Shown here: positions 1 to 63,168 of the stretch, one piece after another
How the letters are laid out: each line of letters begins with the position of its first letter
How positions within the stretch are numbered: the first letter of the stretch is position 1
Virus record (IMG/VR): IMGVR_UViG_2526164633_000022
Span: 1-63,168 of that record
Length of the DNA: 63,168 nucleotides
Direction: 5' to 3' (one strand)
From: a virus
Lineage: Duplodnaviria > Heunggongvirae > Uroviricota > Caudoviricetes
Made by a program: the position numbers and the translations under genes
Notes under the pieces: model-generated
Seen by the model: only the letters and a program-made list of their open reading frames with translations
Database searches by the model: none
What the model was told of the DNA's origin: nothing

Positions 1-11676: not shown

Positions 11677-12750
11677 TCAAGCCTTAAGAGGCTTTGTGTA
11701 TGTTCGTGTAATCCAACCAGTAATAAACTCATCCCCTGATTTAACCTGCACGTAAAGCCATTGACGATCTTTCTTATCTAAAATAGCAACAATTGTGTTT
11801 TTGCCAATGCATTCAATCACTTCACTATTTAAAGAAGGGCCGACATGCAACCTTACGTTATCACCTGTTATAGCTCTAAAATTATTAAGATCCTCCCACT
11901 GAATATCTTTATTTTCTTGTGTTAGCTTTTGCTTAGATATTGGCTTATCCTCATTTAGAGATAGAAGATATGATTCCATCTTGTAAATTTGCGATAATGT
12001 CTTTTCTTTTGCATAATCAGTTATAGCGCCAAGCACCACTTGATAAAAAATCCACAGAAGGAAGATCTGAATAGGAGAAGGAAGCGCCTTAAATGAATCA
12101 AAAAACGTCGAACTAGATTTATTAAATCCTTTGTTTTGATGCTCACTTTCGGTATGCGCTGATTTTATAGAATCATTAGCATAAGCCTGCGCGATAGTAA
12201 CAAGCCCAAGCTCTACTACTTGCTCTAATAATACACTTCTTGTTTTATTATACTGCTTTATTACTTCTTTAATATCTTTGCTTATCTTAATTTTGTAATT
12301 TATATTAGAGTGTAATTCTTTAAATACCTCCTCCATATTATTTAAGCCAGCTATCTTATTAATGGCTTCTGAGTGTTTTCGTAACGGCATAGCCATTTCA
12401 GCTTGATTTTTAATTATTTGAATATGCTCATTTGCATCACTGGGAAAAGCCGCCTGATACTGTTTCTGTAAAAATACCATTTGTTCACGAAACTGGTGTG
12501 CAATTCTCGTAACTTTTGGTAAAGACTCAAGTTCTTTTCGAAAACAATCATTAATTAATTCTTGTTTTTTAACTGTTCCAAACTGTTTAACTAAACTCTT
12601 GTAAATATATTCTGAATTTAATAAACCACTTATCTTTTTATGCCTCACTCCTTTAATTTCATTTAAATAATCATAAAAGGCAGTGCCTTCAGCTTTATTA
12701 TTAGAGTTAAGCGAAATGTGTTTAATATCCTTCACTTTATTCACCGTCAT
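11677..12750 (-). CDS. Membrane protein with C-terminal SH3b-like domain (AT-rich cassette gene 3)
   Basis: 357 aa; ~20% GC locally; hydrophobic helix IQIFLLWIFYQVVLGAI; C-terminal GDNVRLHVGPSLNSEVIECIGKNTIVAILDKKDRQWLYVQVKSGDEFITGWI resembles bacterial SH3. Confidence 0.6.
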   Translation of the reverse strand: MTVNKVKDIKHISLNSNNKAEGTAFYDYLNEIKGVRHKKISGLLNSEYIYKSLVKQFGTVKKQELINDCFRKELESLPKVTRIAHQFREQMVFLQKQYQAAFPSDANEHIQIIKNQAEMAMPLRKHSEAINKIAGLNNMEEVFKELHSNINYKIKISKDIKEVIKQYNKTRSVLLEQVVELGLVTIAQAYANDSIKSAHTESEHQNKGFNKSSSTFFDSFKALPSPIQIFLLWIFYQVVLGAITDYAKEKTLSQIYKMESYLLSLNEDKPISKQKLTQENKDIQWEDLNNFRAITGDNVRLHVGPSLNSEVIECIGKNTIVAILDKKDRQWLYVQVKSGDEFITGWITRTYTKPLKA

Positions 12751-13243
12751 CTTGTTTTAAACACCCGTCATTTTTAGCTTCTGTATAAATACTGGAAATA
12801 CCATCCAGAGTGAATGATGTGATTCGACTCGAACCGATATATACATCTATGTTTTTTTCATTTGTAGATGACACTGCCTTCCAAAATGAATACCATTCCC
12901 TACGATTAGGAGCAGTGTTTTGCGTGCCAATATTAAAACTATCCGGGCCAACAATTAAAGTAATTACATCTGCTTTACGTGATATTGTGTCGCGTGTAGA
13001 AAAATCGGCATTCTCTTTTCCTCCGCTTACATACAAATTTCTTCCAGCGATATGATCTTCTGAACCTTCCCTTGCTCCAGCATCACAAGAAAAGTTAATT
13101 GTGTAACCATCGTCATTGGTTGCAGAGATTTCTCTCCACCCTTGCTCACCTCCTACCGTCCAAACGGTAGAACCTGCCATTGCTGATAATGGCAGAAAAG
13201 AGGACATTAATAAAAAGCTATACAATGACTTATACAATTTCAT
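12737..13243 (-). CDS. Secreted protein (AT-rich cassette gene 2)
   Basis: 168 aa; signal peptide MKLYKSLYSFLLMSSFLPLSAMA; stop overlaps next gene start by 14 nt. Confidence 0.6.
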   Translation of the reverse strand: MKLYKSLYSFLLMSSFLPLSAMAGSTVWTVGGEQGWREISATNDDGYTINFSCDAGAREGSEDHIAGRNLYVSGGKENADFSTRDTISRKADVITLIVGPDSFNIGTQNTAPNRREWYSFWKAVSSTNEKNIDVYIGSSRITSFTLDGISSIYTEAKNDGCLKQDDGE

Positions 13244-13331
13244 ATTTTTATCCTTTTGTTTTTAGATATTATAGGCATAGTCCATATTGTTAGATCCACT
13301 ATGCCCAGAGAATTTAATATTATTTATTAAA

Positions 13332-13823
13332 TTATGGGGCTACACCCGGCCCCCTAGCTCGTTCTTCAAGCGTACCCTGTACGTTTTGATGGCGCATTCC
13401 TGGGGCATTTCTTATTGAGTCAATGCCATTTCTTCCAACATCTTCTTTATTAACGGCATTGCTCGCCACCAGCACACCCCAGCTAGGGATAGCAAAATCA
13501 GGAGCGGTTTCGCATGCCTTTACCATATAATCGAAAGTGCTTCGATTGATCTCGTTTGCGTCGGGATTTAATAGGCGAGAATATTGATATTTAGCATTTT
13601 CGTTGGTTGCGACTTTATATAGTTCTTGCTGCACCATCGCTTCAGAAAGTTTAAGACGTTTCATATCTGACAGTAACTTCTTGCGCATGGATTCGTCTTG
13701 ACTGACAGCAAAGCCGTAAACGTGCCCAAGGTATTTCGTATAATCGGTACAAATCTCCTTCACGCTTGATGCTGCATTAACAGTCCCAGCCATAAATAAT
13801 AACGGTAGTAATAGTTTTCTCAT
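13332..13823 (-). CDS. Secreted protein with Sit-derived C-terminal motif (AT-rich cassette gene 1)
   Basis: Start taken at MRKLLLPLLFMAGTVNA signal peptide (track ORF 13332..13850); C-terminus PGMRHQNVQGTLEERARG matches Sit GMRREVVQGTLEERARG. Confidence 0.6.
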   Translation of the reverse strand: MRKLLLPLLFMAGTVNAASSVKEICTDYTKYLGHVYGFAVSQDESMRKKLLSDMKRLKLSEAMVQQELYKVATNENAKYQYSRLLNPDANEINRSTFDYMVKACETAPDFAIPSWGVLVASNAVNKEDVGRNGIDSIRNAPGMRHQNVQGTLEERARGPGVAP

Positions 13824-13918
13824 TATAACCTCACCTGCCTTATAACTCATTTAGGGTACATATTTTCGCCTTTAAAAAAAGAGGTTATTAGATCCAATTG
13901 TGCATTTATTAAACAAGC

Positions 13919-13935
13919 AATGCTCTAATAAATTT
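13919..13935 (+). promoter_or_regulatory. C1 operator-like 17-mer upstream of c4-icd-ant
   Basis: AATGCTCTAATAAATTT matches recalled P1 C1 operator consensus ATTGCTCTAATAAATTT. Confidence 0.7.
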
Positions 13936-14104
13936 GTATTTTTAAGTCGCGAATGCTATCTTTTCGCATCATATTGACCTTTTAATCGTTCAGGCTTATA
14001 GTTCCGCCGTCGTAGCAAATTCTGCGACCGGGTTTAGCAGCCTGAATACTTACGCGGACAACCGCAGATTTCCGATATTGCGGTATTTTTGTGTCCGTAA
14101 ACCA

Positions 14105-14190
14105 CGTTACGCCCGAATTATGGTGGGGCGTGATGGGGAGGCTTCGGCCTGCTGGTTTCGTAAGTGCCAGTCTGCTAACCCCGTCACGTC
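14105..14190 (+). ncRNA. c4: c4-like antisense immunity RNA (approximate bounds)
   Basis: Between operator and icd; contains CTGCTAA complementary to the repeated TTTAGCAG at 14033 and 14201; bounds not determined. Confidence 0.4.
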
Positions 14191-14247
14191 CTGCCACCTG
14201 TTTAGCAGCGGGTCGCAGGTTGTTTATCAACTTACGAGGCCGTAACT

Positions 14248-14469
14248 ATGGTTAATGCCAATCCTTGCGCACGCCAAGAATTCATCTGGCGTTTCTATTC
14301 CTGTAAAAAACACCACTATCACTTCGTTATCGCTGCAACAGAAGACGAAGCACGCTCTCAATTGCCTGATGGCCCCTGCATTTTTACTGCCCGTTTTTCA
14401 ACTAACTCGCGCAATTCACTTAGTTACTGGAACCTCCCCTTCTCTGCCGACGTTCAGGGGGGTTTATGA
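14248..14469 (+). CDS. icd: Small protein upstream of antirepressor (Icd-like)
   Basis: 73 aa; stop overlaps ant start (ATGA at 14466-14469); position as in P1 immunity region. Confidence 0.5.
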   Translation: MVNANPCARQEFIWRFYSCKKHHYHFVIAATEDEARSQLPDGPCIFTARFSTNSRNSLSYWNLPFSADVQGGL

Positions 14470-15512
14470 AAAAACCTCTCGTCACCCGGAATGAAATAGC
14501 CGAAGCGATCGCCCTGCATACTGCCTGTATGCCGACACGGGAGATCCCCGGCGCAATTGCCAACTATTTCATGATAACCAAGCGTTTTTATACCCGGATA
14601 GATAAGGCTGTGATCAACAGGCTACTGATAGCCGAGATCAGGGATTATTTGATTGAACAAGGACGTCTACGTTACGCAACGGTGGCAGCAGAAATGAGAA
14701 AGGAGGCACATAGAATGACCGGTAATAATTTGAATGTTGAAAAACCAGCACCTGTTGCTTCAGCTACGCCAGCACCAGCCCTGAATGTCATCCCCAACAC
14801 CGGAGACACAATCGACAGCCAAACATTGTTGAAGATGGTCAATGAGGCACGGAAATTATGTAGCGAAAAACCAGTTCGCAACAATGATTTCATTGCCAGA
14901 GTTAAGGATGAGCTTGATGGGGAGGGTTACGAAATCTTCGTAACCCCTATGGATAAGAAAAAAGGTGGAGCGGATCAGGTAGTTATAGTAATGACATACA
15001 AACAAGCCCTGCGCGTTGCTGCTCGCGAATCGAAAGCGGTCCGTCGTTCGCTGATCGACAAACTGGAAGAATTGCAGCAGGCAAACTCCCCTACCCCATC
15101 GATCCCCCAAACATTACCAGAAGCTCTACGCCTGGCTGCCGAGTTGGCAGAACAGAAAATGCAGTTGGAACAACAGCTGGTGGCCGCAGCCCCTAAAGTC
15201 GATTTTGCCGACCGGGTATCAGCGGCTAATGGAATCCTGATCGGGAACTTTGCAAAGGTCGTTGGACTTAAGCAAAACGCCCTTTTCTCATGGTTGCGCC
15301 AGAACGACATTCTCATGGCTTTTGGTGCGCGCAAAAACGTACCGCGCCAGCAGTACATTAACGCCGGGTATTTCACGGTGAAAGAAGTGGTGCTGGATGA
15401 TGAAAATGGCTACCAGATACGGCTGACGCCCCAATTAACGGGTAAAGGCCAGCAGTGGTTAACTCGCAAGCTACTTGATGCTGGTTTGTTAAAACCAGTA
15501 GCAATAGGTTAA
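14466..15512 (+). CDS. ant: Antirepressor with KilA-C type C-terminal domain
   Basis: 348 aa; C-terminal PKVDFADRVSAANGILIGNFAKVVGLKQNALFSWLRQNDILMAF...GYFTVKE; paralogous to C-terminus of next gene. Confidence 0.8.
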   Translation: MKKPLVTRNEIAEAIALHTACMPTREIPGAIANYFMITKRFYTRIDKAVINRLLIAEIRDYLIEQGRLRYATVAAEMRKEAHRMTGNNLNVEKPAPVASATPAPALNVIPNTGDTIDSQTLLKMVNEARKLCSEKPVRNNDFIARVKDELDGEGYEIFVTPMDKKKGGADQVVIVMTYKQALRVAARESKAVRRSLIDKLEELQQANSPTPSIPQTLPEALRLAAELAEQKMQLEQQLVAAAPKVDFADRVSAANGILIGNFAKVVGLKQNALFSWLRQNDILMAFGARKNVPRQQYINAGYFTVKEVVLDDENGYQIRLTPQLTGKGQQWLTRKLLDAGLLKPVAIG

Positions 15513-15525
15513 CAAAAGAAAAAAA

Positions 15526-15550
15526 CCTGCCAGCAAACTGGCAGGTTTCT
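15526..15550 (+). terminator. Rho-independent terminator after ant
   Basis: CCTGCCAG-CAAA-CTGGCAGG followed by TTTCT. Confidence 0.6.
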
Positions 15551-15590
15551 GAGCAGATCGTCCAACCCGATCTGGATCGGGTCAGAAAAA

Positions 15591-15607
15591 TTTGCTCTAA
15601 TAAATTT
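15591..15607 (+). promoter_or_regulatory. C1 operator upstream of kilA-repL
   Basis: TTTGCTCTAATAAATTT. Confidence 0.7.
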
Positions 15608-15676
15608 CGTTTTCTAAGTGCAAAGAATCACCATTTCGAGCTGGTGATTGAAGGTTGATGCAAATTTGGAGAAAAA

Positions 15677-16477
15677 ATGCAACAAACATTCAATGCGGAT
15701 ATGAATATATCAAACCTTCATCAAAATGTCGATCCTTCAACCACTCTGCCCGTTATTTGTGGTGTTGAAATTACGACCGACCGCGCTGGCCGTTACAACC
15801 TTAATGCTCTACACAGAGCGAGCGGACTCGGTGCCCATAAAGCGCCAGCTCAATGGCTAAGAACGCTGTCAGCTAAACAGCTCATCGAAGAGCTTGAAAA
15901 AGAAACTATGCAGAATTGCATAGTTTCGTTCGAAGGCCGTGGCGGCGGCACTTTTGCCCATGAATTGCTCGCTGTGGAGTACGCAGGCTGGATTTCTCCC
16001 GCGTTTCGGCTGAAGGTAAACCAGACATTTATCGACTATCGAGCTGGAAGATTACAACCTGCTATTCCGCAGAGTCTCCCTGAAGCTCTCCGTTTGGCTG
16101 CCGACCTGGCAGAGCAAAAGCAACGGCTGGAGCAAAAAATGCTTATGGATGCACCTAAAGTCGAATTCGCCGAACGCGTTGCTACCGCCAGCGGGGTTCT
16201 AATCGGCAACTATGCCAAAGTGCTCGGCCTGGGCCAAAACTATCTCTTCACTTGGTTGCGTGATAACGGAATTCTGATCGCAACCGGTGAACGCAGGAAC
16301 GTCCCCAAACAAGAATACATATCCCGTGGGTACTTCACCCTCAAAGAAACCGTGATCGATACAAGCAATGGAAGCAGGATTTCTTTCACGACTCGTATAA
16401 CCGGTAAAGGTCAGCAGTGGCTTATGAAGCGATTGCTTGATGCTGGTGTGCTGGTACCTGTCGCGGCAACGCGCTAA
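15677..16477 (+). CDS. kilA: KilA (KilA-N domain plus KilA-C/antirepressor-like C-terminus)
   Basis: 266 aa; C-terminal half ~60% identical to C-terminus of ant; directly precedes repL. Confidence 0.75.
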   Translation: MQQTFNADMNISNLHQNVDPSTTLPVICGVEITTDRAGRYNLNALHRASGLGAHKAPAQWLRTLSAKQLIEELEKETMQNCIVSFEGRGGGTFAHELLAVEYAGWISPAFRLKVNQTFIDYRAGRLQPAIPQSLPEALRLAADLAEQKQRLEQKMLMDAPKVEFAERVATASGVLIGNYAKVLGLGQNYLFTWLRDNGILIATGERRNVPKQEYISRGYFTLKETVIDTSNGSRISFTTRITGKGQQWLMKRLLDAGVLVPVAATR

Positions 16478-16506
16478 CAAACGTAGTAAGAACCACCAGC
16501 ATTGTA

Positions 16507-17352
16507 ATGCTGGCTAAAGTCACTTTCCTGAGCTGTATAACGATGAGCGATTTTACTTTTTCTGGCTATGAATTGGCCTGCTTTGTAACACACTCCGGTC
16601 TATCCCGTAGCGCCGGGCATATCCTGTCGCAATGTGCAAATCTCGCGGCAACAACCAGTGAATACTTCATTCACAAGCCTCACCGCCTGATCGCGGCAGA
16701 AACTGGTTATAGCCAATCAACCGTCGTTCGTGCATTCCGTGAAGCTGTAAACAAAGGAATTCTGTCTGTAGAGATTGTTATCGGCGATCACCGTGAACGT
16801 CGCGCTAACCTGTACCGGTTTACACCATCATTTTTGGCCTTCGCACAACAAGCCAAAAATGCGCTGATTGAAAGCAAATTAAAGATCTCTTCAGCGGCAA
16901 CCAAGGTTAAAGCTGTTCTCGCTAAGACATTGGCTTTATTTAATTTTTTATCCACACCCCCATGTCAAAATGATACCCCCTCCCCCTGTCAGGATGACGT
17001 GGCAATAAAGAATAAGAAGTCACAAGTTAAAAAAACAGAAAGATCAGTTTCCGGCGGTGCCGGAACGACCAGGCTCAAAAATTTGACTTCCTGGATCGCT
17101 GAGGCAAAAGCAAAGGCTGACAATCTGCGGTTATCCAAAAAACGCGCTCAAAAACATGAGTTCAAGCAGAAAGTAGAGGCGGCAGCGCGGAAATATGCTT
17201 ACCTGAAGAACAAGCGTTCTCCTGATATTGGCGGGGTATCAAACTTCGATAATCTGCCGCATTGCATGACGGTAAACGAAGCTCTTAATGCGGTTTTAGC
17301 CAAAAATAAAGATAACGAACAATGGGGTATACCTGCAGGATTCAGAGGGTGA
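16507..17352 (+). CDS. repL: Lytic replication protein RepL-like
   Basis: 281 aa; position after kilA under the same operator; size matches recalled P1 RepL. Confidence 0.65.
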   Translation: MLAKVTFLSCITMSDFTFSGYELACFVTHSGLSRSAGHILSQCANLAATTSEYFIHKPHRLIAAETGYSQSTVVRAFREAVNKGILSVEIVIGDHRERRANLYRFTPSFLAFAQQAKNALIESKLKISSAATKVKAVLAKTLALFNFLSTPPCQNDTPSPCQDDVAIKNKKSQVKKTERSVSGGAGTTRLKNLTSWIAEAKAKADNLRLSKKRAQKHEFKQKVEAAARKYAYLKNKRSPDIGGVSNFDNLPHCMTVNEALNAVLAKNKDNEQWGIPAGFRG

Positions 17353-17402
17353 TAGATTGCTCTAATCTGGAGTCACCTGGCGTTTTCAGTTTGAGGTCGG
17401 AG

Positions 17403-17648
17403 ATGCAATCTGATTTTTTACAGTTAGCGATCGCTTTTGCAGGATATGTTTGTATTGGCTTCTGTGTATACATGATCAGCCGAAAAATGCTTGTCGATAT
17501 CGACCGCAAAGAACAAGCAGAGGAGATCTTAGTATGGATTTTCTTTGGCGCGGTCTGGCCATTAGGGATCATGTTTGCTGCAACATTTCTTCTGATGTGG
17601 ATATTCACCCTTCCAGGTGATTTCTATAGAAAAAAAGCCAGACATTGA
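17403..17648 (+). CDS. Small two-helix membrane protein
   Basis: Start at MQSDFLQ with GAGGT RBS (track ORF 17322..17648); two hydrophobic helices. Confidence 0.45.
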   Translation: MQSDFLQLAIAFAGYVCIGFCVYMISRKMLVDIDRKEQAEEILVWIFFGAVWPLGIMFAATFLLMWIFTLPGDFYRKKARH

Positions 17649-17771
17649 TACAATCGTTGCGGGTGCTTGAGGCTATCTGCTTCAGGCATTACCCGAAAAG
17701 CAGATAGAAGAAAGCCCCAGATAACATTACGCGTCCTGCAAGACGCTTAACATTAATCTGAGGCCATATCT

Positions 17772-17978
17772 ATGCTTAGCATACGTAGATTAGCCTCTTA
17801 CCGACCAAAAGGTCAAGGAGAAGCAGGCTATGAAGCAGCAAAAAGCGATATTAATCGCTCTGATCGTCATCTGTTTAACCGTCATTGTGACGGCACTGGT
17901 AACGAGGAAAGACCTCTGCGAGGTACGAATCCGAACCGGCCAGACGGAGGTCACTGTCTTCACAGCCTACGAATCTGA
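17772..17978 (+). CDS. mok-like overlapping reading frame of hok locus
   Basis: 68-codon frame overlapping hok, as in hok/mok/sok loci. Confidence 0.35.
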   Translation: MLSIRRLASYRPKGQGEAGYEAAKSDINRSDRHLFNRHCDGTGNEERPLRGTNPNRPDGGHCLHSLRI

Positions 17979-17985
17979 AAGGTAA
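17830..17985 (+). CDS. hok: Hok/Gef family type I toxin (51 aa)
   Basis: Own translation MKQQKAILIALIVICLTVIVTALVTRKDLCEVRIRTGQTEVTVFTAYESER; near-identical to recalled Gef/HokC core LVTRKDLCEV.IRTGQTEV.VFTAYES; below 60-aa track cutoff. Confidence 0.85.
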   Translation: MKQQKAILIALIVICLTVIVTALVTRKDLCEVRIRTGQTEVTVFTAYESER

Positions 17986-18061
17986 GAGACCTGGCGGGGA
18001 GAGATCCTCGCCACTCTTCGTGTGTCAGGTATCCTCAATGCACCCTTTCCTCTCCAAATAA

Positions 18062-18087
18062 AAAAGCTCCCGAAGGAGCTTTAAAAT
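18062..18087. terminator. Hairpin terminator between hok and convergent tail gene
   Basis: AGCTCC-CGAA-GGAGCT flanked by A-run and T-rich stretch. Confidence 0.5.
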
Positions 18088-18101
18088 ACAAGGGATGACT
18101 C

Positions 18102-18611
18102 TTAATCCCACTCAATCCAGTTGTAGACGATACGAAGTGACGGGCGCACAGCGGCAGTCACATCTTCGGTACTAAAGTCGATTGCATCACTGTAGATTTT
18201 GCAGTCCAACATTTCAATTGTTGTAGCAGCTTTTGTCACAGCGTTAACCCCGGAAGATTTGGATTCAGGGGTCGCAGCCATCGTGATATCAACATAGTCC
18301 TTCGCCGCAATGCGATCTTTAATGAACTGAAGAATATCGCCTTCGATAGTCTCCACGCACTGGACCTGGATTTCCCCAGAGTTTCGAATTGGACCGTGCT
18401 GGTTGAACTTCACACCATTCGGACCATAGTCCTCCACATCCTCGCGGGTCATTTCAGGAATTTGCGACGTGCGAACCAGTACGCTGATATCTTCATGGCC
18501 TGCAAAAGTGAGCTGGAATTCAGAAGATACCAGTCGTTCGCCTTTGGCCGCGTTGGCAGTATAGCGGCCCTTAATAAATTTACGGTTTCCCTTAGTGTTA
18601 TTGTGCCCCAT
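18102..18611 (-). CDS. Putative tail structural protein
   Basis: 169-aa ORF at distal end of sheath operon. Confidence 0.5.
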   Translation of the reverse strand: MGHNNTKGNRKFIKGRYTANAAKGERLVSSEFQLTFAGHEDISVLVRTSQIPEMTREDVEDYGPNGVKFNQHGPIRNSGEIQVQCVETIEGDILQFIKDRIAAKDYVDITMAATPESKSSGVNAVTKAATTIEMLDCKIYSDAIDFSTEDVTAAVRPSLRIVYNWIEWD

Positions 18612-18622
18612 ATAAAATCCTT

Positions 18623-19204
18623 TTACTGGAACGCCCGAACAATATCGGAGCTGTTATATATCGAAGAACCGGTCAACTGGAGGTTGACGGTGTTTTTCAG
18701 GAAATGCCCATTGCTGTCCCTGGGCGCATCGAGATCGAAACTTATGTCCTGGATAGCGACATCAATGATGTTGATCCGGCGACCAATGTTTAGCGTCACA
18801 CGCTCCGGGATTCGACCACCAATACTGGCATCTTTGAGTTCCGGGCTAATCATCGCTGACAATGCGGCGATAGCTCCTGAAACCTCCGTGAATGGGTCAA
18901 ACAAAGCGATGAAAGTTACTGGCAGCGTGAAAGTCGGCGGTGTTCCCCCTTCCCAAACCATTAAGCTGTTCCAACGAGCAACAGACGTTGTTTCAGTACC
19001 AACCTGCGCAAAACCACTGAAGGCACCAGCAACAGAACCCATGGACATACCAGTAAAAGGTGCTTCCCAATTCTGGGCCATGTTCATTGCCGCCCCCTGG
19101 CTGATATATCCGGTAACCTGGTACTGAGAGTTCGTTAAAGTAACTTTCAGAAATGGCGATACACCGTCAGCCTGGCTGTAAACCCCATAAGGTATAGGTG
19201 CCAT
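18623..19204 (-). CDS. Putative tail/baseplate structural protein
   Basis: 193-aa ORF in sheath operon. Confidence 0.5.
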   Translation of the reverse strand: MAPIPYGVYSQADGVSPFLKVTLTNSQYQVTGYISQGAAMNMAQNWEAPFTGMSMGSVAGAFSGFAQVGTETTSVARWNSLMVWEGGTPPTFTLPVTFIALFDPFTEVSGAIAALSAMISPELKDASIGGRIPERVTLNIGRRINIIDVAIQDISFDLDAPRDSNGHFLKNTVNLQLTGSSIYNSSDIVRAFQ

Positions 19205-19239
19205 TCAAGTTAAAGGCCGGAGTTCTCCGGCCTCCTCCT

Positions 19240-20055
19240 TTAGCCGAGGCGCTTACGGCGCAGTTTCATTGACTTTTTGCGGGCCAGTTTTGCCGCGCCG
19301 GTCTGGGCTTTACGACGCGCTTTTTTCAGCGCCGATTTTTGAGCCGCAGTCAGACGTTTTTTACGCAGGCGTTTACGGATGAGTTTGATCTCACCGTTAC
19401 GAACAACCTTCTTAAATGCTTCAGTCAGCATTTCATCAGAAGTGCCAGCAACAACAAACGCCGCTTCCAGTTCGTCACGGTCGTCGCTATCTAAACCAGC
19501 GATAGAGGCACCAACATCAGCAGCTGCGTCGTCGTCTTCATCGTCAGCCAGTGCTTCGATCAGGTCATCATCTACACCGCATGCTGCGAGGAAGTCAGCA
19601 ACATTTGCCCATGCTTCGTTATAGGCATCGTCCTGTTCTTCTGTAACTTCGGAGTCGTCGTCATCAGAGATACCAGCGATAGCCTGAACGAAACCATCAA
19701 GGGAGTCGAAAGTCAGATCACCGCTATCAGCCCAGGCGAAAACGGCGTCGGCCGCATCACTCAACGCATTCTGCATAGCACTTCGATTTGCAGCTTCCAG
19801 AATCATCTGGTGCGCCTGTTCGACGGTCCATTCTTTACCGTCTTTCCCTTCCAGGATTTGCTCAGGAGCCGGGGCAGATGGAACGTTATCGTTAGTCTGT
19901 GCCGCCGGTTCCGGATTATTATTAATAACCGGATCTGTTGGCGGTTCAGCGCTTGCTCGGGCAGACTCCATCAGCTGCACAGGATCAGAGTTCAAAGCGA
20001 AACGGGACAGTCCATTCCCCAAAAATGCCCCGGATTGAAAAAAGTTTTTGCTCAT
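19240..20055 (-). CDS. Highly acidic protein with polybasic C-terminal tail
   Basis: 271 aa; Asp/Glu-rich body; C-terminus RKRLRKKRLTAAQKSALKKARRKAQTGAAKLARKKSMKLRRKRLG. Confidence 0.55.
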   Translation of the reverse strand: MSKNFFQSGAFLGNGLSRFALNSDPVQLMESARASAEPPTDPVINNNPEPAAQTNDNVPSAPAPEQILEGKDGKEWTVEQAHQMILEAANRSAMQNALSDAADAVFAWADSGDLTFDSLDGFVQAIAGISDDDDSEVTEEQDDAYNEAWANVADFLAACGVDDDLIEALADDEDDDAAADVGASIAGLDSDDRDELEAAFVVAGTSDEMLTEAFKKVVRNGEIKLIRKRLRKKRLTAAQKSALKKARRKAQTGAAKLARKKSMKLRRKRLG

Positions 20056-20064
20056 TGTATTTCC

Positions 20065-21654
20065 TTACTTAATAAGCAGCGGTACGCCCTGGATACGACG
20101 GGCTACGCCAGTCGGGCAGCAGGCCCAGACTACTTCCCATTTATCGAATTCCGCCTGCGTAACTTTCAGCACATACGGTTCTGTACCGTCAGCATCAGGA
20201 TCACGAGGAGCCACCAGAGCGCCGGAGGCGACAAAGCGATCCAAAAGTTTGGTCATCCCTTTAGTCAGGCCAGACTCAGTAATGCCGTCCGGGTTATGCT
20301 TCATCTGTCGGGCTAACTGGACAAAGAAACGGCTGATTGCGTTCATCAGGGATGGGACGTGCTGGAAATGCAGATAGTTGTCCTGCGTGCAGCAAGTTAA
20401 AGCATCATCGATGATCATCTGGCCCGAAGTACCTACAGATACTTTATTGAGTCGGCCCTTGACCATAGCTTCTTCGTCCGGGGTGTCTTCCGGATACAGC
20501 GGTTGAAGTGATGCACGAGCAATGACGGCACGTTCTTCACCAGCCGGTGAGTAATGCCAACCGCCGACATCGGAGTTTTTCTTGACGCCACGAGCTTTCG
20601 CCGCATACGCCGCGCCAGACAGACCGAAGACCACGCGGGATTGGGTCCATTTGTCTTTGCAGGAGAACGGGAAATGATAGACAGCACAGCTTACATAATC
20701 GGTACCAAGTAAACCGGTATCTTCAACAGCAGAGATCGCTTCCGTGTACGTCAATGTCGGTTTGACATCAAAGAAGCCATCAATCAAGCGATCAGAACAG
20801 ATATTACCTAACGCAGTGATCGCCGCATTGTCATAGCAACCCAGGCCGAGAACAGCGGTGTACATGTACGGCGCATTGTTCAGCACTTTCACCGCACGCA
20901 GGTAAGCAGCAGTGGAAATGTTCGACTGATCGCCGTTGGTACCGCCAGTGAACGCCAGCGATTTTTTATTTGTTACTTTCGCCGTCGAAATCAGCTCTTC
21001 ATTAACAACCGCGCGCAGATATTTAGAACGGGCTTCCAGAGCCGTAGGCAGATAACACAAGCGGCCCATGTCATCTTTTGCTTCTTCCGCCAAAGACACA
21101 GTGTGTGTCTCCAGGGTCGTTACCACGCCGAGCGAAGTCGTCTGGGTCAGTTTCAGGAGGAAGCGTTCATTACCTGCGCTGTCCGCTGTTGCCGTTTCGA
21201 TGGTTAACTCACGGGTAGGTGAAATACACGGATCACCATCATCAACGTAGATAGCAAAGGCTTCGCCGCTATCAAGTTCAATTTCAGAACCGTATGGCAA
21301 CGCACTGTAAGCCGGTTCGCCTGATTCATCGAACATAATAATCGGGAACTTCGCATCATCCGGAACAGCACGAACAACATAACCTGACGTTTGCTGAATA
21401 GCTTCGTATACATGGCGAATTGGTTCGAACTGTGAGCCGGAAGACGGCTTCAGCGGTTCGCCGAGAACATCTTCGTAATTGGACTCAGTAACCGCAAGAA
21501 CAGTAAACGGCTTGCCACGCGCAAATACGCCAATACCAGCCCACAAGCTGCTATTTAATGCAACACCGGTAGATAACGTCGCATCGGCATTGATCGGGCT
21601 AACCGCGACGCCGGATGCATTACCTAATGACTGTTGAATTGAATATTGAGACAT
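20065..21654 (-). CDS. Tail sheath protein (P1 gp22-like by position and size)
   Basis: 529 aa (~57 kDa) immediately downstream of major head gene. Confidence 0.55.
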   Translation of the reverse strand: MSQYSIQQSLGNASGVAVSPINADATLSTGVALNSSLWAGIGVFARGKPFTVLAVTESNYEDVLGEPLKPSSGSQFEPIRHVYEAIQQTSGYVVRAVPDDAKFPIIMFDESGEPAYSALPYGSEIELDSGEAFAIYVDDGDPCISPTRELTIETATADSAGNERFLLKLTQTTSLGVVTTLETHTVSLAEEAKDDMGRLCYLPTALEARSKYLRAVVNEELISTAKVTNKKSLAFTGGTNGDQSNISTAAYLRAVKVLNNAPYMYTAVLGLGCYDNAAITALGNICSDRLIDGFFDVKPTLTYTEAISAVEDTGLLGTDYVSCAVYHFPFSCKDKWTQSRVVFGLSGAAYAAKARGVKKNSDVGGWHYSPAGEERAVIARASLQPLYPEDTPDEEAMVKGRLNKVSVGTSGQMIIDDALTCCTQDNYLHFQHVPSLMNAISRFFVQLARQMKHNPDGITESGLTKGMTKLLDRFVASGALVAPRDPDADGTEPYVLKVTQAEFDKWEVVWACCPTGVARRIQGVPLLIK

Positions 21655-21713
21655 AACTTTCCCTGTTATGCGCCCCGCACGGGGCGCTATGTTAAACGGA
21701 GAACTTCCCCTGA

Positions 21714-23441
21714 TTACTCAGAGTCACCGGCATCAATCGTGTCGCCGCTTATGAAGTTAAGCCCGCCTTTTTTGGCCATTGTCAGCGTTACACGAGTGAA
21801 GTAATCAGCGCCGTTGCGTGGGTGCATATCGTTGATAGCCGAACCCCACAGCGTGGTACGGTTGACCAGCGCCGGAGTGGTCGGATGCTGGAACGGGATG
21901 GCCGGGACAGCATCACCAGTCACGAAGCCTGCTTTACCCGGATTTTCATCACGGACGTAGCACAGCACATCCATCGAGCTGAACTGAATGTTCTCTGTCG
22001 TTAAGTTCTTACAAATACCAGCAGGTACTTCGTACACTTTCACGTTACCGAACAGGGTACCGATGTAGTGAACATACGGAGTCTGGATATAGTCTTCGGC
22101 TGGCTGGAAGAAATCCTTCGGCAACTGTTTGAAGAAAGATGCTGCATCAGCACCAGCAAACATCCCCATCGCACCAGAAGATTTAACGCGCTCAATAATG
22201 TCGCGATATACAGTCTGGAATTTGCCACGAATGATGGTTGCCCATACATCAAAGGACTGGTTAACCGGCAGAGCGATGTCAAAGGTGTCGGTCGCAAGAG
22301 TACGCCAGATCATGATGCGAAGACGCAGCATATCCTGTTCATGAGACAGGTATTCCTTCAGGGTGCGGAACTGTAGGGAACCCAGGTCCAGACCAAATTC
22401 ACGCTGTGCTTCATACGCCGCCTGTACCGTGTGCTCAGCCGCGATAACGAACTGGCTTGGGAACAGGGTGTATTTCTTCATTTCGTGGTTGATCAGCGGG
22501 ATCAGCTCAGGAGCGGCTTCAATATTGATTTCCGTCTCAATTGCGATCTCAGTGCCTTTATCCGGCGCTTTGGAGAACGACAGGGCAATCTGACCAATGT
22601 TGTAGTTCAGAGAGCAGGTAACAGTGATTTGCTCACCAGCAGCATTAGTAAACGAGTGAAGTAGGCTGCCGGAACCGTTATCAACAACAGACTTAATACG
22701 GTTAACGTAGATGTTAGTACGACCTTTTCGGATTGGTACATTCTGGCCTTCGAAGTCTTCCATCTTGAAGGTTGCGGTTTTGCTGGTGCCATCGGAGCTT
22801 GCCACCAGCACATAGCGGCGGCGTAACTGGCTGTACACCCCGACGGATTGCATGTCCAGAACATCACCAGCAGCATAAGAACCAAAAGAGGAACCTGCCA
22901 CGTTAAAGACTTCATAGATGTCTGACTGGTCACGCGTAACCGGAATGAAGGTACACGCATCAGCGGTAGCGGCCCCCAACTGAACAGGCAGGATCATCGC
23001 GAGGAATAAAGGCAGACGCATAACACCGTCAGAAACGCTCATCATCTCTGCTGCGACGGATTCCAGCATCGCTTTATTAGTGGCATCCATGCTATTGCGG
23101 GTGGACTCAATCAGGCAGTTTTCCAGCGTCTGGTGGCAGGAGGCCAGAATTTCCGGACGCGGCATAGATTTATGTGCTGCGGCGTAGTCAGCCAGTGCAC
23201 TTGCCCACGCTGTAGCGATTTGAGCGGTGGCATTATCAGAGATACCCGCAAAAGCCGGGTCTTTACGTGCAGCTTCAAGGATAGATGCGGCACGCGCGGC
23301 ATCATCTTTAATGAATTGGTTATCAGTACCGAACTGCGCAGTGCTTGCCCAGCCAAGCACAGCTTTAGAGCGTTTTGCGATATCTGCAATACGATTCTGG
23401 TATTCGCGTAAGTTACTCAATTTACTCTTCCTTAAACACAA
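21714..23441 (-). CDS. Major head protein (P1 gp23-like by position and size)
   Basis: 575 aa (~62 kDa), first gene of operon next to parS. Confidence 0.55.
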   Translation of the reverse strand: MCLRKSKLSNLREYQNRIADIAKRSKAVLGWASTAQFGTDNQFIKDDAARAASILEAARKDPAFAGISDNATAQIATAWASALADYAAAHKSMPRPEILASCHQTLENCLIESTRNSMDATNKAMLESVAAEMMSVSDGVMRLPLFLAMILPVQLGAATADACTFIPVTRDQSDIYEVFNVAGSSFGSYAAGDVLDMQSVGVYSQLRRRYVLVASSDGTSKTATFKMEDFEGQNVPIRKGRTNIYVNRIKSVVDNGSGSLLHSFTNAAGEQITVTCSLNYNIGQIALSFSKAPDKGTEIAIETEINIEAAPELIPLINHEMKKYTLFPSQFVIAAEHTVQAAYEAQREFGLDLGSLQFRTLKEYLSHEQDMLRLRIMIWRTLATDTFDIALPVNQSFDVWATIIRGKFQTVYRDIIERVKSSGAMGMFAGADAASFFKQLPKDFFQPAEDYIQTPYVHYIGTLFGNVKVYEVPAGICKNLTTENIQFSSMDVLCYVRDENPGKAGFVTGDAVPAIPFQHPTTPALVNRTTLWGSAINDMHPRNGADYFTRVTLTMAKKGGLNFISGDTIDAGDSE

Positions 23442-23554
23442 GGCACTTGTGTGAATCCCTTTTCGGAAGAGATTTTATTGAAAGTCACTTGTTGACTTTC
23501 TCGCTAAAAGTAATTTTTAAATTTTTTGTGCGGGGGAGGGGGGCAAGTAAAACA

Positions 23555-23640
23555 GGCGTGAAACCGTGGGAATTTCAGTCTGAAATTTTTCATGAATATC
23601 TATATATATCATATATTTATACATGAAATAGACGCGGGAC
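23555..23640. other. parS-like partition site
   Basis: Downstream of parB: heptamers GTGAAAC, ATTTCAG, TGAAATT, ATGAAAT around AT-rich core TATATATATCATATATTTATAC (IHF-site-like). Confidence 0.45.
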
Positions 23641-23685
23641 ATTTTAGACAGGGGAGGGGGCTAAAGCCGCCTCCCACCAGCGGGA

Positions 23686-24651
23686 TTATTCCCCAGCAGA
23701 CATTTTCCCAATGATTTTTTTTATTGCTTCGTCAATTTCAGTTTGCACTTCAGACGGGAGTCTGGAGAACTCGTAGGCGACAACCCGTTTTTTCGGATCG
23801 GACTTCTTTCGGGCATATTGGCGACGGTCAGAGAAGTCTCGCAGCTTCTCAACCACCACAGATTTAACCGGCGCGGGCTTCAGGCTTTTGCTTTCCGCTT
23901 TGAAGATAGCCAGTATCTTCGCTTTATCCTCTTTCGCGCCCTCAGTCTCTGCAATTCGTTCGCGCACCGTATCAACCAGCTCTTCAATCGGCACGCTTTT
24001 AGCGTTAGCATCCTCGGCGATCTGGAGCAGTAACTGGTAATCTGGAAGGGCGAGATCGCTGGCTACGGGGAAGACAGCAATCATCTCATCCGGCACCGCG
24101 GCAGCCTGGAAAGCTCGCGTCACTTTAGCCTTTGAGATGTTCTCAGCTCGGGCGATCTCTTCTTTGGTCATATTCTTACCGTACATAACCTCGAAGCGTT
24201 TACCCAGCTCGCGCAGAGTGTGTTCGCGGGCTGTCTGGATATCAATGGCCAGCTGGCGGGCATCCGCCAGGCTGATCTCATCTTTCGTCACCAGAATCTC
24301 AAATTTCGTTTCATTGAAGATACACGCAGCACGGCGACGCGATCCGTCCAATACCTCAATGCGCTCCCCAACCATACGACCGATAGCCGGGAAGAACTGT
24401 TGCAATTTAATGGTGCGGGAAATATCGCTTACCGACTCAGGGGTGAGCAGAGACTGATCGCGGCCGTTAACTGCCGGGTCAACGAACGTGCGCGACTCAA
24501 TCTCACCACTCAGCACGACGGTAAGCAAGAATTTAGCCTGGCGGCCAGATTTTAGGGTAAAGGTTTTGGTGCCTTCACTGCCTTCAAGCATGCGAGCAAA
24601 CTCGGAGCTATTCTTGCCCAGCACTCGTCCACGGGAAACTATTTTTTTCAT
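23686..24651 (-). CDS. parB: Partition protein ParB
   Basis: 321 aa; overlaps parA stop by 4 nt; ParB-like region ...ILVTKDEISLADARQLAIDIQTAREH... Confidence 0.85.
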   Translation of the reverse strand: MKKIVSRGRVLGKNSSEFARMLEGSEGTKTFTLKSGRQAKFLLTVVLSGEIESRTFVDPAVNGRDQSLLTPESVSDISRTIKLQQFFPAIGRMVGERIEVLDGSRRRAACIFNETKFEILVTKDEISLADARQLAIDIQTAREHTLRELGKRFEVMYGKNMTKEEIARAENISKAKVTRAFQAAAVPDEMIAVFPVASDLALPDYQLLLQIAEDANAKSVPIEELVDTVRERIAETEGAKEDKAKILAIFKAESKSLKPAPVKSVVVEKLRDFSDRRQYARKKSDPKKRVVAYEFSRLPSEVQTEIDEAIKKIIGKMSAGE

Positions 24652-25859
24652 GCCGCCTCACCCCTAACAAACTCAATTCGATCAAACACAGCCTTAGTGA
24701 AACGCTCGGCCTCGGTTCGTGCCTTCTTCAGCGCCTCTGCACTGCCTGGATACGATTGCGGGTTGGCACTGATTACGGTGTCGAAAGACTCGCCGCATCG
24801 CTCAAAGCCATCCAGACGAGGCAGAGAAGAGTCCAGAATGTTGCTGGCGTAAACCTCACGCGCAAGGCTGTGTGATGTCTCGTGATCGCGCTTGCCGGTC
24901 ATCTTCGACATAAAACCAATGCTGGCGCTCAAACGCGGTTCTACGCCTTCCTCCTCCAGTTGCTCCAGCATTTCTGGCAGACGGGTGAGATATTTCAGTG
25001 TTGAGTGGAAGTCAACCTGGGCTGGTGGGGTAGGGGTAAGCAGCAAATCGCTGGCCGCCAGACCGTTGAGCAGGAACGGATCCAGGTGTGGACCGGTATC
25101 AATAAAGATAAAGTCATAATCATCCGCAACACGATCAATGATATTGCGTCGAAGGATTTCGTACTGATTTTGTCCGGGAAGATGCTCTTCAACCAGCTCT
25201 TTCCATTGGCTGGCAACAAAGCCATCGTCGATAGAGGCTGGAATCACGTCTACGCCAGGAACGATGGTCGGACGAATCACCTCTTTGCGTAGCGTCTCCG
25301 CGTCCAGGTCGTTCAGCATCGCCTGCGCGGCGGTTTCCAGGATGGAACCAATACTGTGAGTATGGTCGAGGAACATTGTGCTGGATGCCTGAGGGTCAAG
25401 GTCAATTACCAGAATGCGCAGATCGTGACGCAGTAAATCCTGATGCACACGCAGAGCGTGCGCCAACGTGACTGTGGAAACCGTTTTGGATACGCCACCC
25501 TTCAGGTTTACGACAAAAATAACGTAAGGCGATTTGTGAATGTCGCGATATTTGGGGATCTTACGGTGGGCATAGATATCAATGACGTTCTGGATGGTCA
25601 GCGCGTACTGTTCAACGTTACCGACCTGTTTCTTGTTGAACTGGTACCCATCATCTTCCATCTCTTTGATGGCCTGCTCCACAATGCGGCGGCTCAGCTT
25701 CGGCAACTTTGCCACAGCGTTACGAGTGAACGTCTGATAATACTCGGTCTGATTGAACTCTTTGCGCTGATCTTCAATATCCTGACTCATGGCCTTAAGT
25801 AATGCGCTTGCACGAAGAGCTATGGTGCCGACACCGCCGTAATCGCGTTTCATCATCAT
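24648..25859 (-). CDS. parA: Partition ATPase ParA (type Ia)
   Basis: 403 aa; deviant Walker A NLKGGVSKT; extensive similarity to recalled P1 ParA (…ILVIDLDPQ…, …LPRLDGFERCGESFDTVISANP…). Confidence 0.9.
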   Translation of the reverse strand: MMMKRDYGGVGTIALRASALLKAMSQDIEDQRKEFNQTEYYQTFTRNAVAKLPKLSRRIVEQAIKEMEDDGYQFNKKQVGNVEQYALTIQNVIDIYAHRKIPKYRDIHKSPYVIFVVNLKGGVSKTVSTVTLAHALRVHQDLLRHDLRILVIDLDPQASSTMFLDHTHSIGSILETAAQAMLNDLDAETLRKEVIRPTIVPGVDVIPASIDDGFVASQWKELVEEHLPGQNQYEILRRNIIDRVADDYDFIFIDTGPHLDPFLLNGLAASDLLLTPTPPAQVDFHSTLKYLTRLPEMLEQLEEEGVEPRLSASIGFMSKMTGKRDHETSHSLAREVYASNILDSSLPRLDGFERCGESFDTVISANPQSYPGSAEALKKARTEAERFTKAVFDRIEFVRGEAA

Positions 25860-25964
25860 CTCCTTATCATTTCGTATGAGTGAATTGTACGTTTGATTCT
25901 GCTACGTGCAACTTTTTTTGATTCGTGCGTCAATTATTGCACGTAAAGAAATGGCGATGAGGCT

Positions 25965-26255
25965 ATTAGATGTGTGCTGGAGGGATAATGCAGGACCAGA
26001 ATGTGCGATAGAGGGAAGTCGCATTGAATTATGTGCTGTGGAGGGATCGCTGGTATCAAATATGTGTGCTGGAGGGAAAGACAGAGAATTACATGTGCAC
26101 TGGAGGGAAAAACGGATGGACAGATGTGTGCTGGAGGGAAAGTCTGAGCAAACTGCGGGGCGTCCCCCTCCAGCGCACATCAAAAACGGGAAATTGGACA
26201 AGCCTTCCCGGCAGCACACATTTTTTGAATGCAGCTGCCCTCCAGCACACACTTA
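25965..26255. repeat. incA-like iteron array
   Basis: About 8-9 copies of ~19-bp unit GATGTGTGCTGGAGGGAAA in both orientations downstream of repA. Confidence 0.8.
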
Positions 26256-27113
26256 TTCGGGGAGTTTCAGCTTTGGATTGCGAGAATGGACGATTACAAA
26301 ACTTTCCCGGCCTTTCTTCTCAATTGAACAGTCGAGATAGCCGATTGTTTTAAGCTGTTCTATCGCTTTCTTAATGATACGGTTTTGCTCGCCAACAGCT
26401 GACTGCAAAGCCAGGCGCTCACGGATTCGCGCGAACGATAGCGGCAACGGGTTCTGCGGAAGGCTTTCGATGAAAGTGTAAATGGCTTGTGCAGCTTCTT
26501 TCTTCGGAAGGGCACGCAAGGCGTGGTGTTGCAACAGAACGCGATAATCAAGCTGGAACAGCTCCCACAGCTTCGAATCAGCCTCCAGCTCTATCAGATC
26601 AAGGTCAGCATCAAAACGTCCGACCTTCAGCAGACCAGTCTGATAGCCGCCTTTAGCATCTTTTCCGCGCTTAAAAGCGATACCCTTGTTACGCAAGCGT
26701 CCAAGTGATTCATGAATGGTTAAACGCAGTTTCGCATCCAGACGTTTTGAGGGGAAACCACAGGCTTTAGCGAATTCCTGAAACGATAACTGGATGGTGT
26801 TTGAGGACAAGCCGTATTTGCTGAACGCGTAGATGACACCGATCCACGTTTTGAAATCAGTATCCATATCGAGTCGAGGACCGGTGATTTTAATATCATC
26901 GTAACCCTCGGCTTTAGCTATCTCCAGCTGGGAAAACGCTTTGGTGGCATCAATCTCTTTACTTTCTCCTTTGCTCTTTGATGGCTTCGGCACGAATACC
27001 CCCAAGCGCATCAACGCTACAGGCTGCACAGTGTTGTTTGAATTAACTGTTAGTTCTTTTGCCTTACTTTCAATGTCTGCGTAAAGAATATCGGAGATAA
27101 AAGATTGATTCAT
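26253..27113 (-). CDS. repA: Plasmid replication initiator RepA
   Basis: 286 aa, flanked on both sides by its iterons as in P1 R replicon. Confidence 0.85.
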   Translation of the reverse strand: MNQSFISDILYADIESKAKELTVNSNNTVQPVALMRLGVFVPKPSKSKGESKEIDATKAFSQLEIAKAEGYDDIKITGPRLDMDTDFKTWIGVIYAFSKYGLSSNTIQLSFQEFAKACGFPSKRLDAKLRLTIHESLGRLRNKGIAFKRGKDAKGGYQTGLLKVGRFDADLDLIELEADSKLWELFQLDYRVLLQHHALRALPKKEAAQAIYTFIESLPQNPLPLSFARIRERLALQSAVGEQNRIIKKAIEQLKTIGYLDCSIEKKGRESFVIVHSRNPKLKLPE

Positions 27114-27114
27114 A

Positions 27115-27410
27115 TTACTTTTTCCGAATTATGTGGATAGCTTTTATAAGTGGTGATAACTACCCAGGCTTTCCCGTCAGCACACATCCTATATCCCGCC
27201 AGCACACATTAGCAACCCGTCAGCACACATTTTTATCCCGCCAGCACACATCGTTTTCCCTCCAGCACACATCGCGATACACTTCTAAGCCAGACGTGGC
27301 GCGGCCTGCAACGATCAGGGATCTATATGGATCTAATTGGGATCTGTATGGACCTAATTATTGGATCTACCCAGTGGATAATGTGGATAAGTGAAAAACC
27401 GGCCAACATA
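27115..27410. other. Plasmid origin oriR (incC iterons, GATC cluster, DnaA boxes)
   Basis: Five CCAGCACACAT-type iterons 27165-27285; GATC at 27314, 27321, 27331, 27342, 27366; TGTGGATAA DnaA boxes at 27129-27141 and 27387-27403. Confidence 0.8.
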
Positions 27411-27430
27411 GCCGGTTGGAAGGAAGGGTA

Positions 27431-27823
27431 TTATTCTACGCTTTCGATAAGAAGACCATGTTCATAACATTTAAGCTCATCGCCTTCGTACAGGAATTGG
27501 TATCCAATACCACCATTTTCATGAACATTAGGGAATAACTCATAACTCACTGAAGAGCAAATCACACCAATGCAACGATCAACGCCTTCTCGTTCTTCAG
27601 TGCTGAAAAAATCCTCTTCGGTAAGAACATGAGTACATTGCTCATCAGCATAGGTCGGAAATACATGCTCGATGCAATCCGGGTGTTTTAAACCAAGCTG
27701 ATCGGCAAGCTCGAAAGCATGACGGTATTGTTCAGATCCTGGCTTGCCAACAGTGATGTGCTCAATTTTGTAGATTGAAGTCGCTTTGTTGATAGTTTGC
27801 TTTACTGTTACTTTATCAGACAT
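27431..27823 (-). CDS. Hypothetical protein
   Basis: 130-aa ORF. Confidence 0.5.
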   Translation of the reverse strand: MSDKVTVKQTINKATSIYKIEHITVGKPGSEQYRHAFELADQLGLKHPDCIEHVFPTYADEQCTHVLTEEDFFSTEEREGVDRCIGVICSSVSYELFPNVHENGGIGYQFLYEGDELKCYEHGLLIESVE

Positions 27824-27834
27824 AAAAATCCCTT

Positions 27835-28167
27835 TTAGTTACCGCTGATAGCGCGGTTGTAATCATTAACGTTGCGATTCTTCCTGTTAATCCCCATCAG
27901 CATCGTTTCTGTATCGAGGATATACGCTGGCAGATCATCAAAATATTCACTGCTAAACTCTGGCATCCTGCACATAAATGCACTTTTTGGGGCAGGGTGG
28001 TTAACCTTTGTCGGCGTCGGCGTTAAATTCGCTGATCGACTCCCGGAGCAACCGCTGAGTGTCAGCAGGAATACGCTGACGAACATTACCCGCCGCAACA
28101 AGTTGTTTCTGAACTTCAGCTTTTCGTTCCATTTGCCTGTCAGCATACTTGGCTTGTTCTGATTCAT
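27835..28167 (-). CDS. Lipoprotein precursor
   Basis: Lipobox LTLSGC after hydrophobic segment; true start uncertain (overlaps next ORF). Confidence 0.5.
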   Translation of the reverse strand: MNQNKPSMLTGKWNEKLKFRNNLLRRVMFVSVFLLTLSGCSGSRSANLTPTPTKVNHPAPKSAFMCRMPEFSSEYFDDLPAYILDTETMLMGINRKNRNVNDYNRAISGN

Positions 28168-28423
28168 TTTTCACTTCCTGGCTGTGAAAATGTTGCTCTG
28201 CTTTGTTCATCGTCTCAATGGTCTGGTTAAGATCCATTATTGACTTATCACGTTCCTTAACAGCCTGATCAAGACTGCCAATTTTCTCCATGGCTTGCTT
28301 TAGCTGATGACGTTCCCACGCAAACCCAGCACCAACAAGTGCGCAAATCAGAACAAGAACACCAGTAGCAGCAAGTTTCTCCTTCAAAGACAAAGCTGTT
28401 TTTAACGTAGAAAAGAATGACAT
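28001..28423 (-). CDS. Membrane-anchored coiled-coil protein
   Basis: Start at MSFFSTLK; TM helix VLVLICALVGAGFAW; 3' end overlaps lipoprotein ORF in another frame. Confidence 0.4.
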   Translation of the reverse strand: MSFFSTLKTALSLKEKLAATGVLVLICALVGAGFAWERHQLKQAMEKIGSLDQAVKERDKSIMDLNQTIETMNKAEQHFHSQEVKNESEQAKYADRQMERKAEVQKQLVAAGNVRQRIPADTQRLLRESISEFNADADKG

Positions 28424-28462
28424 GTCTTCCTCCTGAAGAAAAATTATCAATGAAGTCCTTTG

Positions 28463-29251
28463 TTACCGTGCCGCTTTGTTTAATTCATCAAGAACAGAAT
28501 CAGGAACCAAAGCGGCGACTGCGCTGGCTGTGCTGGCCTTATTTGCTGATGCTTCCGCAAGCGCGGTACCGATAGCATGGTTATAAGCAGTTATGGCTAC
28601 GTTGGCGCTTTCATTCGCTCGTTCATACTGCTGTTGTAACGCAGTTGTGGGTGCTGTTGTCTGGTTGAAAACAACCCCAAACTGTTCAGTTGCTACTTTC
28701 AGAGATTCAATTTGCTCTTCTGTTAGTGCTGGTGGGGGAGTGGCAGTGCCGCCGCCTGAACCAGAGCCTGACGAGCTTCCTGAGCCAGTGTTAAGGGTCT
28801 GGTTAATCTCCCCCATAGCAGCGACTAAACTTGATGTATTAAGCGCGTTTACAGCGTCCTCAAGCGATTTAGTAATAGTCACATCACCAACGGCAATAGA
28901 GATCGGCAGTTCTGAAACTTCTCGCTCATTAGCACGACAGTAAACATCCCAACCAATATCGAGTTGAAGGAGCATTGACAGATCAGCATAACCAGCCAAC
29001 AGGTCCGCGTGCTGAGTTGCCAGCCCTCCAATATTCGTTAAACCGGTTGCGGTTGTTCTGATCGTTGAAACATAGCTGGTAATAGTGTCGGGATAGACAA
29101 TTGTATCCAGAATTAATCCGGTCAATTCTTCTGCAAGCAGTTTTGCTGTGTTAGCACTGTTTCGTGCCGATGTTATGGCACCAGGTGTTTTCATCCCACC
29201 GGCGGCGGCCAATTTTTTATATGCGGATAACTGGTAGTCTTTTTCCAGCAT
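28463..29251 (-). CDS. Hypothetical protein with Gly/Ser linker
   Basis: Start at MLEKDYQ; linker GSGSSSGSGSGGG. Confidence 0.45.
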   Translation of the reverse strand: MLEKDYQLSAYKKLAAAGGMKTPGAITSARNSANTAKLLAEELTGLILDTIVYPDTITSYVSTIRTTATGLTNIGGLATQHADLLAGYADLSMLLQLDIGWDVYCRANEREVSELPISIAVGDVTITKSLEDAVNALNTSSLVAAMGEINQTLNTGSGSSSGSGSGGGTATPPPALTEEQIESLKVATEQFGVVFNQTTAPTTALQQQYERANESANVAITAYNHAIGTALAEASANKASTASAVAALVPDSVLDELNKAAR

Positions 29252-29259
29252 GATATCTC

Positions 29260-29544
29260 CTAACTTACCTGAACCAGGCCGTCTCCGGCTGCAACGGTAG
29301 AGCCGCATGAAACAGGATCACCAACGCATACGATCCCTTTCCCGTTGACGGTAAACCATGCCCTGGTTGATATAGCTTGCCCGCCGTGCGTGCTGTTCCC
29401 ATCGGTATGCTGTGCATATTGCTTACCATCAACTAACACTTCGACTCCGTTGACTTTAAGTAGTGGTTCGCTCTCTACGGTAGGCCTGGATGGGAATCCT
29501 CCGTGCCCCGAACAAATGCTGTCTTTTGTTGCAATACTTGCCAC
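29260..29544 (-). CDS. PAAR-like small protein (possible spike tip)
   Basis: 94 aa; motifs SICSGHGG and VNGKGIVCVGDPVSCG. Confidence 0.4.
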   Translation of the reverse strand: MASIATKDSICSGHGGFPSRPTVESEPLLKVNGVEVLVDGKQYAQHTDGNSTHGGQAISTRAWFTVNGKGIVCVGDPVSCGSTVAAGDGLVQVS

Positions 29545-29625
29545 GTCATCACCAATGATTTGCTCTGATTTTCGTTATTTTAACTTAGGTTATTTGTGGT
29601 CTGTATGGCGTTTACTTATTTCAAA

Positions 29626-29642
29626 ATTGCTCTAATAAATAT
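29626..29642 (+). promoter_or_regulatory. C1 operator upstream of hrdC-dmt operon
   Basis: ATTGCTCTAATAAATAT. Confidence 0.7.
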
Positions 29643-29713
29643 TGTTTTTTATGTCGTGTTTTCGGTACCATTCAGCCATCGCCCTTCAATGGGCATTTGT
29701 TTGGAGTCGTCAG

Positions 29714-29998
29714 ATGCAGATGGAGCTAATAAGCCGCAAGGAGTTCGATAGCCGTGTAACCAGCGGTGAACTCGACAACTTGCAGGCTATCAAGGTGAAA
29801 GAAGGCTTTTGCCTCATTGGGAATCAGAGCGGAACAAATCGCGTTTTTATGCTTCGCCGTACGGATTTGAAGCCATTTGTCTGGAAGAACGAAATTGGTC
29901 CCAGCTCATACGCTCAAACGAGGGGGTGCCACAACCTGGCATTTTTCTACAAAGACGAGCTTTCTGTGGTTGATATTCAAGGGTTACAACATGTTTAA
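29714..29998 (+). CDS. Small protein upstream of hrdC
   Basis: Start at [11 protein letters not shown] (track ORF 29642..29998); overlaps hrdC start. Confidence 0.4.
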
Positions 29999-42898: not shown

Positions 42899-43422
42899 CG
42901 GTCAATGGGGCCATCGACTGGCTTAACCGCGCTTCTTATTTTTTCACCCTTGATCCATCCCCAGACAATATGCGGCGCGTTGGTCGTGGCCGCCGTCGCC
43001 GTGGTGTTTGTTATTGCATGGCACTACCCGATGTTAAAGAACGTGAAGTCAGAGATGGCGTTCTGTGCTTCCGTCGTGTGGCTGAACGCGGCACAGAGCC
43101 AAAAAATACGAATTCTCCCGAGTGGTGGGCGTGGCGCTGGTCCGCACATTTCGGCCTTTGCGAAGATGAGAATGAAATTGCCAGCGGCAATAGTGCATAT
43201 GGTGCTCTGAACCTGGCTTTCCATATCGGATTCAAACATGTAGCCCTGGTGGGCGTTGACGCTACGCAAGAACCACGCGTTCACTCCGGCGGCACGCCAA
43301 AAAATCTAAGTCACCTGCCTTTGTTATTCCAGTCTGCGCGTGAACAGATTGACGTTGTTTCATGCGGGAAAATGGGAGGTATTCCGCAGATGACTCTTAA
43401 AGAATGGCTGAAGAATACATGA
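42796..43422 (+). CDS. GxGPS-motif protein, paralogue 2
   Basis: N-terminal VIIVGSGPS...IIAVNG; shared downstream NSG.A..LA and LVG.D motifs. Confidence 0.55.
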
Positions 43423-44096
43423 TGGCACCCACAATTTATCACCGTATCGACGGTACCAAATACAGGAATGTCTGGGTTGTTGGTGATCTGCATGGTTGCT
43501 ACACCAGACTGATGTCCGAACTCCATCGTGTGGATTTTGACCCGGCGCAGGATTTACTGATATCGGTCGGCGACCTTATCGATCGCGGTACTGAAAATGT
43601 CGAATGTCTGGAACTATTGCAGATGCCCTGGTTCAGGGCAGTGATGGGGAACCATGAGCGGTTGATGCTCGATGCGTTAAGTCCTGATGGCAACGTGAAT
43701 AACTGGCTAATGAATGGCGGACAATGGTTCTTCATGCTGGACACTGATCAGGAAATATTAGCTAGGGCGCTGGTGGAGCTGGTAAAGCGTCTGCCCTATA
43801 TCATTGAGTTGAACACCGGGCAAGAAACTATCGTTATAGCCCATGCCGACTATCCGGATAATGAATACCAATTCGGTAAGGAGGTGCCGCTTTTCAACGT
43901 TGTCTGGGCGCGCGAGCGTATCAGTGATTCGATGGATGATATTGGAGGCGAAATTTCGGGCGCAGATCGTTTTATCTTTGGTCACACTCCGGTGAAAAGC
44001 CCGAAGACATTCTGGAATCAGCATTATATCGACACTGGTGCCGTATTTTGCGGAAACCTGACATTGATGAAAGTGAAAGGTGATGGTGCAGCATGA
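43419..44096 (+). CDS. ppp: Ser/Thr protein phosphatase (lambda PPase-like)
   Basis: Start ATG overlapping upstream stop (ATGA); motifs GDLHG, GDLIDRG, GNHE. Confidence 0.8.
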
Positions 44097-44794
44097 AGAT
44101 TGCTTTAGTTTTTCGCTCTGGTGGTGACTATAACGCTTCCGATGTGCAGTGGCTGGTTAATCAACTGCCAAAAGGCTATGAAATTATTTGCCTGACAGAC
44201 CTGAAGCGTTTACATGTACCTGGCGTCAAAGTTGTCCCATTGATCAACCAGTGGCAAAAGTGCCGTGGCTGGTGGGCGAAAATCGAGTTGTTCCGACCGG
44301 ATATAACCGATGATCTGTTCTATCTGGATTTGGACACGGTTATTGCCGGTGATATACGCCCAATCCTAGAGCATCCACCAACCAGCTTCACCATGCTTAG
44401 GGATTTTTACCATCCACAATATCGTGGCAGCGGTGCCCTGTGGATACCAAATAGTGTTAAAGCGCATATCTGGAGTTCATTCTGGCAAGATCCGGAAGGT
44501 TGGATTTCTCGTTGTGTCACTACTGAGTGCTGGGGTGACCAGGGGTTCTTACGAAAGGTTATGGGCGATGATACACCAGCATTTCAGGATCTGTATCCAG
44601 GATGGTTTGTAAGTTACAAGGCCGATGTTGTGGAACCTGGTTCAAAATATGCGAGCGCGCGTTACTCCAGGGGGAATGGGGCATTACCAAAAGACTGCCG
44701 AATAATCTTTTTCCACGGCAAACCGCGACCTCGCGAAGTGTCAGAGGATTGGCTTCCCCTTATCAGCTCATTTTTTGAGCGAGAATCAGAATAA
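44093..44794 (+). CDS. Hypothetical protein
   Basis: 233 aa; ATGA overlap with ppp stop. Confidence 0.5.
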
Positions 44795-44795
44795 T

Positions 44796-44861
44796 ATTGC
44801 TCTAATAATTCCATATTTTTAAAACGTGATGTACACTCATCACGTTTTTTATTAGAGCAAT
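44796..44861. promoter_or_regulatory. Inverted C1 operator pair flanking a palindromic hairpin
   Basis: ATTGCTCTAATAATTCC (44796-44812), hairpin ACGTGATG-TACACT-CATCACGT + T-run, reverse operator TTTTTTATTAGAGCAAT (44845-44861). Confidence 0.65.
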
Positions 44862-44875
44862 CTACAAGGTGCACT

Positions 44876-45094
44876 ATGTGGCCATTCCGACGGAAATATC
44901 ACTACTGGCTGATCGCCTTTGTTACGCCGACCGGCGGTATCAGGCATGTCATCACCAGGTATCGCAACAAGAGACTCACCTTAGCCAGAATTTTACAGGC
45001 TGCCATAGGTGAGGGACTGGATACAAATTGCGTAGTCCTTCCTCCTTCATACTTAGGAAAAATGACCGAAGCACAAGCTAATACGGAACTTTGA
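44876..45094 (+). CDS. Small ORF downstream of operator pair
   Basis: 72-aa ORF; no recognisable features. Confidence 0.3.
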   Translation: MWPFRRKYHYWLIAFVTPTGGIRHVITRYRNKRLTLARILQAAIGEGLDTNCVVLPPSYLGKMTEAQANTEL

Positions 45095-45095
45095 A

Positions 45096-46358
45096 ATGAT
45101 CACTTCAGCACAAAACCAATCAATCGAAAATGTATCTATCCCTGACGTCCTGAATGCCGGTATCCCGGCCATTATCCAGAACATCCGGGCCGCGCAACGC
45201 CGCGTTAGTTGTGATGACCTCACAGCACGTTTTTTTGATAATGCGGTTCAGTCAGCGGAGATGCTTCACGCACAGCTTATTGATGTTTATAACGCAGAAG
45301 CTGATAGCCATAACTCCCTGGTAGATGCAGCTGAAAATATGCAGTTGGATCTCGGTCTGAAGGGTAAAGAAATTGAAGAGCTTCAGCTGCAAATTGAACA
45401 TTTGAAACGCCAGCAACAGGACGCGATCGACGATGCGACGCATGACGCCAACCAGCGTGCTGATAATGCCGAACGTATAAGCATTGAGCTGGAAACAAAA
45501 CTCAATGAAATGACCGCGATGGTTGAACTGCGGAACTCACAGATTTCAACGCTAAAATCTCAATATAAAGAGATCATGAAACTTGATCCTTTTAACCTTG
45601 AGAAACGCTATAACAAAGCTAAAAGCGAGCGACAGGAACTGCGTAAGCAGGTCGCCGACCTTAACCAACAGCTCAAAAAAACTATTAAAGATGCAAGCGA
45701 AGCGCGCGTGGCATTTGCTAATAAAAAAGCAGAGGTTACCGCGCTGGTTAATGAGAATGCCAAATTTGCGACGCTCAAGAAGGAAATGTATGGCATTACT
45801 GAGCGCCGTTTCCCTGCAAGCAAACTTCATCCGACGTTAGGGCAAATCTCCTTCTTCCCGCGCCTCCTGGCTTATGGGATCTCATCGCCTAAAGAGTTCA
45901 ATAACGAGCGTCCTTATATCGTTTCTAAGCTGGACTTTGCTTATCAGTTCTGCTGCGACATGGGCTATGCCATTGATATCCGGATCAACGAATGGTTGAT
46001 GCCAAACTTCCAGCCGTTGGCCATTTTCCGCGAGTTCCAGCCGGAAGGTTGGGTAGAGTTCTTCCATGAATTGATCTGTAAAGAGATGGAAAGCCGCCGC
46101 CCGGAACTAGTCCGTCGAGTTGAGTGGGCGCAAGAGGTTATGTTGGCAGAGGCAGAGCTGCCGTTCGAACCGGAATTTATTGATGATCTGGCAGCTAAAG
46201 GGCTGCATACCCTGTTTGATGTGGTTACCCGCCGTCATGAGCAGTTGGTTGTCGAATTGGGTTTAGAGGAAACAGCGGCAAGAAGACTTCTCGATGTTTG
46301 CTATGCACGTAGCGATGCATGGGAAAAAGAGAACGGCGGCACTATTTACGTCCGCTGA
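45096..46358 (+). CDS. Coiled-coil protein
   Basis: 420 aa; N-terminal heptad-rich region (…EIEELQLQIEHLKRQQQDAIDD…), globular C-terminal half. Confidence 0.55.
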   Translation: MITSAQNQSIENVSIPDVLNAGIPAIIQNIRAAQRRVSCDDLTARFFDNAVQSAEMLHAQLIDVYNAEADSHNSLVDAAENMQLDLGLKGKEIEELQLQIEHLKRQQQDAIDDATHDANQRADNAERISIELETKLNEMTAMVELRNSQISTLKSQYKEIMKLDPFNLEKRYNKAKSERQELRKQVADLNQQLKKTIKDASEARVAFANKKAEVTALVNENAKFATLKKEMYGITERRFPASKLHPTLGQISFFPRLLAYGISSPKEFNNERPYIVSKLDFAYQFCCDMGYAIDIRINEWLMPNFQPLAIFREFQPEGWVEFFHELICKEMESRRPELVRRVEWAQEVMLAEAELPFEPEFIDDLAAKGLHTLFDVVTRRHEQLVVELGLEETAARRLLDVCYARSDAWEKENGGTIYVR

Positions 46359-46430
46359 TAGTTACAGTGTCACTTTTAATGCTGGTGGAGTGCGCCCACC
46401 AGCATTTTTTTCGTCCAATGAGGAGGGCAT

Positions 46431-46937
46431 TTGAGTATTTTCAATAAACACGCACGCCAGGAACGTCCGTATATCGTCATAGTCGATATTGATGGAACAA
46501 TATCAGAGGCAACTGAAGACAGACTGCATTTGCTTCCGCCACCAGGTAAAGGTGCATTAACAAAGGACTGGAACGAGTTTAATCTCGCCTGTGACACCGA
46601 TACTCCCATCACTCCGGTTATTGATATGGTGCGCCAGTTATTTAACGTTTACACGGTCTGGTTTGTAACCGGGCGCTGTGAGATCGCAAGGGATAAAACA
46701 CGAGCCTGGCTGCGGAAGTACGTAACAAACGGGGCTGAGCCTTTGCTATCTATGCGTCCTGCCACCGATGACAGAAATGACGGTCCAGCAAAGATTGATC
46801 TCCTGAAGAAAATTGGTCTAAGTAAAATTGCGTTCGCGCTGGAAGATAAGATTGAAGTGGCGCGTGTGTTCAGGAGTCACGGCGTACTTACATTCATGGT
46901 CAGGGAGTATGAAAATGCGCTTCTTCATCAACAATAA
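46431..46937 (+). CDS. HAD-superfamily phosphatase-like protein
   Basis: 168 aa; motif IVIVDIDGTIS. Confidence 0.55.
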   Translation: MSIFNKHARQERPYIVIVDIDGTISEATEDRLHLLPPPGKGALTKDWNEFNLACDTDTPITPVIDMVRQLFNVYTVWFVTGRCEIARDKTRAWLRKYVTNGAEPLLSMRPATDDRNDGPAKIDLLKKIGLSKIAFALEDKIEVARVFRSHGVLTFMVREYENALLHQQ

Positions 46938-46953
46938 TTGCTCTAATAAATCT
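46937..46953 (+). promoter_or_regulatory. C1 operator overlapping stop of HAD-like gene
   Basis: ATTGCTCTAATAAATCT. Confidence 0.65.
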
Positions 46954-47131
46954 TGATTTTTAAGGCAGGGGAAGTGAAAATAAAAACATGCCGCAAGGCG
47001 CGGCATGTATCCAATCAATCACAGGAGCTGAAAATATGAACACGGCATTCAAAATCATTATGGCCGCGATCTATTTCTGGCTGTTCTCTATCACTTTTGG
47101 CGGCATCGTCGCACATGGGTAAGGGGGATGC

Positions 47132-47860
47132 ATGAAAGGCGAAGTGAAAGAGCGCGGCATGATTTTCAACGATGAGATGGTCCGGGCCATCCTCGAAGGA
47201 AGGAAAACGCAGACGCGGCGGATAATGAAAAATCAGCCTGCGGAAGTCGGTCCAGAAGCACCAGTGATGGTTAGAAAAATTGGTGCAGGTTTTCAGTGGT
47301 ACGGGGCTGATGGTGTAAGCAGTGTTTTCAATTGCCCATTTGGTATCGTCGGCGATCGAATTTGGGTTCGTGAAACATGGGCGATATTAGGCAATGAGGA
47401 TGGTTGCAGTGTGGACTGGAACGACAACCTTTGTCGTGGCGATGAGAAGAACGCAGCAAGGATTTATCGGGCCAGTTGCGAGCAAAAACCTGGTGATTAC
47501 GGCTTATGGTCGATACCCGATGATGCCGACTGGAAACCTCACACTGTGAATGAAAAGTTTGATGGTGGGTGGCGTCCATCAATTCACATGCCGCGATGGG
47601 CATCACGCATTCTGTTGGAAATTACCAACGTGCGCGTTGAACGGTTGAACGATATCAGCGAATGCGATGCAAGGGCTGAGGGCGTTCCGCCTGCTGGAAG
47701 TTTGCTTCCTGATCACCCGGGAACATTCCTTACTCCCAAGGGGGATTTCGCAATGGCCAAGGTTGCGTTCCAGCGCCTGTGGGAATCCATCTATGGTGAA
47801 GAAAGCTGGAACGCTAATCCCTGGGTGTGGGTAATCGAGTTTAAGCGCATTCAGGAATAA
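47132..47860 (+). CDS. Conserved phage hypothetical protein
   Basis: 242 aa; N-terminal MIFNDEMVRAILEGRKTQTRR...GDRIWVRETW. Confidence 0.55.
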   Translation: MKGEVKERGMIFNDEMVRAILEGRKTQTRRIMKNQPAEVGPEAPVMVRKIGAGFQWYGADGVSSVFNCPFGIVGDRIWVRETWAILGNEDGCSVDWNDNLCRGDEKNAARIYRASCEQKPGDYGLWSIPDDADWKPHTVNEKFDGGWRPSIHMPRWASRILLEITNVRVERLNDISECDARAEGVPPAGSLLPDHPGTFLTPKGDFAMAKVAFQRLWESIYGEESWNANPWVWVIEFKRIQE

Positions 47861-47943
47861 ACCGTGAGTATGCATCAAATCGTCAGTTTTTCAGGTGGAC
47901 GAACATCGGCCTGTCTCGTTCATCTGTTCGAAGAGGTAGTGGC

Positions 47944-48147
47944 ATGACAATCGTAAAAACCCATACCGGCACCGTGATCACCAAAGACGGGCCGCAGGTA
48001 AAAAAACTGCACCAAACAGAGCGGATGTGGGTCGTCGGCAAAAATGAGTTTTACCACAAAGATACCGGACGCCGCCACTTTGCAGAAAATACGCGCCGTC
48101 GACTGCTGTTAGACACCATCAAGCCTATCGAGGTGAAGCATGTTTAA
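47944..48147 (+). CDS. Small hypothetical protein
   Basis: 67-aa ORF. Confidence 0.35.
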   Translation: MTIVKTHTGTVITKDGPQVKKLHQTERMWVVGKNEFYHKDTGRRHFAENTRRRLLLDTIKPIEVKHV

Positions 48148-48379
48148 ACAGAACGAAAAAGCTATCGCTCAAATTGCTGATTATATCCCGCGTGCGTGCC
48201 GGGGTATGCAGTTGCAGCAAGCCAAAGCGCGCCTGGAGAAAAAAATTGCGCTCTATATTGATGACGGCTGTGATGCTGCCGTTCTTAACGCGGCGTTCGC
48301 ACCAGCTCTTAACAGTCATACTCGGGAGTCTTTTTTTTCGTGCATCGAAGCGCAACTCCGCAAAGGAGGCAGCCAGTGA
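48140..48379 (+). CDS. Small hypothetical protein
   Basis: 79 aa; ends ...RKGGSQ, overlaps next GTG start. Confidence 0.35.
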   Translation: MFKQNEKAIAQIADYIPRACRGMQLQQAKARLEKKIALYIDDGCDAAVLNAAFAPALNSHTRESFFSCIEAQLRKGGSQ

Positions 48380-49077
48380 GCGAAATTAATTACCGGGCAC
48401 TGCGTGAGATAGCAAAACAGGCAACACAGGGCGAATGGGTCGCATTTATTTCGCCGGGTACTGGTACGTATGCGGTGCATACGCCCGGTGATAAACGATG
48501 TGAAGACGTTATCAAATGGACCGGCTTTGATGGACTGAAAAACGCAGAGAACAACGCTCGTTATATTGCCGCATTCAACCCAAAGGTTGCACTGGAGCTA
48601 CTTGGTGAAATTAAGCGCCTGGAGGACACAAATATTGATGCTATGTGCCGAATAGCACCGCTTGAGACTAAGCTCGCGGCTCTGGTGGCAGAGAACGCTG
48701 GGCTGAAACACGCAATGGCTGTAACTCTTGATCATGTGTCGGTCACGGATGCAGGGCAGGCCGGAGTTGCTGCAATGATTATCAACGATGCCCTACACCA
48801 CAGCGAAACTCCAGCTACCGATGCTTTTCTGGCTGAAATTCGTGCGGAAGCACGCAACGAGGGGATTAACTATACCGCCAGCCGTCTTGCTGCTGCGTTC
48901 AATCACGGATTTATCAATAAGTCTTTGCGTGAAGTTTTCGACGTTACGCGCATGATTCTGTCAGCGAAAGAAGAGTTGGCTAATGAACCGTACCCGATTG
49001 ATGGCCTGTCCGGTGAATATGCGGAGAAATCCCTTGAAGAATGGGCGGAACAGATTCGCAAAGGAGGCAACCAGTGA
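48376..49077 (+). CDS. Ea22/Ead-like protein, copy 1
   Basis: GTG start after AAAGGAGG; N-terminus VSEINYRALREIAKQATQGEW. Confidence 0.6.
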   Translation: MSEINYRALREIAKQATQGEWVAFISPGTGTYAVHTPGDKRCEDVIKWTGFDGLKNAENNARYIAAFNPKVALELLGEIKRLEDTNIDAMCRIAPLETKLAALVAENAGLKHAMAVTLDHVSVTDAGQAGVAAMIINDALHHSETPATDAFLAEIRAEARNEGINYTASRLAAAFNHGFINKSLREVFDVTRMILSAKEELANEPYPIDGLSGEYAEKSLEEWAEQIRKGGNQ

Positions 49078-49835
49078 GCAAGATTGACTATCAGGCACTG
49101 CGTGAGGCGGCAGAGAAGGCTACGAAAGGTAAGTGGGCTGTTGAATTCGACGATGAGATTTACTCCACTGACGGCATAAACCATGAGCAAATAGCTATGG
49201 TGTTCAGTGAAAACGAATCTCGTGATGCTGAATTCATCGCCGCAGCCAATCCGGCTACCGTCTTGGCGCTTCTGGATGAACGGGAAAGAAACCAGCAATA
49301 CATAAAACGCCGCGATCAGGAGAACGAGGATATTGCGCTAACGGTAGGGAAGCTGAGAGTTGAGCTTGAGGAAGTAAAACAACACGCTGAAGAATTATCC
49401 GAAACCAAGGCTGTTCGTAACCAATGGCGGCCAGATATTTGCCCAATAACCGGACGTGCATTTTTCATGTGGATTGAGCATCCAACATTGGGAAATGTGC
49501 CGACATATGGTGGCCCATTAGATAGTTACACCATTCCAACAAAGGACGGTGACGGTGAGTTTTCATGTGAGCGTTACGATCATGATTTTGGCGGTTGGGT
49601 AGAAAGCGAATGTCTTGGGTTATATCTGATTGATGATAGAGAACAATGCAGGGTCTACGAACTGGAGGAACGCGTTAAGGAACTGGATGCTCGGGAAATA
49701 TCGCTCCCGGAACGTAGCAGCATGCTTCATCGAACAGATTTTCACGATGATTACCAAACGGTAATGGCATACAAAGTTTCTGAAGTCATCGCTGCAATCC
49801 GCGCCGCAGGCATTCGCATCAAAGGAGGTGAGTAA
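49074..49835 (+). CDS. Ea22/Ead-like protein, copy 2
   Basis: GTG start after AAAGGAGG; N-terminus VSKIDYQALREAAEKATKGKW; divergent C-terminal domain. Confidence 0.6.
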   Translation: MSKIDYQALREAAEKATKGKWAVEFDDEIYSTDGINHEQIAMVFSENESRDAEFIAAANPATVLALLDERERNQQYIKRRDQENEDIALTVGKLRVELEEVKQHAEELSETKAVRNQWRPDICPITGRAFFMWIEHPTLGNVPTYGGPLDSYTIPTKDGDGEFSCERYDHDFGGWVESECLGLYLIDDREQCRVYELEERVKELDAREISLPERSSMLHRTDFHDDYQTVMAYKVSEVIAAIRAAGIRIKGGE

Positions 49836-50011
49836 TGCGTGTGGCATGTATCGGCTTGTTACCGTACCCGACTCGTTTTTGGGCTTCTGCGCTAATTGCA
49901 AAGCCGTATGTCCTGATGGCTGACAACATCATCCCGGCACCAAAGCGCCGCCATACCGGTATTGCAGCGGCACGACGAGCAGCAAAGAGACGCAGGAGAG
50001 CAAAGCGATGA
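49835..50011 (+). CDS. Small Arg-rich protein (58 aa)
   Basis: Own translation MRVACIGLLPYPTRFW...AARRAAKRRRRAKR; TAATG overlap upstream, ATGA downstream; below track cutoff. Confidence 0.35.
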   Translation: MRVACIGLLPYPTRFWASALIAKPYVLMADNIIPAPKRRHTGIAAARRAAKRRRRAKR

Positions 50012-50184
50012 AAAACCGTAAGGCAAAACGACTTTTTTTACAGCGACCTGTGCGTGTGGTGGAGCTGGTTATTAGCAACCATAAGATAGCGGTACTCCAT
50101 CCATTTGGTCAGGTGGCTTTTGCCGCAAAGCGTAAGCCTACTGCGTCACAGAACAGGCGGAAGAAAGGGTACGCTGTAAGATGA
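50008..50184 (+). CDS. Small basic protein (58 aa), paralogue of next ORF
   Basis: Own translation MKNRKAKRLFLQRPVRVVEL...; N-terminus shared with 50181 ORF; ATGA overlaps at both ends. Confidence 0.35.
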   Translation: MKNRKAKRLFLQRPVRVVELVISNHKIAVLHPFGQVAFAAKRKPTASQNRRKKGYAVR

Positions 50185-50369
50185 AAAATCGTAAAGCAAA
50201 GATTCTGTTAGTTCGTAGAAACGCTCCTGGCGTCTGGCAGTGGGTGAGACTCAGCAACCGACGGATGGGGTTGATGAAATATTACGGGATGATGGATTGT
50301 GGTTTTTGCAAAAAGCCCAGCGCGGCGCAAAACCGCTGGAAAAACCACTTGCGCACTAAAGGAGAGTGA
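50181..50369 (+). CDS. Small basic Cys-containing protein (62 aa)
   Basis: MKNRKAKILLVRR...; followed by AAAGGAGAGTGATATG junction. Confidence 0.4.
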   Translation: MKNRKAKILLVRRNAPGVWQWVRLSNRRMGLMKYYGMMDCGFCKKPSAAQNRWKNHLRTKGE

Positions 50370-50370
50370 T

Positions 50371-50886
50371 ATGGCGTTAACACACCGCGAACTCTGTCAG
50401 ATTGCGTATAAGTTCCTTAAGCGCAACGGGTTCAAGGTTTGTTTTCATGACCGCTTTATAGCTGTAACCAGTACCGGAGAACAGCCAGATGCTATGGGAT
50501 TCAGAAATTCAGCATCATGCCTGATAGAGGCGAAGTGTTCTCGTGCTGACTTGTTGGCAGATAGAAAAAAGCGTTTTCGTAAAAATCCATCTCTTGGAAT
50601 GGGCGACTGGCGATTCTTTATTAGTGAGCCGGGAATTATTTCAGTTGAGGATTTACCACCTGGCTGGGGATTACTTCACGTTGTTAACGGAAGAGTACGG
50701 AAAGTACATGGGTGGCCCAAGGGTAATTGCTGTTGGGGTAATCCTGACGATAAGCCATTTACTGGAAATAAGCAGGTTGAATGCGATTACATGTTATCTG
50801 CATTAAGGCGCATGGAGTTGAGAGGGCACCTTAATGAAATATATGACGGTGTAATTGTTAATAAGAAAGAAGGAAACGCGGCATGA
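50371..50886 (+). CDS. Putative PD-(D/E)xK-type nuclease-fold protein
   Basis: Start at MALTHREL after GGAGAG RBS; PDAMGF...CLIEAKCSRADL resembles D-(D/E)xK core; weak. Confidence 0.45.
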   Translation: MALTHRELCQIAYKFLKRNGFKVCFHDRFIAVTSTGEQPDAMGFRNSASCLIEAKCSRADLLADRKKRFRKNPSLGMGDWRFFISEPGIISVEDLPPGWGLLHVVNGRVRKVHGWPKGNCCWGNPDDKPFTGNKQVECDYMLSALRRMELRGHLNEIYDGVIVNKKEGNAA

Positions 50887-51278
50887 TCACTATTACCAAT
50901 AAGAAACAGTATCCCAGCGAGCAATATCTTAATGAGCTGATCACCAACATAGAGTTTGCTGCAAGGGCACCAGTTGAAGTCGTGAGAGCAATGGCAGCAG
51001 AGCTACAGAAGCGGCGCGAAGCTGATAGCGCAGAACCAGTTGCTTATATTTTCAAACATCCGGCCGGGAAATTATTCTGGGCTTTAACGGATGAAAGTAA
51101 TAAAGAGCAAGCGGACGTTATTCCTGTTTATGCCGCCCCTCCAGTGCCAGTAGTACCTGAAGAAAAACCAATGCCTAACCCTCTTAAAATGTACGCGGTC
51201 GATGCTGTTGCCGCTATTGCAGAGGTGAGAGGCTGGAATGCCTGCCGCGCCGCCATGCTTCAGGGTAAAGGAGAGTGA
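50883..51278 (+). CDS. Hypothetical protein sharing motif with DUF551-like gene
   Basis: 131 aa; PPVPVVPEE and WNACRAAMLQ also present in 51991..52887. Confidence 0.5.
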   Translation: MITITNKKQYPSEQYLNELITNIEFAARAPVEVVRAMAAELQKRREADSAEPVAYIFKHPAGKLFWALTDESNKEQADVIPVYAAPPVPVVPEEKPMPNPLKMYAVDAVAAIAEVRGWNACRAAMLQGKGE

Positions 51279-51279
51279 T

Positions 51280-51495
51280 ATGGCTATTGCCGCAAGTTAC
51301 ACCATGCATCTCTATTGTGACTGCCGCCAGTGTACGGAAGGTGTATATCCAGTGCCAGACTTCGGTGAGTATATCGGTACGTCATGGGCTGGCTGTGCAA
51401 AAGAGGCACGTAAAGATGGGTGGCGAATAAGCGTCGACAAAACGCGTGCTTTTGCGCCAGGGCATAAAATTTTGAGAAGCAACAAAGGAGAGTGA
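51280..51495 (+). CDS. Small Cys-rich protein
   Basis: MAIAASYTMHLYCDCRQC...; preceded by AAAGGAGAGTGATATG. Confidence 0.45.
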   Translation: MAIAASYTMHLYCDCRQCTEGVYPVPDFGEYIGTSWAGCAKEARKDGWRISVDKTRAFAPGHKILRSNKGE

Positions 51496-51496
51496 T

Positions 51497-51715
51497 GTGC
51501 CTACATTATTCAGAAAAGAATATCCGCGAAAAAGTAGAGCGACAGAACTTTTGTTTCTCATTCTGTTTATCGTGTTGATGATACCGATATCCCCGCTAAT
51601 TTTTGTCTGGGCAATCGGGAAAATAATTGAACCAGTTATTGAATTGTATAACGACGTGGTATGGGCGTCGTTCAACACACTGCACAATAAAATTAATCCG
51701 TATAAGGAAAACTGA
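51497..51715 (+). CDS. Small membrane protein
   Basis: GTG start after AAAGGAGAGTGAT; hydrophobic LLFLILFIVLMIPISPLIFVWAIG. Confidence 0.4.
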   Translation: MPTLFRKEYPRKSRATELLFLILFIVLMIPISPLIFVWAIGKIIEPVIELYNDVVWASFNTLHNKINPYKEN

Positions 51716-51716
51716 T

Positions 51717-51980
51717 ATGGCAACTTTGACAAAAAAAGAACGGGCATGGTTGAACGAATTACAGGAAGTTCTTGATCGCTGTCCATCACCGAAAAAAATT
51801 GGCTTTTACACCATTGGCGATAAAAGCATTTACCTGTATGACCTACGCCGCATGGATGAAATCATGGAGGCTCTTGATAATCGTTCGTCGATGGATTGGT
51901 GTGTTGCTGTTCATGATATGAATGCAGGGTTTGATGAAAAGATTTTGTTCCCCTCATCAGTTGAAAGCACTGCGGGTTAA
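51717..51980 (+). CDS. Small hypothetical protein
   Basis: Start at MATLTKKERAW (track ORF 51627..51980). Confidence 0.45.
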   Translation: MATLTKKERAWLNELQEVLDRCPSPKKIGFYTIGDKSIYLYDLRRMDEIMEALDNRSSMDWCVAVHDMNAGFDEKILFPSSVESTAG

Positions 51981-51990
51981 GGAGTAACAC

Positions 51991-52887
51991 ATGACCACTA
52001 TTACCAAAGAACGTATTGAATTGTTCATTAAAAATCCGCTTGAAAACGGGCTTACCCGTGGTGAACAAATGGAACTGGCACGGATTGCGCTGGCATCGCT
52101 GGAAGCAGATCCAGTTAAACGAGTTAACTCAGATCAGATGCGCCGAGTCTGCTTAGAAGCTAATCGCCATTTAGATAAATATGACGCGATGGCGAAAGAG
52201 GTAAATAAGTTGCTTGGACGCATCGCCCCGCCAGCGCCGGTAGTGCCGGAAGAAGCAACTCCGGAAAACGTAGAAATGCTCTCTGGCTATGTTTCCACGT
52301 ACAAATTAACCGATAGCGAGCGCGATATTGCTGCCGAAATATGGAACGCCTGCCGCACCGCCATGCTTCAGTCCGGAAACTTTCGGGAAAGCAAGAATTC
52401 GTCAACCAATAATTTTCGGGAAATCGCGGAAACGTCAACCAACTATCCGGTAATTCCTAGTGAGGTGTTGTCCGCAATCTTGAAGGTTGCCAAGATTCGT
52501 GCCGATTTCGATGATTTTGACGGTGACAGGCGAGGTATCGGTGATTGTCTGGATGAGGCTGAGCAAGAGCTTTTCGTTACCATTAACAAATATGCCAGTC
52601 AGTTGGCAGCAGAACCTATAGCGCCTAATGACGTTCGAGAGCAGACAGCCATTCCGCAAGTTCCGGTAACTCCGGATGGTTGGATAAGCTGTAGTGAGCG
52701 AATGCCGGATAGCAAAACAGCCGTTCTTGTTGCCAGGGAGTTTGATAGGAAAGGTGACTGGCGAATGAAATGGGCGACTTACATACCGGGGTATCCTGAC
52801 GCTAATGATGGTTGGATAATTCCTGGTGCGTCGTGGAAACCGTCACACTGGATGCCGCTACCAGAACCGCCGCAGGAGGCGAAATGA
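51991..52887 (+). CDS. Protein with C-terminal DUF551-like domain
   Basis: 298 aa; C-terminus DGWISCSERMPDSKTAVLVA...WKPSHWMPLPEPP. Confidence 0.55.
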   Translation: MTTITKERIELFIKNPLENGLTRGEQMELARIALASLEADPVKRVNSDQMRRVCLEANRHLDKYDAMAKEVNKLLGRIAPPAPVVPEEATPENVEMLSGYVSTYKLTDSERDIAAEIWNACRTAMLQSGNFRESKNSSTNNFREIAETSTNYPVIPSEVLSAILKVAKIRADFDDFDGDRRGIGDCLDEAEQELFVTINKYASQLAAEPIAPNDVREQTAIPQVPVTPDGWISCSERMPDSKTAVLVAREFDRKGDWRMKWATYIPGYPDANDGWIIPGASWKPSHWMPLPEPPQEAK

Positions 52888-53144
52888 TGAATGTAAAAGA
52901 GAAGGTTTTGCAGGTGATGCGTTCCCGGGCTGCCCTGCAAGATAAAGCTCTCGGCGGGGAATATCCATTCAGGATGGCAACCTGGAATCTGCGGTTGGCA
53001 ATGGAGAAGGAATTTCCTGATGAAGAATGGCGTTCGGCAGATTTGCGCAAAATTCTTATGGAGATGGCTAAAGACGGAACAGTATCCAAAGATACCCATG
53101 CCAGCCGGATTGGTCAGGCGGTATGGAGACTGGAGGTGAGATAA
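52884..53144 (+). CDS. Small hypothetical protein
   Basis: Start MMNVKEK, ATGA overlap with upstream stop. Confidence 0.45.
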   Translation: MMNVKEKVLQVMRSRAALQDKALGGEYPFRMATWNLRLAMEKEFPDEEWRSADLRKILMEMAKDGTVSKDTHASRIGQAVWRLEVR

Positions 53145-53211
53145 TGAGCTGGCCTGAAGCATTCGCAACGGTAGGAATTGTGATGGCGGCAGCACTGGGT
53201 TTGTATTCAAT

Positions 53212-53463
53212 TTGTCGCTGGTGGTAACGATGGGAAAAATAACTTTTGTAGTCGAATTTGAGGATGGCAAAGAGCCACCTGTTAGCGCCAATCTTGATGT
53301 TGCTGGTGGCAGGCTTGTTTCGGTTCTATTTGGTGACTACCGAGATGATTTCTTCCAACCAGAAGAAGTTGATGTGGTGCGAGAGGCATTAAACGAGTTA
53401 AGTGTTGATAACGATGATGCTCATGCGGAAATCATCCAAAAAATGGAACTGCTAACTCACTAA
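53212..53463 (+). CDS. Small acidic hypothetical protein
   Basis: 83-aa ORF. Confidence 0.4.
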   Translation: MSLVVTMGKITFVVEFEDGKEPPVSANLDVAGGRLVSVLFGDYRDDFFQPEEVDVVREALNELSVDNDDAHAEIIQKMELLTH

Positions 53464-53638
53464 ATTATCAATTATGGTGCTATCACCTACGACACCGAGA
53501 GAAAATTTATAATGTCAAAAGTAAATGTTTTGATTTTTTCAGCAATTGTTGGCTTTGGTTTTACTGCCGGAGTGCAGATTTATATTACGTGGGAAAAAAT
53601 CATCAACTACGCATGGAGTTGTTTTATTAAGTGAGGTA

Positions 53639-53935
53639 GGTATGTGGAGAGGTAATAGTCATGGCAAAAGCCAGATGATACTTACCGAATATCAGTTTGA
53701 CCATAAAACCAATAAATCACGTTCAGTATATTTGCTTCGGCACAATAGCCGCGTAAGGAATACCGTGCTGGAGCAAAATCTGACTGTTGAAATGGATAAT
53801 TACGGGGGCTTCAAGCCAACAATTTCGCTTGATGATTTTCCTCGTGGTTTAAGCGAAAGAGAAGCAATGCTGAAATTAGCAGAATGGCTACAAAGATTAA
53901 GCATTGCTATTGAAGATAACTGGTCTGAACCTTAA
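53639..53935 (+). CDS. Small hypothetical protein
   Basis: Start at MWRGNSHG after GAGGTAGG RBS (track ORF 53546..53935). Confidence 0.4.
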   Translation, partial: GMWRGNSHGKSQMILTEYQFDHKTNKSRSVYLLRHNSRVRNTVLEQNLTVEMDNYGGFKPTISLDDFPRGLSEREAMLKLAEWLQRLSIAIEDNWSEP

Positions 53936-53941
53936 ATTTAT

Positions 53942-54316
53942 ATGATGACACTAAAACATTTTCTTGACCGCCCATTATGGGCGGCAGCCGCAGGCTATGA
54001 CTTTAATTATATGGATTGCATGTCTTATACCGCCAATGCATACGACCATTCCTTCAGTCTGCTGTTTAATTCTTTAAGAATATTGCCGCAAACAGAAGTT
54101 GGAGAGCTTCATTTATGGCTATTGGGCTTTATCGCGGCTGGAGTTGGTATTGCTGTATGGCCTTTTATTTTCTGGTTGGTGGCTGTTGTAGTGTGGTTTA
54201 AGTGCAAGACGTACCGGAAAAAGTATTTCTTAGGTGATGGAATGACTGATATTGCCAAAATGAACATTGAAAAATGGACTAAGGAATGTGAAAAGAAATG
54301 GCGCAAAAAGAAATGA
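53942..54316 (+). CDS. Small membrane protein
   Basis: 124 aa; hydrophobic LWLLGFIAAGVGIAVWPFIFWLVAVVVWF; Lys-rich tail. Confidence 0.45.
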   Translation: MMTLKHFLDRPLWAAAAGYDFNYMDCMSYTANAYDHSFSLLFNSLRILPQTEVGELHLWLLGFIAAGVGIAVWPFIFWLVAVVVWFKCKTYRKKYFLGDGMTDIAKMNIEKWTKECEKKWRKKK

Positions 54317-54948
54317 CCAGAATCACTGAAGAGCGCATATCAGAGATTATTTCCCGTATCGAAATGTATGGTCACGGTGCTGGATATACGGCAGATGAAG
54401 TATTGGAAATAGCCCAGCAGATGCTGGCCTTGAGACAAAAAGAGCAACATGAAAGTAATACGTGTAGATTGAATTTTGAGCATTGGCTGGAACAGCAACG
54501 CGGGAAAATCGATGTGGACTGTGGTTGTGTGTCCACTGAAACATTCATGCACTGGCTGCGGGTAGCTTACGAGGCTGGCAACTATCCGGATATTCCGGAT
54601 AGTTCGGTGCCAGCACCAGGAAAGGGCGTCACCGGTGAACGTATCCGAATTAAGCCGCATGTTTATCGCGAACTGGTTAACCGTCTCCACGATACAGCGA
54701 TCAAGTGTGCTGGCACCCAGCAATTACGAGAAAGAATTAGCCGTGTTTTGGGCGACGTTATTACACCAGATCATCATAAACAAGCCGAGAAAAGTGGCCT
54801 GGAAAGGTGTCGCCTTGAGGCGGCATTAAACATTAAGCCGGGGCATACGCTTGGCATTATTGATGCACTATTGGTTCATAAGATGGCCAGGGCTTTATTG
54901 CCGCTGGTGGCTGAAAAGCATGAGGTGGACCATGCCAACGAAAGCTGA
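54298..54948 (+). CDS. Hypothetical protein
   Basis: 216-aa ORF. Confidence 0.5.
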   Translation: MAQKEMTRITEERISEIISRIEMYGHGAGYTADEVLEIAQQMLALRQKEQHESNTCRLNFEHWLEQQRGKIDVDCGCVSTETFMHWLRVAYEAGNYPDIPDSSVPAPGKGVTGERIRIKPHVYRELVNRLHDTAIKCAGTQQLRERISRVLGDVITPDHHKQAEKSGLERCRLEAALNIKPGHTLGIIDALLVHKMARALLPLVAEKHEVDHANES

Positions 54949-55216
54949 ATTACAGGTGCGCGTAGATGAGCTTGAAAAAGAGAACGCGAGCCTCAAAAAA
55001 ATGCTGTCGCGGGCGGAAAGGGAATTATCAGGCAAATTATTGCCAGAAGAACTGCCACCAGCAGATATACCTGATCGAGTGTCCTGGTGGATGAAGTATT
55101 TCCGTGCACCGTGGGAGGCGTTTTGGTGCTACGACCATCGCAGATGGTGTGATGAACTTGATAGCAATTTTCCCTACTTTGCGGAAGGGAACACCTGCCC
55201 TCAATGCAGGGGATAG
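54935..55216 (+). CDS. Small coiled-coil / Cys-containing protein
   Basis: Start at MPTKAELQVRVDELEKE; C-terminal CPQC. Confidence 0.4.
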   Translation, partial: PTKAELQVRVDELEKENASLKKMLSRAERELSGKLLPEELPPADIPDRVSWWMKYFRAPWEAFWCYDHRRWCDELDSNFPYFAEGNTCPQCRG

Positions 55217-55551
55217 CATTTGACGAAATCGATCACCCTATCCTGAACTTCAGAAAGAAGGTCTTTTTCACGCGCCAGGACGTCAGGATATTGACGTTCT
55301 GGCCTTACCAGATGCCGGAGCTTCCCATTAAGCAGAATGGCCTCAGAAAACACTTTTACGCTGTGCTTTATCCCCTCTGTTTCACTTTTCAGCGTAAAAA
55401 TAAAGCGCAATTGCTTATTAGCCTGATTCGGATTCAATACACGAATTTGCAGTTCGTCTATGCTGTTTCGCAATGGGATTGATGCCACCACACTGGTGCA
55501 GTCTCTGATTGTCTGAATTGAACGGCTAACATTGAGAACGTTATTGTGCAT
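55201..55551 (-). CDS. Hypothetical protein (only minus-strand gene in this region)
   Basis: 116-aa ORF divergent from hot; GGAG 5' of start. Confidence 0.4.
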   Translation of the reverse strand: MHNNVLNVSRSIQTIRDCTSVVASIPLRNSIDELQIRVLNPNQANKQLRFIFTLKSETEGIKHSVKVFSEAILLNGKLRHLVRPERQYPDVLAREKDLLSEVQDRVIDFVKCYPLH

Positions 55552-55583
55552 GTGCCTGATCCACTAACTCCTGGAGGTTTCTT

Positions 55584-55835
55584 GTGTCAGATCGAAATAT
55601 AGCAGCTAAAAGCCAGGAAGAGCGAGACAAGGTGAACGTAGACCTTGCCGCCAGCGGCGTTGCTTACAAAGAACGGCTGAATATACCTGTGATTGCAGAG
55701 CAGGTGGCCCGTGAGCAACCGGAAAACCTGCGCGCCTATTTCATGGAACGGCTACGGCACTACCGGCAGTTAAGCCTCCAGTTGCCAAAAGGGAGCGATC
55801 CGGTGTATCAGAACGAGGATGCACCAAAAAAATAA
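55584..55835 (+). CDS. hot: Homologue of DNA polymerase III theta subunit
   Basis: GTG start after GGAGG; [46 protein letters not shown] aligns with recalled E. coli HolE. Confidence 0.8.
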
Positions 55836-55920
55836 CGGCAAGATGGGGGAGAAATGTGATTAGCCCCCAGCGTGGCGCGCCTACAAACCCCGCTTTCACA
55901 AACTATGCCTTTTCAATGTA

Positions 55921-55940
55921 TACTGTATGAATAAACAGTA
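55921..55940 (+). promoter_or_regulatory. LexA box upstream of humD
   Basis: TACTGTATGAATAAACAGTA fits CTGT-N8-ACAG. Confidence 0.75.
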
Positions 55941-55958
55941 TCATTGAGGTAAAACGCT

Positions 55959-56348
55959 ATGGGCTTCCCTTCTCCTGCGGCGGATTATGTTGAAAGCCGA
56001 ATTTCTCTTGATCAGCAGATAATTAGACATCCTTCAGCGACCTACTTCATGCGGGCAGCTGATAGCCATCACCGTGAGGGAATATTGCAGGGAGCTTTGC
56101 TGGTGGTTGATTCCTCGCTTACTCCGGTTGATGGTTCTCTGCTTGTGTGCGCTATGGAGGGTGAATATCGCATAAAGAGATACCGAAAGTATCCGCGCCA
56201 GCACCTGGAGGATTTAAGCACCGGGAAGAAAGAGGCGTTACCAGTAGATGACGATGGATGCACGGGAAGTAATGCTGTTTTTGGTGTGATCACTCATGTC
56301 ATCAATGATGCCCGAAGTGGGGAATTTGATGATTGTCCGGTCATTTAA
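55959..56348 (+). CDS. humD: UmuD'-like protein (S24 peptidase fold)
   Basis: 129 aa; ...LLVVDSSLTPVDGSLLVCAMEGEYRIKRY...VFGVITHVIN resembles UmuD C-terminal domain. Confidence 0.75.
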   Translation: MGFPSPAADYVESRISLDQQIIRHPSATYFMRAADSHHREGILQGALLVVDSSLTPVDGSLLVCAMEGEYRIKRYRKYPRQHLEDLSTGKKEALPVDDDGCTGSNAVFGVITHVINDARSGEFDDCPVI

Positions 56349-56420
56349 GCTGCAAAGGGCTGGTGCTTTATGCCTGTGAGGTTTATAATTGTGTACACAT
56401 AACGAGTACACGAGGTGTTT

Positions 56421-56642
56421 ATGCAATCCATTAACTTCCGTACCGCGCGCGGCAACCTTTCTGAAGTGCTCAACAATGTTGAAGCCGGGGAAGAGGTTGA
56501 AATCACTCGCAGAGGCCGTGAGCCAGCAGTAATTGTCAGCAAGGCTACTTTCGAAGCCTACAAAAAAGCGGCGCTGGATGCTGAATTTGCATCCCTGTTT
56601 GACACCCTGGACTCCACCAACAAGGAACTGGTTAACCGATAA
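56421..56642 (+). CDS. phd: Phd antitoxin
   Basis: 73 aa [49 protein letters not shown]...; TAATG overlap with doc. Confidence 0.9.
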
Positions 56643-57022
56643 TGAGGCATATATCACCGGAAGAACTTATTGCGCTTCATGATGCGAATATAAACCGCTA
56701 CGGCGGCCTGCCGGGAATGTCAGATCCGGGTAGGGCAGAGGCCATTATCGGGAGAGTTCAGGCCAGAGTTGCCTACGAAGATATCACCGACCTTTTCGAA
56801 GTCTCCGCCACCTACCTGGTGGCTACTGCGAGAGGGCATATATTCAATGATGCCAATAAGCGTACCGCGCTAAACAGTGCGCTGCTATTTCTACGCCGTA
56901 ACGGGGTGCAGGTATTTGATTCACCAGAACTGGCAGACCTTACCGTAGGGGCTGCGACCGGAGAGATATCTGTATCTTCTGTCGCCGACACGTTACGTAG
57001 ATTGTATGGTTCTGCGGAGTAG
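56642..57022 (+). CDS. doc: Doc toxin (Fic-fold kinase)
   Basis: 126 aa; motif [11 protein letters not shown]. Confidence 0.9.
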
Positions 57023-57206
57023 ATTAATGGCACGTAAATACAACAAGTTGTCCCGTGAAGCGTTAAAGATGCTTCTTGATGGCGTGAGTCGCCGCGAGGT
57101 AAAGCAATACCTGGTTGGTAAGCAAGTTGGTGTCAGGACCGCTATTGCTGTGTTATGCCGTCAGGAAATGGTTGTGCTTAAACAGAGAATGCCGGGCAGC
57201 AGATAA
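57006..57206 (+). CDS. Small protein downstream of doc
   Basis: 66-aa ORF overlapping doc 3' end. Confidence 0.4.
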
Positions 57207-57233
57207 AGCCCAATCAGTGATGAAAGGTGTGAT

Positions 57234-58277
57234 GTGAAAGCCGTAATTACTCCCTTTGTACAAAAAGAGCTTGGCGTCGCCACATTCAAAGTGGATCAGG
57301 AGGTCAGAAAGCTGGTGGAGGCTGGCCGTAAATTTATTATGGAGCCGGTGCCGCGTGAGTTAATCGAGCACATGGACGACGGCCTCGTTGTTTCCGAGCA
57401 AACTATGGCAACAAATGAGGCGTTGCAGCCGTTTTTTAACAGCGATGAACTGTTTTGCCGTATTGGTGGGATTGACTCGCTGGTGGCGTGGTTGCGCAGG
57501 AAAGAGGGGCAATGCCAGGCCGCAGATCGTAGTTGGTGTGACAACCATATTGTCCACGCTGAACGAGACAATAGCGCGGTGTTGTTGTGCTGGCATCACG
57601 ATAACCATTACCGGATGCGTGGTTTTAATGAGCTGAAAGAAACGCTGCATAATAATCGCGTTAACTGGATACTGGATGTCGCCCGTCAGGAAATGGGGCT
57701 TTCAGATGGCCATGATTTAAGTATTCAGGAACTGTGCTGGTGGGCTTTCATGCGCAACATGATGCACCTGATGCCGGAAGAAGTTTGCCGTATATCAATA
57801 AATAAGATGAAAGCCGCAACGCAGGATAGCGGACCTCTGAAAGAGGCGGATATTCGCCCGTATGACGATCGCGCTACAGCATATGTTCAGATGATGGAAG
57901 AACGCGCCGCGCCGATGCGTGCAAAAGTATGCCCTGTGGATGTTGACTCCGACCCTGGCATGGCGCATTTCAAAATACCAAAACTGCAATCGCTAAAATT
58001 ACCTGAGTACATGGACTTTGTTGCTTCCCGTCCATGCTGTGGGTGTGGAGCGGCGGGAGCTGGCGCTCACATTACGCCTTATATCGTTCGTCATAGTCGA
58101 TTATGCGCGCATGACATTTACGCAATTCCTCTGTGCCAGTCATGCCAGCGTGATATTGAGCGTGACCGCGATAATTGGGAGAAGACGCACGGTAGGCTGG
58201 CGATGCATCAACGATTGTTCTTTGATTACGCGCTTGGAGTCGGCGCTATCACAAGTCACTCGTCGAGCGTTAGATAA
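57234..58277 (+). CDS. Hypothetical Cys/His-rich protein downstream of doc
   Basis: 347-aa ORF. Confidence 0.5.
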
Positions 58278-58279
58278 AA

Positions 58280-58296
58280 TTGCTCTAATGTATTGC
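58280..58296 (+). promoter_or_regulatory. Degenerate C1 operator upstream of lpa
   Basis: ATTGCTCTAATGTATTG. Confidence 0.5.
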
Positions 58297-58365
58297 TATT
58301 TCTTTAATCGAGGGTATTATATTCCACGTTGATTAGTTGACATGGGCTAATCAGTAGGTGACAGG

Positions 58366-58818
58366 ATGTTACTTAACTGGCAGGGACGCCACTTCATGGA
58401 AATAAATCACTCACGAATAACATCGTACGAGATTGCGGATTACATGATCCGCACTAAATCTCTTCTATCAGCGAAAGAACTCGCAGCAATTCTTGAAAAG
58501 GAATACCCGCATCTGGATGCCGATAAGCGCGATGTTTATCTGCGCTTAAAGGCTATCGCTGTGTCTAAGTATTCGTCTGTTTTGATTGATGACAGTACAC
58601 GCCCACGTAGATTTCAGATCCACTCTCTGAATCCTGAATTCTTTCGCCGTAGCCGCGCTCCGCGCCGGTTTGATGAAAAACTCCAGAACGAACTCTATAT
58701 GACGCAGGACGAAAAGGAACGCCGGGAGCACCAGCCTTGGGTAATGGCGCGTCAACTTTTCAATAAGGTGGCCCGTCAGCACCGTCATTACGGTAATGCC
58801 ACATCCGCACGTATCTGA
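58366..58818 (+). CDS. lpa: Late promoter activator-like protein
   Basis: 150-aa basic protein between an operator and pacA, as recalled for P1 Lpa; start may be at MEINHSR (58396). Confidence 0.5.
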   Translation: MLLNWQGRHFMEINHSRITSYEIADYMIRTKSLLSAKELAAILEKEYPHLDADKRDVYLRLKAIAVSKYSSVLIDDSTRPRRFQIHSLNPEFFRRSRAPRRFDEKLQNELYMTQDEKERREHQPWVMARQLFNKVARQHRHYGNATSARI

Positions 58819-58903
58819 TTGATTGCTTGCCCGTTCCGGGCCTTTTGACATGTGACTTTCGTTACCCTCGCGTCAAAAAGAGTTTTTACGAAAGGAAGCA
58901 TAA

Positions 58904-60097
58904 GTGACCTGGGACGATCACAAGAAGAATTTTGCTCGCCTGGCGCGAGATGGTGGTTACACCATCGCACAGTATGCCGCCGAGTTTAATCTTAACCCTA
59001 ATACTGCACGTCGTTATCTCCGTGCCTTCAAAGAAGACACCAGGACAGCGGACAGCCGCAAGCCAAATAAGCCAGTCAGGAAGCCACTAAAAAGCATGAT
59101 CATTGATCACTCTAATGATCAACATGCAGGTGATCACATTGCGGCTGAAATAGCGGAAAAACAAAGGGTTAATGCCGTTGTCAGTGCCGCAGTCGAGAAT
59201 GCGAAGCGCCAAAATAAGCGCATAAATGATCGTTCTGATGATCATGACGTGATCACCCGCGCCCACCGGACCTTACGTGATCGCCTGGAACGCGACACCC
59301 TGGATGATGATGGTGAACGCTTTGAATTCGAAGCTGGCGATTACCTGATAGATAACGTTGAAGCGCGGAAGGCCGCGCGCGCTATGTTGCGTCGGTCCGG
59401 GGCCGATGTTCTGGAAACCACTCTTCTGGAAAAGTCTCTTTCTCATCTCCTTATGCTGGAGAACGCCAGGGATACGTGTATTCGTCTGGTGCAGGAAATG
59501 CGCGATCAGCAAAAAGACGATGATGAAGGGACTCCGCCTGAATATCGTATCGCGAGCATGCTAAACAGCTGTTCCGCGCAGATAAGCAGCCTGATCAACA
59601 CCATTTACAGCATCCGGAATAACTATCGAAAAGAAAGCCGGGAGGCGGAAAAGCACGCTTTATCTATGGGGCAAGCTGGCATTGTTAAGCTGGCATACGA
59701 ACGAAAGCGTGAAAATAACTGGTCAGTGCTGGAAGCAGCTGAATTCATCGAGGCGCATGGCGGAAAAGTGCCGCCCCTGATGCTGGAGCAAATCAAAGCC
59801 GATCTGCGTGCTCCTAAGACCAATACCGATGATGAGGAAAGGCAAACAGCCGTCGGTGGCCCTTCTCTTGAAGATCTGGACAAAGTTGCGCGAGAACGGG
59901 CCGCCAACCGCCGCGCCGATGCCGCATTGTGGATTGAGCAGCGTAGGGAAGAAATCGCCGATATCGTTGATACAGGCGGTTATGGAGATGTTGATACTGA
60001 AGGTGCATCAAACGACCCATGGCTGGAACAAGACCTGGACGAAGACGAGGAGGAAGATGAAGAAGTTACCCGCAAGCTATACGGGGATGATGATTAA
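58904..60097 (+). CDS. pacA: Packaging protein PacA (terminase small subunit)
   Basis: GTG start after AAAGGAAG; contains pac hexamer clusters; acidic C-terminus. Confidence 0.8.
59097..59283 (+). other. pac site: two clusters of TGATCA/G hexamers
   Basis: TGATCA at 59097, 59104, 59116, 59131 and TGATC(A/G) at 59227, 59239, 59252, 59278; each has a GATC Dam site. Confidence 0.8.
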
Positions 60098-61581
60098 TGG
60101 CCAGAAGTTGCGTAACGGATCCACGTTGGCGCGAGCTGGTGGCGCTATATCGTTATGACTGGATTGCTGCCGCTGATGTTTTGTTCGGCAAAACACCTAC
60201 CTGGCAGCAGGATCTGATTATTGAGTCTGTGCAGGAACAGGGTAGCAAGACATCTGTTTCGTCTGGTCACGGTACCGGGAAATCAGACATGACTTCTATC
60301 ATGATCATGTTGTTCATAATCATGTATCCCGGTGCCCGCGCCATTATCGTTGCGAACAAAATTCAGCAGGTAATGACCGGTATATTCAAGTACATCAAGA
60401 TAAACTGGGCTACTGCCACCAGCCGTTTTCCATGGCTTGCTGATTATTTTGTTCTGACAGAAACCGCTTTCTATGAGGTTACTGGTAAAGGTGTATGGAC
60501 TGTAGTACCGAAGGGCTTTCGTCTGGGAAGTGAAGAAGCTCTCGCCGGTGAACACGCAGATCATCTTCTGTATATTATCGATGAAGCCTCCGGTGTCAGT
60601 GATAGAGCTTTCGGTATCATCACCGGTGCTCTTACCGGACAGGATAACCGCATCTTATTACTGTCACAGCCTACACGCCCAAGCGGCTATTTCTACGATA
60701 CTCACCATAAACTGGCCAAGCGTCCTGGTAACCCTGATGGCGTTTATACGGCGATCACGCTTAACAGTGAGGAATCACCGCTGGTAACGCCAGCATTTAT
60801 CAAAATGAAGCTGGCGGAGTACGGCGGGCGTGATAACCCTATGTACATGATTAAGGTACGCGGACTATTCCCTAAATCACAGGATGGCTTCCTTCTTGGA
60901 CGTGATGAGGTTGAACGTGCGACGCGGCGGAAAGTCAAGATTGCCAAAGGATGGGGCTGGCTTGCATGTGTGGACGTTGCTGGTGGTACGGGACGGGATA
61001 AGTCCGTTATCAATATCATGATGGTGTCCGGCCAGAGAAATAAACGCCGTGTAATCAACTATCGAATGCGGGAATACACAGACGTTACAGAAACGCAGCT
61101 TGCCGCCAAAATTTTCGCAGAATGTAATCCTGAGCGATTCCCAAATATCACCATAGCGATAGACGGCGATGGGCTGGGTAAAGCAACGGCGGATCTGATG
61201 TACGAGTATTATGGTATTACCGTACAGCGTATACGCTGGGGTAAAAAGATGCATAGCCGTGAAGATAAGAGCCTGTACTTTGATAAACGTGCTTATGCCA
61301 ACGTTCAAGCCGCAGAGGCCGTAAAATCAGGTCGTATGAGACTGGATAAGGGTAATGAAACTATTGAGGAAGCGTCGAAAATCCCTGTAGGGATTAACTC
61401 CGCCGGTCAATGGAAGGTGATGAGTAAGGAGGATATGAAGAAAAAACTCAACCTGCACTCACCAGACCATTGGGATACATATTGTTTCGCTATGCTGGCG
61501 GATTATGTTCCCCAGGATGAAGTGCTTAGCGTCGAAGACGAAGCGCAGGTTGATGAAGCTCTGGCATGGCTTAATGAATAA
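60097..61581 (+). CDS. pacB: Packaging protein PacB (terminase large subunit)
   Basis: 494 aa; Walker A-like [10 protein letters not shown]; acidic cluster IIDEASG. Confidence 0.85.
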
Positions 61582-61605
61582 CTCATTGACCATGCCGGAT
61601 GGAAA

Positions 61606-62457
61606 CTATTGCGCGCTTTCGGGGTTGTCGTTTACTGGCTGCCCCTTCTTAGTTTTACGGCTGCGCGTAACTGATGCGGCTGATTTGACCTTTTTCTCTT
61701 CGCGAGTGATGGCAATTTGTTTTTTTACATTTTCAATATCTGCCAGGCGATATATTTTTGCCTGCGGCCAGCGGTCGCAGATGATCGGTTCTATAGAGTC
61801 ATAAAGGCTAAATTTTGCTTTCTCGAATTCACCGTTGATGATAATTCCATCACGGAGAGTTTCATCGCAGATAAACACACCACATAGCGGCACATGGTAA
61901 CTAACTGATTTACCATCATTGTAGTTAGGGCTACTAGAAATGTAATGGACGCGCAGCATTGTTTCGCTAAAGCCGTGTACGCGCATACGGAATTTTTCAT
62001 CCTCCGGGTACTGCTTCATTAGCTCTTTTGTTGCTTCCAGGTTCTCTATGTATTTCGCACTGTGCTCATTGATCCCTGCGCTTTTCTGGATGCGAATGTC
62101 CTTATCAATCAGATGAATAATGCGGCCAGCGGTCATGTTGACGCTGTTCACAGCTTCTGTCTGATAAGTCGTAACCTTACGCACACCGCGAAGGATGTTA
62201 GGCACTGGATATAAAATAGTCTTTGGGATATTGAGGTCTGGGTACTGTTCCAGTTCCCGCGCCATTAAAGTCCATTTATCAATTTCAGCCTGAATGCTGT
62301 CAGTTTCTTTGAACGGCAGAACGACAACCGGGCGTACAGGACGACCGTCGCTGGCGGCATCAACGTGTTGGGCGCGTGCAACAGCTTTTTTTAGAAAGAG
62401 ATCCCTGAAGCTGACGAACTCCTGGTACAGTTGTTCGCCGTAGACATAATTTATCAT
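61606..62457 (-). CDS. c1: C1 primary repressor
   Basis: 283 aa, size and position as recalled for P1 C1; flanked by operator sites. Confidence 0.85.
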   Translation of the reverse strand: MINYVYGEQLYQEFVSFRDLFLKKAVARAQHVDAASDGRPVRPVVVLPFKETDSIQAEIDKWTLMARELEQYPDLNIPKTILYPVPNILRGVRKVTTYQTEAVNSVNMTAGRIIHLIDKDIRIQKSAGINEHSAKYIENLEATKELMKQYPEDEKFRMRVHGFSETMLRVHYISSSPNYNDGKSVSYHVPLCGVFICDETLRDGIIINGEFEKAKFSLYDSIEPIICDRWPQAKIYRLADIENVKKQIAITREEKKVKSAASVTRSRKTKKGQPVNDNPESAQ

Positions 62458-62552
62458 TGATCCTCCTCCAGAATTGACATGGCCAACAACTCACAGCGGA
62501 TTACACTGGGAGTTGTTGGCCACCATTATAGAAGGATCCAACGAAAATAATA

Positions 62553-62569
62553 GATTTATTAGTGCATTT
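62553..62569 (-). promoter_or_regulatory. C1 operator-like site between coi and c1
   Basis: Reverse complement AAATGCACTAATAAATC. Confidence 0.5.
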
Positions 62570-62777
62570 ATTGTGAGTCTGGCTGGTTAGTGGCCATGAG
62601 ATATTCGATTGTGTCAGTGAGATCATCCAGGTCGTCTTGGGTGATGCGGTACTCCTGATTGGATATCTTTGAGTAGTGTTCAGCAATGGCGCGGGCAGCG
62701 TCGGTTTCGGCGGGGTCTACAGATAAAGCGTTAGAGCAATGTCTAACGTCGTCGATGGTTGGTGGAATGAAAGCCAT
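62568..62777 (-). CDS. coi: C1 inactivator Coi
   Basis: 69-aa acidic protein immediately upstream of c1. Confidence 0.7.
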   Translation of the reverse strand: MAFIPPTIDDVRHCSNALSVDPAETDAARAIAEHYSKISNQEYRITQDDLDDLTDTIEYLMATNQPDSQ

Positions 62778-63016
62778 AATTATGCCTCACTGTATTGACA
62801 ACACAGAGCCTGAAGCTCTGACCTACTGTTTCACCCATGATCCATGCTGGGGTAATCTAACAACATTGCGCTGTGTGTAAGATGAGCAATGCATAGCTGT
62901 AATGCCGTTGTATAAGGTTTCCCTGTTTGCTCATTTCCTTCTGAGCCGCTCTACAACGCTGAAGACACATTAAATAGTGAATCCAAAGTCGTATTACGAA
63001 ACGGCGGCAAAACTAT

Positions 63017-63115
63017 AATTTATTAGAGCAATTGTCAAACAACTATGAAAAACAATCCAGTTTTTGGCTGGTGGAGTGGGATTGTTCTCTCAAAATTTAT
63101 TGCTCTAATAATTCT
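63017..63115. promoter_or_regulatory. Two C1 operators upstream of coi-c1
   Basis: AATTTATTAGAGCAATT (63017-63033, reverse) and ATTGCTCTAATAATTCT (63099-63115). Confidence 0.7.
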
Positions 63116-63168
63116 TGATTTTTATGCGCAGCTGGACGTAAACTCCTCTTCAGACCTAATAACTTCGT

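What the first reader, a model, noticed from the sequence alone, without database searches (positions are those of the whole stretch)
11677..13850. AT-rich three-gene envelope-protein cassette inserted between tail operon and immunity region
Three coupled minus-strand genes (secreted 172 aa, secreted 168 aa, 357-aa membrane protein with C-terminal SH3b-like domain) sit in sequence far more AT-rich (about 20% GC in sampled 60-mers) than the flanking ~55% GC phage genes, the signature of a horizontally acquired moron. All three products are predicted to act in the envelope. Location next to the DNA-injection machinery and immunity region fits a superinfection-exclusion or entry-blocking module, but none of the three has a family I can name. 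An operator-like 17-mer (ACTTGCTCTAATAATAC, 12218-12234) lies inside the third gene. This is my best candidate for an undescribed system.
Basis: partly seen in the sequence, partly recalled or inferred. Interest (0 to 1): 0.75.

Follow-up and report, generated by a model that had tools for sequence, protein, structure and literature searches.

The report
Mosaic envelope-gene cassette at P1 sim locus
The AT-rich three-gene block is real, but it is one of many interchangeable gene sets at a known variable spot (the "sim" superinfection-exclusion locus) of P1-like phage-plasmids; its three envelope proteins have family names but no known function, and one carries a copy of a conserved piece of the phage's own injection protein.

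Summary
The three minus-strand genes exist as described. The GC dip is real but overstated: 33-44% per gene against 47-50% in the flanks, not 20% against 55%. The window is a P1-like phage-plasmid, and the block fills the sim locus between the late promoter LPsit/pmgC and the C1 operator Op51/c4. That locus is already published as a low-GC hypervariable region. P1 carries simA-simB-simC there, and P7 carries two other genes.

All three genes can be named. Gene 1 belongs to the "SimA domain" family; P1's 52-aa SimA is only the first 50 residues of it. Gene 2 belongs to the YfjT/YkfB family (PF27224). Gene 3 is a single-pass membrane protein with a conserved C-terminal SH3b domain and a hypervariable N-terminus.

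They are not one fixed system. SimA plus YfjT-like is the widespread pair next to pmgC-tub-pmgB-sit. The SH3 gene is an optional add-on, present in about 10% of P1-like plasmids, and recombination junctions lie inside the block.

The new clue is that the SimA-family C-terminus copies about 26 residues of the most conserved segment of Sit, the injected transglycosylase/tape-measure protein (E 2.8e-11).

No known defence or exclusion family matches. Superinfection exclusion is plausible but rests on position and inference only.

The parts
13332..13850 (-). Gene 1: SimA-family secreted protein. The ORF is 172 aa; the probable true start is ATG 13823, giving 163 aa, with a GGTGAGG Shine-Dalgarno sequence. 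It is C-terminally truncated compared with the 215-220-aa form found in other elements.
   Evidence: PHROG 3933, E 2e-114. PGAP annotates a 'simA domain protein' at this position in a plasmid 99.8% identical over 11400-14300. Residues 1-50 are 94% identical to the whole of P1 SimA. The family alignment shows a conserved core with two invariant Cys. The Ro157c2YLVW and P0043 versions continue for about 45 more residues.
13338..13415 (-). Sit-like motif at the C-terminus of gene 1 (residues 146-171: IRNAPGMRHQNVQGTLEERARGPGVA).
   Evidence: tblastn against the window hits sit with E 3e-6. A profile of the Sit block scores this ORF at E 2.8e-11, and the next non-Sit ORF scores 0.16. PHROG 2533, the Sit family, matches residues 137-171. 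Only 7 of 16 identical residues use the same codon.
13244..13331 (-). 88-nt spacer between gene 1 and gene 2, with a 10-bp hairpin and the gene 2 ribosome-binding site.
   Evidence: Sequence. RNA fold is -17.6 kcal/mol with z -1.4, so it is not a convincing terminator.
12737..13243 (-). Gene 2: YfjT/YkfB-family (PF27224) periplasmic protein, 168 aa.
   Evidence: PF27224 is precomputed for the 95%-identical protein P0066 and named YfjT. hhalign of the family against E. coli K-12 YfjT gives probability 99.4%, E 4.5e-21. The AF2 model has pLDDT 83 and pTM 0.76. W28, G35, G46, C53, W117 and C161 are invariant.
11677..12750 (-). Gene 3: bitopic membrane protein, 357 aa. It has a hypervariable helical N-terminal domain (residues 1-222), a TM segment (226-245), a linker and an SH3b domain (297-351).
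   Evidence: PHROG 7086, E 1e-225. Pfam SH3_3. Alignment of 24 homologues. Hydropathy. dN/dS is 0.56-0.59 for the N-terminal domain and 0.19-0.31 for TM+SH3.
12016..12075 (-). Codons for the predicted transmembrane helix of gene 3.
   Evidence: KD19 1.75 at residues 226-244. The segment is hydrophobic in all homologues. AF2 places a helix at 224-266, at low confidence.
11698..11862 (-). Codons for the SH3b domain of gene 3.
   Evidence: Pfam PF08239 at residues 297-351, 27.7 bits (cut-off 27), with 24 of 24 family members matching. The motif RTYTKP is invariant.
12219..12235 (+). C1-operator-like site inside gene 3: the 12-nt core is exact, but 5 of 17 positions mismatch the consensus.
   Evidence: It is present only in the closest alleles (L002, L006) and absent in L005 and L010.
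13919..13935 (+). C1 operator Op51/Oc4, which controls c4-icd-ant. It lies at the right edge of the variable locus.
   Evidence: One mismatch to the consensus. It is homologous to the annotated P1 operator. The P7 junction falls here, at 13921.
13887..13913 (-). Predicted sigma-70 promoter PsimA (-35 TTTAAT, -10 TCTAAT), conserved from P1.
   Evidence: P1 annotation, mapped onto the window. It is a prediction only.
11554..11572 (-). Late promoter LPsit for pmgC-tub-pmgB-sit. It lies downstream of the cassette, so the cassette is outside the late operon.
   Evidence: P1 and P7 annotation. The window sequence has one mismatch to it.
11576..13683 (.). Segment with no DNA homology to P1, where P1 has simC+simB (1274 bp). 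The left junction at 11575-11583 is shared by all alleles.
   Evidence: blastn against P1, P7, Ro157c2YLVW and four plasmids.
6483..6623 (-). Conserved block in Sit (residues 912-958, downstream of the SLT domain at 742-847) that the SimA-family tail resembles. A second shorter copy lies at residues 993-1013 (about 6318-6380).
   Evidence: It is among the most conserved stretches of Sit: conservation is 0.81-0.88 here against 0.46-0.57 in the preceding stretch (841-900) and 0.00-0.13 just after it (961-1000).

Best explanation
What is shown: the region is this element's version of the P1 'sim' locus, a recombination hot spot between LPsit/pmgC and Op51/c4 in P1-like phage-plasmids. It holds three accessory genes that assort independently and encode envelope proteins.

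1. A SimA-family periplasmic protein. P1's 52-aa SimA is only a 5' stub of this gene.
2. A YfjT/YkfB-family periplasmic protein.
3. An inner-membrane protein whose conserved C-terminal SH3b domain probably faces the periplasm and whose N-terminal domain is hypervariable.

The genes lie upstream of the late promoter, so they are outside the late operon. They are presumably transcribed from the sigma-70 promoter next to Op51, that is, during lysogeny or early infection.

What is inferred: the most likely function is prophage-expressed protection at the envelope stage against incoming P1-like phages (superinfection exclusion), as for P1 Sim. A specific, testable step follows from the anatomy. Sit is the transglycosylase/tape-measure protein that an infecting particle ejects into the periplasm. 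The SimA-family protein displays in the periplasm a copy of the most conserved Sit segment, which lies just after Sit's SLT domain. It could therefore compete with incoming Sit for whatever that segment binds, or bind Sit's SLT domain, and so stall wall penetration or DNA entry. The YfjT-like and SH3 proteins would be further, separable envelope factors whose targets are unknown.
For: Locus identity:
- The flanks are 94-98% identical to P1. The break points are at 11575 and 13684.
- P1 has simC/simB/simA here and P7 has upf50.0/upf50.5.
- The sim region is published as a low-GC 'highly variable region' of P1-like phage-plasmids (PMC9603915).
- simABC are non-essential in P1 (PMC10695390).
- P1 Sim is cited as a superinfection-exclusion protein (PMC8546580, references to Devlin 1982 and Kliem & Dreiseikelmann 1989).

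Family assignments.

Envelope location: signal peptides, paired invariant cysteines, and a single TM segment.

Independent assortment:
- Alleles seen include SimA+YfjT-like only (Ro157c2YLVW and seven D6/P1-like contigs), SimA+116-aa TM protein+YfjT-like+SH3, and SH3 alone in a non-P1 Citrobacter plasmid.
- YfjT-like proteins are 29% identical between elements whose tail genes are 98-99.5% identical.
- SH3 dS is 0.56 while its neighbours' dS is 0.009.

Prevalence in PLSDB, out of about 628 P1-like plasmids:
- SH3 homologue in 64 plasmids.
- YfjT-like in 177.
- SimA similarity in 267, about half of them long forms.

Sit mimicry:
- Profile E 2.8e-11, tblastn E 3e-6, and a PHROG 2533 hit.
- The copied block is one of the best-conserved parts of Sit, in proteins that are only 42-52% identical overall.
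- Codon usage differs between the two copies, so this is not a recent DNA copy.
- The GMR core is near-invariant in the SimA family.
- SimA diverges at about the same rate as the tail genes between P1-like and D6-like elements and stays next to the pmgC-sit operon even where c4-icd-ant is not adjacent.
Against: - No phenotype data exist for any of the three families. YfjT is an uncharacterised y-gene.
- None is homologous to SimB/SimC or to any PADLOC model.
- P1 Sim works through SimC, which this element lacks, so the functional inference rests on position only.
- The YfjT family also occurs in P4-like cryptic prophages (CP4-57; YkfB by family name), which have no Sit. This argues against a P1-specific target for gene 2.
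- SimA/Sit motif co-variation is only suggestive. In P1-likes the counts are 7+2 concordant and 1 discordant (Fisher about 0.07, with no phylogenetic correction). In D6-likes the counts are 3 concordant, 1 partial and 3 discordant.
- Some SimA-family members keep only the short NxPGMRxQ core.
- Expression in lysogens is not shown, and the promoter is a prediction.
- The topology of the SH3 protein is inferred. Flanking charges do not favour N-in, and the AF2 model is poor (pLDDT 39.5).
Confidence: 0.5

Rival explanations
1. The three genes form one integrated, previously undescribed three-component entry-blocking or defence system, acquired as a single moron.
For: The genes are adjacent on one strand. 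Genes 2 and 3 overlap by 14 nt. All three products are envelope proteins. The same three-gene arrangement recurs in 34 PLSDB plasmids and in 31 of 5426 complete E. coli genomes.
Against: The components assort independently. Recombination junctions lie inside the block, at 12439-12564, 12494, 13344, 13606 and 13684. The SH3 allele was exchanged without its neighbours. Gene 1 is partly shared with P1, so it was not imported with the rest. GC content differs stepwise among the three genes: 0.44, 0.39 and 0.33.
Confidence: 0.1
2. The genes are lysogenic-conversion genes that alter host envelope physiology, for example stress tolerance, adhesion or peptidoglycan-linked functions, and have no role in phage exclusion.
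For: YfjT/YkfB homologues sit in unrelated cryptic prophages of E. coli K-12, next to lipoprotein genes. The only strong structural match of gene 2 among viral models is a protein labelled 'putative adhesin'. SH3b domains are general peptidoglycan-binding or wall-binding modules. The SH3 protein also occurs in a non-P1 plasmid. No defence model matches.
Against: The Sit-like tail of SimA and its conserved linkage to the sit operon point to a phage-directed role. The locus holds the exclusion genes in P1. The high allelic turnover and relaxed dN/dS of the exposed parts resemble conflict genes.
Confidence: 0.25
3. SimA and the YfjT-like protein serve the phage's own cycle, as accessories to the tail/Sit module. 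They might act, for example, in periplasmic control of lysis or of wall digestion at release or entry.
For: The order simA-yfjT-pmgC-tub-pmgB-sit is conserved across P1-like and D6-like elements whose tail proteins are only 74-82% identical. A motif is shared with Sit.
Against: The genes lie upstream of the late promoter LPsit. Their products are exported, whereas virions assemble in the cytoplasm. P1 keeps only a 52-aa stub and P7 has neither gene, yet both are fully viable phages. In P1 the locus is non-essential.
Confidence: 0.1
4. The block is decaying cargo without a current function. Gene 1 is truncated and the rest are leftovers of recombination.
For: Gene 1 lacks the last about 45 residues of the long form. 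P1's SimA is an even shorter stub.
Against: All three ORFs are intact and are maintained at 96-100% identity in dozens of plasmids from several hosts and continents. dN/dS is below 1, with strong constraint on TM+SH3 (0.19-0.31) and on SimA (0.18). The truncation falls just after the conserved motif.
Confidence: 0.05

Closest known systems
Phage P1 simABC (superimmunity / superinfection exclusion locus)
   Same: The chromosomal position is the same, between LPsit/pmgC and Op51/c4. The strand is the same and the GC is low. The products are exported. The first 50 residues of gene 1 equal P1 SimA (94% identity). The locus is dispensable.
   Different: There is no homologue of SimC, the exclusion determinant, or of SimB. 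Two unrelated genes (YfjT family, SH3 membrane protein) take their place. SimA here is a 163-172-aa protein rather than a 52-aa stub. No phenotype is known.
E. coli K-12 YfjT / YkfB (PF27224, cryptic prophages CP4-57; YkfB by PGAP family name)
   Same: Gene 2 is a member by profile comparison (probability 99.4%). Size is similar, and the signal peptide and conserved Trp and Cys positions are shared.
   Different: Identity is only 26%. The neighbourhood differs: yfjS lipoprotein in K-12, SimA here, and SimA is unrelated to YfjS. The family has no known function.
Phage T4 Spackle (periplasmic inhibitor of the gp5 tail lysozyme) and T4 Imm. This comparison rests on my own knowledge, not on a tool result.
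   Same: The concept is the same: small exported phage proteins that act in the periplasm or inner membrane of an already infected cell to stop the wall-digesting or DNA-entry step of a second phage. Sit, like gp5, is the tail-borne wall hydrolase.
Tape-measure-directed exclusion proteins (HK97 gp15, Streptococcus TP-J34 Ltp). This comparison rests on my own knowledge; related papers are listed.
   Same: These are prophage morons that encode membrane or surface proteins and block DNA entry in a way that depends on the tape-measure protein of the incoming phage.
   Different: There is no homology. Here the link to the tape-measure-like Sit is a shared peptide segment, not a demonstrated interaction.
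Bitopic peptidoglycan-binding proteins such as DamX/FtsN (SPOR) or YgiM (SH3 plus anchor, TIGR04211)
   Same: The architecture of gene 3 is similar: a cytoplasmic N-terminal region, one TM segment, and a periplasmic wall-binding domain at the C-terminus. There is a weak TIGR04211 hit over the SH3 part.
   Different: The TIGR04211 score is far below its cut-off (11 bits against 65). The domain order differs from YgiM. The N-terminal domain is hypervariable and repeat-rich and has no counterpart.

Membership tests
P1 sim (superimmunity) locus | Position between the pmgC/LPsit late promoter and the Op51 (c4) operator, transcribed towards pmgC | tested here: met
   Flanks are 94-98% identical to P1. 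LPsit is at 11554-11572 and Op51 at 13919-13935.
P1 sim (superimmunity) locus | Homologue of SimC, the processed periplasmic exclusion protein | tested here: not met
   blastp of all three products against SimC finds nothing better than E 0.1. There is no DNA homology across 11576-13683.
P1 sim (superimmunity) locus | Homologue of SimB | tested here: not met
   The best blastp match to SimB has E 7.5.
P1 sim (superimmunity) locus | Homologue of SimA | tested here: met
   Residues 1-50 of the 172-aa ORF are 94% identical to SimA residues 1-50, E 2e-33. P1's gene is the truncated form.
P1 sim (superimmunity) locus | Exclusion of superinfecting P1 after adsorption | not testable with these tools
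   This needs plating and DNA-entry assays.
YfjT/YkfB family (Pfam PF27224) | Significant match to the family model or its founding member | tested here: met
   PF27224 is precomputed for the 95%-identical protein P0066 and for syntenic homologues, where it is named YfjT. hhalign against K-12 YfjT gives probability 99.4%, E 4.5e-21. PGAP uses the name 'YfjT/YkfB family phage-associated protein'. The model is absent from the local Pfam copy.
Bacterial SH3 domain (Pfam SH3_3, PF08239) | Score at or above the gathering threshold | tested here: met
   27.7 bits against a cut-off of 27.0 at residues 297-351. All 24 aligned homologues hit, with best E 1.3e-9.
PTP-like phytase (Pfam PF14566) | Score at or above the gathering threshold, and the catalytic Cys-x5-Arg loop | tested here: not met
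   26.8 bits against a cut-off of 27, covering profile positions 46-132 only. The conserved C113-E-T-A-P-D-F stretch has no Arg at position +6. There is no PDB relative by profile.
Known anti-phage defence systems (PADLOC-DB 2.0) | Match of any component to a defence-protein model | tested here: not met
   No family at E <= 1 for any of the three proteins.
Periplasmic lysozyme/transglycosylase inhibitors (Ivy, MliC/PliC, PliG, T4 Spackle) | Fold similarity to a solved inhibitor | tested here: not met
Moron (independently transcribed accessory insert in a phage genome) | Presence/absence polymorphism among close relatives, and deviant composition | tested here: met
Moron (independently transcribed accessory insert in a phage genome) | Own promoter and terminator | tested here: inconclusive
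   Only a predicted PsimA carried over from the P1 annotation. The consensus scan found fewer promoter-like sites than shuffles did, and only weak terminator-like hairpins.
P1 C1 repressor operator | Match to the 17-bp consensus ATTGCTCTAATAAATTT | tested here: inconclusive
   Site 12219-12235 matches 12 of 17 positions, with the 12-nt core exact (0.02 expected per window). The 13 other sites have <=3 mismatches. The site is not conserved in diverged alleles. Binding needs EMSA or ChIP.

The most novel reading that the evidence does not exclude
SimA-family proteins are periplasmic decoys. They present a copy of the conserved post-SLT segment of the injected Sit protein and so block wall penetration or DNA entry by incoming P1/D6-like phages. 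This would be a mimicry-based form of superinfection exclusion, ancestral to the P1 lineage and lost from P1 itself, where only a 52-aa stub remains. The YfjT/YkfB family and the hypervariable SH3 membrane protein would be further, separately acting entry-stage factors.
Probability: 0.15. Interest if true: 0.7.

Novelty: new variant of a known kind. Interest (0 to 1): 0.4.

Why it matters
P1-like phage-plasmids are common carriers of resistance genes in Enterobacteriaceae, and what limits their spread between cells is poorly known. The sim locus is one of their few hypervariable spots, and only the P1 allele has ever been tested.

This analysis makes three points. First, the textbook 'SimA' is a remnant of a larger, widely conserved exported protein. 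Second, the commonest non-P1 content of the locus is a SimA + YfjT-like pair, which gives a first context for an E. coli y-gene family. Third, SimA shares a conserved peptide with the injection protein Sit.

The third point turns a vague 'probably exclusion' into a specific experiment: mutate the motif, then test entry of P1-like phages. If nothing comes of it, the region remains an ordinary accessory cassette of unknown function.

Tried and rejected
- Sequence searches of all three proteins and of the SimA and YfjT profiles against PDB found nothing meaningful.
- NCBIfam and PADLOC gave nothing useful.
- The AF2 model of the SH3 protein, built from a 24-sequence alignment, had pLDDT 39.5 and was unusable for fold search.
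- The afdb50 library was unavailable.
- PTP-like phytase was rejected for SimA. The score is below threshold and there is no catalytic loop.
- SimA is not related to YfjS, the K-12 neighbour of YfjT.
- The Sit-like motif is absent from SimB, SimC, the YfjT-like proteins, the SH3 proteins and the P7 proteins.
- A genome-contig scan with the YfjT alignment recovered only two near-identical copies.
- tblastn of the TM+SH3 region against 50,697 phage records gave no match.
- Strict SimA/Sit co-variation is not established.
- Hairpins after gene 1 and gene 3 are not convincing terminators.
- The Łobocka 2004 P1 genome paper could not be read.
- Literature searches found no study of this cassette, of YfjT function, or of SimA beyond annotation.


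Full report
**1. Observation**

Computed composition confirms an AT-rich island, but a milder one than claimed.
- In 300-nt windows, GC falls to 0.28-0.39 between 11600 and 13100 and to 0.39-0.42 up to 13850. The flanks are at 0.46-0.52.
- Per gene, GC is 0.327 for the 357-aa gene, 0.385 for the 168-aa gene and 0.435 for the 172-aa gene. The neighbouring phage genes are at 0.467-0.499 and the whole window at 0.476.
- Only 12% of 60-mers in the block are at or below 25% GC.

Genes 2 and 3 overlap by 14 nt. Gene 1 is separated from gene 2 by 88 nt.

Both small proteins begin with a typical export signal followed by an Ala-x-Ala site, and each has two cysteines that are invariant in its family.

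The large protein has one hydrophobic helix (residues 226-245) and a C-terminal bacterial SH3 domain. The domain scores just above the Pfam cut-off in this protein, but it is found in all 24 aligned relatives.

**2. Where this is**

The window is a P1-like phage-plasmid. The stretch 11400-14300 is 99.8% identical to plasmids of E. coli and E. fergusonii, and its flanks match P1, P7 and relatives.

Against P1, homology runs up to 11575 (98%) and resumes at 13684 (94-95%). In between, P1 has simC and simB.

On the left lies the late promoter LPsit (11554-11572), followed by pmgC-tub-pmgB-sit. On the right lie the predicted PsimA promoter, the C1 operator Op51 (13919-13935) and c4-icd-ant.

This is therefore the 'sim' locus.
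- Its variability and low GC among P1-like phage-plasmids are already published (PMC9603915).
- In P1, simABC are dispensable (PMC10695390).
- P1 Sim is cited as a superinfection-exclusion function.

**3. What the three genes are**

*Gene 1*
- It is a 'SimA domain' protein (PHROG 3933).
- Its first 50 residues are 94% identical to the entire 52-aa SimA of P1. P1's simA is therefore the 5' remnant of a longer gene that was cut when simB-simC were recombined in.
- The family has a conserved core (residues 25-140) and variable tails.
- The copy in this window is itself cut short after residue about 170. The 215-220-aa form is found in phage Ro157c2YLVW and in many plasmids.
- The likely start codon is ATG 13823, which has a good ribosome-binding site, rather than 13850.

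*Gene 2*
- It belongs to the YfjT/YkfB family (PF27224). The model is newer than the local Pfam copy, but it is attached to the 95%-identical database protein and to all syntenic homologues.
- A profile of the family aligns to E. coli K-12 YfjT with probability 99.4%.
- YfjT is an uncharacterised protein of the cryptic prophage CP4-57.
- A confident AF2 model (pLDDT 83) shows a beta-sandwich with two helices. It has no informative structural relative.

*Gene 3*
- It is PHROG 7086. Its 42 database clusters sit almost entirely on contigs of up to about 100 kb from Enterobacteriaceae; one cluster (P0011) reaches a 5.5-Mb contig.
- The TM helix, linker and SH3 domain are nearly invariant.
- The first about 220 residues are hypervariable, helical and in some members built of tandem repeats.

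None of the three matches SimB or SimC, a solved structure by sequence, or a PADLOC defence model.

**4. One system or a mosaic?**

The evidence favours a mosaic.
- Every comparison partner has a different right-hand junction: Ro157c2YLVW at 13344, CP033848 at 13606, P1 at 13684 and P7 at 13921. All share the left junction at 11575-11583. Further break points lie inside gene 3.
- Observed gene sets at the locus include SimA+YfjT-like (Ro157c2YLVW and seven D6/P1-like contigs), SimA+a 116-aa multi-TM protein+YfjT-like+SH3, the set in this window, and the same set plus an inserted DUF4760 gene.
- The SH3 protein also occurs alone, between nuclease genes, in a Citrobacter plasmid that is not P1-like at this locus.
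- Between this window and plasmid pF1273-3, SimA and the YfjT-like gene are almost identical (dS 0.009) while the SH3 gene differs at dS 0.56.
- Between elements whose tail genes are 98-99.5% identical, the YfjT-like proteins are 29% identical.
- In PLSDB, about 628 plasmids match the flanks. Of these, 267 have SimA similarity (roughly half long forms, half P1-type stubs), 177 have a YfjT-like gene and 64 have the SH3 gene.
- In complete E. coli genomes, 70 of 5426 carry part of the gene 2-gene 3 block.

The stable unit is the SimA+YfjT-like pair. It stays directly upstream of pmgC-tub-pmgB-sit even in D6-like elements where the c4-icd-ant region is not adjacent.

**5. The Sit-like tail of SimA**

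The last about 26 residues of gene 1 (IRNAPGMRHQNVQGTLEERARGPG) resemble two places in this element's own Sit protein: KFMNGRGMRREVVQGTLEERARGKG (residues 931-955) and KLRNSPGMRKNNV (residues 999-1011).

The similarity is statistically solid.
- A profile of the first Sit block, built from eight Sit proteins, was searched against all 753 stop-to-stop ORFs of the window. It finds Sit at 9e-33, gene 1 at 2.8e-11 and nothing else below 0.16.
- The PHROG model of the Sit family independently hits the same residues.

The block has these properties.
- It lies 50-110 residues after the SLT transglycosylase domain (742-847).
- It is covered by no Pfam family.
- It is one of the best-conserved parts of Sit proteins that are otherwise only 42-52% identical.
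- Only 7 of the 16 identical residues use the same codon, so the similarity is not a recent DNA copy.
- The motif is absent from SimB, SimC, the YfjT-like proteins and the SH3 proteins.
- Within the SimA family its length varies from the full about 26 residues to the short NxPGMRxQ core.

I looked for co-variation between SimA and Sit motif alleles in 17 elements. Among P1-likes there are 9 concordant pairs and 1 discordant (Fisher about 0.07, uncorrected for relatedness and linkage). Among D6-likes there are 3 concordant, 1 partial and 3 discordant. That is suggestive only.

**6. Mechanism**

Shown:
- The products are exported or membrane proteins.
- The genes lie outside the late operon.
- The locus is dispensable in P1 and highly recombinogenic.
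- The alleles evolve under constraint. dN/dS is 0.18-0.59, against 0.03-0.08 for pmgC, with the least constraint on the N-terminal domain of the SH3 protein.

Inferred:
- The genes are expressed from the sigma-70 promoter next to Op51.
- They act in the envelope of the lysogen against incoming phages, as P1 Sim does.

The only compartment and time in which SimA and Sit can meet is the periplasm of a lysogen being superinfected. I therefore propose that SimA competes with, or binds, the incoming Sit through the shared segment and stalls wall penetration or DNA entry.

My probabilities are:
- about 0.9 that the region is a mosaic sim-locus allele as described;
- about 0.45 that at least one gene confers entry-stage exclusion;
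- about 0.15 for the decoy step.

The main rival is lysogenic conversion of envelope physiology unrelated to phages. The occurrence of YfjT/YkfB proteins in P4-like cryptic prophages supports it.

**7. The operator-like site**

The site 12219-12235 holds the exact 12-nt core shared by the window's C1 operators. There are nine such cores in the window against 0.02 expected, and the other eight lie in sites with at most 3 mismatches to the 17-mer.

The flanking five positions all mismatch, and the site is missing from diverged alleles of the gene. It may be a weak C1 site or a coincidence. Only a binding assay can tell.

**8. Novelty and verdict**

Already known: the variable, low-GC sim locus and the existence of these ORFs in many database records under generic names.

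I found the following in no paper.
- P1 SimA is a stub of a conserved exported protein.
- The SimA+YfjT-like pair is the common content of the locus across P1/D6-like elements.
- The SH3 protein is an independently swapped add-on.
- The SimA tail resembles the conserved post-SLT segment of Sit.

This is a new variant of a known kind: an uncharacterised allele set at a known exclusion and hypervariable locus. It is not a categorically new system. Interest is moderate, 0.4.

Noticed in passing
window 5982-9356 (sit); loci L012-L029: Sit length varies from 1074 to 1280 aa among P1/D6-like elements. P1-likes carry a second short 'GMR' motif copy (window Sit residues about 985-1020) in an insertion that D6-likes lack. 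Some also carry an extra Gly/Ala-rich insertion before the conserved block.
   Followed up: partly
L006 (CP057476.1) 1286-2248, equivalent to window 11574/11656: A DUF4760 gene on the opposite strand is inserted exactly at the common left junction of the sim locus. This shows that the junction next to LPsit is a reusable insertion point.
   Followed up: no
L010 (NZ_CP033848.1) 1971-2321; L022 (CP056621.1) 919-1269: A 116-aa protein with three to four hydrophobic segments sits between the SimA and YfjT-like genes in another allele of the locus.
   Followed up: no
L009 (NZ_CP056338.1) 2972-4417: The Citrobacter homologue of the SH3 membrane protein has about nine tandem 17-aa repeats (LAQGSTIADSVSLSE(K/R)MTK) in its N-terminal domain. 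It stands alone between VRR-NUC and HNH nuclease genes in a plasmid that is not P1-like at this locus.
   Followed up: partly
L007 (DXHF01000172.1): A 2.8-kb contig binned as a 'Candidatus Paenibacillus intestinavium' MAG carries a 95%-identical copy of gene 2. It is most likely mis-binned Enterobacteriaceae phage-plasmid DNA.
   Followed up: no
window, 13 sites listed (e.g. 13919, 15591, 29626, 32902, 46937, 63016): There are thirteen 17-mers within 3 mismatches of the P1 C1 operator consensus, against 0.24 expected. This is the dispersed C1 operator set of a P1-type immunity system.
   Followed up: no
window 13823 vs 13850: The first ATG of the 172-aa ORF has no ribosome-binding site. ATG 13823 (Met10) follows GGTGAGG and is the start used by PGAP. 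The same probably applies to the annotated 52-aa P1 SimA.
   Followed up: partly
L023-L029, gene after sit and the 118-aa ORF: In several plasmid records the ~477-aa gene two positions downstream of sit carries the product name 'bleomycin hydrolase'. Its counterpart in the related contigs L012-L021 has a weak Gp6-like baseplate domain hit (PF21379), so the name looks like an annotation error.
   Followed up: no

Follow-up and report, generated by a model that had tools for sequence, protein, structure and literature searches.

A segment of the Sit tape measure protein recurs in the C-terminal tail of a full-length SimA protein of a P1-like phage-plasmid

The simA-like gene of a P1-like phage-plasmid encodes a predicted secreted protein whose C-terminal tail carries a 17-residue motif in common with Sit, the tape measure protein of the same element. 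The motif is ancient, as judged from its occurrence in divergent relatives of both proteins, and it is conserved at the level of the peptide rather than of the DNA. A role of the SimA tail in the exclusion of related phages is proposed tentatively. The searchable literature, a scope outside which the 2004 P1 genome paper falls, holds no description of a SimA-Sit motif or of exclusion by sequence mimicry of the target, and both the shared, selected motif and the nature of P1 SimA as a truncated remnant appear to be undescribed.

The match between SimA and Sit

The analysis covered a whole stretch of DNA of 63,168 nucleotides (the window), which is a P1-like phage-plasmid. The parts of sit and simA that bear on the match are as follows.

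5982..9356, minus strand: sit, encoding the 1124-aa tape measure protein or structural injection transglycosylase; an ORF with a Pfam SLT domain and with P1 sit annotations under the tblastn matches
6816..7133, minus strand: SLT lytic transglycosylase domain of Sit, aa 742-847 (Pfam PF01464, E 2e-14, 53.4 bits against a cut-off of 21.3)
6492..6671, minus strand: conserved block of Sit, aa 896-955, TGLAFTPGDSPFEKGGLVDKIG..GVNDLVNKFMNGRGMRREVVQGTLEERARGKG, which includes motif copy 1 and in which invariant columns cluster among 17 homologues
6498..6548, minus strand: core motif of Sit, copy 1, GMRREVVQGTLEERARG, aa 937-953, defined by alignment to SimA
6324..6428, minus strand: copy 2 of Sit, VASNSSYFDQLGAQMGIDGLFDKLRNSPGMRKNNV, aa 977-1011
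13350..13400, minus strand: core shared motif of SimA, GMRHQNVQGTLEERARG, aa 151-167

The two cores are identical at 14 of 17 residues and at 37 of 51 nt (72.5%). A gapped BLASTP alignment extends the match to residues 131-171 of the SimA-like protein, p172, and 921-957 of Sit, with 21 of 41 positions identical and a pairwise E of 8e-8, while the second Sit copy aligns with p172 128-157 at 16 of 35 positions (E 0.002). The Smith-Waterman score is 90, against a mean of 38.2 (sd 5.3, maximum 65) for shuffled p172 sequences, and none of the 2000 shuffles reached 90 (Gumbel p ~3e-6). Independently, the PHROG profile of Sit (phrog_2533) matches p172 137-171 through its positions 928-963 of 1130, with an E of 3.2e-5.

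The motif is also highly specific to these two proteins. A tblastn search of 50,697 phage records with the 47-aa tail found, at E <= 0.06, only SimA-like genes and the sit genes of P1-like phages, and a degenerate DNA pattern of the motif gave at least 118 matches in IMG/VR, every one of them in a Sit or SimA context. A homology search with the 145-aa motif region of Sit returned only 6 fragments and a scan of GTDB genomes only 4 loci. No third copy occurs within the window, and the sim region of P1 (L001) shows no match to the Sit C-terminus, SimC having no Sit-like motif. The original prediction, made from the sequence alone, had placed a match of 14 of 17 residues at the SimA C-terminus, with about 75% nucleotide similarity over some 50 nt and a second, degenerate copy in Sit. 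The residue match and the second copy hold, and the nucleotide figure was slightly high. Non-significant alignment statistics or a common low-complexity element would have undone that claim, and the shuffles and the phage-wide search speak against both.

p172 is not itself a tape measure protein. It has neither the length, the helical N-terminal two-thirds nor the SLT domain of that family, only its residues 137-171 match phrog_2533, and outside this segment the BLASTP comparison with Sit is at noise level.

Sit was assigned as the tape measure protein of P1 (PMC9024508), and motif copy 1 lies ~90 residues downstream of its SLT domain. In six further lineages, whose Sit proteins have an overall identity of 50-58%, each Sit contains ..KF(M/L)(N/S)..GMR..(V/T)VQGTL(A/E)(E/D)RA(Y/R)G.G, and the residues KF....GMR...VQGTL.ERA.G.G are invariant in ~50%-identical homologues, even in those with a swapped type of SLT domain. 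Over 17 sequences, the core scores a mean column conservation of 0.93 and the block 896-955 one of 0.85, against 0.71 both for Sit as a whole and for its SLT domain. The motif block was also considered as the most conserved part of Sit and rejected as such, the blocks 212-251 and 1038-1077 scoring higher. Copy 2, which resembles the upstream half of the SimA tail, reaches a conservation of only 0.28 across lineages and lies inside a ~44-aa insertion found only in P1-type Sit and missing from D6-like Sit. In this insertion (window ~6300-6490, aa ~958-1020), the second GMR copy occurs in two allelic forms, LRNSPGMRKNN and LINARGMRSNN; the insertion may stem either from a duplication within sit or from simA.

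Two further observations concern the SLT domain and its surroundings. Among close homologues of Sit, the domain (window 6816-7133) is of two distinct sequence types, GAFQITKGTRED... and GMFQFTSIARKE..., between conserved flanking blocks, which looks like domain swapping inside the tape measure. An AlphaFold2 model of Sit 701-1124 is reasonable for the SLT domain and of low confidence from fragment residue 234 on, core motif included; hence the model is uninformative on a docking of the motif to the SLT domain.

The full-length SimA protein and the sim cassette

The gene that encodes the motif tail stands in a cassette of three genes, with the following features.

13332..13850, minus strand: simA-like gene (p172); an ORF of 172 aa from its first ATG, a full-length member of the SimA family (phrog_3933)
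13773..13823, minus strand: predicted Sec signal peptide MRKLLLPLLFMAGTVNA, read from the sequence, with cleavage after VNA and no lipobox cysteine
13461..13769, minus strand: helical globular domain of SimA, aa 28-130 (AlphaFold2), with the invariant C34 and C113
13335..13469, minus strand: disordered C-terminal tail of SimA, aa 128-172, matching Sit (AlphaFold2 and alignment to Sit)
13341..13346, no strand: cassette-swap breakpoint, from blastn boundaries and protein comparison; the allele also occurs in cluster P0002 and ~14 more loci
12737..13243, minus strand: p168, predicted secreted YfjT-like protein; an ORF (phrog_3429, E 2e-71), 29% identical to the 158-aa protein of Ro157c2
11677..12750, minus strand: p357, third cassette gene; an ORF that overlaps the end of p168 by 14 nt (phrog_7086)

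On both sides of the replaced segment, blastn gives 92-98% identity with phage P1 and with further members of the Punavirus phage-plasmids. The ORF occupies the position of P1 simA, divergent from c4/icd and upstream of pmgC-tub-pmgB-sit, and the cassette stands between c4/icd and pmgC in place of P1 simB-simC. The gene order of the SimA family, with c4/icd on one side and pmgC-tub-pmgB-sit on the other, is thereby present in the window and is equal in L003 and L005-L009; sit and simA lie ~7 kb apart on the same strand.

The protein p172 matches the SimA family profile with an E of 2e-114 over aa 10-171 and has both the signal peptide and the helical domain of the family. The "cassette protein" of the original prediction was rightly placed in a swappable cassette, but is no orphan, being specifically a full-length SimA. 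Over the first 50 residues, signal peptide included, its identity with P1 SimA (AAQ14125, 52 aa) is 94%, and over 161 aa its identity with a 215-aa protein of Ro157c2YLVW is 98%. The homologues of p172 form 23 clusters at 59-99% identity, and the SimA profile found 12 proteins among 1.84 billion representative proteins, all P1-like wherever the context is known. The SimA family is very small, and is known just as an annotation label, the P1 stub being described as a "putative superimmunity accessory function". The window allele is recurrent, with 153 member sequences in cluster P0002 and about 14 further IMG/VR or genome loci, and the whole cassette is carried by 34 PLSDB plasmids, where it is annotated as "simA domain protein". 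Short contigs (L014, DXHF01000172.1; L015, JAFAFU010000019.1) of metagenome-assembled genomes assigned to Candidatus Paenibacillus intestinavium and Bacillota bacterium also hold simA fragments with 100% identity, probably because DNA of E. coli P1-like plasmids was misbinned there or had contaminated them.

The length of 172 aa that had been predicted holds for the ORF from its first ATG. The ATG at 13850 has no Shine-Dalgarno sequence, while the ATG at 13823 is preceded by GGTGAGG (13835-13829), hence the true start is probably this second ATG and the protein of 163 aa. The 163-aa form agrees with the database cluster P0002 and with the Ro157c2YLVW annotation, and the annotation of P1 SimA probably begins 9 codons too early as well.

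The DNA homology between the window and P1 breaks off at 13684, where the simB-simC cassette of P1 starts (blastn), so that P1 simA is a stub left after simB-simC replaced the remainder. P1 SimA (window 13684-13850; L001 3359-3517) corresponds to a truncated N-terminus, made of the signal peptide and ~25 residues, of a family of ~160-250 aa. It ends at ~50 residues, whereas SimA of the window is complete in its helical domain and extends into the Sit-like tail. On the other side, homology to the longer simA of the Ro157c2YLVW type ceases at 13344, immediately past the GPG codons that close the motif. There the window allele therefore ends in VAP-stop, whereas the Ro157c2YLVW protein runs on after ...ERARGPG with TNSPMGNLSPEELQEY....

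Export of SimA to the periplasm is predicted from its sequence. A start at 13823 gives MRKLLLPLLFMAGTVNA followed by ASS at the cleavage site, and N25, A26, S28 and S29 are invariant across the family. AlphaFold2 with the family alignment modelled aa 28-130 confidently as an all-helical domain (pLDDT 93-96) and left the tail disordered from ~aa 131 onwards, with pLDDT <50 at residues 6-25, the region of the signal peptide, and in the tail at residues 142-162 and 166-172. C34 and C113, both invariant, would fit a periplasmic disulfide. The upstream half of the tail, VASNAVNKEDVGRNGIDSIRNAPGMRHQ, is conserved family-wide, and the invariant residues of the tail are K135, E136, D137, G139, N148, G151, R153 and Q155. 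A PTP-like phytase assignment for p172 (Pfam PF14566) was rejected, at 26.8 bits against a cut-off of 27, over profile positions 46-132 only and with the CX5R loop absent: C34 is followed by TDYTKY and C113 by ETAPDF, with R at +6 after neither cysteine.

The sim site of 84 loci yielded three main cassette alleles, namely the P1 stub plus simB and simC (~25), the Ro157 type (~25) and the window type (~14). P1-like plasmids have eight recognised hypervariable regions, of which the sim region is one (PMC9603915), and simA, simB and simC are dispensable for lytic growth (PMC10695390). simB and simC are missing from loci with the window-type simA allele, and sequence comparison found no homologue of SimC or SimB among the cassette proteins of the window; SimC, by which the P1 Sim system is recognised, is absent from the window. 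None of the three cassette proteins was matched by NCBIfam or PADLOC. A promoter and terminator scan around the simA-like gene found sites no more numerous than in shuffled controls. At the cassette junction, just 3′ of the simA stop codon, an 8-bp inverted repeat with a 16-nt loop, GGCATAGT (13305-13298) and ACTATGCC (13281-13274), was observed; the repeat (13274-13305) is not followed by a T-run and was not called by the terminator scan.

The partners of the window simA in the cassette are also envelope proteins. A secreted YfjT-like gene stands directly after every full-length simA examined, as p168 in the window, the 158-aa protein in Ro157c2 and proteins matching PF27224:YfjT in L003 and L005-L009, suggesting that SimA and the YfjT-like protein form a two-gene module. 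In E. coli K-12, yfjT belongs to prophage CP4-57. The product of the third gene, p357, carries a bacterial SH3 domain at its C-terminus (Pfam SH3_3 at 27.7 bits, the cut-off being 27) and one hydrophobic segment at ~aa 225-247, and was seen, among the 84 loci, only with the window-type simA allele. At most window-type loci, p357 is only ~50-60% identical to the copy of the window, hence p357 is itself diversifying.

Age, selection and modularity of the motif

Degenerate codons encode 13 of the 14 identical core residues, and 8 of these 13 use different codons in simA and sit. The Nei-Gojobori comparison of the two cores gave a dN of 0.13 and a saturated dS of 2.7, which are rough numbers for such short segments, and the cognate simA-sit pairs of L003, L005 and L008 show the same dN/dS behaviour. 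A recent DNA transfer or gene conversion is excluded qualitatively, and these values point to purifying selection acting on the peptide in simA and sit alike. The recombination scar offered in the original prediction as another origin of the match is likewise unsupported, with these dN and dS values and with the motif present both in the most divergent SimA proteins (P0065, P0064) and in ~50%-identical Sit.

Every SimA member keeps ...KED.G...N..GMR.Q, and alternative C-terminal modules start after GMR.Q. In type a, the module is the Sit-like.V.GTLE.RARG.G, as in the window, P0001, P0017 (NTQGALERRALG) and P0018 (KVEGTLESRARGNG), while type b has a Cys-containing module, PS....FK.C...C, in place of the Sit-like part. 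Since the most divergent members have the full motif (P0065, APGMRHQAVKGSMAERARGDG; P0064, APGMRHQKVEGSLMERARGPG, then the Cys module), the full motif is ancestral and type b a secondary loss. The QGTLEERARG half was lost in about half of the divergent SimA lineages, where only ..GMRxQ is kept, and the full motif is therefore inessential to the SimA family.

Some cognate pairs of SimA and Sit look alike. In L005 and in the L060/L143 lineage, both proteins have ..APGMRHQ where other Sit proteins have (G/S)RGMR, and in L003 and L008 both have FMN(S/G)RG(M/V)RH. A permutation test over 7 lineages gave no significant sign that the cognate motifs vary together (p = 0.14 when limited to the segment common to all, 0.28 with the whole motif), and mismatched pairs occur too, since both variants of Sit copy 2 are seen alongside the window-type SimA. 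Because the SimA tail is disordered and the Sit copy stands in low-confidence sequence, the motif behaves like a short linear motif, with a pLDDT <50 around both copies and with swapped C-terminal modules as variable flanks.

Possible roles of the SimA tail

The reading that we favour, tentatively and with some reserve, is that the tail motif serves superinfection exclusion by periplasmic competition or decoy against incoming Sit, of which we infer both the exclusion phenotype and the competition step. More doubtful is the specific form in which SimA would be a periplasmic mimic of the tape measure, whose displayed Sit motif titrates a putative envelope partner needed for the entry of P1-like DNA, thus acting as a decoy and not by blocking. 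The Sec signal peptide would send SimA to the periplasm, where the mature protein would consist of a compact helical domain and a ~40-residue flexible tail showing the ..RNAPGMRHQNVQGTLEERARGPG motif. The C-terminal part of a tape measure stands at the baseplate end and exits first, and the SLT domain has to reach the murein; the motif ~90 residues further on should therefore be periplasmic during injection. As a relative injects its DNA, the C-terminal part of its Sit would enter the periplasm, and the Sit motif would have to engage a partner to complete the DNA-entry conduit. The partner could belong to the host envelope, or be a further Sit chain or a different ejected protein, and resident SimA would occupy the partner or co-assemble with Sit, thereby blocking entry.

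The mimicry and competition reading is compatible with the predicted signal peptide, the disordered tail, the position in the sim locus and the Sit copy ~90 residues past the SLT domain. Several findings count against exclusion. The Sim phenotype of P1 is attributed by annotation to SimC, which is the sole protein with such a phenotype demonstrated by experiment and is missing from the window, and the SimA of P1 itself amounts to no more than a 52-aa stub. The non-significant test of cognate co-variation (p = 0.14 and 0.28) and the loss of half of the motif in several lineages weigh in the same direction. SimC shares its locus and its secretion with SimA of the window, but neither SimC nor SimB has sequence similarity to it. 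According to what is reported of the Dreiseikelmann papers of 1989-1990, Sim exclusion in P1 takes effect once adsorption has occurred but before the DNA is established.

HK97 gp15 and TP-J34 Ltp are prophage envelope proteins that block DNA entry, with escape mutations in ejection or tape measure proteins. Similarly, SieA of P22 is a prophage-encoded envelope protein that blocks DNA entry and is escaped by mutations in the ejection proteins gp16/gp20 (PMC10883804). SieA, gp15 and Ltp differ from SimA in being membrane or lipoprotein blockers, and sequence mimicry of the target is not reported for them. Imm of T4 was shown to bind the tape measure protein (bioRxiv 10.64898/2026.03.06.709160), so that exclusion proteins acting on a tape measure or on ejection proteins are established, with T4 Imm and P22 SieA as examples. 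Imm resembles SimA as proposed here in that a contractile-tailed phage encodes it as an exclusion factor, which targets the tape measure while the genome is being delivered; it differs in that no motif is common to Imm and the tape measure, and SimA for its part is predicted to be soluble and periplasmic. Spackle (Sp) of T4, a small, secreted and helical protein, inhibits the gp5 tail lysozyme in the periplasm and thereby counters the muralytic activity that an incoming tail brings, and SimA is likewise a small helical protein with predicted secretion. A search for fold similarity of SimA to solved periplasmic inhibitors of muralytic enzymes, Spackle-like or other, found none.

It is unlikely, though worth weighing, that the motif is instead a docking peptide for a general periplasmic factor (a chaperone such as FkpA/SurA, a protease or peptidoglycan) used by SimA and by Sit each for its own folding, stability or localisation, and that SimA has another envelope role, with no competition with Sit. 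Both motif copies lie in disordered sequence, type-b SimA retains only the GMRxQ half and cognate co-variation was not detected, all of which suit general docking, as does the assistance that periplasmic chaperones give to tape-measure-dependent entry in HK97. A peptide that docks to a general factor should however also turn up in further secreted proteins of phages or hosts, while in the collections searched the motif was found only in SimA and Sit of P1-like elements, and the gene stands in an exclusion locus. We consider similarly improbable that SimA binds incoming Sit directly, as an SLT inhibitor or a poison subunit, its tail copying a segment of intra- or inter-chain contact of Sit, by which SimA would join the assembly of Sit instead of contending for a third partner. 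The proximity of the Sit motif to the SLT domain points this way, together with the small, helical and secreted nature of SimA, which recalls T4 Spackle, and the direct binding of the tape measure by T4 Imm.

The two remaining explanations deny the motif a function in SimA or a common origin with Sit. A neutral relic of an old sit-simA recombination or gene conversion would agree with the modular tail, in which the breakpoints between modules coincide precisely with the borders of the motif, behind GMRxQ and behind RARGPG, and with the hypervariability of the sim region in P1-like plasmids (PMC9603915). It is nevertheless a very improbable origin: synonymous sites are saturated, yet 14 of 17 residues are retained, and SimA lineages of 40-64% identity still carry the motif, a divergence over which a neutral relic of 17 residues would not last. 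Chance, for which the shortness of the match could be invoked, is refuted by a pairwise E of 8e-8, 0 of 2000 shuffles and a profile E of 3e-5, and by the return of the similarity in independent lineages, L003 among them, in which EFMNSRGMRHQKVEGTLESRARGNGV pairs with KFMNGRGMRQQVVQGTLAERAYGPGV.

Phage P1 has long served as a model and is the prototype of a widespread kind of phage-plasmid. A motif of 17-25 residues that is under selection both in an injected tape measure and in a resident secreted protein offers a concrete and cheap experimental handle and, should SimA be a mimic, one by which the entry factor of P1 could be identified. If the favoured reading is right, exclusion would be aimed at the injection apparatus. 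If SimA acts as a decoy, tape-measure mimicry would join the known routes of prophage exclusion, and the locus would be explained as a hot spot of envelope-protein cassette swapping. Should the decoy fail, the motif would still mark a constrained segment in the C-terminal region of the tape measure.

What the first reader, a model, noticed from the sequence alone, without database searches (positions are those of the whole stretch)
17650..18090. Hok/Gef-type type I toxin locus hidden below the ORF-track size cutoff
A 51-codon ORF (17830-17985) encodes MKQQKAILIALIVICLTVIVTALVTRKDLCEVRIRTGQTEVTVFTAYESER, a near-perfect match to the Hok/Gef membrane toxin family, with an overlapping mok-like frame (17772-17978) and a hairpin at 18062-18087. 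It lies between the lytic replicon and the sheath operon, giving the element a second addiction module in addition to phd-doc. I do not recall a hok locus at this position in P1, but that recollection is uncertain.
Basis: partly seen in the sequence, partly recalled or inferred. Interest (0 to 1): 0.6.

Follow-up and report, generated by a model that had tools for sequence, protein, structure and literature searches.

The report
Hok/Sok toxin-antitoxin locus in P1-like plasmid
The small ORF is a complete, apparently intact hok/mok/sok "host-killing" toxin–antisense RNA cassette that replaces three non-essential genes of reference phage P1, but the same cassette is already annotated (as HokD) at this spot in hundreds of sequenced P1-like plasmids, so it is real but ordinary.

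Summary
ORF 17830-17985 (+) encodes a 51-aa peptide that matches Pfam HOK_GEF over its full length (76 bits, E=1e-21). The leader at 17661-17835 matches Rfam RF01794 (115 bits; gathering score 59).

All RNA elements of the plasmid R1 hok/sok paradigm are present: hok promoter, tac, ucb, mok SD and frame, dcb, Sok promoter and hairpin on the minus strand, hok SD, a 3' GC hairpin, and fbi. Folding reproduces the known switch. The full-length mRNA is locked by tac:fbi pairing, and the 3'-trimmed form can open. An R1-type control behaves the same way.

The 693-bp block 17367-18059 (an 81-aa membrane ORF plus hok/sok) replaces rlfA-rlfB-pmgF of reference P1. The hairpin near 18063-18082 is P1 backbone and looks like a terminator only on the minus strand.

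It is not new. The exact protein is named HokD on about 1000 public contigs. The intact arrangement occurs in 216 PLSDB plasmids, against about 100 with the P1 arrangement, and the substitution has been reported before. Function as a second addiction module is inferred, not shown.

Side findings: an IS186-family element sits in the same 3'-UTR hairpin in 196 plasmids, and 125 plasmids carry a hok-less "orphan sok" allele.

The parts
17627..17654 (+). hok (mok-hok) promoter: -35-like TAGAAA at 17627-17632, 16-nt spacer, extended -10 TGATACAAT at 17646-17654. It overlaps the stop codon of the 81-aa ORF.
   Evidence: Promoter scan found it with a TG before the -10. The -10 aligns with TAGAAT of Rac/933W and TATGAT of the R1-type locus, 6 nt upstream of the conserved 5' end.
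17661..18050 (+). Full-length mok-hok mRNA. The 5' end at G17661 is inferred from homology. The 3' end is uncertain: just after fbi, or at the backbone hairpin near 18085.
   Evidence: The Rfam model starts at 17661. The 5' end GGGUGCUUGAGG aligns with R1-type GGCGCUUGAGG. MFE is -164.7 kcal/mol with z=-9.9.
17661..17672 (+). tac (translational activator) element, GGGTGCTTGAGG.
   Evidence: It pairs with 18033-18045 in the full-length MFE structure. It pairs locally with 17680-17694 (the metastable hairpin) once the 3' end is removed. It covaries with fbi across clades.
17712..17718 (+). ucb / anti-SD box, AAGCCCC. It pairs with the mok SD in the closed form and can pair with tac in the open form.
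   Evidence: AGCCCC is invariant in alignment A1. It is paired with the SD region in the MFE. The enforced tac:ucb conformer lies 1.8 kcal/mol above the MFE in the truncated RNA.
17707..17780 (-). Sok antisense RNA gene, about 70 nt. The 5' tail is complementary to the mok SD and AUG, followed by a long hairpin and then GGGGCUUUCUUCU. Both ends are approximate.
   Evidence: The fold gives -32.4 kcal/mol, z=-5.5. It is collinear with the annotated sokW of 933W and lies inside the Rfam RF01794 match.
17787..17816 (-). Sok promoter: -35 TTGACC at 17816-17811, 18-nt spacer, -10 TAATCT at 17792-17787.
   Evidence: Read from the sequence. It aligns with the R1-type TTGCGC-17-TATCCT. The generic promoter scan did not call it, because the -10 matches only 3 of 6 consensus positions.
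17760..17763 (+). mok Shine-Dalgarno GAGG, 8 nt upstream of the mok ATG.
   Evidence: Conserved in all five aligned loci.
17772..17978 (+). mok reading frame, 68 aa. It overlaps hok and provides translational coupling.
   Evidence: ORF list. Annotated as mok or mokW in Rac and 933W at the collinear position. The exact product is seen on about 1000 contigs. No Pfam family matches it.
17793..17797 (+). dcb, GCCTC. It is the alternative partner of the mok SD (GAGGC) in the open form and overlaps the Sok promoter spacer.
   Evidence: It forms a helix in the Rfam consensus alignment. TAGCCTCTTAC is invariant in A1. The enforced open conformer was tested.
17815..17820 (+). hok Shine-Dalgarno AAGGAG.
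   Evidence: CAAGGAGAAG is invariant in A1.
17830..17985 (+). hok toxin gene: 51 aa, with an N-terminal transmembrane segment and the conserved TRKDLCEVRIRTGQTEV motif.
   Evidence: Pfam PF01848 at 76.3 bits. PHROG 251. 42% identical to R1 Hok. The exact sequence is named HokD in public databases.
17993..18012 (+). GC-rich 3'-UTR hairpin GGCGGGGAGAGATCCTCGCC. It is the presumed stop for 3' exonucleolytic trimming, and so the 3' end of the active truncated mRNA. Positions 17998-18007 are the IS186-family target site in related plasmids.
   Evidence: Folds. Collinear with the R1-type GGCGGGCGCAGGCCCGCC. IS junctions are shown.
18033..18045 (+). fbi (fold-back inhibitory) element, CCTCAATGCACCC.
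   Evidence: It pairs with tac in the MFE of the full-length RNA. It sits at a conserved position, +44 to +55 after the hok stop, with compensatory changes across clades.
18063..18082 (.). Backbone hairpin shared with P1, the terminator of the bplB-side operon. It is only a possible, weak 3' boundary for hok transcripts.
   Evidence: Terminator-like on the minus strand only. Identical in P1 at about 53415-53434.
17403..17648 (+). 81-aa ORF with two hydrophobic segments. It is part of the same 693-bp replacement block; its function is unknown.
   Evidence: RefSeq WP_001369095.1. PHROG 3772, unknown function. No Pfam, NCBIfam or PADLOC hit.
17367..18059 (.). The 693-bp block with no homology to reference P1. 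It replaces P1 51586-53411 (rlfA, rlfB, pmgF).
   Evidence: blastn of the window against P1. The junction sequences are shown.

Best explanation
This is a complete hok/mok/sok type I toxin-antitoxin cassette of the prophage-borne hokD/hokW clade. It is carried by a P1-like phage-plasmid in the variable slot between the lytic replicon (repL) and the tail/baseplate operon (bplB).

Proposed mechanism, by homology to plasmid R1 hok/sok:
1. A promoter with an extended -10 produces a stable mRNA of about 390-430 nt. Its 5' tac element pairs with the 3' fbi element, and the mok SD is sequestered by the ucb box. This form is neither translated nor bound by Sok.
2. Slow 3' trimming back to the GC hairpin (17993-18012) removes fbi. 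The RNA can then refold into tac:ucb and SD:dcb pairings, exposing the mok start region.
3. In plasmid-bearing cells the short-lived Sok RNA pairs with the mok start region, and the duplex is destroyed. Sok comes from the minus strand, from promoter TTGACC-18-TAATCT.
4. In cells that lose the plasmid, Sok decays first. mok is then translated, hok is translated by coupling, and the 51-aa Hok peptide depolarises the inner membrane and kills the cell.

The element therefore most likely has a second post-segregational killing module alongside phd-doc.

What is shown here: the sequence elements, their homology, the predicted structures and the energetic switch. What is inferred: transcription, processing, toxicity and any stabilisation of the plasmid.
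For: - Hok peptide: Pfam HOK_GEF at 76.3 bits and PHROG 251 at 108.8 bits.
- Leader and antisense region: Rfam RF01794 at 114.9 bits against a gathering score of 59, full model.
- The mok frame and both SD sequences are present.
- The Sok hairpin folds with z=-5.5 and is collinear with the annotated sokW of 933W.
- tac:fbi pairing appears in the MFE structure of the full-length RNA, z=-9.9.
- Energetic switch: the closed form is favoured over the open form by 14.1 kcal/mol in the full-length RNA, but by only 1.8 kcal/mol after 3' truncation. The R1-type control gives 15.7 and 3.5 kcal/mol.
- tac/fbi covariation at a conserved position across clades: GGGUGC/GCACCC against GGGCGC/GCGCCC, and GAGG/CCUC against GAGA/UCUC.
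- The cassette is 87-91% identical in nucleotides to the Rac-type and 933W hok/sok loci, from the -10 region through fbi.
- The identical arrangement is kept at 99% identity or more in 216 plasmids and 6 phage records.
- The mechanism of the family is described in PMC9841398.
- phd-doc is present in the same window.
Against: - There is no experimental evidence for this copy. Transcription, 3' processing, toxicity and stabilisation are all untested.
- The Sok -10 (TAATCT) matches only 3 of 6 consensus positions, and the generic promoter scan missed it.
- The cassette did not bring its own terminator. The Rac homologue has GCGGGTTTTTT directly after fbi. Here the only hairpin downstream is the backbone one, which looks like a terminator only in the opposite orientation. 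The 3' end of the full-length mRNA, and hence its stability, are therefore uncertain.
- ViennaRNA's MFE for the truncated RNA is still the closed or metastable form. The open form is merely close in energy.
- 196 related plasmids carry an IS186-family insertion between hok and fbi, and 125 have lost hok altogether. The module is evidently dispensable and often disabled.
Confidence: 0.9

Rival explanations
1. The cassette is a functional hok/sok, but its selected role is defence or competition rather than plasmid stabilisation. One version is abortive infection against other phages, where host transcription shut-off depletes Sok. Another is competition between incompatible P1-like elements.
For: The closest relatives all sit in prophages (Rac-type, 933W/Stx phages, other lambdoids), where segregational loss is not an issue. 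PHROGs files the family under 'moron, auxiliary metabolic gene and host takeover'. The element already has phd-doc. R1 hok/sok has been reported to exclude phage T4 (Pecota & Wood 1996; from my own knowledge, not checked here). The orphan-sok allele in 125 plasmids would make sense as an anti-addiction device.
Against: There is no hit in PADLOC-DB. Nothing in the sequence distinguishes this role from post-segregational killing, and the two roles are not mutually exclusive.
Confidence: 0.2
2. The cassette is a structurally intact but functionally silent passenger. Hok would not be expressed at lethal levels from this context, as with many chromosomal hok loci, and the cassette persists only by hitch-hiking on a successful P1-like lineage.
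For: The native terminator was lost at the recombination junction. Nearly half of the hok-bearing plasmids carry an IS186-family insertion that cuts fbi off from the mRNA, and a further allele has lost hok. The nucleotide identity among P1-like copies (99% or more) is too high to show purifying selection on its own.
Against: Every regulatory element is intact, and the in-silico switch behaves like the R1-type control. The IS insertions occurred at least twice at one site (both orientations), which fits a cost imposed by an active toxin as well as it fits neutrality. A single chromosomal copy of R1 hok with its native promoter is lethal without Sok (PMC9841398).
Confidence: 0.15
3. The ORF is a chance open frame and the similarity is spurious.
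For: It has only 51 codons, and many short ORFs exist in the region.
Against: Pfam E=1e-21, Rfam E=5e-27, PHROG E=2e-31, and conserved flanking RNA elements.
Confidence: 0.01

Closest known systems
hokW/mokW/sokW of Stx phage 933W, and the hok/mok loci of Rac-type and other lambdoid prophages
   Same: 87-91% nucleotide identity over the whole cassette, window 17649/17658 to 18045. The order of elements is the same: -10, tac, ucb, sok, mok, hok, GC hairpin, fbi. The Hok proteins are about 88-94% identical.
   Different: The host replicon is a P1-like plasmid prophage rather than an integrated lambdoid prophage. Sequence upstream of the -10 and downstream of fbi is unrelated. The Rac copy has its own GC-hairpin/T-run terminator after fbi, which this copy lacks. 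The Sok promoter spacer is 18 nt here and in Rac, against 17 nt in 933W.
hok/sok (parB) of plasmid R1 and IncFII relatives, the experimentally characterised paradigm
   Same: All functional elements can be aligned: tac GGCGCUUGAGG, AGCCCC (ucb), GAGGC (mok SD), TAGCCTCTTACC (dcb and Sok -10 region), CAAGGAGAAG (hok SD), a GC hairpin and fbi. The predicted closed-to-open energetic switch is the same. The mechanism is described in PMC9841398.
   Different: Only 42% amino-acid identity to R1 Hok. The leader lacks the roughly 16-nt insertion of R1 and has a longer Sok-target hairpin. tac/fbi carry compensatory differences. This copy belongs to a different clade, prophage-type rather than conjugative-plasmid-type.
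hokD (relF) of E. coli K-12, the name RefSeq gives this protein
   Same: The peptide is about 90% identical. The HokD-type sequence MKQQKAMLIALIVICLTVIVTALVTRKDLCEVRIRTGQTEVAVFTAYEPEE occurs in chromosomal loci L015-L021.
   Different: Some chromosomal copies encoding that protein (L020, L021) have no recognisable tac/leader upstream. This agrees with the published view, from my own knowledge (Pedersen & Gerdes 1999), that K-12 hokD lacks mok/sok regulation. The window copy has the full regulatory set. The best NCBIfam HMM hit, NF007279 (a Hok-family subfamily model), scores 50.2 bits, below its cutoff of 73. The 'HokD' label therefore reflects similarity, not an equivalog call.
hokC/gef of E. 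coli K-12 with IS186 downstream
   Same: In 196 P1-like plasmids a 1338-bp IS186B/IS421 element sits in the 3'-UTR GC hairpin, between hok and fbi. This is the same kind of disruption described for K-12 gef (PMC3562002) and seen here in chromosomal locus L027.
   Different: The window itself has the uninterrupted site.
phd-doc of phage P1 (type II addiction module)
   Same: It is present in the same element, at window 56421-57019, with 100% and 97.6% identity to P1 Phd and Doc. The presumed biological outcome is the same: killing of plasmid-free segregants.
   Different: It uses a protein antitoxin and a protein toxin that acts on translation (stated from my own knowledge, not checked here). 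There is no RNA antisense and no membrane toxin, and the sequences are unrelated.

Membership tests
Hok/Gef toxin family (Pfam PF01848) | Peptide of about 50 aa that matches the HOK_GEF profile above the gathering score | tested here: met
   76.3 bits against a cutoff of 22, E=1.3e-21, profile positions 2-42 of 42. PHROG 251 at 108.8 bits.
Hok/Gef toxin family (Pfam PF01848) | N-terminal hydrophobic segment followed by the conserved TRK-LCE-R-R core | tested here: met
   LIALIVICLTVIVTALV followed by TRKDLCEVRIRTGQTEV. The same core is present in all relatives listed and in R1 Hok.
hok/mok/sok type I toxin-antitoxin locus (R1 parB paradigm) | Overlapping upstream mok frame with its own SD, ending within or near hok | tested here: met
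   GAGG at 17760-17763, ATG at 17772, stop at 17978. It overlaps hok at 17830-17985 in another frame and is collinear with the annotated mok/mokW.
hok/mok/sok type I toxin-antitoxin locus (R1 parB paradigm) | Cis-encoded antisense Sok gene with its own promoter, complementary to the mok translation-initiation region | tested here: met
   Sequence-level test only. The minus strand carries TTGACC-18-TAATCT, then about 70 nt covering the mok SD and AUG, then a hairpin (z=-5.5). Rfam RF01794 scores 114.9 bits. The region is homologous to the annotated sokW. Transcription itself cannot be tested here, and the generic promoter scan did not call this promoter.
hok/mok/sok type I toxin-antitoxin locus (R1 parB paradigm) | Long-range 5'-3' tac:fbi pairing that closes the full-length mRNA | tested here: met
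   Nucleotides 17661-17672 pair with 18033-18045 in the MFE. Compensatory changes occur across clades at a conserved distance after the stop codon.
hok/mok/sok type I toxin-antitoxin locus (R1 parB paradigm) | Alternative pairings: SD:ucb in the closed form; tac:ucb and SD:dcb in the open form after 3' truncation | tested here: met
   The SD is paired with GCCCC in the closed MFE. The enforced open conformer costs 14.1 kcal/mol in the full-length RNA and 1.8 kcal/mol in the truncated RNA. The R1-type control gives 15.7 and 3.5. These are thermodynamic predictions only.
hok/mok/sok type I toxin-antitoxin locus (R1 parB paradigm) | Stable 3' hairpin at which exonucleolytic processing stops; processing to an active truncated mRNA | tested here: inconclusive
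   The GC hairpin at 17993-18012 is present and collinear with the R1-type one. Processing cannot be tested in silico. The native terminator is absent.
hok/mok/sok type I toxin-antitoxin locus (R1 parB paradigm) | Hok toxicity, Sok-dependent repression, and post-segregational killing | not testable with these tools
   Requires genetics: a Sok promoter knock-out, plasmid-loss assays, and a rifampicin ghost-cell assay.
Reference phage P1 gene order (NC_005856) | rlfA-rlfB-pmgF between repL and bplB | tested here: not met
   Homology to P1 stops at window 17366 (P1 51585) and resumes at 18060 (P1 53412). The 1826 bp of P1 in between are replaced by 693 bp. The window is a P1-like variant, not P1 itself, at this locus.
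HokD equivalog (RefSeq name) | Scores above the curated cutoff of an NCBIfam Hok model | tested here: not met
   The best hits are NF007279 at 50.2 bits (cutoff 73) and HokA NF007290 at 37.5 bits (cutoff 89). The name HokD in public records must come from sequence-similarity rules.

The most novel reading that the evidence does not exclude
The repL-bplB slot of P1-like phage-plasmids may be a site of addiction and anti-addiction conflict rather than a passive cargo site. Four states coexist in sequenced plasmids: intact hok/sok (216 records), hok/sok with an IS186-family element inserted at one 10-bp site in both orientations (196), a hok-less allele that keeps the hok promoter, leader and sok (125), and the P1-type rlfA-rlfB-pmgF (about 100). 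If orphan Sok protects hosts from killing when a hok-positive P1-like plasmid is displaced, or if the recurrent IS insertion is selected to disarm or re-tune the toxin, this would be a natural example of type I antitoxin-only 'anti-addiction' in phage-plasmids.
Probability: 0.1. Interest if true: 0.5.

Novelty: already known. Interest (0 to 1): 0.15.

Why it matters
Its main value is for annotation and interpretation. Most sequenced P1-like phage-plasmids differ from the textbook P1 map at this spot, and they carry, or used to carry, a type I toxin-antitoxin module in addition to phd-doc.

This is relevant to the persistence of P1-like plasmids that spread resistance genes. It also matters for curing or displacement strategies, and for use of P1-derived vectors.

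It does not reveal a new mechanism. The family, its RNA switch, and even this exact sequence are already in databases and have been noted in the literature.

Tried and rejected
- Other Rfam hits in the region are all below their gathering scores and explained by the hairpins, so I rejected them as chance. They are CRISPR-DR46 at 18052-18087 (25.9 bits against 50), ceN48, sbrA, and a minus-strand 'sok' hit at 17570-17718 (21 bits).
- The hairpin at 18062-18087 as hok's own terminator: rejected. It is P1 backbone and terminator-like only on the minus strand.
- A whole-region RNAduplex of upstream against downstream flanks, with shuffles, was uninformative: long spurious duplexes and weak z-scores. 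I replaced it with a targeted tac-13-mer search. Its per-locus z-scores are modest for the window clade (-1.9), so the argument rests on conserved position and compensatory changes rather than on those z-scores.
- Unconstrained MFE folding of the truncated mRNA did not produce the published open form. I therefore compared enforced conformers and used an R1-type control.
- PADLOC gave no hit for Hok, the 81-aa ORF, or the 198-aa ORF of the third allele. Pfam and NCBIfam gave nothing for mok, the 81-aa ORF, or the 198/210-aa ORFs.
- In the literature search I found no paper that experimentally characterises hok/sok in a P1-like element. [quoted passage not shown]
- I did not fetch the rest of the P1 reference genome. 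The absence of hok elsewhere in P1 therefore rests on prior knowledge, not on a test here.

Full report
**Observation**

The overlapping 68-codon frame at 17772-17978 is also there.

- The peptide matches Pfam HOK_GEF (PF01848) over the whole profile: 76.3 bits, gathering score 22, E=1.3e-21.
- It matches PHROG 251 'MokW-like host killing' at 108.8 bits.
- Segment 17661-17835 matches the full Rfam model RF01794 ('sok') at 114.9 bits, gathering score 59.
- The Rfam hit is on the hok-sense strand, and the model consensus ends on the hok AUG. The model therefore describes the leader that contains the Sok target. Sok itself is encoded on the opposite strand.

**Anatomy**

All positions are read from the sequence and from the alignment with four other loci: a second P1-like allele, Rac-type hok, 933W hokW/sokW, and an R1-type IncFII locus.

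| Element | Window coordinates | Notes |
|---|---|---|
| hok promoter | 17627-17654 | TAGAAA-16-TGATACAAT, extended -10 |
| hok mRNA 5' end | G17661 | 6 nt after the -10, as in the R1-type locus |
| tac | 17661-17672 | GGGTGCTTGAGG |
| ucb / anti-SD | 17712-17718 | AAGCCCC |
| mok SD | 17760-17763 | GAGG |
| mok frame | 17772-17978 | ATG at 17772 |
| dcb | 17793-17797 | GCCTC |
| hok SD | 17815-17820 | AAGGAG |
| hok | 17830-17985 | 51 aa |
| GC hairpin | 17993-18012 | presumed 3' trimming stop |
| fbi | 18033-18045 | CCTCAATGCACCC |
| Sok promoter (minus strand) | 17816-17787 | TTGACC (17816-17811), 18 nt, TAATCT (17792-17787) |
| Sok RNA (minus strand) | about 17780 to 17707 | start and end approximate |

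The predicted Sok RNA has a 5' tail complementary to the mok SD and AUG. A long hairpin follows, then GGGGCUUUCUUCU. It folds at -32.4 kcal/mol, z=-5.5. It is collinear with the sokW feature annotated in phage 933W.

**RNA switch**

- The 430-nt transcript 17661-18090 folds at -164.7 kcal/mol, z=-9.9. In the MFE structure nucleotides 17661-17672 pair with 18033-18045 (tac:fbi), and the mok SD pairs with the GCCCC box.
- When the 3' end is cut back to the GC hairpin, the 5' end folds locally on 17680-17694. This is the metastable hairpin described for R1.
- I enforced the published 'open' conformer (tac:ucb plus SD:dcb). It costs 14.1 kcal/mol in the full-length RNA and 1.8 kcal/mol in the truncated RNA. 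The R1-type control gives 15.7 and 3.5 kcal/mol.
- The tac and fbi elements lie at conserved positions (fbi at +44 to +55 after the stop codon). They show compensatory changes in 46 loci fetched from other genomes. GGGUGC/GCACCC occurs in this clade and in hokC, against GGGCGC/GCGCCC in Photorhabdus, Pantoea and the R1-type locus. GAGG/CCUC contrasts with GAGA/UCUC in Photorhabdus.
- The mechanism these elements serve is summarised in PMC9841398.

**Context**

The window is a P1-like phage-plasmid. C4 RNA and its targets, kilA, repL, bplB, pmgG, gene 21 and the sheath gene are collinear with P1 at 95-98% identity. phd-doc lies at 56421-57019.

- Homology to reference P1 stops at 17366 (P1 51585). 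That point is inside the C1 operator Orlf/Op55, of which the window keeps ATTGCTCTAAT.
- Homology resumes at 18060 (P1 53412).
- So 693 bp replace the 1826 bp that carry rlfA, rlfB and pmgF. All three genes were scored non-essential for P1 lytic growth in a CRISPRi screen (PMC10695390).
- The replacement block holds an 81-aa ORF with two hydrophobic segments (17403-17648; PHROG 3772, unknown function) and the hok/sok cassette.
- Homology of the cassette to prophage hok loci runs from about 17649 to 18045, that is from the -10 to fbi.
- The Rac homologue has a canonical terminator right after fbi, and this copy does not.

**Is it known?**

Yes.

- The exact 51-aa protein is in public collections, named 'type I toxin-antitoxin system toxin HokD (plasmid)', on about 1000 contigs.
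- The 901-bp stretch from repL to bplB is 99% identical or better in 6 phage records. One of them, MH422554, labels the gene MokW.
- The same stretch is intact in 216 PLSDB plasmids, where RefSeq annotates hokD.
- The P1-type rlfA-rlfB-pmgF segment is found in only 101 plasmids. The hok allele is therefore the commoner state, and the textbook P1 map is the minority.
- Venturini et al. [quoted passage not shown] Another survey lists this slot as variable region 5 (PMC9603915). [quoted passage not shown]
- I found no experimental study of this particular copy.

**Interpretation**

The most likely reading is a functional hok/mok/sok post-segregational killing module of the prophage hokD/hokW clade. 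It would give the plasmid prophage a second addiction system.

- I put 0.9 on the locus being a complete hok/sok. My confidence that plasmid stabilisation is its selected role is lower, about 0.6.
- A defence or competition role, and a silent-passenger status, remain possible. Neither can be separated from addiction in silico.

**Side observations**

- In 34 + 162 PLSDB records a 1338-bp IS186B/IS421 element sits in the GC hairpin of the hok 3' UTR. The 10-bp duplication GGAGAGATCC corresponds to window 17998-18007.
- The two counts correspond to the two orientations, so at least two insertion events occurred.
- The insertion separates fbi from the mRNA. K-12 gef/hokC shows the same kind of disruption (PMC3562002; locus L027). 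It is also the IS186B insertion described in pSvP1.
- A third allele occurs in RCS47, SJ46, pF1140-3 and, in total, 125 PLSDB records.
- This allele keeps the hok promoter, the leader and the Sok-coding sequence up to window 17793. From that point a 198-210-aa minus-strand ORF of unknown function replaces hok.
- It is in effect an orphan sok, and it shows that this allele derives from a hok-bearing ancestor.

**Verdict**

It is an already-annotated member of a very well-understood family, so its interest is low.

Noticed in passing
window 17998-18007 (site); L007 2869-4206 (the IS): A 1338-bp IS186B/IS421 element is inserted at this exact 10-bp site (direct repeat GGAGAGATCC) in the GC hairpin of the hok 3' UTR. 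It occurs in 34 PLSDB records in one orientation and 162 in the other. That is nearly half of all hok-bearing P1-like plasmids. The insertion separates fbi from hok, as described for K-12 gef/hokC. The window itself is uninterrupted.
   Followed up: partly
L011 1461-2470; L010 (RCS47); L012 (SJ46); corresponds to window 17600-17793: There is a third allele of the repL-bplB slot, found in 125 PLSDB records. It keeps the 81-aa ORF, the hok promoter, the leader and the Sok-coding sequence up to the Sok -10. From there hok is replaced by a 198-210-aa minus-strand ORF (PHROG 7522; no Pfam or PADLOC hit). A possible new -35 (TTGCTC) sits 18 nt upstream of the retained TAATCT. This is a candidate 'orphan sok'.
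   Followed up: partly
window 17356-17372: The left recombination junction with P1 falls inside the C1 repressor operator Orlf/Op55. The window reads ATTGCTCTAATctggag against ATTGCTCTAATTATAAC in P1. Only the first 11 of 17 operator bases are retained, so C1 control of whatever is transcribed downstream of repL may be altered.
   Followed up: no
window 17403-17648 (+): An 81-aa ORF with two hydrophobic segments (RefSeq WP_001369095.1, PHROG 3772, unknown function). It is part of the same replacement block and is kept in both the hok and the orphan-sok alleles. Its stop codon overlaps the TG of the hok extended -10. It has no Pfam, NCBIfam or PADLOC match.
   Followed up: partly
window 23590-25965; ORFs 23686-24651 (-) and 24648-25859 (-): The partition genes have clear ParB and ParA Pfam domains but no megablast match to the parB/parA of reference P1. 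The flanks match P1 at 97%. The element therefore carries a divergent par allele, possibly P7-like; this was not checked.
   Followed up: partly
window 33591-33648 (+): Rfam reports a partial tRNA match (41.4 bits, model positions 8-63), but ARAGORN calls no tRNA anywhere in the window. It may be a degenerate or unusual version of one of the P1 tRNA genes.
   Followed up: no
L013 (Kluyvera cryocrescens NBRC 102467 contig); L022 and L033 (contigs of 275-431 bp): An identical Hok with the same P1-backbone junction occurs in a Kluyvera contig, so a P1-like element exists outside Escherichia and Salmonella. Very short contigs labelled Acinetobacter idrijaensis and Xanthomonas pisi carry a 98% identical hok; these are probably assembly contaminants.
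   Followed up: no
L020, L021 (E. coli chromosomal loci): Two chromosomal loci encode the HokD-type protein but have no recognisable tac/leader upstream. Other loci with the same protein (L015, L016, L018) have it. The RefSeq name 'HokD' therefore covers both regulated and unregulated copies.
   Followed up: no

Follow-up and report, generated by a model that had tools for sequence, protein, structure and literature searches.

The upfC gene of this P1-like phage-plasmid almost certainly encodes a single-domain PAAR-repeat protein of the T4 gp5.4 type that caps the gp5 spike, and does so from a unit separate from the gene 5/6 operon. The assignment of upfC as a spike tip is correct and is already known from published work. 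Here, we set out the evidence for this assignment in the window, by which we mean the whole 63,168-nucleotide stretch of DNA that was analysed (IMG/VR record IMGVR_UViG_2526164633_000022), and consider the genes with which upfC is linked. A 3-kb stretch around the open reading frame (ORF) was compared with Punavirus P1 records; its DNA identity was 99.3% with MH422554 and 97.9% with NC_005856, which is the P1 reference. Judged by sequence, the window is a P1-like phage-plasmid and the ORF is upfC, which corresponds to P1_gp066 in the P1 reference annotation:

upfC, 29260-29544, minus strand: 94-aa PAAR-type spike-tip protein, with a GTG start and a TAG stop (29262-29260)

The full product is MASIATKDSICSGHGGFPSRPTVESEPLLKVNGVEVLVDGKQYAQHTDGNSTHGGQAISTRAWFTVNGKGIVCVGDPVSCGSTVAAGDGLVQVS. 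The original prediction had described a 94-aa product carrying SICSGHGG and VNGKGIVCVGDPVSCG, and both motifs are indeed present in this ORF, at UpfC residues 9-16 and 66-81, respectively. P22T is the sole amino-acid difference between UpfC of the window and that of P1. The codon concerned (codon 22; 29481-29479, minus strand) specifies Thr here, whereas Pro is found in each of the five further P1-like phages that were compared. Across six P1-like phages, 15 codons of upfC varied by synonymous changes only, against three with amino-acid changes. Since the variation is mostly synonymous, the minus-strand frame is real, and these codons argue for strong purifying selection on upfC. An overlapping plus-strand ORF (29345-29635) was rejected as spurious, as the substitution pattern fits the minus-strand frame.

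UpfC as a member of the PAAR family

The resemblance of this product to PAAR proteins, which had been the core of the original prediction, was borne out by matches in Pfam, PHROGs, NCBIfam and the PDB that are well beyond chance. UpfC matched PHROG 281 over its full length (residues 1-93, E=4.1e-30) and the NCBIfam family T6SS_PAAR_dom (NF033420) over positions 4-93 of 94 (E=1.1e-9). The Pfam PAAR profile, proposed at the outset as a check, gave a mixed outcome: PAAR_motif (PF05488) did match with an E-value of 9.2e-6, but the score of 26.2 bits was a marginal miss, 0.8 bits short of the gathering cut-off of 27 bits. An alignment and profile were also built from seven relatives, namely those of the window, P1, Cronobacter phage JK004, E. 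coli phage D6, T2, a Rhizobium phage and Aeromonas phage pAh6-C. PF05488 was matched by all seven of them at E<=0.01, the best value being 2.1e-20. Relatives of UpfC were found by tblastn in 1228 phage records, mostly T4-like.

Among PDB sequences, the best match was 9vyi_A, itself named "UpfC", which is identical at 93 of the 94 positions and differs only at T22P. The next was 9f4b_BA, a 97-aa gp5.4 homologue mislabelled "Phospholipase". The single-sequence search also returned the T4 gp5.4 chains 5iv5_ZA (E=4.4e-8) and 4ku0_D (E=6.2e-8), as well as the V. cholerae PAAR protein 4jiv_D (E=1.8e-4). With the seven-relative profile, the type VI secretion system (T6SS) PAAR proteins 4jiv_D and 4jiw_D matched at 4.4e-16 and 1.4e-12, and matches extended to the PAAR domains of the T6SS effectors Tre23 (8.2e-6) and Tas1. 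A single-sequence AlphaFold2 model of UpfC had a pLDDT of 38.9 and a pTM of 0.27; the predicted cone fold of UpfC is based on the 93/94-identical PDB chain 9vyi_A and on published cryo-EM. Two such cryo-EM placements were published in 2025-2026. Both put a monomeric UpfC on the trimeric gp5 needle, one with a model built into a 3.2 Å baseplate map (PMC12810830), the other by superimposing an AlphaFold2 multimer on the map without refinement (bioRxiv 10.1101/2025.07.21.665459).

These matches might also be read as those of a moron or host-takeover gene, encoding either a PAAR protein that plugs into the T6SS of the host or a 'membrane protein'. This reading draws on the category of PHROG 281 ('moron, auxiliary metabolic gene and host takeover'), on RefSeq product names such as 'PAAR motif of membran proteins' and on the genuine homology of UpfC to T6SS PAAR proteins. 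However, we regard it as very improbable. Against the NF033420 equivalog, UpfC scored 38.3 bits and did not reach the cut-off of 124; because it falls so far below, UpfC is homologous to T6SS PAAR proteins and yet not a T6SS component. Furthermore, UpfC is a bare 94-aa domain with neither an effector extension nor a transmembrane segment, its nearest solved relatives are phage spike tips, and the relatives in T2 and in Aeromonas phage pAh6-C sit among baseplate genes. Cryo-EM puts UpfC in the virion (PMC12810830), by which the host-takeover reading is effectively refuted. An enzymatic function, be it 'phospholipase', 'putative phospholipase ptp' or 'alanine racemase', is less probable still, to the point of being negligible. 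These names derive only from annotation strings in GenBank and PDB records, whereas UpfC matched no enzyme family in Pfam, NCBIfam or PHROGs, the PAAR cone would occupy all 94 aa, and the "Phospholipase" of 9f4b_BA is the 97-aa gp5.4 homologue described above.

For UpfC as a spike tip, the conserved residues of the family are also informative. H14, H46, H53 and C80 are invariant in the seven-sequence alignment, which covers P1-like, T-even, Rhizobium and Aeromonas phages, and several Gly, Pro and Asp positions are likewise invariant. In T4 gp5.4, three His and one Cys make up a tetrahedral Fe site that joins the hairpin tips (PMC12407873). The four invariant residues of UpfC are consistent with such a three-His-one-Cys site, and UpfC may thus bind metal in the same way. 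A literal "PAAR" string is absent from the 94-aa UpfC and from the T2 gp5.4 homologue; in T4 gp5.4, structurally equivalent elements are described as standing in for the PAAR motif (PMC12407873), and the literal string is therefore unnecessary.

The gp5 spike and its cap

The partner of UpfC is encoded elsewhere in the window. A gpV-like spike gene had been predicted at 36348-36980, about 7 kb away from upfC, and this gene was confirmed as gene 5 by PDB, PHROG and Pfam matches, at a distance of 6.8 kb:

gene 5, 36348-36980, minus strand: trimeric central spike with an OB domain and a beta-helix, no lysozyme domain
gene 6, 36973-37989, minus strand: baseplate hub, immediately upstream of gene 5 and in the same direction; positional match to P1_gp080

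The gene 5 product matched PDB chain 9vzk_q ('Gp5') over its full length (E=1.6e-136), PHROG 430 ('baseplate hub subunit and tail lysozyme', 1.3e-51) and the Pfam Phage_base_V OB domain (E=1.1e-4), and the role of gene 6 as baseplate hub is described in published work (PMC12810830). There is no HxH motif in the 210-aa gene 5 product, which has one His in total. For spikes without an HxH apex, a separate tip protein has been proposed to be required (PMC12407873), and gp5, as it has no HxH, falls into this class. That the tip might be encoded in an operon separate from the spike had been suggested in the original prediction, and upfC does lie in a different transcription unit from gene 5. Indeed, tip genes need not adjoin spike genes (PMC12407873).

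The distance between upfC and gene 5 is 8.6 kb in P1, and is shorter in the window because about 2 kb between dmt and ban are missing. The P1 stretch that is absent here contains tRNA genes (trnA/trnT), plp, upl and tciA-C. The dmt-ban gap of the window (32911-33934) is about 1 kb compared to 2.6 kb in P1, with no tRNA gene, and the dmt ORF itself is 672 aa here compared to 754 aa in P1. When a 5.6-kb query covering the dmt-ban region was used, the best phage records aligned in 2-4 pieces across 7.3-9.0 kb.

The relationship between UpfC and T4 has been noted before. The 2004 P1 annotation recorded UpfC as 31% identical to the T4 ORF5.4 product, and Gonzales et al. (2022) used HHpred to identify UpfC as the P1 equivalent of gp5.4, the spike tip of T4 (PMC9024508). 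Moreover, gp5.4/UpfC is the only T4-P1 tail-protein pair that is detectable by BLAST (1e-8; PMC12407873). We propose that one copy of UpfC would fold into a small cone, the apex of which would be held by a metal ion with three His and one Cys as ligands, by homology to T4 gp5.4. At the baseplate centre, this cone would sit on the trimeric gp5 beta-helix and cap its blunt C-terminal end, the position of UpfC and one-copy stoichiometry being those given in the literature, and the UpfB tripod is reported to be attached to the UpfC tip. The contracting sheath would then push the sharpened spike-tip complex across the outer membrane, a piercing step that in P1 is likewise modelled on T4 gp5.4, and the complex would dissociate before DNA passes through the tube.

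Among known systems, the nearest to the tip of the window is that of P1, where upfC is the same gene and has in common with it the GTG start, the neighbours on both sides and the upstream C1 operator. The linked upfB, however, carries a P1-type middle in P1 and an SJ46/Ro157-type middle in the window. T4 gp5.4 (PDB 4ku0, 5iv5) is like UpfC in length (97 versus 94 aa, with ~30-35% identity), in the shared three His and one Cys apex ligands, in being a monomer that caps a trimeric gp5 beta-helix and in being dispensable for plaque formation. The two systems differ in that T4 has gene 5.4 directly after gene 5 within the baseplate cluster (as seen in T2), whereas upfC of the window and P1 is 6.8-8.6 kb from gene 5 and in a separate unit. 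P1 gp5 is also without the lysozyme domain of T4 gp5, and UpfB is additionally reported on the tip in P1 (PMC12810830). T6SS PAAR proteins (V. cholerae VCA0105, 4jiv; E. coli c1882, 4jiw) belong to the same superfamily and likewise cap a trimeric beta-helical spike, which is VgrG in the T6SS; unlike UpfC, they act in a bacterial secretion system rather than in a virion and often carry effector extensions. The P2 gpV and phi92 gp138 spikes share with the P1 tip a place at the centre of a contractile-tail baseplate and a role in membrane piercing (PMC12407873). In these, however, tip and spike are fused and iron is bound by an HxH motif, whereas P1 gp5 has no HxH and relies on a separate tip protein.

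Deletion of upfC in P1 gave no plaque defect (PMC9024508), and upfC was scored as non-essential when knocked down in a genome-wide CRISPRi screen (PMC10695390). In addition, LC-MS/MS analysis of P1 virions did not detect UpfC (PMC9024508). The deletion and CRISPRi results would fit a real but vestigial tip, one that assembles and adds nothing measurable in P1, the work being done by the UpfB tripod or the Sit transglycosylase. We consider a vestigial tip distinctly unlikely, as upfC is under strong purifying selection (the 15 synonymous-only against three amino-acid-changing codons across six P1-like phages) and is conserved in D6 and JK004. T4 gp5.4, too, is dispensable for assembly and yet needed for fitness and for hosts with truncated LPS (PMC12407873).

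The leftward unit between upfC and the plasmid origin

The proposed source of UpfC is a leftward unit, upfC-upfB-ppfA/mlp-upfA, from which upfC would be expressed separately from the gene 5/6 baseplate operon. In the P1 reference annotation, upfC is followed on one flank by upfB, ppfA, mlp and upfA and then by oriR and repA, and on its other side the uhr-hrdC-dmt operon runs divergently, under the C1 operator Odmt. The corresponding features of the window, beyond upfC itself, are as follows:

upfB, 28463-29251, minus strand: reported tail-tip 'tripod' protein; likely start ATG 29251-29249, 262 aa
ppfA, 28001-28423, minus strand: Rz-like (inner-membrane) spanin; PHROG 89 'Rz-like spanin' E=1.5e-25; positional match to P1_gp064
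mlp, 27835-28167, minus strand: Rz1-like lipoprotein spanin; PHROG 30284 'Rz-like spanin' E=1.2e-76
upfA, 27431-27823, minus strand: last gene of the leftward cluster; PHROG 1453 (unknown function) E=2.4e-61; P1_gp062
terminator-like hairpin with T run, 27397-27417, minus strand: after upfA and before oriR; putative terminator from a consensus scan only
C1 repressor operator Odmt (Op68), 29626-29642, plus strand: in the divergent intergenic region between upfC and uhr, ~85 nt upstream of upfC

The neighbours of upfC had been taken for plasmid-side small envelope genes. This part of the original prediction did not hold as regards function: they are upfB, with its reported tripod, the Rz/Rz1-like spanin genes ppfA and mlp, and upfA. 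The mlp gene overlaps ppfA out of frame, which is the usual Rz/Rz1 arrangement, its translation contains an LSGC lipobox, and RefSeq names its product 'Rz-like spanin'. Because upfB encodes a reported tail-tip tripod and ppfA/mlp encode spanins, the cluster next to oriR/repA is a lytic-cycle unit bordering the plasmid origin. The overlapping spanin pair (27835-28450, minus strand) shares one transcription unit with the spike tip. It appears to lie apart from the endolysin, with no lysis-annotated gene within ~9 kb on either side in P1. In D6 and JK004, where UpfC shows 57% and 78% identity, respectively, upfC and upfB likewise stand next to each other. In both phages the pair adjoins plasmid-maintenance genes, those of D6 being of a different type.

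UpfB has been reported as a tripod of trimers on the spike tip, from a medium-resolution map and an AlphaFold3 fit (PMC12810830). It had no relative in the PDB sequence set and no significant family in Pfam or NCBIfam. The P1 annotation starts upfB at 29308, giving 281 aa and a 49-nt overlap with upfC. Several observations point to a start further downstream: the upfB homologues of D6 and JK004 begin at the M20 position, the PHROG 1559 profile covers only UpfB residues 20-281, and upfB is annotated as 262 aa in SJ46 and Ro157c2YLVW. In addition, an AGGAG box lies across the stop codon of upfC, 8 nt ahead of the ATG at 29251, so that upfB would begin 8 nt past that stop. The true start of upfB is probably this ATG (29251-29249, M20), yielding 262 aa, and the start annotated in P1 would be too far upstream. 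From the overlap of AGGAG with the stop codon and the 8-nt spacing, upfC and upfB are probably translationally coupled.

The middle of UpfB (28592-28906, minus strand; residues 116-220, numbered from M20) surrounds a Gly/Ser-rich linker and occurs in two forms in P1-like phages, with one allele type in P1, P7 and RCS47 and another in the window, SJ46 and Ro157. In this segment, 25 codons had amino-acid changes and 18 were synonymous-only, whereas the N- and C-terminal parts of UpfB, and upfC, are conserved. The dimorphism could stem from recombination, or from selection acting where the reported tripod is exposed at the surface.

As to the expression of the unit, a P1 late (Lpa-type) box was taken from the annotated LP23 as AAGTNACTT-N4-TANNNT. 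It had six matches in the window, none of them near upfC, and a relaxed search upstream of upfC (two mismatches, 3-6 nt spacer) gave nothing convincing in the window, P1, D6 or JK004. A sigma-70 consensus scan of 27300-30000 gave no match upstream of upfC. Across 29545-29713, which contains neither an Lpa late box nor a sigma-70 consensus, the sole annotated element is the C1 operator Odmt. Its sequence is identical in the window and P1 and its position matches the P1 annotation, in which it is given as the control of the divergent Pdmt promoter. In the text of two P1 RNA-seq papers, upfC, upfB and ppfA go unmentioned. It is conceivable, if rather doubtful, that upfC-upfB constitutes a 'tip plus tip-cap' cassette, conserved and translationally coupled, which is kept apart from the baseplate operon and has a promoter of a type other than Lpa late, possibly C1-operator-linked, the dimorphic middle of UpfB reflecting contact with the host surface.

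Annotation and significance

The upfC gene is unannotated in Ro157c2YLVW (1301-1585 of the stretch compared) and in several other P1-like records, and is truncated to 59 aa in the SJ46 annotation (699-983 of the stretch compared), probably due to its GTG start. Elsewhere, UpfC or its relatives go by the names 'phospholipase', 'alanine racemase' and 'PAAR motif of membran proteins'. Relabelling upfC and mending the start codon of UpfB would better annotate a widespread phage-plasmid family. The value of the result is mainly one of correct annotation; it also confirms that a PAAR spike tip can be recognised by a reader who has nothing but the letters. If the cassette reading of upfC-upfB were true, the pair would tune host specificity or envelope penetration and, being transcribed together with the spanins, would place a device for entry and one for exit in a single unit.

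Follow-up and report, generated by a model that had tools for sequence, protein, structure and literature searches.

A corrected operon map of the ppp-to-pap segment of a P1/P7-like phage-plasmid and a reassessment of its phosphatases and PmgS

Results

The block at 43419–46953 of the window (the whole 63,168-nucleotide stretch analyzed, IMG/VR record IMGVR_UViG_2526164633_000022) is a long-annotated and already known part of phages P1 and P7, consisting of ppp, pmgQ, pmgR, pmgS, pap and C1 operators. The window is a P1/P7-like phage-plasmid, and bases 43300–47100 share 98.5–99.0% DNA identity with P1, P7, SJ46 and 813R1 over the full 3.8 kb; phage D6 has only ppp in common at the DNA level. 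It is very likely that the stretch is the P1/P7 (Punavirus) segment ppp-pmgQ, Op86a/b, pmgR-pmgS, terminator, pap and Op88, and that it takes in portions of three sigma-70 transcription units, all of them silenced in the plasmid prophage by C1 on 17-bp promoter-overlapping operators and transcribed after C1 inactivation. The original prediction had described an operator-bracketed block in which two phosphatases flank a coiled-coil protein; each single feature that it named was found at its place and its family assignments hold, but genes were missed, the bracket and flanking description is wrong, and a single operator-bracketed module is unsupported.

C1 sites were located with the consensus ATTGCTCTAATAAATTT, a 17-bp asymmetric site, allowing up to 3 mismatches. 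The window contains 13 matches against 0.24 expected, a number that 0 of 100 shuffles reached. Op86a (OpmgRa; 44796–44812, plus strand) and Op86b (OpmgRb; 44845–44861, minus strand) each carry 3 mismatches to the consensus, and Op88 (OpmgT; 46937–46953, plus strand) carries 1. All three are annotated in P1, lie at P1-like positions relative to the genes and have the sequence of the P1 record; Op86a (100%) and Op86b are also identical in P7. The operator sites predicted at 44796–44861 and 46937–46953 are genuine annotated C1 sites, matching P1 base for base. C1 binding and repression at these sites are presumed from the annotation of the P1 and P7 records and from older published work. Op86b is inverted with respect to Op86a (inverted repeat I4), and Op86a and Op88 share an extended 27-nt similarity (D1). 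According to the P1 record, Op86a overlaps the −35 box (44797–44802) of the predicted promoter PpmgR, the −10 box of which lies at 44820–44825. The first base of Op88 is the final base of the pap stop codon, and this operator governs the next downstream operon and not the present block. Op83 (Oppp; 42079–42095, minus strand), positioned by transfer from the P1 record and identical to P1, lies outside the block; its 4 mismatches to the consensus explain why the 3-mismatch scan did not catch it. In the P1 record it governs the operon pmgN-pmgO-pmgP-ppp-pmgQ and hence ppp.

Portions of three transcription units thus fall within the locus, and one operator-bracketed module is not supported. The Op83 operon includes ppp-pmgQ, and Op86 governs pmgR-pmgS. 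Ppp lies 5′ of Op86, outside the supposed bracket and in the Op83-controlled operon, and a strong predicted intrinsic terminator at 46378–46406 splits pmgS from pap. Nor do the phosphatases directly flank the coiled-coil protein, since pmgQ and pmgR, both overlooked before, lie between Ppp and PmgS. ATGA overlaps link ppp to pmgP upstream and to pmgQ downstream, and pmgS starts 1 nt past the pmgR stop, suggesting that translation of this pair is probably coupled.

Between the Op86 half-sites lies a terminator-like hairpin (44821–44851, plus strand) with an 11-bp stem (AAAACGTGATG/CATCACGTTTT), a 6-nt loop and a following T-run. RNA folding of 44790–44875 gave −26.9 kcal/mol (z = −7.4), and 0 of 200 shuffles were as stable. 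Judged from this fold, the hairpin probably ends the ppp-pmgQ transcript. It may stop the upstream operon yet let PpmgR-initiated transcripts pass: with the promoter position of the P1 record, such a transcript would start inside the hairpin loop and so escape termination. The intrinsic terminator between pmgS and pap (46378–46413, plus strand), made of an 11-bp stem in which 6 pairs are GC, a 7-nt loop and a following TTTTTTT, took the top rank in the terminator scan and also folded; its hairpin is kept in P1 and P7, and it is no listed feature of the P1 record. Expression of pap would occur only through read-through of this site. Both terminator assignments and the PpmgR start are predictions, made from folding and from the promoters predicted in the P1 record. 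An Rfam search over 41000–48500 returned no RNA family (best GcvB, E = 0.38, well under threshold), and two P1vir transcriptome papers offered no usable timing for the block's genes.

The ppp gene (43404–44096, plus strand) encodes a predicted Mn-dependent Ser/Thr protein phosphatase, an orthologue of lambda PP (NinI). A lambda-type enzyme with GDLHG, GDLIDRG and GNHE motifs had been predicted, and this identification stands: the motifs are present, Ppp aligns ungapped with PDB 1G5B over 219 residues (E = 1.1e-94), and it matches Pfam Metallophos at 59.4 bits (cut-off 21.5). Catalytic residues not conserved on alignment had been named as refuting evidence; 9 of 9 lambda phosphatase residues are kept in the alignment (Ppp D28, H30, D57, R61, N83, H84, H147, R170 and H194, equivalent to lambda D20, H22, D49, R53, N75, H76, H139, R162 and H186). 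The earlier block start, 43419, is not the beginning of the ppp reading frame but coincides with its internal Met6, at the ATGA overlap with the pmgP stop; translation could begin at 43419 or at 43422. Mn-dependent phosphoprotein phosphatase activity is suggested by about 64% identity with the characterized lambda enzyme, and, like lambda phosphatase, Ppp may dephosphorylate proteins carrying phospho-Ser/Thr (and Tyr/His). A literature search on NinI, phosphatases and defence yielded nothing relevant. The adjoining pmgQ (44093–44794, plus strand) encodes a 233-aa putative GT-A/GT8-like glycosyltransferase with the DxD motif FYLDLDTVI; it matches phrog_1962 ("glycosyltransferase") at E = 2.5e-128, its DxD region weakly resembles the GT8 enzyme PDB 6MW5 (E = 0.086), and no Pfam or NCBIfam match was found.

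The pap gene (46431–46937, plus strand), with a TTG start and the ribosome-binding site AGGAGG, encodes a stand-alone HAD phosphatase of 168 aa that belongs with the PNKP phosphatase domains. The anticipated HAD-type, DIDGT-containing protein is confirmed by Pfam HAD_PNKP (PF25109; E = 5.3e-12, 46.5 bits, gathering cut-off 27.6) and by an intact DxDxT motif, with motif I, DIDGT, at residues 19–23. Pap also matches phrog_415 (E = 1.2e-56), its best PDB match is the Pnkp1 phosphatase domain, 4XRP (E = 0.0011), and it aligns solely with the C-terminal half of phrog_505 (positions 156–292 of the 295-position profile). Candidates for HAD motifs II–IV (VWFVTGR, PAKIDLLKK and ALEDK) were picked by eye, the structure-anchored alignment covering only residues 56–151 (E = 0.001). 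We rejected a bifunctional polynucleotide kinase-phosphatase like T4 Pnkp, since the 168-aa protein has no P-loop 5′-kinase domain; "polynucleotide kinase" database labels for Pap are over-annotations. Phage records with a Pap-like gene number 1,080. The enzyme may remove 3′-phosphates (possibly 2′,3′-cyclic phosphates) from nucleic-acid ends, or act on small phosphomonoesters. Within the examined stretch, no gene for an RNA ligase was seen.

In the Op86 unit, pmgR (44876–45094, plus strand) encodes a 72-aa protein that is 100% identical to P1 and P7 PmgR and has no family besides phrog_3177 in profile searches. The mostly helical 420-aa protein encoded by pmgS (45096–46358, plus strand) is the predicted coiled-coil protein; said earlier to have no recognized family, it is catalogued as P1 PmgS and matches phrog_1660 over residues 1–420 (E = 4e-195). 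In the structural model, long helices 15–161 and 168–236 are joined by a conserved LDP turn and followed by a small beta/alpha domain (about 240–350) and a C-terminal, RNA polymerase alpha-CTD-like HhH domain (about 355–412), for which the RAD51C N-terminal domain is the closest match. The HhH hairpin of the window protein is degenerate (ELGLEE in place of KGIGxK) and gives no Pfam HhH match of its own, which makes DNA binding uncertain. For the helical hairpin plus small domain, the fold searches brought up no clear match; the sequence gave only coiled-coil noise against solved structures (E ≥ 0.14), and Foldseek of the model against viral predicted structures returned nothing at E ≤ 0.001. 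An SMC/Rad50/LmuB identity was discarded: the matches involve coiled-coil regions only, at E = 1e-4 to 5e-3 and far below cut-offs, and ATPase heads and motifs are absent. A nuclease role for the middle domain was likewise dismissed, as no conserved acidic motif was found there. Profile searches placed PmgS in a family of 120 representative clusters, and a 5-sequence sub-alignment retrieved related loci.

Discussion

The original prediction held that both phosphatases and the coiled-coil protein act as one co-regulated module to reprogram host signalling or to counter a host defence, which we consider very unlikely. It has in its favour that all are early C1-repressed genes rather than Lpa-dependent late genes in the P1 record, that active-site motifs are intact in both enzymes, and that none of them is needed on laboratory K-12 hosts, which is typical of accessory or counter-defence genes. 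However, the genes belong to separate transcription units with terminator-like hairpins between them. A scan of genome contigs yielded only three P1-like loci. The genes pmgM-pmgO-pmgP-pmgQ-pmgR-pmgS are kept in the P1-like loci L003, L004 and L008, yet L003 has lost ppp and pap independently of pmgR-pmgS, and in L008 pap lies about 0.9 kb beyond pmgS, compared with 73 nt in the window. The P1-like relative that diverges most has neither phosphatase but retains pmgO-pmgP-pmgQ-pmgR-pmgS, and in 61 distant loci a PmgS-like gene never accompanies a Ppp or Pap homologue. Apart from a weak coiled-coil similarity to LmuB, none of Ppp, Pap and PmgS matches a PADLOC model. Deleting ppp, pmgQ, pmgS or pap singly caused no plaquing defect and left anti-restriction unchanged (PMC9024508), and CRISPRi knock-down agrees that all four are dispensable for plaque formation (PMC10695390); a part in host reprogramming or counter-defence would not show on the laboratory hosts used. 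Dispensability without a phenotype, which had been named as counting against the proposal, is thus largely what published work reports for these four genes; pmgR is essential. Both phosphatases may be accessory cargo and not partners of PmgS.

For PmgS itself, traditional annotation (ShtB in P7; "PmgS-like head morphogenesis" in PHROGs) makes it a head, sheath or scaffold factor acting with PmgR, a role that we also judge improbable. These names appear in PHROGs and in the records of P1 and P7, and scaffolding or tape-measure-like proteins often have long coiled coils. Moreover, pmgS seems coupled in translation to pmgR, the only essential gene of the block, deletion of which blocks head-tail joining and leaves unjoined tails and incomplete heads (PMC9024508); the need for pmgR in virion completion agrees with the older "morphogenetic" naming, at least where pmgR is concerned. 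On the other hand, phages with pmgS deleted (PMC9024508) or knocked down by CRISPRi (PMC10695390) plate normally, the virion-proteome paper does not mention PmgS in its main text (0 occurrences; PMC9024508), and in the P1 record its promoter is early and repressor-controlled, with no late promoter. The C-terminal domain is modelled as a nucleic-acid-binding HhH fold. Distant PmgS homologues adjoin RecT, YqaJ, RecE-like, DnaQ-like, VRR-NUC and DNA methylase genes and never structural genes, and on these grounds the "head morphogenesis" label is probably wrong, a modest new point of this analysis. PmgS may instead be an elongated, probably DNA-binding, early protein produced in step with PmgR.

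Whether PmgR and PmgS work as a pair in DNA metabolism, with phage DNA ends, recombination intermediates or concatemers as their targets, the pmgR-deletion phenotype then reflecting a defective packaging substrate and not a structural fault, is a tentative suggestion to which we give limited credence. The PmgS-family gene lies directly downstream of a recombination exonuclease/annealase in 40 of the 61 prophage loci and, in 11 more, after a 144-aa gene that is itself preceded by a DnaQ-like exonuclease gene, with at least 4 different upstream modules involved; other members adjoin Dam or Dcm methylases or a VRR-NUC nuclease. The closeness of the HhH domain to the RAD51C N-terminal domain points the same way, as does the resemblance of the pmgR-deletion phenotype to that of a terminase (pacA) knockout in the same study (PMC9024508). 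However, the 61 loci are related prophages, so that the association may merely mirror a conserved early-operon position; pmgS itself can be dispensed with, a RecT/Exo module is absent from P1, and the PmgS middle domain has no conserved acidic catalytic motif. No pmgR homologue stands beside the distant PmgS-like genes, and in Aeromonas phiARM81mr the 58-aa gene that precedes the PmgS-like gene has no similarity to PmgR. By extension, and as an equally speculative idea, PmgS could, together with related proteins in roughly 120 representative clusters from prophages and phage-plasmids of enterobacteria, Vibrio, Aeromonas and Plesiomonas, be a non-morphogenesis, early coiled-coil HhH family that binds DNA and acts with phage recombination or DNA processing (e.g., end protection, concatemer handling or host-nuclease modulation), many members being short-lived via a C-terminal -AA degron. 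If this were true, the essential P1 PmgR would be recast as part of DNA maturation and not of head-tail joining.

As a scan finding the locus carries little weight, since it recovers a known piece of a phage that is among the best annotated, with genes already deleted without visible effect, and it gives no new handle on the old question of why P1 and lambda retain an active Ser/Thr phosphatase. Its residual value lies in a corrected operon map, with three units and two terminator-like hairpins missing from the P1 record features, in evidence that the widespread labels "PmgS-like head morphogenesis" and "polynucleotide kinase" (Pap) mislead, and in a testable lead placing the PmgS family in phage DNA metabolism.

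The lambda phosphatase gene is located in the nin region. The setting of P1 ppp differs, between glycosyltransferase-like genes joined by ATGA overlaps in a C1-controlled operon, although lambda PP is 64% identical to Ppp (P1 record) and all metal-binding and catalytic residues are shared. P1 (GenBank AF234172, positions 80760–84309) and P7 (AF503408) have the same gene order as the window at 98.5–98.9% DNA identity, and each block protein differs from its counterparts by 0–6 residues, amounting to a few amino-acid substitutions and no structural difference. The pmgS terminator and the Op86 region match P1 at every base, whereas in P7 one base differs upstream of the pmgS hairpin; four base changes lie just 3′ of Op88, inside the annotated −10 box of P2pmgT. 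Pap shares the HAD fold signature and DxDxT nucleophile motif with the phosphatase domains of T4 Pnkp and Capnocytophaga Pnkp1 (4XRP), but it has no kinase domain and would alone be incapable of a complete end-healing and sealing pathway; stand-alone Pap-like phosphatases are common in phages. In the model, the C-terminal domain of PmgS resembles (HhH)2/alpha-CTD-like domains, namely the RAD51C/RAD51 N-terminal domain, the NusA AR repeats and the RNA polymerase alpha-CTD; PmgS has no ATPase or polymerase parts and joins its HhH domain to a helical hairpin of about 220 residues and a small domain.

Gene Content and Operon Structure

The block at 43419-46953 lies within a string of genes that share one strand. 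An ORF listing of 41500-49000 places pmgO at 42236-42898, pmgP at 42796-43422, ppp (230-aa ORF, encoding the lambda-type Ser/Thr phosphatase Ppp) at 43404-44096, pmgQ (233 aa) at 44093-44794, pmgR (72 aa) at 44876-45094, pmgS (420 aa, the coiled-coil protein) at 45096-46358, and pap (168 aa, the HAD phosphatase) at 46431-46937. The features named in the original prediction (two phosphatases, a coiled-coil protein, and operators) are all real; however, two genes, pmgQ and pmgR, had been missed, and the operator bracket had been misread.

To locate C1 repressor operators, we scanned the window for the 17-bp motif, allowing up to three mismatches, and found 13 copies against 0.24 expected, a count reached in none of 100 shuffles. 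The motif matches include Op86a at 44796-44812 (+), Op86b at 44845-44861 (-), and Op88 at 46937-46953 (+), exactly where predicted, and a repeat finder likewise picked out all three as inverted and direct repeats. Op83, at 42079-42095, was missed because its four mismatches to the consensus exceed the limit of the scan. ppp and pmgQ are the final genes of the operon beginning at Op83, and Op88, which begins on the final base of the pap stop codon, controls the following downstream operon, as given in the P1 record. The block is not one operator-bracketed unit, and the evidence does not support the proposal of a single module. ATGA start/stop overlaps join ppp to both pmgP and pmgQ; the overlap with pmgP is formed by the Met6 codon at 43419, the ppp start originally proposed, which is plausible as the true start.

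The hairpin between Op86a and Op86b has an 11-bp stem and a T-run after it; its predicted RNA fold, operator arms included, reaches -26.9 kcal/mol (z = -7.4). The P1 record places the -10 box of the promoter PpmgR at 44820-44825, from which a transcript would start within the hairpin loop and lack the 5' arm; on this ground we infer that the hairpin would end the upstream operon and leave PpmgR transcripts unstopped. The pmgR stop and pmgS start are separated by 1 nt, and the strongest terminator of the region (46378-46406; 11 pairs, 6 of them GC, then seven T) comes after pmgS. pap starts with TTG behind an AGGAGG ribosome-binding site, and its expression probably comes from read-through of this terminator.

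Several further features surround Op88. Just 3' of the operator, the window departs from both P1 and P7 at four bases within 46958-46975 (TTTTTAAAACAGAGAAAG to TTTTTAAGGCAGGGGAAG), which alters the -10 hexamer annotated for P2pmgT in P1. At 46986-47008, a 10-bp GC-rich hairpin with a T-run on the minus strand resembles a minus-strand terminator; there is no minus-strand gene near it, and on the plus strand it is part of the 5' leader of the transcript that Op88 controls. An ORF at 47036-47122 (+), lying after Op88 and before the next gene, has an AGGAG ribosome-binding site and encodes a 28-aa hydrophobic product (MNTAFKIIMAAIYFWLFSITFGGIVAHG), a candidate small membrane peptide or leader peptide. 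P1 and P7 both carry it with 100% conservation, though neither record annotates it, and the divergent P1-like elements L003, L004, and L008 lack it.

The Two Phosphatases

Ppp aligns without gaps to the lambda phosphatase (PDB 1G5B, E = 1.1e-94), scores well over the threshold for Pfam Metallophos, and keeps all nine of the residues lambda D20, H22, D49, R53, N75, H76, H139, R162, and H186, which we take to be the catalytic and metal-binding set. Pap exceeds the Pfam HAD_PNKP cut-off of 27.6 bits with a score of 46.5, carries DIDGT as its HAD nucleophile motif (residues 19-23), and has the Pnkp1 phosphatase domain as its closest solved structure. The structure, Pfam, and motif matches uphold the family assignments originally made for both proteins. 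Within the bifunctional-kinase PHROG profile, the alignment of Pap is confined to the phosphatase half; Pap is no polynucleotide kinase but a stand-alone phosphatase. A total of 1,080 phage records contain Pap-like genes, and the protein is an ordinary accessory enzyme of phages.

Comparison with three divergent P1-like elements bears on whether the phosphatases are partners of PmgS. L004 and L008, with PmgS ~52% identical, retain pmgM-pmgO-pmgP-ppp-pmgQ-pmgR-pmgS, with pap further downstream; L003, with PmgS 27% identical, retains pmgM-pmgO-pmgP-pmgQ-pmgR-pmgS and lacks both ppp and pap. This gene-content comparison argues that they are not partners. In phage D6, ppp alone is shared at the DNA level.

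Both PmgO and PmgP match Pfam MptE-like below the threshold, the PHROG 'alpha-2,3-sialyltransferase' is matched strongly by PmgO and weakly by PmgP, and PmgQ, which has a DxD motif, is GT8-like. A few genes downstream in L003, a CTP_transf_3 gene (10588-11352 of that locus) belongs to the CMP-sugar synthetase family and is KdsB-like by eye. Judged from such matches, the ppp-holding operon (42236-44794; pmgO, pmgP, ppp, and pmgQ) looks like a glycosylation cassette, possibly for glycan modification in the lytic phase, with the LPS core, the P1 receptor, an obvious candidate.

PmgS Architecture and Genomic Context

A word-indexed search found close PmgS relatives in P1-like elements only, and a profile search returned 120 clusters, mostly of 370-470 aa, from among 1.8 billion representatives. 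The AlphaFold2 model (mean pLDDT 87, from a 47-sequence alignment) contains helices 15-161 and 168-236, with a nearly invariant proline (LDP) at their junction, a small beta/alpha domain, and a helical domain at the C-terminus. Neither a conserved acidic motif nor a convincing structural match was found for the middle domain. Likeness to SMC, Rad50, and LmuB is limited to the coiled coil, and these candidates were set aside. PmgS-like proteins appear in the source databases as hypothetical, helix-hairpin-helix (HhH)-domain-containing, or RNA polymerase alpha C-terminal domain (alpha-CTD)-containing. Ala-Ala ends 28 of 72 full-length family representatives (P0047-P0120), against 0.6 expected from composition, and these tails resemble ClpXP (ssrA-like) C-terminal degrons; a second group ends ...WT(R/K)EQRGL(N/K), and PmgS of the window, without the -AA tail, ends ...IYVR.

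In 61 distant IMG/VR prophage loci, the PmgS-like gene follows closely behind the preceding genes on the same strand. Immediately before it stands a YqaJ-type exonuclease, itself preceded by RecT or another annealase, in 37 loci, and RecT preceded by a RecE-like DUF3799 protein in 3; in 11 others, a DnaQ-like exonuclease and a 144-aa gene precede it. Aeromonas phage phiARM81mr has exoVIII-RecT-integrase on one side and a Dam methylase on the other, Vibrio phage douglas 12A4 has a DNA methyltransferase after the gene, a Raoultella P1-like plasmid has a VRR-NUC gene before it, and, on a contig with a PmgS-like protein that groups with Leclercia sequences, a cytosine methylase precedes it. No structural genes lie near the PmgS-like gene in any of these loci. 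Because the loci are interrelated, the DNA-metabolism neighborhood is suggestive rather than proof, though the upstream modules are of several different kinds.

PmgM (41494-42072, +), immediately upstream of Op83 and labeled 'putative morphogenetic', resembles a VRR-NUC nuclease at its C-terminus (Pfam E = 3e-4, slightly under the cut-off), the nuclease type also encoded beside the PmgS-like gene of the Raoultella plasmid, and matches the PHROG 'Holliday junction resolvase' (E = 5e-27). Downstream of Op88, a 242-aa gene (47132-47860, +), P7 upf86.8-like, belongs to phrog_874; in 14 of the 61 prophage loci (including L013, L016, L017, L025, L044, and L055), a homologue follows the PmgS-like gene at a distance of 0.4-4 kb, and the two families thus tend to share an early region.

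In published genetics, in-frame deletions included pmgQ, pmgS, ppp, and pap, 24 of 29 single knockouts had no plaquing or anti-restriction defect, and the five essential genes included pmgR, whose deletion yields tails and incomplete heads (Gonzales et al. 2022, PMC9024508). The four genes ppp, pmgQ, pmgS, and pap are listed as non-essential on CRISPRi and deletion evidence alike, with ppp as a non-essential control (Piya et al. 2023, PMC10695390). Given the gene context, control from an early promoter, and the viability of the deletion, the 'head morphogenesis' label is unlikely for PmgS.

Comparison with P1 and P7

Nineteen phage records span all of 43300-47100 at 97.6-99.0% identity by megablast, among them P1, P7, Salmonella phage SJ46, vB_EcoM-813R1, and RCS47. 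The P1 record AF234172 labels the stretch ppp, pmgQ, OpmgRa/OpmgRb (formerly Op86a/b), PpmgR, pmgR, pmgS, pap, and OpmgT (formerly Op88); in the P7 record, pmgR and pmgS are named shtA and shtB. Base-by-base comparison reveals no difference from P1 or P7 in the Op86 region; the pmgS-pap intergenic hairpin and Op88 are exactly as in P1, while P7 has one base changed upstream of the hairpin and one in Op88. The proteins of the block each show 0-6 residue changes relative to P1 or P7. Since genes, operators, and proteins all match these records, the block is the annotated, already known P1 segment found again, and what is mildly new is limited to how PmgS-family proteins are built and what surrounds their genes, and to the operon and terminator details.

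Follow-up and report, generated by a model that had tools for sequence, protein, structure and literature searches.

An inverted pair of C1 operators in a P1-type phage-plasmid encloses a conserved RNA hairpin and probably the core promoter of pmgR-pmgS

Results

A nested regulatory element between pmgQ and pmgR

The window analysed here, a DNA stretch of 63,168 nucleotides, is a P1/P7-type phage-plasmid. Our main finding concerns a 66-bp element at positions 44796-44861, which we regard as the probable junction of two P1 transcription units, carrying three nested signals: operators, a promoter and a terminator. The element itself is already known; it is the catalogued P1 operator pair Op86a/Op86b, which lies ahead of the head-completion genes pmgR-pmgS. 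The features of the locus, together with the repressor gene, are as follows.

43404-44096, in the upstream unit: ppp, encoding a Metallophos protein.
44093-44794, plus strand: pmgQ (hdmD), the last gene of the pmgN-pmgO-pmgP-ppp-pmgQ unit, identified by its ORF and the P1/P7 annotation, with the stop codon TAA at 44792-44794.
44796-44812, plus strand: Op86a (OpmgRa; Op(sht[a])), ATTGCTCTAATAATTCC, 14/17 matches to the operator consensus, position weight matrix (PWM) score 22.4 bits, found in 11/11 lineages.
44821-44848, plus strand: RNA hairpin with an 11-bp stem (44821-44831 and 44838-44848) and a 6-nt loop (44832-44837), probably the intrinsic terminator that ends the upstream unit.
44845-44853, plus strand: T-run TTTTTTATT, the putative terminator U-tract; its opposite strand is the A-rich 3′ tail of Op86b.
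44845-44861, minus strand: Op86b (OpmgRb; Op(sht[b])), ATTGCTCTAATAAAAAA (TTTTTTATTAGAGCAAT on the plus strand), 14/17 matches to the consensus, PWM score 20.3 bits.
44866-44871, plus strand: Shine-Dalgarno sequence AAGGTG of pmgR, 5 nt ahead of the ATG at 44876.
44876-45094, plus strand: pmgR, identified by its ORF, the P1/P7 annotation and a knock-out phenotype (PMC9024508).
45096-46358, plus strand: pmgS (shtB), encoding a coiled-coil protein of 420 aa, the second gene of the pmgR-pmgS unit, identified by its ORF, annotation and homologues.
46378-46406, plus strand: strong terminator-like hairpin just past the pmgS stop codon, with perfect 11-nt arms, followed by T7 (ΔG -17.6 kcal/mol).
61606-62457, minus strand: c1 repressor gene, whose product is 282/283 identical to P1 C1.100 and would bind these operators.

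The element is the annotated C1 operator pair of P1 and P7

At the DNA level, the 1.1 kb encompassing the element is 99.5-99.7% identical to P1 and P7, and the operators occupy homologous positions. The P1 record (AF234172/NC_005856) names the pair OpmgRa/OpmgRb (formerly Op86a/b), annotates it as a protein_bind feature for "phage repressor C1" and remarks that it controls the expression of pmgR and pmgS, while the P7 record (AF503408), under the same feature type, names the pair Op(sht[a])/Op(sht[b]). These annotations and the sequences identify each of the two sites as a monovalent C1 operator, with Op86b inverted relative to Op86a. The initial annotation, made from the letters alone, had recognised both 17-mers as C1 operators, and this identification agrees with the two records and with the presence of c1 in the window; its description of the 17-mers, the palindrome and the T-run is likewise exact. 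A literature search with Op86 and the other operator names returned nothing relevant.

With the consensus ATTGCTCTAATAAATTT and up to 3 mismatches, 13 matches were found in the window against 0.24 expected, a number reached by none of 100 shuffles. The PWM was trained on the 15 other annotated P1 operators, with Op86a/b excluded; the scores of the pair compare with a best score per window of 13.2 on average and 20.5 at maximum in 100 Markov-simulated windows. Every strong operator-like 17-mer in the window corresponds to an annotated P1 operator. The initial list of sites needs minor corrections: six starts were displaced by 1-2 nt (they lie at 41172, 42079, 58279, 62552, 63016 and 12219), and the annotated operator Oc1c at 62724 was omitted. 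Two of the six, 42079 (19.8 bits) and 12219 (16.2 bits), differ from the consensus at more than 3 positions. The bivalent operators Obanab and Oc1ab are both present in the window, at 32902/32913 and 62541/62552.

The core ATTGCTCTAATAA is intact in both Op86a and Op86b, and their spacing is constant at 49 bp, centre to centre, in all 11 lineages. The outer arms (44796-44808 and 44849-44861) are 100% complementary over 13 nt. Op86b has AAAAAA where the operator consensus has AAATTT, and it is precisely this deviation that creates the T-run. As in Obanab (Op72ab) and Oc1ab (Op99ab), two inverted 17-bp C1 sites would act on one promoter. However, the 17-mers of Op72ab and Op99ab overlap by 6 bp at an 11-bp offset and form an incomplete palindrome, whereas Op86a and Op86b are separated by 49 bp, with the hairpin and the candidate core promoter between them. 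A bivalent operator was rejected on the basis of this offset and of the annotation as two monovalent operators.

A conserved RNA stem-loop follows pmgQ

The hairpin lies 27 nt past the pmgQ stop codon. Its 5′ arm AAAACGTGATG (44821-44831) pairs with CATCACGTTTT (44838-44848), and the inner palindrome ACGTGATG-TACACT-CATCACGT spans 44824-44845. The hairpin alone folds with a ΔG of -13.4 kcal/mol (z = -6.6; 0/200 shuffles as good), and the whole element with a ΔG of -27.8 kcal/mol (z = -4.95). Six consecutive T residues are found at 44845-44850, and in the RNA UUUUUUAUU adjoins the stem-loop as a U-tract. Our own terminator scan of the window recovered the hairpin. A generic consensus-based scan did not call it a terminator, a miss that we ascribe to its running the stem on into the T-run, and called no promoter inside the element. 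An Rfam search of the element gave just one sub-threshold miRNA match on the palindrome, which is meaningless. The P1 GenBank record holds 535 features, and the approximately 430 of them that were inspected include no terminator; since this record seems never to annotate terminators, the absence of one at the Op86 site is uninformative.

Diverse relatives were obtained through protein-cluster look-ups. A genome contig scan (2 loci) and a first IMG/VR scan (80 loci, at least 99% identity) added no diversity, and a metagenome DNA-pattern scan returned 32 loci, comprising 31 chance matches and one minor new variant (L130). The hairpin is retained in 11 lineages, among which PmgS identity ranges from 52 to 100%. 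Although 10 of the 11 base pairs are variable, 93.3% of the cells are paired, and 3 pairs are altered on both sides. The covariation score was 0.374 against 0.295 in shuffles and was reached by 0/500 of them, a result resting on few independent lineages, and pairing fell to 37-70% when the 3′ partners were shifted by 1-3 columns. Twenty cells are G·U pairs, and the minus strand would therefore be only 76.5% paired. The fold of the plus strand has a free energy of -13 to -19 kcal/mol across lineages (except L115, at -7.5), whereas that of the minus strand reaches only -3.7 to -11 kcal/mol in 7 of the 11. In L109, the stem has been rebuilt in another register with the T-run still present. The T-run is retained in 9/11 lineages; in L105 and L107 it has degraded to CTTGATT (CUUGAUU in the RNA) with the hairpin kept, which indicates that termination is not the sole selected function or is weak in those lineages. 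P1-type sequences by themselves contain too little signal, since their variation amounts to five singletons that break the stem and four variant types compatible with G·U pairing.

The locus thus combines a G+C-containing stem-loop and an immediate U-tract with conservation of structure over sequence on the sense strand. The compensatory and G·U changes preserve pairing in the plus-strand RNA only, and the terminator-like character assigned to the hairpin initially is supported. The hairpin is a conserved RNA stem-loop and, judged from sequence and comparison, most likely the intrinsic terminator ending the pmgN-ppp-pmgQ unit. It resembles enterobacterial rho-independent terminators in its stem of 8-11 bp, 4 G-C pairs, 6-nt loop, ΔG of approximately -12 to -13 kcal/mol, six U residues and location after a stop codon. 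Unlike canonical intrinsic terminators, its loop and flanks would hold a promoter in addition to two repressor sites, and its U-run has been lost in two lineages.

An early promoter lies between pmgQ and pmgR

Head completion requires the gene pmgR (PMC9024508). In P1vir RNA-seq data at 10 min, log fold changes were 7.05 for pmgQ, 9.02 for pmgR and 9.99 for pmgS, and in a dksA host they were 6.23, 9.00 and 9.09, respectively (PMC8201110, Table S1). In both hosts, pmgR and pmgS thus exceed pmgQ by 4-8 fold (approximately 2-3 log2 units) (PMC8201110), which shows that an independent early promoter lies between pmgQ and pmgR. By the same 10-min values, pmgRS resemble other C1-controlled early genes, whereas pmgO-pmgQ rise late (PMC8201110). 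The values at 30 min (pmgQ 11.66, pmgR 10.81, pmgS 11.70) are fold changes of uncertain length normalisation and cannot quantify termination (PMC8201110). Knock-downs of pmgO through pmgQ by CRISPRi were non-essential, but so was that of the essential pmgR, and polarity is therefore uninformative here (PMC10695390). At its distal end, the pmgR-pmgS unit is probably closed by the terminator-like hairpin at 46378-46406. The downstream genes had been taken initially for a single coiled-coil/HAD operon; the coiled-coil assignment applies to pmgS, while the hairpin between pmgS and pap probably divides the genes into two units.

Two placements of the pmgR promoter were compared.

44797-44825, plus strand: PpmgR as predicted in the P1 record, with the -35 TTGCTC at 44797-44802 and the -10 TAAAAC at 44820-44825.
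44809-44814, plus strand: candidate -35 of the placement proposed here, TTCCAT in the window and TTTACT or TTGATT in relatives, overlapping the 3′ end of Op86a.
44832-44837, plus strand: candidate -10 of the same placement, the hairpin loop TACACT, with a predicted start at approximately 44843-44846.

In 11/11 lineages, the top sigma-70 candidate combined a -10 within the loop with a -35 at the 3′ edge of Op86a, as in TTGATT-16-TATTAT (L105/L107) and TTTACT-16-TATCAT (JK004, L109), the latter with TATTAT as the -10 in L113 and L116. This placement rests on a rough scoring matrix together with conservation. The loop reads TATCAT, TATTAT or TACACT across the 11 lineages, with no variation at its positions 1, 2 and 6 (TAnnnT); in the non-P1 lineages, common descent could account for part of this conservation. 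The candidate of the P1 type is weak (TTCCAT-17-TACACT, with 2/6 and 4/6 matches). From this comparison, the loop hexamer TACACT probably doubles as the -10 of the pmgR promoter.

A similar layout is found elsewhere in P1. In Olpa/Plpa (Op94/P94), Oc4/P2c4, Odmt/Pdmt and Oc1e/P4cre, as proposed for Op86a, an operator in plus orientation overlaps the -35 with its 3′ end. The -10 occupies operator positions 37-42 in Plpa, the same as the loop hexamer, and begins at positions 39-41 in the other three. Sequence beyond the 17-mer (TTGATTTTTA...) is also common to Op86a and these Olpa-type cassettes, and Plpa is listed in the P1 record as a sigma-70 promoter rather than merely as a predicted one. 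The Olpa-type cassettes differ in that only one operator is present and the -10 is not enclosed by a dyad. In the P1 type, the Op86a cassette has a degenerate -35 (TTCCAT).

The P1 record describes the same element but places the -10 at TAAAAC, whereas our comparison favours the loop. Were the published PpmgR correct, transcription would start at approximately 44832, the hairpin would still be the upstream terminator, and Op86b would be an auxiliary site at +13 to +29. P1ban, a listed sigma-70 promoter, has the same operator-internal TTGCTC as its -35 with a 17-bp spacer, and the step in the RNA-seq data is explained equally well by a start at 44832, from which the transcript would likewise begin past the 5′ arm and is unstructured. 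However, the T that is nearly invariant at -7 is missing from TAAAAC. The hexamer is also not conserved: it reads TGAAGC in JK004 and L115, TAAAGC in L093 and, in L109, TGCGGC. The A-to-G changes in it keep the G·U pairing of the stem rather than -10 function, and in no lineage is it among the five best sigma-70 candidates. We therefore consider the published placement unlikely, although it is the alternative that fares best. Two further promoters were looked for at this locus. No Lpa-dependent late promoter was found in the element, and a sequence at 44689, within pmgQ, that differs from such a promoter by one mismatch is unconserved and was ascribed to chance; a leftward promoter from Op86b was dismissed by eye, as no -10-like hexamer occurs at 16-18 bp.

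Alternative roles of the dyad

The initial annotation had also proposed that the operators flanking the hairpin could couple repression with termination. C1 would then cooperate with the hairpin through a roadblock or a DNA loop, a model to which the flanking of the hairpin by operators at a fixed distance in all lineages, and the C1-mediated looping described for the Op99 operators, lend some appeal. We found no support for such a coupling. The upstream unit is itself under C1 and Lpa control and is off in the lysogen: with repression at Oppp/Op83 and O26/Op82, and with Lpa repressed at Olpa, little upstream transcription would be left for C1 to terminate. RNA polymerase meeting a roadblock at Op86b would stall approximately 13-15 nt before the operator edge, i.e. 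in the left arm or the loop, before the 3′ arm is transcribed and the hairpin can form, and 49 bp, or approximately 4.7 helical turns, is very short for a loop. The constant spacing, the TAnnnT motif and the promoter scoring give Op86b a simpler role, in that the operators more plausibly bracket the core promoter, one over the -35 and the other over the start site. A mechanistic coupling of repression with termination therefore appears quite improbable.

The hairpin might instead belong to the 5′ leader of the pmgRS mRNA, attenuating or stabilising it, if transcription started upstream of 44821, for example from the extended-10-like TGCTCTAAT in Op86a. A transcript starting at 44813 does form the full hairpin, TGnTCTAAT occurs within every operator, the P1 record gives TCTAAT as the -10 of PkilA, and a hairpin without a U-run, as in L105/L107, is what would be expected of a stabiliser. 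Nevertheless, the critical A at -11 is missing from TCTAAT, no usable -35 accompanies it, a promoter-proximal terminator conflicts with the high early expression of pmgRS, and the U-run is present in most lineages, which together make such a leader very improbable. Least probable of all is a dyad acting only as DNA (bound by a dimeric protein with the -10 at the centre, extruded as a cruciform or left behind by palindromic operator duplication), as the near-perfect 66-bp palindrome of the whole element and the 15-bp inverted repeat without an inner hairpin at the same position in the distant relative L112 (PmgS 27% identical) might suggest, since the half-sites vary between lineages yet stay complementary, a signature of a folded strand rather than of a protein site, and since G·U pairs are tolerated on the plus strand only and L109 has re-registered its stem.

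Discussion

In the reading that we favour, Op86a and Op86b would bracket a C1-repressible sigma-70 promoter of pmgR-pmgS, with the -35 at the 3′ edge of Op86a, the -10 in the hairpin loop and the start at approximately 44844, within the first bases of Op86b. In the lysogen, one C1 monomer would cover the -35 and a second approximately +1 to +17. In RNA from PpmgN and the late promoter LPpmgL that has run through ppp and pmgQ, the dyad around the -10 would fold into the 11-bp stem-loop and, together with the U-tract, which is the A-rich tail of Op86b read from the opposite strand, would form an intrinsic terminator or a 3′-end hairpin of the upstream unit. Transcripts from the pmgR promoter would lack the 5′ stem arm, be unable to form the hairpin and thus escape termination; a predicted transcript from 44844, like that from 44832, has no significant structure.

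More tentatively, it is quite possible that the current P1 annotation misreads a three-in-one signal, in which the terminator loop carries the early -10, the U-tract is the tail of an operator and transcripts starting inside are immune, with TAAAAC being part of the stem.

The operators are a rediscovery, as GenBank has listed them under P1 and P7 for two decades. The practical value of the present analysis is small, and for P1 specialists it offers a modest refinement, consisting of a likely terminator, by which transcripts of pmgL-pmgQ driven by Lpa would be kept apart from the early, C1-controlled unit pmgR-pmgS, and of a probable re-placement of the pmgR promoter. Such transcription-unit boundaries are relevant to P1 engineering and to the interpretation of polarity in CRISPRi experiments. 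The element would also be a compact example of a phage overlaying RNA-level and DNA-level signals within 66 bp.

Operator pair and hairpin at the pmgQ-pmgR junction

The initial annotation had given the sequence of this element correctly, letter by letter. Two inverted C1 operators enclose a hairpin, whose inner stem is longer than initially described:

44796-44812 (+), operator Op86a, ATTGCTCTAATAATTCC
44845-44861 (-), operator Op86b, inverted partner of Op86a, + strand reading TTTTTTATTAGAGCAAT
Between Op86a and Op86b, inner dyad ACGTGATG-TACACT-CATCACGT
44821-44831 / 44838-44848, inner stem, 11 bp
44845-44850, run of six T after the stem

Operator pair and hairpin together are far beyond chance. 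The outer arms, 13 nt each, show perfect complementarity, and the operator consensus with up to three mismatches matched 13 times in the window, against 0.24 expected. A position weight matrix (PWM) trained only on the other 15 annotated P1 operators scored Op86a at 22.4 bits and Op86b at 20.3 bits; in 100 simulated windows the top score per window averaged 13.2, with a maximum of 20.5. The isolated hairpin folds at -13.4 kcal/mol (z = -6.6).

The surrounding 1.1 kb is 99.5-99.7% identical to P7, P1 and many P1-like phage-plasmids, and a P1/P7-type mosaic forms the final 23 kb of the window, up to the lox site. The operator pair is already catalogued in both phages. In the P1 record AF234172 the site homologous to 44796-44812 is a “monovalent C1-controlled operator OpmgRa”, formerly Op86a, which controls pmgR and pmgS; the one homologous to 44845-44861 is OpmgRb, formerly Op86b. 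The P7 counterparts are Op(sht[a]) and Op(sht[b]). AF234172 also carries a predicted sigma-70 promoter, PpmgR, with its -35 (TTGCTC) within Op86a and -10 TAAAAC. The genes 5′ of the element are ppp (Metallophos) and pmgQ, and the window-encoded C1 is identical to P1 C1.100 at 282/283 positions. Record comparison and the PWM identified each of the other strong operator-like sites of the initial annotation as an annotated P1 operator:

Window positions of operators annotated in P1
Oc4/Op51, 13919
OrepL/Op53, 15591
Odmt/Op68, 29626
Obanab/Op72ab, 32902/32913
O26/Op82, 41172
Oppp/Op83, 42079
OpmgT/Op88, 46937
Olpa/Op94, 58279
Oc1a, 62552
Oc1d, 63016
Oc1e, 63099

Oppp/Op83 (42079-42095 (-)), monovalent in the P1 annotation, has a weak + strand partner, CTTAAAATAATAAATTA (42068-42084, 11.5 bits), which resembles Oc1b (ACGAAAATAATAGATTT) and is offset by 11 bp, as in the bivalent Obanab and Oc1ab; Oppp may be a degenerate bivalent operator. 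Another operator-like sequence, CTTGCTCTAATAATACA (12219-12235 (+)), lies inside a 357-aa minus-strand ORF (11677-12750). This site is absent from P1, megablast against the phage collection gave no match for the ORF stretch, and the score of 16.2 bits is within the range attained by simulated sequence. P1 Orlf/Op55 (ATTGCTCTAATTATAAC, P1 51575-51591), expected past repL, has no exact copy in the window, and a PWM scan with a threshold of 8 bits detected no operator between 15591 and 29626. In two relatives, L113 (1199/1248/3340) and L116 (1202/1251), TTGTTC or TTGTAC stands in place of TTGCTC at multiple operators simultaneously, both Op86 arms and the Op88 equivalent among them; these changes at operator position 5 suggest that repressor specificity has drifted or is tolerant there.

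Conservation of the hairpin in divergent lineages

Because close relatives are almost invariant at the element, divergent PmgS homologues were gathered: JK004 from the phage collection and one from a Salmonella plasmid (each 69% identical), L092 and L093 from IMG/VR, and P0009-P0022 (52-71% identical) from a protein-cluster index. The pmgQ-pmgR intergenic layout, of equal total length in all of them, comprises an operator, 12-13 nt, the hairpin and a reversed operator. Stem sequences vary by lineage with pairing kept, and in L109 a G+C-rich stem is rebuilt in another register.

Stem arms by lineage (left arm, right arm)
P1 type: AAAACGTGATG, CATCACGTTTT
Salmonella-plasmid type: AAAACATGGTG, CACCATGTTTT
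L093: AAAGCATGGTG, CGCCATGTTTT
L113: GAAGCGTGGTG, CACCATGCTTT
L105: AAGGTGTGGTG, CGCCACATCTT

In an alignment of 11 lineages, 10 of the 11 inner-helix pairs are variable, 93.3% of cells are paired, and three pairs show both-sided change. The covariation score was 0.374 versus 0.295 ± 0.024 in shuffles, a value attained by 0 of 500, and shifting the 3′ partners by 1-3 columns lowered pairing to 37-70%. G·U pairs occupy 20 of 119 helix cells; the opposite strand has A·C mismatches there and is 76.5% paired. Across lineages, + strand RNA folds have energies of -13 to -19 kcal/mol, except in L115 (-7.5), and - strand folds are weaker in 7 of 11 (-3.7 to -11 kcal/mol). With few independent lineages, this is good rather than overwhelming evidence that selection maintains the hairpin as a fold of the + strand RNA; a purely DNA-level palindrome is highly improbable.

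The hairpin as a probable terminator

The hairpin starts 27 nt past the pmgQ stop codon and is directly followed by UUUUUUAUU. In our own scan it was among the cleanest hairpin and T-run elements of the window; a generic terminator scan of the window did not call it, which we attribute to the stem being extended into the T-run. The T-run, present in 9 of 11 lineages, arises where Op86b differs from the operator consensus at three positions (…AAATTT replaced by …AAAAAA), which suggests that it is selected in its own right. The hairpin is most likely the terminator of the upstream unit, pmgN-pmgO-pmgP-ppp-pmgQ, and its initial description as terminator-like agrees with the stem, T-run and + strand covariation. 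Since L105 and L107 retain a hairpin of high stability (-16 to -19 kcal/mol) but carry CUUGAUU in place of the U-run, it may additionally or alternatively stabilise 3′ ends.

A second, stronger hairpin (46378-46406 (+); 11-nt perfect arms, -17.6 kcal/mol, then T7), 20 nt past the pmgS stop, is a probable terminator. It likely leaves pap (46431-46937) outside the pmgR-pmgS unit, which, with terminators on either side, looks like a two-gene unit. Just 3′ of the Op88 promoter region, a G+C-rich hairpin (46986-47008, ACATGCCGC-AAGGC-GCGGCATGT, -15.3 kcal/mol) is terminator-like on the minus strand because an A-run precedes it; all neighbouring genes are rightward.

A probable early promoter between the operators

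P1vir infection RNA-seq (PMC8201110, Table S1) gives the following log fold changes, whose normalisation is ambiguous:

pmgO: wild type 10 min, 7.39
pmgP: wild type 10 min, 6.99
ppp: wild type 10 min, 6.95
pmgQ: wild type 10 min, 7.05; dksA 10 min, 6.23; wild type 30 min, 11.66
pmgR: wild type 10 min, 9.02; dksA 10 min, 9.00; wild type 30 min, 10.81
pmgS: wild type 10 min, 9.99; dksA 10 min, 9.09; wild type 30 min, 11.70

At 10 min, pmgR and pmgS fall with C1-controlled early genes (uhr/hrdC/dmt 8.6-9.4, ant1 10.0, pmgT/U 9.7-9.8); values for true late genes are 2-5. The pmgQ/pmgR step, inexplicable by gene length, shows an early promoter between the two genes. The 30-min values, with their ambiguous normalisation, neither demonstrate nor exclude termination. 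P1 CRISPRi is uninformative here, as pmgR knock-down itself scored non-essential (PMC10695390).

Loop positions 1, 2 and 6 (T37, A38 and T42 of the element) are invariant in the 11-lineage alignment. The variants TACACT, TATCAT and TATTAT share TAnnnT, the signature of a -10 hexamer, a conservation for which there is no reason in a terminator loop. A simple sigma-70 matrix with approximate frequencies placed the top candidate of all 11 lineages with its -10 within the loop and its -35 at operator positions 14-16:

Candidate promoters
L105/L107: TTGATT-16-TATTAT
JK004, L109: TTTACT-16-TATCAT
L113, L116: TTTACT-16-TATTAT
P1 type: TTCCAT-17-TACACT, weaker

The arrangement matches four P1 cassettes (Olpa/Plpa, Oc4/P2c4, Odmt/Pdmt, Oc1e/P4cre), in which the last 1-3 nt of the operator (3′ end) also belong to the -35. 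Their -10 begins at operator position 37-41, that of Plpa at 37, the same as in the Op86a candidate, and P1 cassettes share TTGATTTTTA… beyond the 17-mer.

Op86a and Op86b, rightly taken for operators in the initial annotation, more probably bracket a promoter with the hairpin loop as candidate -10. A -10 at 44832-37 implies a start at ~44844, so that Op86a would lie over about -48 to -32 and Op86b over +1 to +17, which would account for the constant operator spacing. Transcripts from 44844, or from 44832, the start implied by the annotated PpmgR, are not significantly structured (z = 0.4 and 0.9) and, lacking the 5′ arm, would escape the terminator. A leader or attenuator is very unlikely. 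We consider such nesting of terminator, promoter and operators the probable reading. That the same terminator accompanies PpmgR as annotated is a lesser possibility, since TAAAAC is not conserved (TGAAGC, TAAAGC and TGCGGC in relatives) and its A-to-G substitutions instead retain G·U pairing of the stem. The initially proposed coupling of repression with termination found no support and is quite unlikely: under active C1 the upstream unit is already shut at Op82/Op83 and via Lpa, C1 on Op86b would presumably stall incoming polymerase before 3′ arm synthesis, and a place over the start site gives Op86b a simpler function.

A late-promoter-like sequence inside the pmgQ 3′ end (44689-44712 (+), AAAAGACTG-N5-TAATCT, one mismatch, -22 box) is conserved in no divergent relative and so probably arose by chance. 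In the distant relative L112 (2700-2760; Logan ERR12361609 contig), whose PmgS shares 27% identity, the position of the Op86 pair upstream of a pmgR-like gene is taken by a perfect inverted repeat with 15-bp arms (AAGATACTAATTTAT and ATAAATTAGTATCTT) set 17 nt apart. It encloses a promoter-like TTTACA-17-GATATT, has no inner hairpin, and is probably the operator pair of a different repressor in the same bracketing layout. An operator followed by TTGATTTTTA(A/T) recurs at P1 loci L001/L003/L004 (Op51, Op68, Op86a, Op88, Op94, Op99e) and at window 46937-46990. This layout, with a TTGATT-type -35 that begins within the operator tail and a -10 whose first base is at operator position 37-41, looks like a recurring module of operator plus promoter.

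What may be new in this analysis is the comparative case for the hairpin together with the re-placed -10; as a refinement it is modest and should chiefly interest researchers of P1 regulation and P1 engineers.

Follow-up and report, generated by a model that had tools for sequence, protein, structure and literature searches.

What joins a chain of short, abutting genes in a phage genome, and how does the content of such a chain come to differ from one element to the next? The question is raised by positions 48140-51720 of a 63,168-nt viral sequence (the window), which an earlier note had described as a "shuffling hotspot" in a P1-like genome. Comparison of sequence and genes with P1 and P7 confirmed that the backbone of the 63-kb window is that of a P1-like phage-plasmid. 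A C1 repressor operator, the equivalent of Op88/OpmgT (ATTGCTCTAATAAATCT), can be read directly at 46937-46953, in the same position as the operator annotated in P1 (L001, 6938-6954) and Op(hea) in P7. This site marks where the repressible early operon begins. The array 48140-51720 sits in this C1-repressed operon, with pap/Op88 on one side and pmgU/pmgV on the other. It consists of accessory-gene cassettes, whose pool is the one that also supplies the early-left "ea / exo-xis" region in lambdoid and P22-like prophages; in lambdoid prophages, the same genes are found between exo/erf and int. We think it likely that the linkers between the cassettes of this P1-like array act both as ribosome-loading signals and as portable homology patches for cassette exchange.

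All features described here lie on the plus strand. The first operon gene (242 aa, phrog_874, 47132-47860) corresponds through its first 231 codons to the homologous part of reference P1 pmgT. It is followed by an in-frame, 25-codon remnant of a PAPS-reductase gene (MHQIVSFSGGRTSACLVHLFEEVVA, then a stop; 47870-47947) which, compared to the intact 290-aa gene in relative L011, retains the start, the stop and the ATGA overlap with the next gene. The array itself contains at least 12 abutting genes, and junction spacings along the chain are -8, -4, -4, -1, -4, -4, +1, -4, +1, +1, +1 and +10 nt, a geometry that suggests translational coupling. No excess of promoters or terminators was seen within 48140-51720. 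The chain starts with a 67-aa gene (phrog_1226, 47944-48147) showing a clear third-codon-position bias (variable sites 5/2/16) and a 79-aa gene (phrog_1344, 48140-48379; C-terminus ...LRKGGSQ). Downstream from the Ea22-like genes and microgenes described below, one finds a 171-aa gene (50371-50886), equivalent to P7 upf89.0 and the most widespread cassette, whose product is predicted to adopt a PD-(D/E)xK nuclease fold; a 131-aa gene (50883-51278); a 71-aa gene (phrog_926, 51280-51495) with a type B linker (see below) at each end; a 72-aa DUF4014 membrane-type gene with a GTG start (51497-51715; Pfam PF13198, 90 bits); and an 87-aa gene (phrog_1714, 51717-51980). The chain runs past the interval originally reported, into a 298-aa gene (51991-52887) and, through an ATGA overlap, an 86-aa eaa-like gene (52884-53144; "eaa protein" in relatives). 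The 298-aa gene encodes, in that order, an MTTIT...WNACRTAMLQ module, an 11-aa tandem repeat and a DUF551 domain; the 131-aa gene has the equivalent MITIT start box and WNACRAAMLQ tail box, with identical spacing, a duplication that the earlier note does not mention. The products, two Ea22-family, one PD-(D/E)xK-fold, one DUF4014, one DUF551 and three small basic proteins, are early accessory proteins with functions mostly unassigned.

The two Ea22-like genes, a (233 aa, 48376-49077) and b (253 aa, 49074-49835), had been proposed to start with GTG and to share N-termini while differing in their C-terminal domains. Pfam Ead_Ea22 (PF13935 for gene a) recognises both proteins, with scores (93 and 109 bits) above its cutoff of 27. 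As the matches begin at model position 1, they support the GTG starts at 48376 and 49074; relatives are annotated with the same boundaries for gene a. Each GTG overlaps the preceding TGA stop and is preceded by CAAAGGAGGCA(G/A)CCA. The N-termini (VSEINYRALREIAKQ and VSKIDYQALREAAEK) introduce a region of about 115 aa with 29% identity, beyond which the proteins are unrelated, as had been claimed. Gene b is itself chimeric: its N-terminal module (49085-49263) is rare, and the C-terminal one, from the VLALLDE box (~49264) onward, is widespread. This mosaic build, with a shared N-terminus and unrelated C-terminal domains, has been published for the family (PMC10834534), to which a pro-lysogenic role in lambda and Stx phages has been ascribed (PMC10834534, PMC7093339). 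The three Arg/Lys-rich open reading frames announced behind gene b are likewise present: m1 (58 aa, phrog_13831, 49835-50011), m2 (58 aa, phrog_1380, 50008-50184) and m3 (62 aa, phrog_1380/12350, 50181-50369) contain 26-28% Arg+Lys (26% in m1) and are joined by ATGA overlaps. The two that start with MKNRKAK, m2 and m3, are indeed paralogues (37% identity, E=5e-10; both in phrog_1380).

AAAGGAG-type linkers occupy seven junctions of the chain. Within 16-21 nt, each has a strong Shine-Dalgarno sequence and, 6 nt behind it, the start codon of the downstream gene; the upstream gene stops in the spacer between them. Type A is found at 48361-48381 (CAAAGGAGGCAGCCAGTGAGC; TGA stop, GTG start) and 49059-49079 (CAAAGGAGGCAACCAGTGAGC), type C at 49820-49837 (AAAGGAGGTGAGTAATG, with a TAATG stop/start overlap) and type B (AAAGGAGAGTGATATG) at 50358-50373, 51267-51282 and 51484-51499. 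The earlier note was right that the type B junction recurs three times, the last time with GTG, its coordinates (50356, 51266 and 51485) being off by 1-2 nt: the motif AAAGGAGAGTGAT(A/G)TG lies at 50358, 51267 and 51484 (3 observed vs 0.04 expected by chance). A fourth, degenerate copy, not mentioned there, is found at 51703-51719 (TAAGGAAAACTGATATG, 79% identity to the reference copy). For the 21-mer CAAAGGAGGCARCCAGTGAGC, two matches were obtained (0.00 expected). On its plus strand, the 63-kb window contains AAAGGAG seven times, and in six of these cases the site is a gene junction within one 3.2-kb stretch. The similar protein tails noted previously (KGG(S/N)Q or KGE) proved to be the linkers in translation: the tails read ...KGGSQ, ...KGGNQ, ...KGGE and, three times, ...KGE. 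With their frozen flanking codons, type B linkers cover about 30-40 nt, the tail codons GGC ATT CGC ATC being essentially invariant across more than 10 unrelated gene bodies. Conservation extends further in type A because it enters the conserved Ea22 5′ end.

The linkers are not tied to particular neighbours. The type B 16-mer was found 133 times, between at least 42 left and at least 36 right flank clusters in 75 combinations; the 120 IMG/VR loci were picked through the type B motif, so that their share of the counts at type B junctions is inflated. The type A linker (...AAAGGAGGCAACCAGTGAGC) follows 18 unrelated left gene bodies, in loci not selected for type A. The 87-aa gene (right-flank cluster R4) has 12 different left neighbours in other phages, and the context of the 71-aa gene also varies among relatives (at 5728-5950 of L007 it stands upstream of other genes). 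Many phages of E. coli and Salmonella have such linkers: a 39-nt form turned up in 176 records of sequenced phages, among them lambda, P27, BP-4795, P7, SJ46 and Salmonella SE22, with Stx phages and P22-likes represented.

Is the array exchanged at these sites? Among 50,697 phage records, 72,556 plasmids and 5,426 E. coli genomes, none reaches 80% coverage of the region, while pieces of it are carried by 3,228 genomes; the cassette complement differs in all 11 relatives fetched. The region is thus not invariant, and the breakpoints cluster at recurring junctions, bearing out the idea of a shuffling hotspot. Among 89 distinct breakpoint sites, 34% are no more than 20 nt away from a gene end (11% expected, p=1e-8); 26 events map at 51713, in the degenerate type B linker, and 27 at 50892-50899, within the 131-aa gene. 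In the 11 relatives, which were selected by similarity, 20-22% fall at linker cores against 3.9% expected (about 5-fold, p=2e-4), with eight events at type A copy 1. One of the two latest crossovers of the window, the left one, lies exactly on a linker (AAAGGAG, 49066, in type A copy 2): the match with pTHO-010-4 (99.1% over 46400-49084, no mismatch in the last ~77 nt examined) runs through ...GATTCGCAAAGGAG and stops at 49066. In P7, 49832-50351 is missing, and the one linker there aligns to 49814-49831 as well as to 50352-50369 of the window. In L006 and L007, a deletion of 50028-50179 is flanked by the 21-nt MKNRKAK repeat (D6). Overall, about one third of breakpoints are at gene junctions and about two thirds are intragenic, at short conserved boxes; linkers are therefore not the main crossover sites.

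These data can be accommodated by a dual role of the linkers. On the mRNA, a linker would provide any cassette placed behind it with ribosome loading via termination-reinitiation; on the DNA, it would serve as a portable homology patch, a role that the short conserved boxes inside multi-domain Ea22 and DUF551-type genes might share. Short-homology recombination at such patches would swap, delete and duplicate cassettes among lambdoid, P22-like and P1-like elements. Catalysis would probably fall to annealases (Red, RecT or Erf type) supplied by lambdoid prophages in the same cell, with a probable contribution of host RecA at the longer patches. The minimum homology for Red-beta is about 30 bp (PMC3945230). 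The core common to all type B junctions measures 16-19 nt only, rather little for Red or RecA to recombine efficiently. Furthermore, homologous exchange at linkers accounts for re-assortment but not for the first acquisition of a linker by unrelated gene bodies, which needs illegitimate joining. Illegitimate joints do arise too.

The prevailing general model for phage mosaicism, illegitimate recombination followed by selection for intact genes (PMC3233612), would dispense with any recombination role and leave the linkers conserved as translation signals. Joints of the required type exist near the array, in the PAPS-reductase remnant and in the P1 pmgT deletion (1-2 nt microhomology); the linker core is a textbook Shine-Dalgarno with 6-nt spacing, and breakpoints are also enriched at linker-less junctions (15% vs 4.4%), as selection against broken genes alone would yield. 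However, a Shine-Dalgarno needs about 6 nt, whereas conservation here covers 30-40 nt and takes in synonymous sites where unrelated proteins end, and other genes of the same genome do without the motif (one further plus-strand AAAGGAG in 63 kb). Since, in addition, crossovers stop exactly on the core and pairs of linkers or repeats bound the indels, we regard this explanation as rather unlikely. An even smaller chance is given to the linker serving as the mRNA operator at which a translational repressor or processing enzyme acts to govern all early accessory genes together, or to the tails (...AGIRIKGE, ...LRKGGNQ) being peptide tags such as degrons. Identical sequences over many ribosome-binding sites of one operon, and common C-terminal peptides on unrelated proteins, could be read in this manner; however, no conserved RNA structure was found at the junctions (z-scores -1.7 to +1.4), an Rfam search gave no match, and the frozen synonymous sites indicate DNA identity by descent rather than peptide selection. 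Moreover, in lambda a half-linker persists at the ea22 3′ end with non-coding DNA, and no gene, behind it. The dual role as loading signal and homology patch remains our preferred reading.

A related doubt concerns the microgenes, which might stay open merely as translational relays from Ea22 to the 171-aa gene, or be non-coding filler. The variable sites of close variants lack a third-codon-position bias (m1 3/2/4; m3 12/13/16), variants P0054 and P0060 pass through the middle of m3 in an alternative frame before returning to the original one, and one microgene copy (in L004) contains a stop codon. The family is restricted to Escherichia and Salmonella, the block is missing from P7 and phage Lyz12581Vzw, and m2, present in some relatives and absent in others, is annotated in none of the RefSeq relatives fetched. 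Against this stand the dN/dS values between diverged homologues (m3 family, 0.36-0.44; m1, 0.18-0.32), indels that keep the frame (among others in m1 homologues), interior residues kept in most members, such as the SN(R/H) box near positions 25-28, and the match of all three to PHROG families. We thus find it improbable that the microgenes are not functional proteins; probably they are translated and, with dN/dS about 0.2-0.4, probably weakly constrained. In m3, a hypervariable middle is framed by ends whose DNA sequence is frozen. Within the MKNRKAK family, 7 of 123 conserved-residue codons at the ends show synonymous changes, as against 43 of 108 in the middle.

The array is a well-documented case of known lambdoid "ea/exo-xis" cassette mosaicism and of the boundary-sequence model, not a new system. 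Conserved boundary or linker sequences reportedly go back to the modular theory of phage evolution (Susskind and Botstein 1978) and to HK620 (Clark et al. 2001). As in that model (PMC3233612, PMC3945230), short conserved sequences lie between non-homologous genes, the neighbours of one linker vary from phage to phage, and homology breakpoints fall on linkers. The lambdoid "exo-xis" or P22 "ea" region (early-left pL operon; ea22, ea8.5, orf60a/61/63, ead, eaa) has in common with the array a gene pool (Ea22-like, eaa-like, DUF551 and the 171-aa gene), early expression under repressor control, the Ea22 mosaic build (PMC10834534) and the linkers themselves, in their 39-nt form at the lambda ea22 3′ end (an orphan half-linker), in Stx phages and in P22-likes. 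Where P1-like plasmids have segments in common with Stx or chromosomal prophages, identity is 95-98%. Unlike the lambdoid region, the array resides in a P1-like plasmid prophage, answers to C1/Op88 rather than CI/pL and adjoins neither exo/bet nor int/xis. As far as checked, what is new is the census with its 75 combinations, the freezing of synonymous sites and the finding that the linkers extend to P1-like plasmids.

Among P1-like elements, the interval has been published as one of eight variable regions, variable region 8 (pmgT-pmgU-pmgV...), which spans the same position, from pap and the C1 operator to pmgU/pmgV, and has been reported to be highly variable (PMC9603915). In the P7 counterpart, named the "hea" operon (upf86.8-upf90.8), the linker of the array also connects cassettes, namely an Ea22-like gene, the 171-aa gene and one with DUF551; the cassette combination of the window is not matched at 80% coverage or above by any entry of the three collections. 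The cassettes are all missing from reference P1, where a deletion of ~6.7 kb removed the array and left pmgT and pmgU as the fusion product. The array also resembles integron gene-cassette arrays, with its one-directional, small, promoter-less and individually mobile open reading frames, single upstream promoter and variable content. It differs from them in that no integrase adjoins it (Pfam search and annotations of relatives) and no inverted repeats or structure of the attC kind were found in the linkers; exchange in the array, unlike in integrons, appears to rely on general short-homology recombination.

The sequences flanking the array are 97-98% identical to P1, P7, RCS47 and SJ46, identifying the window as a P1-like phage-plasmid. 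Identity to P1 is 97.3% at 46400-47826 and 95.1% at 54567-54913. Both expected borders are present: on the upstream side pap and the C1 operator ATTGCTCTAATAAATCT (46937-46953; Op88/OpmgT in P1, Op(hea) in P7), on the downstream side pmgU/pmgV sequence. The interval holds three genes in P1, seven in P7 and at least 14 in the window (47.1-53.1 kb). It corresponds to region 8 (pmgT to pmgV) of the eight intervals already published as highly variable in P1-like phage-plasmids (PMC9603915), and its gene content differs in all nine P1-like relatives, as expected of that region. The earlier note had read this stretch as a shuffling hotspot and proposed a comparison across relatives. In a presence/absence matrix of 11 fetched relatives every cassette complement is different; the region is not invariant, and there is very little doubt about either the P1-like identity or the hotspot reading.

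Pieces of the region were found in 482 phage records and 741 plasmids; of 5,426 complete E. coli genomes, 3,228 (about 60%) carry them, at a median of two places per genome and a maximum of 12. No record covering 80% or more of the region was found among the phage records, plasmids and E. coli genomes searched. Lambdoid prophages carry the same genes in their "ea/exo-xis" region, between exo/erf and int, and segments shared between these prophages and P1-like phage-plasmids are 95-98% identical. The array turns over fast and is common to lambdoid, P22-like and P1-like elements. A previous survey, based on a small dataset, had not detected recent exchange linking the lambda-like group with the P1-P2-Mu group (PMC3945230); the identities found here represent recent gene flow across lambda-like and P1-type groups that escaped that survey. 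The window itself is, judging from its two halves, a recent recombinant: its left part (46400-49084) is 99.1% identical to pTHO-010-4 and its right part (49264-54416) 99.7% identical to pFDAARGOS_1289, and the approximately 180 nt between both matches represent a rare N-terminal module of Ea22 (26 genomes).

The base composition of the region is unremarkable (GC content 0.45-0.50). Promoter-like and terminator-like sites are not in excess within it, and an Rfam scan of 46-56 kb (E up to 1) returned only two sub-threshold chance matches, both outside the region. The array coincides with the longest Chi gap in the window (6.8 kb, 46404-53216); about 0.45 such gaps are expected and a second gap of 6.3 kb occurs elsewhere in the window, hence this is not significant. 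Overall the window carries 31 Chi sites against 1.7 expected, and a terminator-like hairpin after pmgS (46378-46406) carries Chi in both orientations. The prophage Pas sRNAs (bioRxiv 10.64898/2026.05.13.724894) were considered and set aside as unrelated, since they adjoin structural genes. The Epsilon34 genome paper does not discuss the ea region.

Successive genes of the array are spaced by -8, -4, -4, -1, -4, -4, +1, -4, +1, +1, +1 and +10 nt. At eleven consecutive junctions the spacing is thus -8 to +1 nt, and the upstream gene contains the Shine-Dalgarno sequence. This is the geometry of a translationally coupled operon, as read from sequence alone. Two Ea22-like genes of 233 and 253 codons (Ea22a and Ea22b) start on the plus strand with GTG at 48376 and 49074, each directly after CAAAGGAGGCA(G/A)CCA and each overlapping the upstream TGA. 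The proteins score 93 and 108.9 bits against Pfam PF13935 (Ead_Ea22; cutoff 27), both aligned from model position 1, and the gene boundaries are identical in RefSeq relatives. They align with each other over residues 1-116 alone (29% identity) and are unrelated beyond, in agreement with the common N-termini and different C-termini previously claimed for them. This architecture matches the mosaic build already published for the Ea22 family, a common N-terminal/central part followed by swappable C-termini (PMC10834534). In the lambdoid pL operon Ea22 genes sit between exo and xis, a location also seen in two lambdoid prophages among the relatives (L008 and L009), whereas those of the window lie within a P1-like, C1-controlled operon. 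The pro-lysogenic activity of Ea22 is known from experiments on lambda and Stx phages alone (PMC7093339).

The junction sequence that the earlier note had described as recurring, AAAGGAGAGTGAT(A/G)TG, is indeed present three times (0.04 expected), although the coordinates had been 1-2 nt off, the true sites being 50358, 51267 and 51484. At these junctions (type B, a 16-mer) AAGGAG lies 6 nt before the start codon. The 21-mer at the Ea22 starts (type A) occurs twice (0.00 expected). Six of the seven plus-strand AAAGGAG sequences in the 63-kb window are junctions within the cassette stretch. A self-comparison, as had been suggested, added a fourth, degenerate junction copy (51703) and a 21-nt repeat at the MKNRKAK starts of two microgenes. 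Duplication extends to the 131-aa (50883-51278) and 298-aa (51991-52887) genes, which have two boxes in common at identical spacing, a MITIT/MTTIT start and WNACRxAMLQ.

A scan of IMG/VR found the exact type B 16-mer in at least 120 contigs. Counting these loci, those collected earlier and the window, there are at least 133 occurrences with full flanks, which join at least 42 left-flank clusters to at least 36 right-flank clusters in at least 75 combinations; both neighbouring frames are open at 118 of the 133 occurrences listed. The 171-aa gene (50371-50886) follows at least 10 different left neighbours and the 87-aa gene (51717-51980) at least 12. Among the 36 left and 28 right distinct bodies listed, information content around the 16-mer reaches background level some 20 nt before it and some 5 nt after it. 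The upstream part defines three sub-families: cgcgccgctggcattcgcatcAAAGGAGAGTGATATGgc, encoding the terminal residues ...RAAGIRIKGE; cgcgccgccgcagccggtAAAGG..., encoding ...RAAAAGKGE; and ...tgccgcgccgccatgcttcagggtAAAGG..., encoding ...WNACRAAMLQGKGE. Its synonymous positions are nearly invariant across unrelated protein bodies. Type A (ttcgccgcccagcttcgcAAAGGAGGCAACCAGTGAGC) shows the same fall-off of conservation outside the linker, with 50 occurrences in loci not selected for it and 18 unrelated left bodies ending in ...FAAQLRKGGNQ. A 39-nt form of type B is present in 176 phage records, including lambda, P27, BP-4795, 2851, P7, SJ46 and Salmonella SE22 and SF11. In lambda (L132, 1500-1530) ea22 ends with ...MMSDAGIRIKGE on the left half of the linker, aaaggagagtga, followed by about 190 nt of non-coding DNA and no coupled start codon, which suggests an old deletion. 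Neither significant RNA structure in the linkers (fold z-scores -1.7 to +1.4) nor inverted repeats at the junctions were found. These data show that the linkers are homologous by descent and portable. They display two features of the boundary sequences known from modular phage evolution, a short conserved sequence between non-homologous genes and different neighbours in each genome. As far as we have checked, their conservation at the DNA level is new, and so are the census of these two linkers and their reach from lambda to P1-like plasmids, except that Clark et al. (2001) may already describe them.

Breakpoints were mapped by BLAST of 47.1-53.2 kb against 131 loci, yielding 440 events at 89 distinct sites. 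A gene end lies no more than 20 nt away from 34% of the distinct sites (48% of events), where 11% would be expected (p = 1.3e-8). Because the IMG/VR loci had been picked through the type B motif, the test was repeated on the 11 relatives selected by similarity. Here, the seven linker cores (±8 nt) account for 20-22% of breakpoints against 3.9% expected, an approximately 5-fold enrichment (p = 1.7e-4), and the linker-less junctions for 15% against 4.4% (p = 0.0085). Individual cases illustrate the pattern. At the left crossover of the window the match stops on ...GATTCGCAAAGGAG at 49066; P7 lacks 49832-50351, its single linker aligning to both linkers that flank this segment in the window; and two relatives (L006 and L007) lack 50028-50179, the edges of the deletion being the 21-nt MKNRKAK repeat. 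About two-thirds of all breakpoints are intragenic and recur at short conserved boxes: VLALLDE (49257-49265) and the coiled coil (49369-49390) in Ea22, MITIT (50892-50899), ARIALASLEA (52104-52116) and WNACR (52342-52370). Recurrence at VLALLDE fits exchangeable C-terminal domains in Ea22. As the boundary-sequence model would have it, breakpoints coincide with linkers, yet the majority fall elsewhere; the linkers are preferred, not exclusive, crossover points.

The three small Arg/Lys-rich ORFs downstream of the Ea22 genes, m1 (49835-50011), m2 (50008-50184) and m3 (50181-50369), contain 26-28% Arg+Lys and are joined by ATGA overlaps (m1/m2 and m2/m3), as the earlier note had it. The MKNRKAK start seen in m2 and m3 reflects paralogy (37% identity, E = 5e-10; both phrog_1380), and all three belong to PHROG families of unknown function. 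Homologues that have diverged to 57-71% identity differ by indels that preserve the frame, and dN/dS is 0.36-0.44 in the m3 family and 0.18-0.32 for m1. Third-position bias is absent from close variants, and one copy, in L004, carries a stop codon. We conclude that the microgenes are probably translated but weakly constrained. The MKNRKAK family comprises only about 60 clusters among 5.8 billion proteins, the named ones all from Escherichia or Salmonella. Its alignment has two invariant parts, MKNRKAK and ...QNR.K... (nearly all members read ...AAQNRWKNHLRTKGE), and a hypervariable middle; in members P0054 and P0060 an alternative frame is read through the middle. Synonymous changes at codons of conserved residues number 7/123 at the ends and 43/108 in the middle (odds ratio 11, p = 2e-10, the pairs not being independent). 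We conclude that the ends behave as DNA-level handles; the combination of conserved ends and variable middle in these microgenes is new as far as we have checked. Chimeras join members of this family to Ea22 N-termini (P0001, P0049) or to DUF4014 (P0035). Another phage (L047, 7275-7642) carries a chimeric MKNRKAK gene with the body of m3 and the tail of m2 (...QNRRKKGYAVR), followed by a third, diverged paralogue, indicating that MKNRKAK copy number and make-up vary by unequal exchange at the common end boxes.

Phage mosaicism has for decades been explained by two models standing side by side, targeted homologous exchange at boundaries and random illegitimate joining followed by selection. The array is of a kind already known, from the P1-like variable region, the lambdoid ea/exo-xis region, Ea22 mosaicism and the boundary-sequence model, and both processes probably contribute to it. 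At the mRNA level, each linker would place AAGGAG 6 nt ahead of the start codon, and the spacer holds the stop codon of the preceding gene; ribosomes could therefore terminate and re-initiate there. At the DNA level, linkers of 16-40 nt, together with the intragenic boxes, would offer homology for short-homology recombination, for which Red-beta requires about 30 bp (PMC3945230); as many genomes hold several copies of region segments, substrates are available within one cell. Illegitimate joining must play a part too, because a new gene body needs it to acquire its first linker; clear illegitimate joints lie close by, at P1 pmgT and in a PAPS-reductase remnant. We consider this combined account likely; a causal role of the linkers in recombination is somewhat favoured.

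An integron would carry intI with attI, and attC hairpins between cassettes. The array has neither: no integrase domain occurs among the ORFs of 46.4-55.2 kb or in annotated P1-like relatives, and no attC-like repeats or structure are present, and an integron-like mechanism was therefore rejected. A bolder interpretation takes the linkers and the frozen 5' and 3' handles for a selected, standardised plug-and-play adaptor, with which phage annealases (Red, RecT, Erf) would transfer accessory genes that lack promoters. Such an adaptor would combine a homology arm of 30-40 nt with a ribosome-binding site and stop/start coupling, and would be functionally an integrase-free analogue of the integron. 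Cassettes would pass between unrelated temperate families (lambdoid, P22-like, P1-like), stand-alone cassettes could become Ea22 C-terminal domains, and the proteins would pay a "tail tax" (...AGIRIKGE, ...LRKGGNQ). We regard this interpretation as unlikely. For either mosaicism model the locus offers a concrete and very widespread linker pair, found in lambda, Stx phages, P22-like phages and P1-like plasmids; with the exact linker sequences and natural recombinants known, the question can be tested by recoding 16-40 nt.

The borders of the array bear on the annotation of P1 itself. In reference P1 (L001, 7133-8202; compared with window 47132-47826 and 54567-54948), pmgT consists of the first 231 codons of the 242-aa gene, which run out of frame into the middle part of the 216-aa gene (window 54298-54948) across a joint with only 1-2 nt of microhomology, and pmgU is the C-terminal 111 codons of the 216-aa gene. 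This make-up implies that canonical P1 carries an approximately 6.7-kb deletion of the whole cassette array; pmgT and pmgU are, on this comparison, deletion artefacts, not native genes. A second remnant, the 25-codon ORF MHQIVSFSGGRTSACLVHLFEEVVA (47870-47947), derives by in-frame internal deletion from a 290-aa PAPS-reductase gene that is intact in two relatives (L010 and L011). It keeps start, frame, stop and the ATGA overlap to the next gene, as if maintaining the translational chain mattered. The stretch separating the C1 operator from the first gene contains a GC-rich hairpin (46986-47008) and a very hydrophobic 28-codon ORF, MNTAFKIIMAAIYFWLFSITFGGIVAHG (47036-47122), with its own AGGAG; a 44-aa version of this ORF is annotated in one relative.

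Annotation is affected inside the array as well. None of the fetched RefSeq relatives containing m2 has it annotated, a gap being left between m1 and m3; the ORF is intact in 10 of 10 full-length copies. The 171-aa gene (P7 upf89.0) is the most widespread cassette (35 of 131 loci), with homologues across Enterobacterales at about 60-99% identity among the matches listed. In RefSeq relatives its first 179 nt are called a "frameshifted" pseudogene and the remainder is uncalled or split (L003, 5108-5623; L011, 5816-6331). We reject this call, as the ORF is intact and the L003 copy identical to that of the window; the flags, present in most fetched RefSeq relatives, look like a systematic annotation artefact. 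In the protein D40, E53 and K55 are invariant, and a confident structure model (pLDDT 84.7, pTM 0.79) predicts a D...(D/E)xK motif on a restriction-endonuclease-like fold, which would make it a PD-(D/E)xK protein. A PDB sequence search with this protein, Ea22a and Ea22b gave nothing meaningful. In Salmonella the 171-aa domain is fused behind an Ea22 N-terminus (P0151, P0153, P0163), hence stand-alone cassette and Ea22 C-terminal domain are interconvertible. The profile of phrog_9263 (230 aa) spans m3 and the 171-aa gene. An RF2-type programmed +1 frameshift at GAG-UGA-U, considered as an explanation for this profile, was rejected from the sequence, the GAG-decoding tRNA being unable to re-pair in the +1 frame; fused or mis-called ORFs explain it better.

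The remaining cassettes encode a DUF4014 protein (51497-51715), a DUF551 protein and proteins of unknown function. PADLOC found no defence-system match among 10 proteins, and NCBIfam gave no match. The 298-aa gene contains a 33-nt tandem repeat (52378-52442), located between the WNACRTAMLQ box and the DUF551 domain, whose copies are 78% identical and encode NFRESKNSSTN and NFREIAETSTN.
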